A stretch of 5,055 nt of DNA from a virus (taxonomy: Duplodnaviria > Heunggongvirae > Uroviricota > Caudoviricetes): IMG/VR virus record IMGVR_UViG_2706794666_000005; one strand, 5' to 3'. Under the pieces are notes generated by a model that worked only from the letters and a program-made list of their open reading frames with translations, did not search any database and was not told the DNA's origin. How positions within the stretch are numbered: the first letter of the stretch is position 1; the number at the start of each line of letters is the position of its first letter. Shown here piece after piece: positions 1 through 5,055 of this stretch. The position numbers and the translations under genes were made by a program.

Positions 1-3
1 TTC

Positions 4-36
4 AGGCCATCAGAGTTTTGCTGATGGCCTTTTTTC
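4..36 (+). terminator. Rho-independent terminator hairpin
   Basis: Perfect 10-bp inverted repeat, aggccatcag (4-13) pairing with ctgatggcct (21-30), 7-nt loop agttttg, followed by tttttcttt on the + strand. The reverse strand has no T-tract after the stem, so it is oriented for + strand transcription. Confidence 0.65.
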
Positions 37-92
37 TTTCCGATAGCACAGGTCTGTCGAAAAAAGGCCCCTATTAAGTTGTCAAGCATGTT

Positions 93-422
93 ATGACCCC
101 TGCGGGGTATAAAATGTATCAGATGGAAAAAATATCAACAGGCATTGCCTACGGCACCCTTGCCACTGTCGCCAGACAAATTAACCCGTACATCAAAGTC
201 GATATACCGGAAACAACGCGCGGCGCTCTTTACTCGTTCGTTTACAACGTGGGCGCTGGCAATTTCAGAACATCGACGCTTCTTCGCAAAATAAACCAGG
301 GCTATATCAAAGGCGCATGTGACCAGCTATGTCGCTGGACATATGCTGGCGGTAAGCAATGGAAAGGGCTGATGACCCGTCGTGAGATTGAGCGTGAAGT
401 CTGTTTGTGGGGGCAGCAATGA
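93..422 (+). CDS. Phage GH24 (T4-type) endolysin, C-terminal fragment only; probably N-terminally truncated and catalytically inactive
   Basis: The 109-aa product from about residue 23 onward ([48 protein letters not shown]...[13 protein letters not shown]) matches, from memory, the C-terminal part of phage 21 / DLP12-type lysozymes of about 165 aa. The first 22 residues ([22 protein letters not shown]) do not. An in-frame TAA at 75-77 prevents any upstream extension. The stop TGA (420-422) overlaps the Rz ATG (419-421) as ATGA, the classic R/Rz junction. Confidence 0.6.
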
Positions 423-883
423 GCAGAGTCACCGCGATTATCTCCGCTCTGGTTATCTGCATCATCGTCTGCCTGTCATGGGCTGTTAATCATTACCGTG
501 ATAACGCCATTACCTACAAAGAGCAGCGCGACAAAAACGCAAGAGAACTGAAGCTGGCGAACGCAACCATTACTGACATGCAGCAGAGACAGCGTGATGT
601 TAATGCACTCGATGCTAAATACACGAAGGAGTTAGCTGATGCGAAAGCTGAAAATGAAACTCTGCGCGCTGATGTTGCCGCTGGTCGTCGTCGGTTGCAC
701 ATCAAAGCAGTCTGTCAGTCAGTGCGTGAAGCCACCACCGCCTCCGGCGTGGATAATGCAACCAGCCCCCGACTGGCAGACACCGCTGAACGGGATTATT
801 TCACCCTCAGAGAGCGGCTGATGACGATGCAGATGCAACTGGAAGGGGCACAGGAGTATATCCGCACTCAGTGCATTAAGTAG
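419..883 (+). CDS. Rz: Rz-like i-spanin (inner-membrane spanin subunit)
   Basis: 154 aa from ATG 419: [34 protein letters not shown]... has an N-terminal transmembrane helix, a coiled-coil-like periplasmic region and a C-terminus closely resembling lambda Rz as I recall it. I prefer ATG 419 to the ORF-track GTG 407 because of the ATGA overlap with the upstream stop. Confidence 0.9.
639..821 (+). CDS. Rz1: Rz1-like o-spanin (outer-membrane lipoprotein), nested in the +1 frame of Rz
   Basis: 60 aa, [60 protein letters not shown]: signal peptide with lipobox LVVVGC, then a proline-rich mature peptide, near-identical in pattern to lambda Rz1. AAGGAG at 625-630 sits 8 nt upstream of ATG 639. Entirely embedded in Rz in a different frame. 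Confidence 0.88.
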
Positions 884-925
884 CCTTTTTATCGTGGTAA
901 ACATTTCGCAGGGTATGAGGTATTT

Positions 926-1276
926 ATGCCATCACTAATCCCACGTGCCTGCCGTAAGCGTGGATGTGCAGGTACAACCACAGACAGTTCGGGTTACTGC
1001 GATAAACATCGCGGTGAAGGCTGGGTGCAGCACCAGCGCGGACTGAGCCGCCACCAGCGTGGCTATGGCTCAAAATGGACGGTGATTCGTGCCCGTATTC
1101 TGAAGCGCGATAAAGGTCTGTGTCAGTTGTGTCTGCGTGTCGGTGTGGTGAGCGAGGCGAAAACCGTCGACCACATCATCCCGAAAGCGCATGGCGGAAC
1201 AGACGCAGACAGCAACCTGCAGAGTCTGTGCTGGCCCTGCCATAAAGCGAAAACAGCGCGCGAACGAATCCGGTGA
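926..1276 (+). CDS. HNH endonuclease, phage packaging-associated
   Basis: 116 aa. C-terminal HNH motif (CQLC...VDHIIPKAHGGTDADSNLQSLCWPCHKAK) with paired Cys zinc ligands, and a Cys-rich N-terminus (CRKRGCAGTTTDSSGYCDKH). GAGG at 917-920 lies 5 nt before ATG 926. Sits immediately upstream of the terminase genes, as in HK97-like phages. Confidence 0.9.
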   Translation: MPSLIPRACRKRGCAGTTTDSSGYCDKHRGEGWVQHQRGLSRHQRGYGSKWTVIRARILKRDKGLCQLCLRVGVVSEAKTVDHIIPKAHGGTDADSNLQSLCWPCHKAKTARERIR

Positions 1277-1294
1277 TAATTATTCTCACTTGTA

Positions 1295-1358
1295 GGGAGG
1301 GGCGGGGCAAATCCCTGTGACCTGACGTCTTCCGGACTGCCCGCCCCATCGTTTTTTT
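1295..1358. other. GC-rich dyad-symmetry element between HNH and terS; candidate cos region or terminator-like structure
   Basis: GGGGCGGG (1299-1306) is the inverted complement of CCCGCCCC (1340-1347), about 33 nt apart. Palindromes GACGTC (1324-1329) and TCCGGA (1331-1336) lie between the arms, and a T7 run follows at 1352-1358. The position matches where cos sits in HK97-like genomes. The function is inferred, not demonstrated. Confidence 0.3.
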
Positions 1359-1397
1359 ATACCCGCGAAAAATGAAATTTAACCAGGAGTGCCGCAT

Positions 1398-1892
1398 ATG
1401 GCTGGAACGGCGGGGCGTTCCGGGCGTCGCCCCAAGCCAACGGCGCGCAAGGCGCTGGCCGGAAACCCCGGCAAGCGAGCCCTGAACAAAGATGAACCTG
1501 TTTTTACGCCCATCAAAGGTGTTGAGCCACCAGAGTGGTTCGCTGAAGAAGATCTCCCTCTCGCCACGATCATGTGGCAACTGACAACCAAAGAACTCTG
1601 CGGTCAGGGCCTGCTGTGCGTGACTGACCTGGCGGTACTTGAGCGGTGGTGCGTGGCCTATGAGTTCTGGCGACGTGCCGTGAAAAATATTGCCATACAG
1701 GGCAACACCATCACCGGTGCAATGGGCGGCAGGGTCAAAAATCCGGAGCTGACCGCCAAAAAAGAACAGGAGTCCGAGATGAGCAGCACGGGGGCAATGC
1801 TCGGACTCGACCCCAGCAGCCGCCAGCGTCTGATTGGCCTGGCGGGGCAGAAGAAAGCCACTAACCCGTTTCTGAAAATTATCGAATCATGA
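1398..1892 (+). CDS. Terminase small subunit, P27 family
   Basis: 164 aa from ATG 1398, with AGGAG at 1384-1388 nine nt upstream. The basic N-terminus with the GNPGKR motif ([28 protein letters not shown]) is typical of P27-family TerS. The stop overlaps the terL start as ATGA (1889-1892). I reject the ORF-track GTG 1389 because it has no spacer from the SD. Confidence 0.88.
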
Positions 1893-3622
1893 GCCGGAAA
1901 TCTTACCCCAACGTAAATGCTGCAAATCAGTATGCCCGGGATGTCGTGCGCGGAAAGATTGTTGCCTGCCAGTTTGTGATTCAGGCCTGCCAGCGCCATC
2001 TTGATGACCTGATGGCGGAAAAAAGTAAGTCGTTTCGTTACCGCTTCGACAAGGACCTGGCTGAACGGGCCGCGAAATTTATTCAGCTGTTGCCGCACAC
2101 CAAGGGGGAGTGGGCATTCAAACGGATGCCCATCACGCTGGAGCCGTGGCAGCTATTTGTGATCTGCTGTGCGTTTGGCTGGGTCAATAAAGGCACCCGG
2201 TTGCGCCGCTTCCGGGAGGTGTACACCGAAATCCCCCGTAAGAACGGCAAATCAGCAATCTCTGCCGGTGTTGCCCTGTATTGTTTTGCCTGTGATAACG
2301 AGTTTGGCGCGGAAGTGTATTCCGGTGCCACGACAGAGAAACAGGCGTGGGAAGTCTTTCGCCCGGCGCGACTGATGTGTAAACGCACACCCATGCTGAC
2401 GGAAGCGTTCGGGATTGAGGTTAACGCCTCAAACATGAACCGTCCGGAGGATGGCGCGCGGTTTGAACCGCTGATCGGCAACCCAGGTGATGGTTCATCA
2501 CCCCACTGTGCCGTGGTTGATGAATATCACGAGCATGCCACCGATGCGCTTTATACCACAATGCTTACCGGGATGGGGGCGCGACGTCAGCCACTGATGT
2601 GGGCCATCACCACCGCCGGGTACAACATTGAGGGGCCGTGCTACGACAAGCGGCGGGAAGTCATCGAGATGCTCAACGGCTCGGTGCCTAACGATGAACT
2701 GTTCGGGATCATCTATACCGTTGATGAAGGTGACGACTGGACCGGCCCGCAGGTGCTGGAAAAAGCCAATCCAAATATTGGCGTGTCGGTTTATCGCGAA
2801 TTTTTGTTAAGTCAGCAGCAGCGTGCGAAAAATAACGCCCGTCTGGCAAACGTCTTTAAAACAAAACACCTCAATATCTGGGTGTCGGCGCGTTCGGCGT
2901 ATTTCAACTTGGTGAGCTGGCAGAGCTGCGAGGATAAATCACTGACCCTTGAGCAGTTCGAGGGGCAGCCGTGCATTCTGGCCTTTGACCTGGCGCGTAA
3001 GCTGGATATGAACAGCATGGCGCGACTTTATACCCGCGAGATTGACGGTAAAACGCATTACTACAGTGTGGCCCCGCGTTTCTGGGTACCGTATGACACG
3101 GTGTACAGCGTCGAGAAAAATGAAGATCGACGGACAGCCGAACGCTTTCAGAAATGGGTGGAAATGGGCGTTCTGACCGTTACCGATGGTGCGGAGGTGG
3201 ATTATCGCTACATCCTCGAGGAGGCCAAAGCGGCGAACAAAATCAGCCCGGTCAGTGAGTCACCCATCGACCCCTTCGGGGCGACCGGGTTGTCACATGA
3301 CCTTGCTGATGAAGACCTGAATCCCGTCACTATCGTCCAGAACTTCACCAATATGTCCGATCCGATGAAAGAGCTGGAAGCAGCGATTGAATCGGGACGT
3401 TTTCATCATGACGGCAATCCCATCATGACCTGGTGTATCGGCAACGTGGTCGGCAAAAACATGCCGGGTAACGATGATGTGGTGAAACCCGTCAAAGAGC
3501 AGGCGGAAAACAAAATCGATGGTGCAGTTGCGCTGATTATGGCGGTTGGCAGAGCCATGCTGTACGAGAAAGAAGACACGCTGTCTGACCACATTGAGTC
3601 CTACGGGATCCGCTCGCTTTAA
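1889..3622 (+). CDS. Terminase large subunit (ATPase/nuclease)
   Basis: 577 aa. Walker A-like IPRKNGKS at nt 2231-2254, Walker B-like CAVVDEYHE, and a C-terminal nuclease-like region with conserved acidic residues ([24 protein letters not shown]). Size and position fit a Terminase_1-type TerL. Translationally coupled to terS. Confidence 0.92.
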
Positions 3623-3633
3623 CTGAGGTAATT

Positions 3634-3816
3634 ATGATCATGCTGATTCTCGCGCCTCTGGTGGGCGTGCTGGGTGCGCTTTTGCTGGCGTATGGTGCCT
3701 GGCTGATTTATCCCCCGGCGGGTTTTGTTGTTGCCGGGGCGCTGTGCCTGTTCTGGTCGTGGCTGGTGGCGCGATATCTCGACCGTACACGGCAGTCTGT
3801 CGGCGGAGGTAAATAG
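3634..3816 (+). CDS. Small hypothetical membrane protein (two predicted transmembrane helices)
   Basis: 60 aa, [60 protein letters not shown]: two hydrophobic helices and a basic C-terminal tail. GAGGT at 3625-3629 lies 4 nt before ATG 3634. Codon usage is host-like (ctg, gcg, ggt, gtg). Its last codons carry the SD for the downstream portal start. Confidence 0.6.
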
Positions 3817-4972
3817 TGTTCTTTTCGGGATTATTTCAACGAAAAAGCGATGTGCCGGTGACCACGCCAGCAGAACTGCTGATGCTATCGGGCTGTCATA
3901 CGACACCTATACCGGAAAGCGGATCAGTAGCCAGCGGGCCATGCGCCTGACGGCGGTCTATTCTTGCGTCAGGGTGCTGGCAGAGTCTGTTGGTATGCTG
4001 CCCTGCAGTCTCTACAAAATCAGCGGTACCCTGAAAACACGGGCGGTGGATGAACGACTGCATAAGTTGGTTTCGGCAAAACCTAATGGCTACATGACAC
4101 CGCAGGAATTCTGGGAGCTGGTTATTGTCTGCCTGTGTCTACGGGGGAATTTTTACGCCTACAAGGTAAAGGCACTGGGAGAAGTGGTGGAGCTTCTTCC
4201 GATAGATCCGGGCTGTGTGGAACCGAAGCTGAACAGCCAGTGGCAGCCGGTTTATCAGGTGACGTTTCCGGATGGTTCCGTGGATGTGTTGACCCAGAAT
4301 GAAATCTGGCATGTGCGCACCCTGACGCTGGATGGACTTGTCGGGCTGAATCCCATTGCGTATGCGCGTGAGGCCATTTCACTGGCAGCGGCAACCGAGG
4401 AGCACGGTGCCAGGTTGTTTAGTAATGGTGCGGTGACATCCGGTGTGTTGCGTACGGAACAAAAGCTCACGCCGGATGCTTACGAGCGTCTGAAGAAAGA
4501 TTTTGAGGAGTGTCACACGGGGCTTGGCAATGCTCACCGCCCGATGATTCTGGAAATGGGGCTGGACTGGAAGTCGATGGCGCTGAACGCCGAGGACAGT
4601 CAGTTCCTGGAAACCCGCAAGTTTCAGCTGGAAGAAATCTGTCGTCTGTTCCGGGTGCCGTTGCACATGGTGCAGAACACCGATCGCGCCACCTTCAACA
4701 ATATCGAAGAGCTGGGGCTGGGATTTATCAACTATTCACTGGTGCCGTATCTGACCCGCATCGAACAGCGGATCAACACCGGACTGGTACGAAAAAGTAA
4801 GCAGGGCGTTTATTACGCCAAATTTAACGCCGGGGCGTTACTGCGCGGGGATATGAAGTCCCGTTTTGAAGCCTACGCCACCGGGATCAACTGGGGAATT
4901 TACTCTTCCAATGACTGCCGCGACCTGGAAGATATGAATCCGCGTCCCGGTGGTGTAATGCCGATCAGTTAA
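3816..4972 (+). CDS. Portal protein, HK97 family; start and body are in different frames as read (apparent 1-nt frame break near 3890-3893)
   Basis: The body (frame 2, to stop 4970-4972) has HK97-portal hallmarks: RLTAVYSCVRVLAESVGMLPCSLYK near the N-terminus and FLETRKFQLEEICRLFRVPLHMV. The best start signal is GTG 3816 in frame 0, with a perfect GGAGG (3805-3809) 6 nt upstream, overlapping the upstream stop as TAGTG. Frame 0 gives MFFSGLFQRKSDVPVTTPAELLMLSG... but hits TGA at 3948-3950. The span is not a multiple of 3. Confidence 0.8.
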
Positions 4973-5004
4973 GGATCAGTTGACCGATCCAGTGGCTGTG
5001 TAAG

Positions 5005-5039
5005 AATCCGGAAACGCTCACTTGTTTCCGGATTTTTTT
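5005..5039 (+). terminator. Rho-independent terminator downstream of portal
   Basis: atccggaaac (5006-5015) pairs perfectly with gtttccggat (5024-5033), 8-nt loop gctcactt, followed by a T-run (5034-5039). The T-tract is present only in the + orientation. Confidence 0.7.
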
Positions 5040-5055
5040 ATGCACATTGGACAGG

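Follow-up and report, generated by a model that had tools for sequence, protein, structure and literature searches.

The lysis cassette at the start of the 5,055-bp window (by which is meant the whole stretch of DNA analysed) has lost most of its holin gene and the 5' end of its endolysin gene. This loss is best read as a real lesion specific to one isolate, which left a dead holin-RrrD remnant in a defective prophage, and a probability of about 0.6 is assigned to this reading. The open reading frame (ORF) at 93-422 is a non-functional gene remnant rather than a short endolysin. The window is the complete draft contig CWSX01000201.1 of the Shigella sonnei assembly GCA_001248295.1, so the lesion, which is confined to the terminal 158 nt, falls within the outermost 8% of a short draft contig. 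The finding is one of ordinary prophage decay, or possibly of an assembly artefact, and is known already in kind.

The 109-aa product of the ORF was deposited as CSE54249.1 under the name 'bacteriophage lambda lysozyme [Shigella sonnei]', and CWSX01000201.1 was the sole record of that exact protein found by exact-sequence look-up. A Pfam match to PF00959 covers residues 22-100 of the product and positions 47-125 of the 125 in the profile (E = 2e-25), in agreement with the claim of an earlier note on this DNA that only the C-terminal part of a phage lysozyme is kept. At the DNA level the match to E. coli and Shigella rrrD begins exactly at base 158/159. A megablast search of 5,426 complete E. 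coli genomes gave thousands of matches to the rrrD-Rz region, every one of them beginning at base 158, and no match spanning window 1-900. No complete E. coli genome covers 80% or more of the contiguous stretches 1-170 or 58-160.

The 22 codons that lead into the lysozyme part had been described in the earlier note as unrelated sequence. They are indeed unrelated to lysozyme, but they have an origin: codons 8-22 (bases 114-158) reproduce the start of the neighbouring class II holin gene, its first 15 codons, at 100% identity, and codons 1-7 come from an end fragment of an IS110-family, ISEc20-like element. The in-frame TAA at 75-77, upstream of the ORF, and the ATG at 93 both stem from the same ISEc20-like scrap, with the ATG overlapping the transposase stop on the opposite strand. 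The DNA upstream of the rrrD part can be assigned in full to the holin start, the IS scrap and native intergenic DNA, and the idea of a frame-shifted catalytic triad within it is rejected on that ground. A scan of the window with Rfam returned zero matches.

The extent of the loss was defined against reference loci (L009-L016) on closed 4.8-4.9-Mb chromosomes, which were retrieved via the window's Rz protein and include CP104423.1, CP049169.1, CP022457.1 and CP110404.1. The 5' part of these loci holds a Q antiterminator, cargo ORFs, a 71-aa PF04971 holin and a 165-aa PF00959 lysozyme; the middle holds the identical Rz, HNH, TerS, a 577-aa TerL, a 60-aa ORF and a 343-aa portal fragment; and the 3' part holds IS4 and an IS3-family element followed by bamE-recN-nadK. 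Holin and RrrD are both intact in the closed chromosomes at the locus equivalent to the window. The upstream elements whose presence the earlier note had left for later study were recovered from these relatives, namely Q, the 71-aa holin and, by pattern scan, a promoter-like site after Q.

BLAST aligned window 158-5055 with L010 9740-14637 at 99.96% identity with 2 mismatches, and relative to the closed loci three junctions lie within 100 nt (Table 1). The 11 native nucleotides before the holin ATG (L010 9281-9291, GGGGGCGGGAT) have given way to 54 nt that consist of A6 and the ISEc20-like scrap. The IS/holin and holin/rrrD junctions show a 1-nt overlap each. The deletion fuses holin T15 to RrrD L79. 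The join is in frame, since the two genes use different frames and 403 equals 1 mod 3. The suspicion that a deletion had removed the 5' end of the endolysin and possibly the holin is supported by the 403 bp missing relative to the closed loci, which include most of the holin.

Table 1. Features of the lysis region of the window, with coordinates in the window and their counterparts in closed chromosomes
Feature	Coordinates	Strand	Evidence and remarks
Native sequence upstream of holin	1..59	+	100% to L010 9222-9280 and other closed loci
Intrinsic-terminator-like hairpin and T-tract	4..40	+	10-bp stem with 6 G-C pairs, 7-nt loop; predicted
A6 run	60..65		With the IS scrap, stands in for native 11 nt GGGGGCGGGAT; side-by-side comparison with L010
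ISEc20-like IS110-family 3'-end scrap, ~47 nt	66..113	-	94-96% identity to annotated ISEc20 / IS110-family transposase ends of E. coli
Fused ORF, 109 aa	93..422	+	7 aa IS scrap, 15 aa holin, 87 aa RrrD
Holin codons 1-15, dual-start motif MYQM	114..158	+	100% to L010 9292-9336, 71-aa PF04971 holin
Deletion junction, 403 bp gone	158..159		L010 9337-9739 missing (holin codons 16-71 and RrrD codons 1-78)
RrrD codons 79-165 and stop	159..422	+	PF00959 positions 47-125; D127Y (base 303), R136C (base 330)
Rz (i-spanin), intact	419..883	+	PF03245, E = 2.8e-52; ATGA overlap (419-422) with fused ORF
Rz1 (o-spanin lipoprotein), inside Rz in another frame	639..821	+	PF06085, E = 6.4e-20

The junctions were sought widely. 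The 27-mer across the rrrD junction was absent from IMG/VR, the GTDB representative genomes and the JGI metagenomes, the IS/holin junction from IMG/VR and the JGI metagenomes, and the A6/IS junction from IMG/VR and the GTDB representatives. A search of a 5.8-billion-cluster protein collection with the first 70 residues of the ORF found no partial ORF with the junction and returned only other kinds of decayed rrrD.

The functions lost with the deleted DNA can be read from the intact allele, which aligns over its full 165 aa with E. coli RrrD (PDB 4ZPU, E = 1.6e-109) and with phage 21 R (3HDE). Intact RrrD of L010 has a Gly/Ala-rich N-terminal SAR segment (AVAAAIGGGAVAIASVLITG) and the residues E35-X8-D44-X5-T50, which fit the E-X8-D-X5-T triad motif of lysozymes as given for SAR endolysins (PMC9239132). 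Triad and SAR segment were both encoded in the deleted RrrD codons 1-78 and are lost for that reason, as the earlier note had held of the catalytic residues and the signal. The window ORF does not contain a full GH24 domain, its alignment to the intact allele beginning at L79, and coverage against full-length endolysins of the RrrD and phage 21 R type is therefore C-terminal only. It also lacks the GH24 catalytic triad, and the 22-residue leader stands in the place of the SAR segment. Of the class II holin or pinholin (PF04971) only codons 1-15 of 71 are left, and the 15 retained residues amount to at most half of the first transmembrane segment. If made at all, the fused product would be cytoplasmic and catalytically dead, unable to reach or cut peptidoglycan.

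Rz and Rz1 form a two-component spanin pair with complete domains. They are intact and coupled to the fused ORF through the ATGA, as had been noted earlier, and an exact-sequence look-up found the Rz protein to be identical in 4,291 blocks of the collection, closed chromosomes included. With a dead remnant for an endolysin and no holin, the cassette would probably be unable to lyse despite its intact spanins. The same expectation had been voiced in the earlier note, and the loss of holin, SAR segment and triad argues for it. In gene order and overlaps the cassette is of the phage 21 / DLP12 type, in which the S21/EssD pinholin and the R21/RrrD SAR endolysin are accompanied by Rz/Rz1 (RzpD/RzoD); it differs from that type in being without holin codons 16-71 and RrrD codons 1-78. 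CSE54249.1 is thus a chimeric remnant which should not be treated as a lysozyme, whatever its deposited name.

The prophage that carries the cassette is a long-standing defective remnant, in a lineage that otherwise keeps its lysis cassette whole. Its portal gene is a pseudogene: the frame that opens at 3816 gives way, through a frameshift inside the first ~25 codons, to another from about 3827-3890, and similarity to an intact portal of 413 aa breaks off at base 4954, which corresponds to residue 380. The sequence that follows, window 4956-5055, is 100% identical to the stretch just upstream of the IS4 transposase gene in the closed loci, where the ATG of that gene corresponds to window base 5041; it is read as the probable left end of an IS4 element cutting the portal. 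The portal frameshift and the IS4 truncation are found in a 100% identical state in the closed chromosomes. Since the IS elements there are followed directly by bamE-recN-nadK, the prophage is without any head or tail genes. The prophage being already defective, a statement that the cassette 'cannot lyse' concerns a cryptic remnant and not a viable phage. The remaining part of the window, at 926-3622, encodes an HNH endonuclease, a P27-family small terminase and a large terminase, which together make up an HK97-like packaging module. The window TerL (577 aa) is 36% identical to that of E. coli prophage L006 and the lysis cassette (158-1345) ~98%, a case of module mosaicism.

On the favoured reading the ancestor would have had the terminator followed by the class II holin (71 aa), the SAR endolysin RrrD (165 aa) and Rz/Rz1. 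The present arrangement could have arisen from it in one complex illegitimate-recombination or template-switching event, or in two or three successive events. A cryptic prophage would be under no selection for its lysis genes, and Shigella sonnei is known for fast decay driven by IS elements. ISEc20 is one of 12 IS types in S. sonnei 53G, and it is in S. sonnei that IS and pseudogene profiles diversify fastest (PMC7373316). The biological weight of the lesion is small, as a cryptic prophage can be expected to lose holin and endolysin function when its host is an IS-rich pathogen with a degrading genome.

A substantial caveat is that the lesion may be an artefact, since the window is a whole short-read contig, the lesion is terminal, the closed loci are intact and the junctions were found nowhere else in the collections searched. 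According to this explanation the true genome would be intact and the first ~158 nt would be a chimeric path or tip, put together from the upstream region, an ISEc20 end and a holin start during assembly or library preparation, at the edge of a repeat common to at least three prophage lysis cassettes. It is judged a less likely explanation than a real lesion, though one with a considerable chance of being right. The anomaly occupies the very tip of the 5-kb short-read contig, which alone has the 109-aa ORF and the three junctions, and genomes that have been closed are intact at the locus. The pieces are of the size of reads or k-mers (45, 47 and 59 nt) and an A6 takes the place of a G6 run. 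Three junctions together with a G6-to-A6 change in the terminal 160 nt make an unusual pattern for a very clonal species, and this counts against a real lesion.

The alleles at the contig end bear on the same question. The 2 mismatches to the closed chromosomes over 4.9 kb, at bases 303 (D127Y) and 330 (R136C), correspond to the allele found in a second prophage of S. sonnei (L019-L021), which has a 156-aa Rz, a DedA-family gene and a Terminase_3. By base 470 the window is back to the allele of the first prophage (A-type), and is thus a hybrid within 170 nt. The contig end runs through a repeat common to at least three prophage copies, and a hybrid of two of them at this place indicates that the assembler was working through a collapsed repeat there. 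Such a mix of two prophage alleles within 170 nt is typical of a collapsed-repeat consensus and favours the artefact. The IMG/VR contig L023 has the same hybrid and an ordinary rrrD across base 158. The hybrid is either a mixed consensus from a collapsed repeat or the result of gene conversion. Y127 and C136 were considered as a marker of the window's locus and rejected, because other S. sonnei assemblies have them in a different prophage. In one of the second-prophage loci (L021, about 3210-4530, minus strand) the holin is broken near its 3' end by IS2 with a 5-bp duplication, GTAAG, and rrrD is full length.

Against an artefact stands the nature of the joins. De Bruijn graphs and overlap-based gap closers cannot make 1-nt joins unless there are reads that contain them. 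With overlaps of only 1 nt, shared k-mers are unlikely to have produced a false join, and junction-spanning reads would be expected to exist. The mosaic of ~100 nt with its flanks is too long for one short read, so that several overlapping reads would be needed, and chimeras of low coverage are usually clipped. The upstream region, the holin start and rrrD keep their native order and orientation, as they would after deletions in situ. The contig starts 59 nt to the left of the first junction, which fits a unique junction bordered by a repeat (k ~60). These points are consistent with the real lesion preferred here. Where short-read contigs end in multi-copy prophage modules, anomalies in their last 100-200 nt nevertheless need confirmation at the level of reads before they are given an evolutionary interpretation.

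The IS material in the lesion is slight. The scrap comprises the last 8 transposase codons, the stop (complement of 91-93) and ~25 nt that reach to or near the right end of the element. Membership of ISEc20 or of IS110 would entail a DEDD transposase gene and both ends, and in the window there are only ~47 nt of the right end. Unlike ISEc20, window 66-113 has no transposase and no left end and is not a mobile element; lacking the ISEc20 left end, it has no bridge-RNA region. In the scrap, ~13 nt from the element end, there is a perfect TTGACA (complement of 80-85) that faces outward and resembles the -35 half of a circle-junction promoter. The A6 at 60-65 sits where the closed loci have a G-run (GGGGGCGGGAT). 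G-runs likewise adjoin the E. coli copies of ISEc20 (L007, L008), in the form CCCGGGGGG(T/G)|GCCCC, and the native G-run site may for that reason resemble an ISEc20 target.

A more specific account of the scar is that it is real and came from a single template-switching event, in which a resident ISEc20 stretch was copied into a G-run resembling ISEc20 flanks. It would then be the footprint of aberrant IS110-type recombination or repair, and the fusion would still be coupled to the spanins and maybe expressed. This account is thought very improbable in its particulars.

The hairpin at the start of the window has the pattern and the fold of an intrinsic terminator, that is a G+C-rich hairpin with a U-tract. 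The hairpin at 4-30 with the T-tract at 31-40 has a predicted energy of -17.3 kcal/mol (z = -4.2), a stability reached by 0 of 200 shuffled sequences. The same hairpin is present in the closed locus (L010 9225-9251), ~35-40 nt before the holin ATG, and bases 1-59 also precede class II holins in the E. coli prophages L003 and L004; bases 114-158 likewise match the start of the holin in E. coli prophages. The earlier note was right that a strong terminator-like element lies here, but wrong in placing it at a breakpoint, as it has its native place ahead of the holin. In L010 it lies 2.2 kb downstream of Q (6681-7067) with several ORFs between. The speculation that it could be a tR'-like element close to the late promoter fails on this distance, a lambdoid tR' being found directly downstream of pR' and Q, where the pattern scans do not place the window hairpin. 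Directly after Q the pattern scans found a promoter-like site (L010 7072-7101; TTGACC, 18-nt spacer, TATATT, 10/12 matches) and a terminator-like hairpin (L010 7163-7179), and this position makes the pair the better candidates for pR' and tR'. Judged by pattern and position, the window's predicted terminator is native to the cassette, lies away from the breakpoint and is not a tR'. Most likely it would end the cargo region that separates Q from the lysis genes, and Q-modified polymerase would normally be expected to read through it.

The same evidence bears on the proposal that the window records a breakpoint at a tR'-like terminator, at which foreign DNA replaced the upstream lysis module. 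The strong terminator at 4-30 and the abrupt end of rrrD similarity at 158 would suit such an event, but the terminator and bases 1-59 are 100% native to the cassette, another promoter/terminator-like pair occupies the position directly after Q that this one, 2.2 kb further on, does not, and the interval between terminator and rrrD consists of the holin start and IS scrap with no foreign module. The proposal is accordingly regarded as highly doubtful.

Least probable of all is that the fused ORF encodes a small protein that is expressed in a new, non-catalytic role, for example in binding peptidoglycan or interfering with endolysin, to the benefit of the host: the fusion is in frame, the holin start codons and the ATGA coupling to Rz are kept and the C-terminal lobe of GH24 is complete, but the ORF is known from one contig only and is not conserved, it has no export signal, about 1/3 of deletions are in frame by chance, the native ribosome-binding region has been swapped for IS-derived sequence, and with a terminator just upstream the only obvious source of mRNA is Q-dependent late transcription in a silent remnant.

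Dead remnants of rrrD are nothing unusual: prophages of E. coli and Shigella commonly contain N-truncated rrrD ORFs of ~100-120 aa that begin with a foreign leader. Examples of decayed rrrD include read-through fusions with IS2 (P0017, P0019, P0022) and an internal deletion (P0053). The window differs from the IS-disrupted alleles in that the left partner of the fusion is the holin's own 5' end, and in that its sole IS material is the 47-nt scrap, which lies 45 nt upstream of the rrrD junction. An IS at the rrrD junction itself was considered and rejected, there being no IS sequence at that point. In E. coli O111 an IS1203/IS629 element in rrrD (P0024; L025 1-90) meets the gene at the same nucleotide as the window junction, …GGTTCA|CCTTGCC. 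With ~10 decayed alleles inspected this is taken as a mild coincidence; alternatively the site may be a hot spot for insertion or breakage.

Follow-up and report, generated by a model that had tools for sequence, protein, structure and literature searches.

Does a stretch of late phage genes with a damaged lysozyme gene and a broken portal gene belong to a prophage that can still form virions or to a cryptic one, and which of its lesions decides the matter? Here we address this question for a stretch of 5,055 bp (hereafter the window), which is the whole of draft contig CWSX01000201.1 (assembly GCA_001248295.1). The original prediction, which was made from the letters of the window, had read it as part of a defective (cryptic) prophage on account of two lesions, an endolysin without its catalytic domain and a frame break in the portal gene. 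We conclude, with a probability of about 95%, that the window comes from Shigella sonnei and represents the late-gene end of a lambdoid/HK97-like prophage remnant that is non-viable and has been eroded by IS elements. The defective state is supported by a portal gene that is frameshifted and cut by IS4 and by complete genomes without head or tail genes at this place. Both of the predicted lesions exist in the window; however, the decisive ones are the truncation by IS4, which the first reading had missed, and the loss of all morphogenesis genes.

The window was compared with chromosome-scale loci of S. sonnei, whose chromosomes with this phage-derived gene set measure 4.8-5.0 Mb. Positions 158-5055 align without gaps and with 99.96% identity to five of the retrieved loci, including that of strain Ss046 (CP000038.1); among the other loci, L008 and L011 have one gap each, and L009 is 98.65% identical. 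Ss046 and other complete S. sonnei genomes have the same portal frameshift, the same IS4 junction and the same gene order as the window. The remnant has been public in S. sonnei genomes since Ss046, and its reading as a defective prophage is already known and ordinary.

The lysis, HNH, terminase and portal genes of the window have Pfam and PHROG matches, and their DNA is 94-95% identical to that of Sf phages (SfIV and SfII). The features to the right of the lysis genes are as follows.

926-1276, plus strand: HNH endonuclease of 116 aa, a packaging accessory factor (PF01844, PF14279, phrog_144)
1331-1347, no strand: cos-like site between HNH and terS, with approximate coordinates from alignment to SfIV and phiP27
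1398-1892, plus strand: small terminase subunit TerS of the P27 family, 164 aa, intact (PF05119)
1889-3622, plus strand: large terminase subunit TerL, 577 aa, intact (PF03354, PF20441)
3634-3816, plus strand: YmfR-like membrane protein of 60 aa (phrog_502)
3816-4957, plus strand: portal pseudogene with GTG start at 3816 and the PF04860 core present, frameshifted and cut by IS4
4958-5055, plus strand: left end of IS4, with terminal repeat TAATGCCGATCAG..., a hairpin and the transposase start ATG at 5040, from comparison with IS4

The packaging module has the HNH-cos-TerS-TerL arrangement of the phiP27/SfIV type, and PF01844, PF05119, PF03354 and PF20441 are each matched almost from end to end. 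The order HNH, cos, TerS (P27 family), TerL, membrane protein and portal is shared by SfIV, SfII, SfI and phiP27, in whose genomes an intact portal gene of 413 codons is followed by protease and capsid genes, whereas the window has a portal gene with a frameshift and an IS4 truncation and lacks the remainder. The cos-like site aligns with the left genome end of SfIV (position 1 of the record corresponds to window 1331) and with the annotated cos of phiP27. TerS and TerL are identical to their SfIV counterparts at 161 of 164 and 574 of 577 residues, respectively; the membrane protein shares 58 of its 60 residues with YmfR of the prophage in Escherichia coli BE311, and the HNH protein equals the BE311 homologue in length. 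As had been predicted, terS, terL, HNH and the Rz/Rz1 pair are intact, i.e. full length and with complete Pfam domains, and their products have 98-99.5% amino-acid identity to the SfIV proteins; the membrane protein is likewise full length.

The portal gene is broken twice. One G is absent between positions 3877 and 3878 when compared with phage SfIV and the BE311 prophage, which confirms the predicted frame break as a 1-nt deletion in codon 21. The original frame meets a stop at 3948-3950, and the rest of the gene can be read in a different frame (ORF 3725-4972, first ATG at 3941). If the missing base is restored, the portal frame is open for 381 codons, 348 of which are identical to those of the SfIV portal. 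The homology then ends at 4957, so that the last 32 of 413 codons are gone. A programmed frameshift was considered and rejected: the homologues in SfIV, phiP27 and E. coli are one uninterrupted ORF, and the window lacks one G. The reservation that the portal lesion might be a sequencing error does not hold, because all 12 chromosome-scale S. sonnei loci (L005-L012, L018-L021) and six IMG/VR contigs (L026-L031) have exactly the same sequence around the missing base. In the index of the assembly collection, the remnant ORF of 343 aa, whose end lies within IS4, appears in 1,695 blocks. The frameshift context had no match among the GTDB representatives, probably because no S. sonnei genome with this element is used as a species representative.

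The window stops inside IS4, whose terminal inverted repeat is present, and, as far as the alignment reaches, positions 4958-5055 show no difference from the end of an IS4 copy in E. coli 14EC029. The full transposase (442 aa) comes next in complete S. sonnei genomes, where it is in some cases cut by another IS, and 3' of IS4 lie an IS3-family element and then either bamE-recN-nadK-grpE or raiA-pheA-tyrA-aroF. Protease, capsid, connector and tail genes downstream of the portal were found in none of the complete S. sonnei genomes examined, whereas intact relatives have the protease and major capsid genes directly 3' of the portal. Since the IS4 junction is followed only by IS and host genes, the element is defective. 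IS4 is one of five IS that have expanded in all Shigella species and has caused widespread gene loss, and IS-driven decay of prophages and other genes is well documented in Shigella (PMC7373316).

The whole-prophage annotation suggested with the original prediction was carried out for up to 10 kb on either side of the locus, where no integrase, repressor, protease, capsid or tail genes were called and host genes follow. Beyond 10 kb upstream there could be an integrase or a repressor, yet such genes would not restore viability. The upstream order is a DNA-invertase fragment (62 aa), an IS, a DnaB-like gene, RusA, Q, an anti-repressor, four tRNA genes and the lysis genes. The IS3-family element on this side truncates the DnaB-like replication gene, whose PHROG profile is matched only from position 155.

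The full-length packaging and spanin genes, their close similarity to those of SfIV, which is an active phage, and the draft status of the contig might be taken to mean that the prophage is intact and inducible and that its lesions are errors of sequencing or assembly. We consider the chance of this to be negligible, as 12 chromosome-scale assemblies of S. sonnei, made in different projects, agree exactly in both the frameshift and the IS4 junction, the remnant ORF is indexed many times over, and in none of the complete genomes do head or tail genes follow; the complete-genome context already refutes it.

In the favored reading of a non-viable remnant, the ancestor was a phage with a packaging and head module of the SfIV/SfII/phiP27 type and a P21-type lysis cassette. 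In the changes common to the examined S. sonnei, codon 21 of the portal gene lost one base and IS4 entered after codon 381; everything 3' of IS4 (protease, capsid, connectors and tail) was lost, presumably by IS-mediated deletion or rearrangement, and on the other side the IS3-family element truncated the replication gene. With the portal broken and the morphogenesis genes lost, no virion is possible. The intact appearance of TerS, TerL, HNH and Rz/Rz1 probably reflects a decay that is recent and has proceeded through IS rather than through point mutations, and their intactness would be explicable without selection.

A retained function is nevertheless conceivable. The remaining cos-HNH-TerS-TerL stretch, in most strains together with the lysis cassette, might still act by cutting or packaging DNA with heads supplied by a related Sf-type phage, or by interfering with such phages. 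The cos-like site is identical to the left end of SfIV, the terminase hardly differs from the SfIV one, and the exact TerL protein appears in 4,305 blocks of the assembly index. S. sonnei, however, is a very young clone, in which intact ORFs need no selection, and high protein identity beside 95% DNA identity points to selection in the phage ancestors. Moreover, both terS and terL are broken in the L021 assembly, possibly by a read error. We therefore regard a retained function as very improbable.

As a non-viable remnant, the element would be the same kind of object as e14 (with ymfR and the portal pseudogene beeE), DLP12 and Qin of E. coli K-12, which are partly deleted, cryptic lambdoid or HK97-like prophages with a few intact late genes beside pseudogenes. 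It differs from these in element and host lineage, and its erosion proceeded via IS4, IS3-family and ISEc20-like elements.

The lysis region, in which the second predicted lesion lies, comprises the following features.

1-59, plus strand: intergenic late-region DNA 5' of the holin gene, with a terminator-like hairpin at 4-30 followed by a T-run
60-113, minus strand: six A's (60-65) in place of a G-run and about 48 nt of an ISEc20-like IS110-family end (66-113)
114-158, plus strand: first 15 codons of a class II (S21-type) holin gene, 100% identical to positions 7822-7866 of the Ss046 locus (L012)
159-422, plus strand: 3' part of a SAR-endolysin (GH24 lysozyme) gene, codons 79-165, in frame with the holin stub
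419-883, plus strand: Rz spanin (i-spanin) of 154 aa, full length (PF03245, positions 1-125 of 126)
639-821, plus strand: Rz1 lipoprotein (o-spanin) of 60 aa, within Rz in the +1 frame (PF06085, positions 1-40 of 41)

Compared with Ss046, the window has a 404-bp deletion that creates an in-frame fusion of holin codons 1-15 with lysozyme codons 79-165, a 54-nt replacement (A6 and the ISEc20-like fragment) 5' of the holin gene, and, in what remains of the lysozyme gene, the substitutions 303 G>T (Asp>Tyr) and 330 C>T (Arg>Cys). All differences are thus confined to the first 330 nt, adjoining the contig end. The ORF at 93-422 matches only positions 47-125 of 125 of the Phage_lysozyme profile (PF00959), whereas the intact S. 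sonnei lysozyme of 165 aa matches positions 3-125. The deletion takes out the SAR helix and residues E35, D44 and T50 (counted directly on the intact Ss046 lysozyme), which we take to be the catalytic triad, as in R21. It also removes the other 56 holin codons (16-71), and the intact 71-aa holin of Ss046 matches positions 1-63 of 64 of PF04971. Judged by what is left of them, neither the holin nor the lysozyme gene of the window can work. The predicted endolysin without a catalytic domain is thus truncated in the window, but through a deletion that fuses it to the holin, destroys the holin as well and occurs on this contig only. The cassette is of the P21 type (S21 holin and R21 endolysin; RrrD, EssD and RzpD of E. 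coli; Rz/Rz1), to which the complete Rz and Rz1, the holin start and the C-terminal part of the lysozyme all match. Complete S. sonnei versions have PF04971 and the full PF00959, whereas the window lacks holin codons 16-71 and lysozyme codons 1-78.

The fusion ORF was found on a single contig, the window itself; all 15 chromosome-scale loci retrieved have an intact holin of 68-71 aa and an intact lysozyme of 165 aa adjoining this terminase. Three junctions are private to the window (59/60, 113/114 and 158/159) and were not found in IMG/VR, and the holin-lysozyme junction also had no match in GTDB species representatives or JGI metagenomes. The lesion may therefore be a strain-specific event or an assembly chimera, and this prophage is possibly not its owner.

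The T/T allele at 303 and 330 is common to the paralogous cassettes L032-L034 and draft contig L028, so that the two substitutions could be rejected as random errors; no complete E. coli genome had both of them in this context (best match, 99.2%). Window positions 158-469 are identical to the paralogous cassette and positions 331-5055 to the Ss046 locus, and the switch between alleles falls inside a 139-nt stretch (331-469) that is identical between the paralogues. For this reason, the lysis lesion may not be physically linked to the terminase-portal remnant.

The flanking DNA on the left is shared with known loci. Positions 1-59 are 100% identical to positions 7752-7810 of the Ss046 locus, and the same sequence lies just 5' of a class II holin gene in E. 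coli CFSAN029787. At the place of the window's 60-113, complete S. sonnei loci have 11 nt. The ISEc20-like fragment contains the transposase stop codon (91-93, minus strand) and the last six or so codons, and the interior of the IS is joined to the holin ATG; only these 48 nt of one end of the IS110-family element are present. Annotated copies of the ISEc20 family in E. coli match the fragment at 94.5%, and IMG/VR contains exact 33-nt matches to it. One related contig (L014) has a complete ISEc20-like copy of about 1.46 kb at the same G-run 5' of the holin gene, and another (L015) has the same junction and reaches about 620 nt into the element. A promoter scan of 60-113 found nothing; TTGTCA and TATAAA hexamers lie 23 nt apart. 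The stretch was also considered as the native promoter region of another holin allele, which was rejected because it is the end of an ISEc20-like element. ISEc20 is among the 12 IS of S. sonnei 53G (PMC7373316).

Two accounts of bases 1-330 have to be weighed. According to the first, the A-run, the IS fragment, the fusion and the two substitutions are a short-read chimera or belong to another, paralogous remnant, and the terminase-portal prophage would then have an intact holin and endolysin in this strain. We give this somewhat less than an even chance. It would account for the intact genes of all the chromosome-scale loci, the private junctions, the clustering of differences by the contig end and a paralogous allele that switches within an identical stretch; in addition, foreign alleles of the same gene also occur at the left ends of draft contigs L026 and L028, and the six A's in place of the G-run resemble an error. 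Against a chimera, microhomology at the junctions is at most 1 nt, and a de Bruijn assembler needs reads that span the join. Furthermore, the separate contig L028 couples the T/T allele to the same terminase, which, for the substitutions at least, speaks for a recombinant lineage that really exists, and a full ISEc20-like copy is truly at this site in related contigs.

According to the second account, which we consider unlikely, the lesion is real. An ISEc20-like element would have inserted at its preferred G-run 5' of a holin-endolysin pair that was still lethal in a dead prophage, and a multi-breakpoint, microhomology-poor deletion with gene conversion from the paralogous cassette would then have taken out the bulk of the IS and of the holin gene together with the catalytic half of the endolysin. 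If true, this would represent selection disarming the residual lysis cassette of a dead prophage. Whether real or chimeric, the 404-bp deletion and the ISEc20-like fragment would be an additional wreckage of the lysis cassette in this assembly, and the reading as a non-viable remnant is carried by the portal and the missing morphogenesis genes.

The biological weight of these results is small, and the lesson is methodological. The weighting of evidence in the original prediction was reversed, as it doubted the portal lesion, which is lineage-wide, and trusted the endolysin lesion, which is private to one draft contig. What resembles a sequencing error in a reading frame may be a pseudogene that is fixed across a whole lineage. 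A truncation that looks clean may be the feature to distrust when it lies in a multi-copy phage repeat, close to where a short-read contig ends. What decided the matter here, IS4 at the contig edge and the absence of all structural genes, sat at or outside the border of the window.

Within the lysis cassette, the Rz protein is identical to RzpD of E. coli BE311 at 136 of 154 residues, and the index of the assembly collection lists this exact sequence in 4,291 blocks.

The window is the entire contig CWSX01000201.1 (5,055 bp) of the draft assembly GCA_001248295.1. Positions 158-5055 match the loci of five complete Shigella sonnei chromosomes, including that of strain Ss046 (CP000038.1), with 99.96% identity, two mismatches and no gaps; the top matches among complete E. 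coli genomes reach only ~93%, and the closest phages, SfIV and SfII, share 94-95% in the packaging region alone. The prophage remnant is of a kind already known, and its lineage had been sequenced before.

Features of the window (plus strand throughout)
93/114-422, plus, holin-lysozyme fusion ORF (Pfam lysozyme profile and comparison with Ss046)
419-883, plus, Rz, full length
639-821, plus, Rz1, embedded within Rz, full length
926-1276, plus, HNH endonuclease, full length
~1331-1347, listed with the plus-strand set, cos-like site, aligned to the SfIV left end
1398-1892, plus, TerS, P27 family, 161/164 identical to SfIV
1889-3622, plus, TerL, 574/577 identical to SfIV
3634-3816, plus, YmfR-like membrane protein, full length
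from GTG 3816, plus, portal, homology to 4957
from 4958, plus, IS4, terminal repeat, transposase ATG at 5040

The original prediction of a defective prophage, made from an endolysin without its catalytic domain and a portal gene with a frame break, is supported, and both lesions are present; what it overlooked is the IS4 cut at 4958. At this junction the portal gene loses its final 32 codons (of 413), and five IS-encoded residues take their place. In intact relatives the portal gene is directly followed by genes for the prohead protease and the major capsid protein, whereas none follow it in the complete S. sonnei genomes examined. What decides for defectiveness is the truncation by IS4 together with the lack of every morphogenesis gene.

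In complete genomes, an IS3-family element comes after IS4, then the host genes bamE-recN-nadK-grpE, or raiA-pheL-pheA-tyrA-aroF in rearranged strains; chromosomal loci L008-L010 differ in this respect from L005-L007, L011 and L012, some having raiA-pheA-tyrA-aroF and others the IS3-family arrangement. Some strains have a second IS that cuts IS4 short. Together these differences point to IS-mediated inversions or deletions at the locus. The upstream stretch runs from a 62-aa invertase fragment through a functionally uncharacterised phage protein, an IS3-family element, a DnaB-like helicase (profile match beginning only at position 155), RusA, Q, an anti-repressor and four tRNA genes to the lysis cassette. 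The tRNA genes (Met-CAT, Arg-TCT, Thr-TGT, Gly-TCC; L023, 8301-8611) lie between anti-repressor and holin in complete S. sonnei genomes, and a comparable group of four tRNA genes precedes the class II holin gene in E. coli CFSAN029787. Judged from the gene order on both sides, the element is a remnant of ~10 kb that IS elements delimit and have eroded. This picture agrees with the IS expansion described for Shigella: IS4 belongs to the five expanded IS, and ISEc20 is among the 12 present in S. sonnei 53G (PMC7373316).

Alignment with the portals of SfIV and E. coli BE311 places one missing G between 3877 and 3878, in portal codon 21; adding one base back opens a 381-codon frame that agrees with SfIV at 348 codons. 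The exact 35-nt deletion context recurred in six IMG/VR contigs as well as in 12/12 of the chromosome-scale S. sonnei loci retrieved, which rules out a read error, and the index of the assembly collection lists the 343-aa downstream ORF in 1,695 blocks; the break is thus a pseudogene mutation that has become fixed. By itself it clips only ~20 N-terminal codons, and all of the Pfam portal domain (PF04860, 2-321 of its 321 positions) falls within the post-frameshift ORF (3725-4972). The 343-aa product predicted from ATG 3941 would miss only the extreme N- and C-termini.

Relative to Ss046, a 404-bp deletion joins class II holin codons 1-15 (114-158) in frame to the lysozyme from codon 79 onward (from 159), destroying the holin as well. 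The fusion ORF matches the Pfam lysozyme profile only at positions 47-125 (3-125 in the intact 165-aa S. sonnei protein) and has lost the SAR helix along with E35, D44 and T50 (Ss046 numbering), the residues that studies of R21 identify as the catalytic triad. Just 5' of the holin stub, 54 nt (60-113) replace 11 reference nt: six A's for a G-run, then a 48-nt terminal piece of an ISEc20-like IS110-family element that breaks off within the IS. The six A's (60-65), where related sequences have five to seven G's, are an odd change, suggesting error or a complex event rather than point mutation. IMG/VR contig L014 (reverse strand, 4312-5770) carries a full ISEc20-like copy of ~1.46 kb at precisely that G-run, 'ctgtcGGGGG' upstream of the class II holin, and contig L015 has the same junction, ending ~620 nt into the element. 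Further copies stand beside G-runs at two unrelated sites (L016; L017, 2496-3954), and this recurrence suggests a sequence-specific target. The DNA beyond the IS in L014 is not holin, so a rearrangement occurred there.

The chances that this lysis lesion is real or an assembly chimera are roughly even. No difference from Ss046 lies beyond nt 330, the fusion ORF is known from this single contig, its junctions had no match in the collections scanned, and holin and lysozyme are intact in 15/15 chromosome-scale loci retrieved. At 303 and 330 the window has T, the allele that a paralogous lysis cassette carries (L032-L034), and two other draft contigs, L026 and L028, likewise show foreign alleles of this gene at their left ends. 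However, L028 independently ties the T/T allele to the same terminase, and a graph assembler is not expected to invent joins with 1 nt of microhomology. Since 158-469 is identical to the paralogous cassette and 331-5055 to the Ss046 locus, the allele switch falls within the 139-nt shared stretch (331-469), through gene conversion between prophage remnants or else a cross-over during assembly. The earlier caveat of a sequencing error in the portal was therefore misplaced: that lesion is lineage-wide, and the doubt belongs to the endolysin.

Rz/Rz1, HNH, terS and terL are intact, as predicted, given their full lengths and the SfIV identities; the cos region matches the left end of SfIV exactly. 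S. sonnei is a young clone, so no selection need be invoked to explain why these genes are intact. A mosaic boundary lies at 883-1331: HNH is only 92/116 identical to its E. coli BE311 homologue, against 98-99% for TerS and TerL, phage DNA matches start at 1048, 1289 or 1331, and the window lacks the bor/iss gene that BE311 carries between Rz and HNH. In one chromosome-scale S. sonnei assembly (L021, JBEAAD010000003.1, 7459-9682) terS is split into 127 + 37 aa and terL into 194 + 341 aa, and recN is split too, more likely through assembly indel error than through further decay.

Follow-up and report, generated by a model that had tools for sequence, protein, structure and literature searches.

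The window, by which we mean the whole 5,055-nt stretch of viral DNA that was analysed (IMG/VR record IMGVR_UViG_2706794666_000005), is a fragment of a phage late region that carries genes for lysozyme, Rz, an HNH endonuclease, the small and large terminase subunits (terS and terL), a 60-aa ORF and the portal protein. The HNH gene lies on the plus strand at 926–1276 (PF01844, E=1.6e-16) and closes with a TGA stop codon at 1274–1276. On the same strand, terS occupies 1398–1892, from an ATG at 1398, and encodes a P27-family small terminase (PF05119, E=3.7e-20; 48% identity to phiP27 L35), and terL follows at 1889–3622 with the ATPase and nuclease domains of a large terminase (PF03354 and PF20441). 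HNH proteins of this kind are accessory nucleases of HK97/P27-type terminases; the one encoded here matched HK97 gp74 with 34% identity over 70 aa (E=2e-10), while TerL matched HK97 gp2 with 26% identity (E=8e-31). Both the gene order (HNH, gap, terS, terL) and the pairing of an HK97-type TerL (PF03354 plus PF20441) with a gp74-homologous HNH partner are those of HK97/P27-type, HNH-associated cos sites.

Between the HNH gene and terS lies a 121-bp intergenic gap (1277–1397), which an earlier note on this DNA had proposed as a candidate cos site, and the features described there were all found in place. An inverted repeat, GGGGCGGG at 1299–1306 and CCCGCCCC at 1340–1347, has arms of 8 nt that are 100% complementary and 33 nt apart; two short palindromes, GACGTC (1324–1329) and TCCGGA (1331–1336), are present; and a T7 run (1352–1358) and an A-rich stretch (approximately 1366–1381) both precede the terS Shine-Dalgarno sequence (AGGAG, 1385–1389). 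When the gap was dinucleotide-shuffled 2000 times, perfect inverted repeats of at least 8 nt with a loop of 3–60 nt occurred in 139 cases (7%), and a GC-only repeat of the same size in only one, a criterion that was picked after the data had been seen; six distinct inverted repeats of the size of the dyad occur across the whole window. Taken alone, the dyad is only marginal evidence against chance, and it is because of homology and conservation, not because of the dyad, that the element can be regarded as more than a chance occurrence.

The genes around this core are in decay. The lysozyme gene (93–422) is truncated, with only positions 47–125 of the Pfam model matched, and is followed by Rz (419–883); bases 1–420 matched E. 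coli holin-lysozyme regions as three separate pieces spread over approximately 780 bp, indicating deletions in the lysis region. Downstream of terL, a hydrophobic 60-aa ORF (3634–3816) with no Pfam match precedes a frameshifted and truncated portal pseudogene (3816–4972), in which the loss of 1 nt near 3878, by comparison with two homologues (CTG-CTGATG versus CTGGCGGATG), shifts the reading frame. Since homology to relatives stops at 4955, the element lacks the C-terminal part of the portal gene and every head and tail gene beyond it. No exact match to the junction at which the portal gene is cut short was found in GTDB representative genomes. The whole window was found in none of the complete E. 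coli genomes, where the best matches covered 92% of it at 93% identity. Overall, the prophage is decayed and defective, and of the SfV/P27 type.

Two further features of the window were observed. Strong hairpins followed by T-runs lie at both of its ends, at 4–30 (AGGCCATCAG...CTGATGGCCT plus T6) and at 5005–5034 (AATCCGGAAAC...GTTTCCGGATT plus T7), the right-hand one being beyond 4955, where homology to relatives stops. In another frame within Rz lies a second 60-aa ORF (639–821), which resembles an Rz1 o-spanin gene and has both a lipoprotein-like start (LVVVGC) and a stretch rich in proline.

Identification of the cohesive end

The virion termini of phage SfI have been sequenced directly by run-off sequencing, in which 10 nt (5'-TGCCCGCCCC-3') were missing by comparison with the prophage and were taken as the cos site (PMC3636060), and an identical cos is common to SfI, SfII, SfIV and SfV (PMC3851460). 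Exactly this 10-mer is present on the plus strand of the window at 1338–1347, where it comprises the right arm of the dyad plus TG; the SfI record itself terminates in ...ACTGCCCGCCCC and starts with GTCGTTTTTTT. The annotated 'cos-site' of phiP27 (AJ298298, 21806–21815), which reads CGCCCGCCCC, also aligns to 1338–1347.

Comparison with phage genomes and their termini by BLASTN, the check that the earlier note had recommended, placed the gap among the cos sites of SfI/SfV-type phages and phiP27. Megablast of 900–1900 against phage records returned SfI, SfII, SfIV and SfV with 97–98% identity over terS, and phiP27 with 94% identity over the HNH gene, the annotated 'cos-site' lying under the match. 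With a sensitive blastn search of the gap only, 1354–1389 matched positions 7–42 of Edwardsiella phage EPP-1 and 1354–1382 matched positions 7–35 of Burkholderia phage phi644-2, so that an offset of +7 from the left end is common to two unrelated linear records. When the ends were set side by side, the four linear record ends of SfI, HK97, phi644-2 and EPP-1, together with the phiP27 cos-site, converged at 1347|1348. The choice of record end by depositors is not uniform, as the SfV and SfIV records begin at 1331, not 1348, and those of SfII and ST64B at other arbitrary points.

Because the 10 nt were missing from both run-off reads, and by analogy with the 10-nt 3' overhang of HK97 (PMC11331095, PMC9410871), we infer that the overhangs are 3', the top strand being nicked at 1347|1348 and the bottom strand at 1337|1338. 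The cohesive end thus delimited corresponds to the right arm of the dyad only (1338–1347), not to the whole dyad.

On the strength of these comparisons, the gap very probably contains the cos site of a temperate phage of the SfV/SfI/P27 type, with HK97-like packaging by an HNH-assisted terminase. It is the published mapping in near-identical phages, together with the aligned record termini, that bears out the assignment made in the earlier note. The cos site here reproduces the published SfI/SfV/P27 site almost exactly and is in that sense already known and ordinary. Since the portal gene is broken, the site is probably a relic at this locus, which a related helper terminase could nonetheless recognise.

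Three conserved boxes in homologous sites

When one genome per species was scanned for CCGCGAAAAATRAAATTTAA (window 1363–1382), 55 stretches were returned, seven of which were chance matches lacking the other boxes. The remaining sites, with the window and Vibrio phage H20 added, gave 48 distinct sequences that could be aligned almost free of gaps. They come from gamma- and betaproteobacteria, the genera including Citrobacter, Serratia, Xenorhabdus, Photorhabdus, Edwardsiella, Lonsdalea, Vibrio, Burkholderia, Paraburkholderia, Comamonas, Acidovorax and Shigella, and in all 48 sites the 20-mer at 1363–1382 recurs in the same layout, with a G-box, a C-box and a T-run at fixed spacing.

Information content per column was computed over the 48 sites for the parts outside the search pattern. 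The left flank (1286–1294) carried 0.16 bits per column and was followed on the plus strand by the G-box GGGAGGGGCGGGGCAAATCCCTG (1295–1317; 1.28 bits per column), the upstream cos box that holds the left arm of the dyad (1299–1306); by a variable spacer (1318–1333; 0.46 bits per column) that holds GACGTC and the first half of TCCGGA; and by the C-box GGACTGCCCGCCCC (1334–1347; 1.21 bits per column), which holds the right arm (1340–1347) and the overhang. Within the C-box, C1337 and G1339 do not vary at all, and the conservation of A1336 is 90% or more. The two palindromes are not conserved and are missing from most homologues. The T-run region (1352–1360) reached 1.46 bits per column, and the T-run plus ACCCGCGAAAAATGAAATTTAA, spanning 1352–1382, form the third box. 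This plus-strand segment is the downstream half of the cos site, composed of the T7 run (+5 to +11) and ATACCCGCGAAAAATGAAATTTAA (+12 to +35), and is a putative TerS-binding site; the element at +12 to +35 tracks with the type of TerS among the homologues. As all three boxes keep their sequence and their distances from one another, the T7 run and the A-rich stretch belong to the cos site and, by analogy with HK97, probably constitute its TerS-binding half rather than the tail of a terminator.

In approximately 36 loci an HNH gene (35–91% identity) lies upstream of the site and a TerS gene (48–99% identity) 45–118 nt downstream, followed by TerL. Given these ranges of protein identity, the DNA boxes are far better kept than the proteins encoded around them.

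Complete cos-like sites (G-box, C-box, T-run and 20-mer) were also observed away from recognisable terminase genes, in L106 (approximately 6295–6398), L139 (approximately 5076–5179), L112, L122, L153, L118, L128, L137 and L149, and in Vibrio phage H20 (L098, 633–736); tblastn searches of these loci found no HNH, TerS or TerL. In L106 and L139 a gene for a 196-aa PRiA4_ORF3-like protein (PF07929) lies approximately 330 nt downstream of the cos-like site, and in L106 a 999-aa tape-measure-like ORF lies upstream of it. Such sites could be the cos of satellites, or could belong to phages with divergent terminases.

Modularity of the upstream and downstream halves

The 80 IMG/VR loci that carry close homologues of the HNH gene include many E. 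coli 'class C' prophages, in which HNH is 90% identical and the upstream half is kept through ...ACCGCCGCCTGA, the G-box included. Their downstream sequence is entirely different, and TerS is only 24% identical. From the pattern in the class C prophages and in HK97, the downstream half appears to go with TerS and the upstream half with HNH and TerL. Just past the HNH stop codon in L010–L089 (IMG/VR), near-identical HNH genes and G-boxes were seen joined to at least three kinds of downstream half and terS. Such a mosaic joint inside the cos site is suggestive of recombination in or close to the region of the cohesive end.

We would propose, as a tentative idea only, that the G-box GGGGAGGGGCGGGTCAAATCYCTG (approximately −53 to −31) is a conserved cos subsite that travels with the HNH/TerL module independently of TerS, from HK97 to the P27-like phages of gamma- and betaproteobacteria, where it might serve for docking of HNH/TerL for second-strand nicking or for cosQ-like termination; the terminase-less cos-like sites might then be those of elements that borrow these terminases.

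Terminator and symmetric-site readings of the dyad

The earlier note had also allowed that the element might act, instead of or besides cos, as a transcription terminator or attenuator. On this reading the GC dyad and T7 run would form a Rho-independent terminator or attenuator that keeps transcripts of the lysis and HNH genes from continuing into terS and terL. Folding of the window RNA does give a GC-rich hairpin (−27 kcal/mol) that ends 4 nt before the U7, and a canonical 9-bp stem (GCCCCAAGG/CCTTGGGGC) stands immediately before the T7 in the homologues from Xenorhabdus. However, the window fold is unexceptional (z = −1.5; 15 of 200 shuffles fold as well), and its stem of 8 bp has a loop of 33 nt and a 4-nt spacer before the T-run. 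A consensus terminator scan made no call in the gap, and an Rfam search of 1100–1600 at E≤1 returned no match. Over the 48 homologues, moreover, the dyad arms pair in 72.9% of cells as against 75.5% in shuffled data, so there is no covariation and no upkeep of the stem by compensatory changes, and RNAalifold found zero consensus pairs. The T-run is kept even in homologues that lack a preceding hairpin, and as a matter of general knowledge of lambdoid late operons, the downstream head genes need transcription across the site on circular or concatemeric DNA. With no covariation, no consensus structure, an unexceptional fold and no match in the terminator scan or Rfam, a conserved terminator or attenuator is without comparative support and is unlikely, although a terminator-like fold may locally overlap the cos site.

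A separate observation concerns the Xenorhabdus prophages (L108, L138, L141, L148 and others; alignment A2, columns 41–75), in which the predicted overhang region lies inside a perfect 9-bp hairpin, GCCCCAAGG-N8-CCTTGGGGC, with T7 immediately after it. This hairpin with its T7 has the canonical shape of an intrinsic terminator overlapping the predicted cos.

That a dimeric protein instead binds the inverted repeat, as a symmetric site or as a cruciform, with the dyad axis as the functional centre, is very improbable despite the rarity of so perfect a GC-only repeat in the shuffled gaps. The centres of the dyad (approximately 1323) and of the mapped overhang (approximately 1342) are 20 nt apart, the arms vary independently of each other among the homologues, and HK97 and EPP-1 keep the G-rich and C-rich boxes without any complementarity between them. 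Of the proposal that the dyad itself marks the cos, then, the placing of the right arm within the cohesive end stands, but the pair of arms is neither conserved nor covarying, and the dyad itself is not under selection. A functionless GC-rich repeat arising by chance in a spacer, for which the frequency of such repeats in shuffles might speak, can be set aside almost entirely, as the boxes are held at fixed spacing in 48 loci while TerS has diverged to 48% and HNH to 35% identity, and as a mapped cohesive end has exactly this 10-mer.

Proposed packaging mechanism

With the cos reading preferred, a tentative packaging scheme can be drawn from the literature on SfI and HK97. The HK97 small terminase binds +15 to +29, where it reads a C:G pair at +21 beside an A-tract, and the HNH protein gp74 stimulates cos cleavage by TerL (PMC11331095, PMC9410871). 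In the window, a GC block at +15 to +20 stands directly against A5 at +21 to +25, and it is from this likeness to the HK97 TerS site that binding of TerS at 1359–1382 is proposed. On concatemeric DNA, TerS would bind the downstream half (approximately +12 to +35) where the GC block abuts the A-tract, and TerL, aided by the HNH protein, would cut the top strand at 1347|1348 and the bottom strand at 1337|1338, these staggered nicks leaving 10-nt 3' overhangs of TGCCCGCCCC. Packaging would then proceed rightward, through terS and then terL. The G-box (1295–1317) would be left at the last-packaged end, where, more speculatively, it might be recognised by HNH/TerL or take part in a cosQ-like termination.

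These results leave the current understanding of cos packaging unchanged. They do fix the annotation of the locus, with the cohesive end at 1338–1347, the T-run and A-rich stretch as part of the cos site, and the prophage as a decayed SfV/P27-type element, and they are useful for calling prophage boundaries and for predicting the type of packaging (cos, not pac). The three-box layout across genera offers a simple sequence signature for P27-family cos sites and brings out the G-box as a candidate subsite.

Comparison with known cos systems

Phage lambda has 12-nt 5' overhangs, a Nu1/gpA terminase and IHF sites, and no HNH partner. Its cos site (cosQ-cosN-cosB) follows the same three-part logic as that of the window, with an upstream box, a nicking site and a region for the small terminase beside the gene for that subunit, but without sequence similarity. 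A lambda-type cos was considered for the gap and rejected, given a TerS of PF05119, a TerL of PF03354/PF20441, a 10-nt end and a dyad centre that lies off the nick sites.

HK97 is closer, in that its HNH and TerL proteins have homologues encoded in the window. It shares with the window a G-run and a following TCAAATC exactly 41 nt from the right end, the overhang region is CCGCC-rich, and a GC block lies beside an A/T-tract near +21 in a similar manner. However, the HK97 TerS has no sequence relation to the TerS of the window, the downstream half differs as well, and the HNH gene is approximately 320 bp from cos, compared with approximately 60 bp in the window. The likeness of the upstream halves extends to 26 of 56 positions, which 17 of 20000 shuffles reach and which is only just the best register; this similarity would be a modest lead to homology and no proof of it.

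In the Stx2e phage phiP27, cos likewise lies between an HNH-type gene (L34) and terS (L35). The G-box is near-identical, the overhang reads CGCCCGCCCC and the downstream sequence TTTTTACACCCGCGAAA resembles that of the window, whereas the spacer has another sequence, the T-run is cut to T5 and the TerS proteins share only 48% identity.

The closest counterparts are the Shigella flexneri serotype-converting phages SfI, SfII, SfIV and SfV. The window differs from these active phages in that its cos site sits in a defective prophage, in having GGGGCGGGGC in place of their GGGGCGGGTC, and in carrying another HNH allele, one that closely resembles the phiP27 gene. The order of HNH, cos, terS and terL is nevertheless the same, terS and terL are approximately 98% identical at the DNA level, and the whole gap is 90–100% identical, with an identical TGCCCGCCCC.

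Follow-up and report, generated by a model that had tools for sequence, protein, structure and literature searches.

A portal pseudogene with a one-nucleotide deletion and an IS4 truncation in a degraded prophage of Shigella sonnei

The window, meaning the whole stretch of 5,055 nucleotides that was analysed, was found to carry a gene for an HK97-family portal protein whose start lies in frame 0 and whose body lies in frame 2, so that start and body are in different reading frames as the initial annotation had stated. The reading favoured here, at a probability of roughly 95%, is that the gene is an inherited portal pseudogene, carrying a 1-nt deletion and truncated by IS4, within a degraded phiP27/ST64B/SfII-type prophage of S. 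sonnei. In the proposed course of events, one G would have been lost from CTGGC to leave CTGC at 3876-3879, and ribosomes starting at the GTG at 3816 would leave the portal frame after codon 21 and then stop at the TGA at 3948, giving a peptide of 44 aa. Independently, IS4 would have inserted after codon 380 and removed the last 33 codons. Because of the 1-nt deletion after codon 21 and the IS4 insertion after codon 380, the locus is classed as a pseudogene of an HK97-family portal and not as a functional member of the family; judged from its sequence, it would probably yield no functional portal.

Prophage setting and retained packaging genes

An exact-protein look-up identified the window as the whole of contig CWSX01000201.1 of the draft assembly GCA_001248295.1, and the end of this contig falls within the IS4 repeat. 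From 158 to 5055 the window is 99.96% identical to CP000038.1, the accession of S. sonnei Ss046 (PMC6562246), with differences only at 303 and 330. Its gene content, taken from the ORF list and Pfam scans, is that of the late region of a lambdoid-type prophage, with a partial lysozyme (93-422), an Rz-like gene (407-883), an HNH endonuclease (926-1276), TerS (1389-1892) and TerL (1889-3622). Among intact relatives, phage phiP27 and a small number of E. coli prophages come closest (about 96% identical over 3600-4300); ST64B, SfII, SfIV and SfI come next at about 85% identity. A degraded S. sonnei prophage of the phiP27/ST64B/SfII type has its late-gene end in the window. No intact allele of the same prophage was found in complete E. 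coli genomes, where the best match was 95.9% identical, and a 194-nt stretch with the lost base restored found a best match of 94.8% in these genomes and no direct ancestor. With no intact allele of this exact prophage found, the deletion may be older or younger than the IS4 insertion.

Bases 1-157 of the window have no collinear match to the S. sonnei reference. Positions 1-59 correspond to DNA that precedes the holin gene, 60-113 look like the terminus of an IS110-like ISEc20 element, and 114-158 comprise holin codons 1-15; from there the sequence jumps over 403 bp and continues midway through the lysozyme gene. The fusion ORF of 109 aa created by this holin/lysozyme jump (93-422) is present in this one contig only. 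A de Bruijn-graph misassembly seems a more likely origin of bases 1-157 than a real deletion, as the segments are 45-59 nt long and lie at the contig end; a strain-specific lesion is possible.

Two complete genomes, CP044191.1 and CP032523.1, carry the same prophage remnant with 65 alignment positions that differ from the window, all inside the lysozyme/Rz region (window 167-850) and with identity from 851 on, a pattern of sequence that suggests recombination with the lysis cassette of another prophage. Inside the Rz-like gene, an ORF of 60 aa (639-821) is nested out of frame, and its equivalent in one S. sonnei locus (L021, 3006-3188) was matched by Pfam Rz1 (PF06085); this is the usual nested Rz/Rz1 spanin arrangement.

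From 926 to 3816, the genes for HNH, TerS, TerL and the YmfR-like protein are intact ORFs beside the dead portal. The exact TerL was present in 4305 collection blocks and the exact YmfR-like protein in 5102. In a few complete assemblies (L018, L020 and L021), TerL is split into pieces of 90 aa and 498 aa, which may be further decay or long-read errors. As to why these genes persist, it is very unlikely that the DNA-packaging module has been kept for a function, for example helper/satellite use or interference with incoming phages; the alternative is that the module has merely not yet decayed.

Portal start, lost base and portal body

Upstream of the portal stands an intact ymfR-like gene for a small membrane protein of 60 aa (3634-3816, + strand; ORF list), whose TAG stop at 3814-3816 overlaps the portal start by 1 nt. 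The same ymfR-like/portal arrangement is annotated in phiP27, E. coli A36, C311 and SfII, and 'YmfR' is the RefSeq name of the 60-aa neighbour in several E. coli relatives. Direct reading upheld the portal start at GTG 3816 that had been proposed, with its Shine-Dalgarno GGAGG 6 nt upstream (3805-3809, + strand), and this motif is invariant in 7 of 7 aligned sequences. The equivalent of GTG 3816 is the annotated start of the 413-aa portal in phiP27, E. coli A36, C311, 2015C-4136CT1 and SfII, and the ST64B record alone has the portal annotated 3 nt further upstream. Portal codons 1-21 (MFFSGLFQRKSDVPVTTPAEL) occupy 3816-3877 (+ strand) in the start frame, the last codon, CTG, being completed by G3878; read in frame 0, they agree with the N-termini of six intact portals at 20 of 21 residues. 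As had also been noted, frame 0 ends at the TGA at 3948-3950, and the frameshift ORF (3816-3950, + strand) therefore comprises 44 aa, of which 21 residues are native and 23 are out of frame. The protein look-up held no gene on record for this 44-aa product, because gene callers do not call it.

DNA alignment with six intact relatives (phiP27, E. coli A36, C311, 2015C-4136CT1, SfII and ST64B) showed that the window lacks exactly one base against all six and is otherwise collinear with them. The site of the 1-nt deletion is 3876-3879 (+ strand), where CTGGC in the relatives is CTGC in the window: the relatives read GA(G/A) CTG GC(G/A) GA(T/G) GCT ATC GGG, and the window reads GAA CTG CT GAT GCT ATC GGG. 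What the window has lost is one G from the GG pair beside G3878, and the substitutions nearby (GCT GAT versus GCG GAG/GAT) leave a formal ambiguity as to which of the two Gs was lost.

A single-base deletion between start and body is what the initial annotation had proposed, and comparison with the orthologous locus in related prophages agrees with it, all six intact relatives carrying the extra G in a single frame. The deletion had been placed in or next to the GGG run at 3890-3892, and here the proposal has to be corrected, the true site being about 12 nt upstream. A deletion within GGG 3890-3892 was rejected because the run and the flanking ATCGGG are identical in the window and the six relatives; the surrounding motif ctatcgggctg, given earlier as 3884-3894, lies at 3885-3895. 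Homologues align in frame 0 and then in frame 2, as expected from the two-frame layout, with the switch after 21 residues and not 25, and frame 2 matches the portals from residue 22 on (ADAIGLSYDTYTGK...). The earlier reconstruction of the junction, AELLMLSG-LSYD, was wrong over 5 residues. In the protein alignment the intact junction is AEL followed by ADAIGLSYD, and the intact protein across it would read ...TTPAEL-ADAIGLSYDTY....

The portal body, residues 22-380 (ADAIGLSYDTY...NPRPGG), extends over 3878-4955 (+ strand) in the -1 frame relative to the start, with no further indels or stops. When one G is inserted, a gapless match over 380 residues is obtained at 97% identity to the 413-aa phiP27 portal. 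The repaired translation of 380 aa is recognized by both HK97-family portal profiles, scoring 359.2 bits against PF04860 (cutoff 39.1; profile positions 2-321 of 321) and 263.7 bits against TIGR01537 portal_HK97 (cutoff 112.05; profile positions 3-343 of 343). On the DNA level, the repaired 194-nt stretch matches spans of 194 bases in 25 of 25 E. coli records among the matches listed, with coverage of at least 80% in 1340 records. One uninterrupted frame for the whole portal, which has 413 aa in close relatives, was not found at this locus.

The body frame opens after a stop at 3704 and, as originally described, holds no ATG or GTG upstream of ATG 3941; the only start-type codons between this stop and ATG 3941 are TTG at 3725, 3728 and 3731. 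What gene callers report as 'portal' is an ORF of 343 aa (3941-4972, + strand), whose last 5 residues and stop come from IS4. The record of the window itself and most S. sonnei loci carry this call, the exact product is present in 1695 collection blocks, and in the Ss046 record a 414-aa TTG ORF from 3728 is called instead. These calls in most assemblies and in Ss046 speak for a gene without any frameshift, starting at ATG 3941 (the 343-aa ORF) or at TTG 3725/3728 (an ORF of 414-415 aa), but such a start is highly improbable. The homologues are annotated from the GTG 3816 equivalent in 5 of 6 cases, with ST64B 3 nt upstream, and in 6 of 6 residues 1-21 correspond to frame 0 of the window, whereas frame 2 upstream of 3878 resembles the N-terminus of no portal and overlaps, in a different frame, the ymfR-like gene. 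Furthermore, ATG 3941 is an internal Met of the family, portal residue 43. It is the frameshift that gives rise to both 'portal' ORFs, of 343 aa and 414 aa.

IS4 truncation and missing head genes

The initial annotation was right in treating the frameshift as a lesion, yet its account was incomplete, as the IS4 truncation and the absence of the head module had been missed. Portal homology ends at 4955 with the last 33 portal codons removed, and 4956-5055 (+ strand) is the terminal 100 nt of IS4 (TAATGCCGATCAGTTAAGG...), which interrupts the portal after codon 380 and has a TAA stop at 4970-4972 inside it. This segment agrees at 100 of 100 nt with the IS4 end that interrupts mlc in the E. coli laboratory strain ME8067, and in 2695 E. 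coli records it hits sequence annotated as IS4 transposase. Complete S. sonnei loci continue beyond it with the gene for an IS4-family DDE transposase (PF13006, PF01609), and both marks of IS4, the terminal sequence and the transposase gene, were found. The portal/IS4 junction is identical in every fetched locus that reaches it.

Past the IS4 transposase, complete S. sonnei genomes continue, by strain, with another IS and bamE-recN or with raiA-pheL-pheA. The far side of IS4 adjoins other IS or chromosomal genes in these bamE or raiA contexts, and not portal sequence; the differing contexts suggest IS-mediated rearrangements between strains. The roughly 4.6 kb downstream in finished S. sonnei genomes was found to contain neither the 3' end of the portal nor DNA for a prohead protease or capsid. 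The portal has TerS and TerL on its upstream side, but no protease or major capsid gene over this downstream stretch. This location has therefore lost the last 33 codons of the portal along with the adjacent head genes. As the inspection covered about 4.6 kb past IS4, the head genes could have been relocated elsewhere in the chromosome by an IS-mediated inversion.

Another reading is that the two-frame layout serves a function and that a full-length portal is made near 3878 through transcriptional slippage or a programmed -1 ribosomal frameshift. Programmed frameshifts are known in other phage morphogenesis genes, for example those of tail assembly chaperones, and a -1 shift past codon 21 would bring back the portal frame. 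Nevertheless, such a mechanism is extremely improbable at this locus. A slippery heptamer of the form X XXY YYZ was absent from 3816-3945, as was a homopolymer from the deletion site, and the two-frame arrangement is not conserved among homologues, the portal of 6 of 6 intact relatives being read in one frame with the extra G. On the absence of the heptamer and the single frame of the relatives, programmed frameshifting was rejected. In addition, IS4 cuts the 3' end and the downstream head genes are missing, which means that no capsid module is left beside the portal to assemble with.

Inheritance of the lesions and comparison with known systems

Loci were fetched that carry an exact copy of TerL, of the YmfR-like protein or of the 343-aa portal ORF. 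In 27 of 27 fetched loci, representing 22 assemblies besides the window's own, bases 3816-3950 were byte-identical; many of the 22 assemblies are complete chromosomes, finished S. sonnei Ss046 included. Byte-identity in 22 other assemblies, with finished genomes among them, excludes a sequencing error. Of the two alternatives offered by the initial annotation, this supports the genuine inactivating frameshift, and the homopolymer sequencing error was rejected on the same identity and on the position of the deletion outside the GGG run. There is hardly any chance that the base is missing through a sequencing or assembly error such as a homopolymer miscall, with the gene intact in the organism: although the window is a short contig of a draft assembly and its first 157 bases resemble a contig-end mosaic, the identical sequence stands in complete chromosomes such as CP000038.1, the lost base came from a GG pair and no long homopolymer, and the sole nearby run of at least 3 bases, GGG 3890-3892, is intact. 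Nor was the lesion confined to a single assembly or technology. Every S. sonnei assembly examined has the frameshift, which is inherited. Since both lesions, the frameshift and the IS4 truncation, are common to independent S. sonnei assemblies, they are inherited mutations and not errors of one assembly.

An exact 36-mer across the frameshift had no match in a contig collection with one genome per species. GTDB puts Shigella with E. coli, and this null result is expected because such a collection would hold a single E. coli/Shigella representative.

The portal of Stx2e phage phiP27 (CAC83556.1, L38) and its orthologues in E. coli prophages, Shigella phage SfII and Salmonella phage ST64B stand in the same order as in the window, with TerL, a 60-aa membrane protein and then the portal. 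Portals of the phiP27 type also have a GTG start that overlaps the upstream stop, together with a Shine-Dalgarno, the same as in the window. Unlike them, the window copy is one G short after codon 21 and is interrupted past codon 380 by IS4, and whereas the phiP27-type portal is followed by prohead protease and capsid genes, the portal of the window is without them. In the e14 cryptic prophage of E. coli K-12, beeE is a portal pseudogene adjoining ymfR. This is a related ymfR-portal arrangement in which a portal remnant likewise lies inside a defective prophage, but the prophage and the lesions are different from those described here.

IS4 is one of five IS that have expanded in all Shigella species, and it contributes to functional gene loss there (PMC7373316). 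In the IS-driven decay of Shigella genomes (Hawkey et al. 2020, PMC7373316), likewise, an IS4 copy interrupts a gene, as in the present locus, where the lesion is common to the S. sonnei assemblies examined; the target here is a prophage structural gene and not a chromosomal metabolic gene, and a point frameshift is added. The probable background of the two lesions is relaxed selection, acting on a defective prophage whose host genome is rich in IS and decaying.

For the annotation of S. sonnei genomes, the finding means that the 343-aa and 414-aa 'portal' ORFs are pseudogene artefacts, and for the prophage itself that it probably cannot build heads. The locus is an ordinary pseudogene in a decaying prophage, of a kind that is already well known, and it opens no new question. 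In conclusion, it is one more case of the well-documented IS-associated decay of Shigella genomes.

Follow-up and report, generated by a model that had tools for sequence, protein, structure and literature searches.

The window analysed here, a 5,055-nt stretch of DNA from a virus of the class Caudoviricetes, carries a 60-codon open reading frame (ORF) between the large terminase gene (terL) and the portal gene. Does this ORF encode a conserved protein, did it enter the head-and-packaging module as an accessory gene, and what could a small membrane protein do beside the portal? Its size means little alone, since 55 ORFs in the window, mostly spurious, reach 30 aa or more. We therefore considered its identity, its linkage to the neighbouring genes, the same position in other phages and the functions that have been or could be proposed for it.

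YmfR, its family and its copy in the window

The ORF is almost certainly ymfR, a PHROG 502 member with a fixed place in the late head-and-packaging operon of P27-, ST64B-, SfI-SfII-SfIV- and e14-type phages; its product is predicted to form an inner-membrane hairpin whose termini are cytoplasmic and whose YPPAG turn is periplasmic. It is a known gene that already bears a name: PGAP calls the homologous E. coli gene "ymfR: protein YmfR". Residues 1-55 of the product matched positions 3-57 of the 58-position PHROG 502 profile ("membrane protein") with E=2.8e-28, and the protein is 98% identical to phiP27 L37, annotated as 'putative integral membrane protein'. The gene is also annotated in ST64B (sb3), SfI, SfII, 118970_sal3 and a Klebsiella phage, always in the order terL-ORF-portal. 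Nothing material distinguishes the window YmfR from e14 YmfR, phiP27 L37 and ST64B Sb3, which share its length, helices, position between terL and portal and stop/start overlap; the window copy lies in a degraded prophage. Region 3400-4100 is present in 1604 of 5426 complete E. coli genomes.

The position of the ORF and the presence of its own Shine-Dalgarno sequence, as given in a preliminary description of this DNA, were confirmed (ATG 3634 and GAGG 3625-3628; Table 1). The terL stop codon TAA occupies 3620-3622, leaving 11 nt before the ATG, and this spacing was 9-12 nt in 95 of 96 YmfR-type loci. The two hydrophobic helices and basic tail described previously were likewise borne out: hydropathy gave a GRAVY of 1.16 and two hydrophobic stretches separated by YPPAG, while AlphaFold2 (19-sequence alignment) predicted a helix at residues 2-25, a turn and a helix at residues 27-56, with a mean pLDDT of 72.8. 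The only charged residues are R47, D50, R51, R53 and K60, so that the tail owes its basic character to R47, R51, R53 and K60.

In a search against 5.8 billion proteins, 167 clusters were recovered, almost all with a length of 59-61 aa, from Escherichia, Salmonella, Shigella, Citrobacter, Klebsiella, Enterobacter, Yersinia, Hafnia and Buttiauxella hosts; the best 120 matches listed by a second large protein search were near-identical proteins only. With a profile of 19 enterobacterial members run against 1.84 billion representative proteins (E<=1e-3), 415 clusters at 50% identity were recovered and, among the 150 matches listed, almost all were 45-80 aa long. The core common to the family is centred on the turn and reads L-(I/V)-S-Y-G-A-W-L-(I/V)-Y-x-P-A-G-(F/Y)-I-x-x-G. 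Window YmfR matches the core pattern (S)YGAW(L)(I)Y-x-PAG-(F/Y)I of this motif and has the complete set of invariant residues G11, G14, G21, W23, Y26, G30 and G35. A narrow-pattern scan of GTDB genomes yielded 15 loci. All 50 distant representatives tested matched PHROG 502, two of them also touching PHROG 1142 at 2e-4, and none of the 50 matched a Pfam family. For YmfR itself, Pfam and NCBIfam gave only sub-threshold matches to unrelated membrane families, and Foldseek against BFVD and PDB returned uncharacterised phage hairpins only, with no solved relative. Such fold searches say little because a two-helix hairpin is too simple.

Many family members possess a basic N-terminal extension, and in many the first helix is rich in glycine and alanine. 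Lysines and arginines average 1.4 per protein at the N-terminus and 2.7 at the end of helix 2 and in the tail, against 0.11 in the loop. From this distribution both termini are predicted to be cytoplasmic (N-in/C-in).

Among 23 distinct nucleotide versions of the gene, the median dN/dS was 0.25. It fell to 0.12 for codons 1-47, which include the two helices, and reached 0.49 for codons 48-60. The PHROG match, the clusters, the existing annotation and these ratios together indicate that ymfR is protein-coding and under purifying selection.

Table 1. Coordinates of ymfR, its sub-features and the neighbouring genes in the 5,055-nt window
Feature	Position	Strand	Remarks
Holin (class II) gene pieces	1-158		
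Lysozyme ORF	93-422		N-terminal part missing
Rz	407-883		
Rz1	639-821		embedded in Rz
HNH endonuclease gene	926-1276		
Small terminase gene	1389-1892		P27-type
terL	1889-3622	+	Pfam TerL_ATPase and TerL_nuclease; PHROG 9
Last ~27 terL codons	3539-3619	+	co-inherited with ymfR and portal type; comparison with SfV and L012
ymfR Shine-Dalgarno sequence, GAGG	3625-3628	+	5 nt from ATG 3634; read from sequence
ymfR coding sequence	3634-3816	+	60 aa and TAG; from ORF list, PHROG 502, PGAP, dN/dS and portal-anchored relatives
Helix 1 (predicted)	3637-3708	+	residues 2-25; conserved G11, G14, G21, W23
Tight turn Y-P-P-A-G	3709-3723	+	residues 26-30; centre of SYGAWLIYxPAGFI; predicted on periplasmic side
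Helix 2 (predicted)	3724-3771	+	residues 31-46; conserved G35, C38, W41, S42
Basic C-terminal tail	3772-3813	+	residues 47-60; cytoplasmic by prediction; weaker constraint (dN/dS 0.49)
Portal Shine-Dalgarno sequence, GGAGG	3805-3809	+	within ymfR codons 58-59; 6 nt from GTG 3816
TAGTG	3814-3818	+	ymfR stop TAG 3814-3816 shares its G with portal GTG 3816; probable translational coupling
HK97-type portal pseudogene	3816-4955	+	Pfam Phage_portal 3e-107, TIGR01537; aligned to phiP27
IS4 element end	4956-5055		TAATGCCGATCAGTTAAGG...; inserted in portal gene

The prophage is defective. Relative to phiP27, the portal gene has lost one nucleotide after 3878 (GAACTG-CTG), and as a consequence its first 21 codons are read in the frame of GTG 3816 and the rest in the frame of the ORF at 3725-4972. 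The same frameshift is present in four IMG/VR contigs (L021-L024) which are identical to the window in YmfR, TerL and the stretch 3817-3960. The IS4 insertion removes about the last 33 portal codons, and the holin and lysozyme region is partly deleted. No complete E. coli genome matched the whole window at more than ~93%. Since the prophage has decayed in these several places, the intact ymfR is probably a leftover, a small gene not yet hit. A portal start upstream of GTG 3816, spanning the ymfR region, was considered and rejected: the ORF at 3725-4972, which begins with TTG, is an artefact of the 1-nt deletion, and GTG 3816 is the annotated portal start in both phiP27 (L38) and E. coli BE311 (PGAP).

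Linkage to the portal gene and to the end of TerL

Distant relatives were collected by fetching 80 environmental viral contigs through the motif, of which 78 loci could be analysed. An HK97-type portal was the next ORF in 76 of them (phmmer E from 1e-15 to 1e-238). TerL was recognisable as the preceding ORF in 47 of the 78, the remaining loci being mostly short or truncated. The stop codon overlapped the portal start by one base in 47 of 61 distinct copies (TGATG or TAATG) and by four bases in another 8 (ATGA), giving 55 of 61 together. One copy, from the betaproteobacterial family Alcaligenaceae, precedes a portal that shares only 35% identity with the P27 type.

As locus sets anchored on the ORF itself cannot test its presence or absence, we used a second set, of 80 viral contigs retrieved with a Klebsiella relative's portal protein as the query, to which their portals are 81-100% identical. 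An intact family member, with its stop codon overlapping the portal start, was present in all 80 of these relatives. Twenty-five copies had PPGG variants of the motif and were recognised as family members on inspection.

In the window, the ribosome-binding site of the portal gene is encoded by the 3′ end of ymfR, which agrees with the tight integration in the operon noted previously (GGAGG at 3805-3809 and the stop/start overlap). A nearly invariant C-terminal Gly-Gly, followed by E, D or K, is found in the enterobacterial proteins and coincides with this GGAGG; its conservation thus probably acts at the nucleotide level. A consensus scan of the plus strand revealed neither a sigma-70-like promoter nor an intrinsic terminator flanking 3634-3816. 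To judge from these signals, ymfR very probably has no promoter of its own and is read after terL from the late transcript. Ribosomes finishing ymfR would be poised for the portal start, since the stop codon overlaps it and the last codons form its ribosome-binding site, and this translational coupling should lead to YmfR and portal being made together, in similar low amounts.

Comparison with phage SfV and with a Klebsiella michiganensis prophage (L012) suggested that the unit of inheritance begins before ymfR. SfV TerL is ~100% identical to that of the window up to its last 27 residues, where identity drops to 40%, the homology break being at window position 3541. Past this switch, SfV differs in the tail of TerL and in the small ORF, and its portal shares only 28% identity with that of the window. 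The Klebsiella prophage displays the reverse pattern: its TerL is only 24-56% identical along its length, yet ends with LSDHLESYGVRSL like that of the window, and is followed by a YmfR and a portal that are 63% and 83% identical, respectively, to those of the window. In these two cases and in a third locus (L018), ymfR co-segregated with the portal type and the C-terminal tail of TerL and not with the TerL body. The SfV and Klebsiella patterns point to an inherited block composed of TerL C-terminal tail, hairpin and portal. The TerL C-terminus docks on the portal in lambda (gpA) and HK97, and such a docking fits the block. The co-inheritance of the hairpin could nevertheless be hitch-hiking, because the gene lies between a TerL tail and a portal which need to match, without intergenic DNA for recombination.

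The terL-portal slot in other phages

The preliminary description had stated that HK97-type modules have no membrane gene between terL and portal. This holds for HK97 itself, where the slot is empty and the terL stop overlaps the portal start, but not generally, as judged by the P27-like phages, SfV, D3, Sfi21 and a third of a sample of phages. The sample, small and non-random, comprised 18 diverse phages whose portals, of the HK97 type, share 23-38% identity with that of P27, and helices were assigned by hydropathy only. A two-helix ORF occupied the slot in 6 of the 18 (Vibrio K259, mycobacteriophage Yeet gp9, Ralstonia YO021_1, Pseudomonas PG1, Bacillus rho14 and Vibrio Va_p41), and Yeet gp9 is annotated "membrane protein". 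The other 12 lacked such an ORF, one of them having a MazF toxin gene at this place.

SfV carries in the slot an unannotated two-helix ORF of 53 aa (L003, 2289-2450) which overlaps the terL stop (ATGA). It matched PHROG 7105 at 3e-22 and PHROG 502 at 5.7e-6, and hhalign gave a probability of 94% between the SfV type and the YmfR family, compared with 13% for a reversed control. The SfV ORF is thus a distant homologue with the slot and hairpin build of YmfR, from which it differs by its sequence (~29% identity), its overlap with terL and the type of the following portal. Pseudomonas phage D3 orf3 (PHROG 4810) is also a two-helix protein, of 54 aa, encoded between terL and portal and overlapping both, but its homology is only indirect, hhalign linking it to the SfV type with a probability of 72% and to the YmfR type with one of 1%.

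DUF1056 (PF06341) resembles these proteins further afield. Its representative orf59 of Streptococcus phage Sfi21 (PHROG 1142) has 59 aa and two hydrophobic helices, and occupies the same slot with an HK97-type portal next. YmfR did not match the DUF1056 Pfam model at E<=1 whereas the positive control, Sfi21 orf59, matched at 7e-10, and the hhalign probability of homology between the two families was 0.2% (<2%). On position and sequence-predicted architecture, DUF1056 is therefore an analogue in Gram-positive hosts. It was found in 235 phage records, mostly dairy isolates from Streptococcus thermophilus. Such isolates are largely virulent, which argues for a role in the lytic cycle.

Candidate functions of the hairpin

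We agree with the preliminary description that the function cannot be assigned from sequence. In searches of the accessible literature (ymfR, DUF1056, terminase/portal small membrane proteins, phiP27), no family member was found to have been studied functionally, and ymfR is mentioned only in e14 deletion lists and in one transcriptome table.

Our best guess, offered tentatively as a whole, is that YmfR assists portal or prohead assembly as a late accessory protein in the inner membrane. Its components do not have the same weight. That the protein acts in the lytic cycle, on the portal side of the head module, appears somewhat favoured by the position and linkage of its gene. That it helps, at the membrane, to initiate portal rings or proheads, or else assists the packaging complex, is the likeliest of the specific roles but a more doubtful step. 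In T4, assembly of the portal initiator takes place on the inner membrane and involves the phage protein gp40 (PMC9958956). By this model, in which a membrane protein is needed for the membrane-bound gp20 initiator, YmfR might act as a tether or chaperone keeping newly made portal at the inner membrane. The helper role is preferred because of the family-wide coupling to the portal gene and of the gp40 precedent. The functional link with gp40 is hypothetical and, unlike ymfR and the portal gene, T4 genes 40 and 20 are not known to be neighbours.

Several observations restrain this proposal. The hairpin cannot be essential for heads of the HK97 type, since HK97 and 12 of the 18 sampled phages lack such a gene. 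The best-conserved residues of the family lie in the membrane and in the predicted periplasmic turn while the cytoplasmic tails are variable; this weighs against a portal helper because the tails would have to touch a cytoplasmic portal. Finally, no N-terminal portal feature specific to hairpin-carrying phages was detected, the GLF...R-rich N-terminus occurring with and without a hairpin.

Among the rivals, a late lysis effector survives best, though we consider it unlikely. YmfR would then be a holin-like, antiholin-like or membrane-depolarising peptide which builds up in the inner membrane, tuning the timing of lysis. Its predicted build would suit this role: like the class II holins (S21/EssD family), it is small and, by hydropathy and charge distribution, is predicted to have two transmembrane helices and an N-in/C-in topology, with a charged, here basic, C-terminal tail, and the first helix is rich in glycine and alanine in many members; expression would moreover be late, with the head genes. 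Unlike a class II holin, however, it is not encoded beside an endolysin. Its gene lay against the portal in the 76 distant loci and in all 80 close ones, never in a lysis cassette, and in phiP27 about 3.9 kb, with HNH, terS and terL, separate L37 from the endolysin gene L30 upstream of it. These phages already have a class II holin, EssD, beside lysozyme and Rz. YmfR has no similarity to EssD (BLASTP E=0.077 over 9 residues) and matched no Pfam holin family at E<=1.

The proposal that the ORF is an inserted accessory gene, or moron, was not supported. In its functional form, an inner-membrane protein made in the lysogen would block incoming phage DNA (superinfection exclusion) or otherwise aid the host. 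We regard this as improbable, although small inner-membrane exclusion proteins exist, such as HK97 gp15 and T4 Imm, and family 502 is placed in the PHROG category 'moron, auxiliary metabolic gene and host takeover'. Morons such as HK97 gp15 and iss/bor are, like YmfR, small membrane proteins encoded within the late region, but they have their own promoter and terminator and vary among close relatives, two properties absent from ymfR. Composition shows no break either: the GC content of ymfR is 0.59 against 0.52-0.57 in its flanks, and its T-richness stems from hydrophobic codons. The stop codon overlaps the start of an essential late gene, and the constant presence in the portal-anchored set contrasts with the lipoprotein gene iss, a true moron that comes and goes nearby (found in E. 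coli BE311 on the other strand, between Rz and HNH, and absent from the window). No PADLOC defence model was matched by YmfR, nor by the SfV ORF, D3 orf3 or the L019 ORF. The ORF does remain intact in decayed prophages, namely the window and two loci with truncated terL and portal (L006 and L008), but the survival of a 183-bp gene in a decaying prophage is unremarkable. Under SOS conditions the copy in the e14 prophage of E. coli K-12 rose (log2FC 4.5) with the other e14 genes, lytic ones included (PMC10012262), which does not look like lysogen-specific expression.

Still less probable is a pure translational-coupling leader, where translation through the stretch delivers ribosomes to the portal start and sets its dosage, the peptide itself being of little importance. 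The family-wide conservation of the stop/start overlap and of a Shine-Dalgarno sequence in the last codons is what such a leader would predict, and that site accounts, at the nucleotide level, for the conserved GG codons at the C-terminus. A leader, however, needs no particular amino-acid sequence, yet the helices show a dN/dS of 0.12, one motif runs through the 415 clusters and the length is steady at about 50-65 aa. Furthermore, HK97 and others couple terL straight to the portal gene without any leader. Coupling probably does occur, but in addition to a function of the protein itself.

The idea of a lambda gpW counterpart, acting in head-tail joining or as a connector, is effectively refuted: despite the like position of W between terL (A) and portal (B), its similar size and record labels such as 'head-tail joining protein W' and 'head-tail connector protein', which look positional, YmfR did not align with lambda W even at E<=100, and W appears hydrophilic (GRAVY -0.49 for the version of its sequence used) against the 1.16 of the hydrophobic YmfR.

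The assembly-accessory reading can be extended from YmfR to its look-alikes. PHROG 502, the SfV type, D3 orf3, DUF1056 and the mycobacteriophage gp9 may represent a widespread membrane partner of HK97-type portals, made one-for-one with them through translational coupling and serving, at the cytoplasmic membrane, to anchor or nucleate the packaging complex or the portal ring. We put this forward as speculation, less probable than the helper role for YmfR itself.

As a single gene, the window ymfR matters little, being already annotated and lying in a dead prophage. The family picture is of wider interest: a membrane hairpin of ~55-65 residues is tied to the portal by overlapping stop and start codons in hundreds of clusters and several phyla. 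We found no discussion of this family-wide, cross-phylum coupling in the searchable literature. The analysis also corrects database labels, namely the PHROG moron category, the head-tail joining protein W and connector names in GenBank and the missing annotation in SfV. A portal-coupled membrane protein provides a concrete, genetically testable candidate for the way in which HK97-like phages ensure that a procapsid starts from exactly one portal ring. If hairpins of this kind are indeed membrane partners of the portal, initiation of heads at the membrane, as in T4, would be widespread among HK97-like phages infecting Gram-negative, Gram-positive and actinobacterial hosts.

Portal gene damage and the terL-portal junction

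Relative to its counterpart in phiP27, the portal gene of the window (3816-4955) carries a 1-nt deletion after position 3878 (GAGCTGGCGG to GAACTG-CTG). The same deletion is found in L021-L024, the IMG/VR contigs whose YmfR and TerL are identical to those of the window. A misleading long TTG-started ORF (3725-4972) that overlaps ymfR is created by this deletion. The portal gene is further interrupted by an IS4 element, within which the window terminates, and about 33 portal codons were lost through this insertion.

In Shigella phage SfV (L003, NC_003444), an unannotated ORF of 53 aa encoding two helices lies between terL and portal (2289-2450) and is overlapped by the portal gene as annotated from GTG 2392. 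The true portal start probably lies further downstream; one near position 2440 (GTG CTG CTT GAT...) agrees better with the other portals.

On the terL side of the junction, the final ~14-27 residues of TerL (window 3539-3619) follow the portal type and not the remaining TerL, as observed in SfV, in L012 (a Klebsiella michiganensis prophage) and in L018. Since the TerL tail is inherited with the portal type, recombination joints fall within the 3′-terminal part of the terL gene. Such inheritance is consistent with a specificity block formed by the TerL tail and the portal.

Lysis and packaging genes

The lysis cassette of the window (1-422) is degraded. The lysozyme ORF lacks its N-terminal part, as only positions 47-125 of the Phage_lysozyme profile were matched. 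Rz and Rz1 are found in the usual spanin arrangement and look intact, although the remaining lysis cassette is damaged. A cos site is annotated between the HNH gene and terS in phiP27, and the order of HNH and terminase genes is an arrangement known from HK97-like cos phages.

Lysis, HNH and IS4 features located in the window
Feature	Position	Remarks
Class II holin gene (EssD-type)	1-158	Two pieces; sequence match
Lysozyme ORF	93-422	Phage_lysozyme profile
Rz gene	407-883	
Rz1 lipoprotein gene, proline-rich	639-821	Embedded in Rz, different frame
HNH endonuclease gene	926-1276	Immediately 5′ of terS (gap 1276-1389)
IS4 element end (TAATGCCGATCAGTTAAGGATCAG...)	4956-5055	Inserted in 3′ part of portal gene

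Database labels and accessory genes

In GenBank, YmfR and its DUF1056 analogue are named 'head-tail joining protein W', 'head-tail connector protein' or 'capsid and scaffold protein' (ON470603, ON470584, ON470580, PQ793804 and many S. thermophilus phage records). These labels look position-based; similarity to lambda gpW is lacking.

Enterobacterial P27-type terL-ymfR-portal DNA is present in OR844959.1 ('Enterococcus phage Efm 3-10', 1764 bp) and L007 ('MAG: Bacillota bacterium'), both attributed to Gram-positive hosts; the DNA is 85% identical in one, and TerL and YmfR proteins 97-99% in the other. Contamination or mis-binning is the likely origin.

A genuine moron of the same neighbourhood is iss (increased serum survival, bor-like), a lipoprotein gene that separates Rz from HNH in the E. 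coli BE311 relative (L422, 2255-2548) and is encoded on the opposite strand; the window has no iss gene. In Campylobacter phage CJIE4-1 (L432), the terL-portal gap itself is filled by a MazF toxin gene (217-651), and this slot can therefore also hold true accessory genes.
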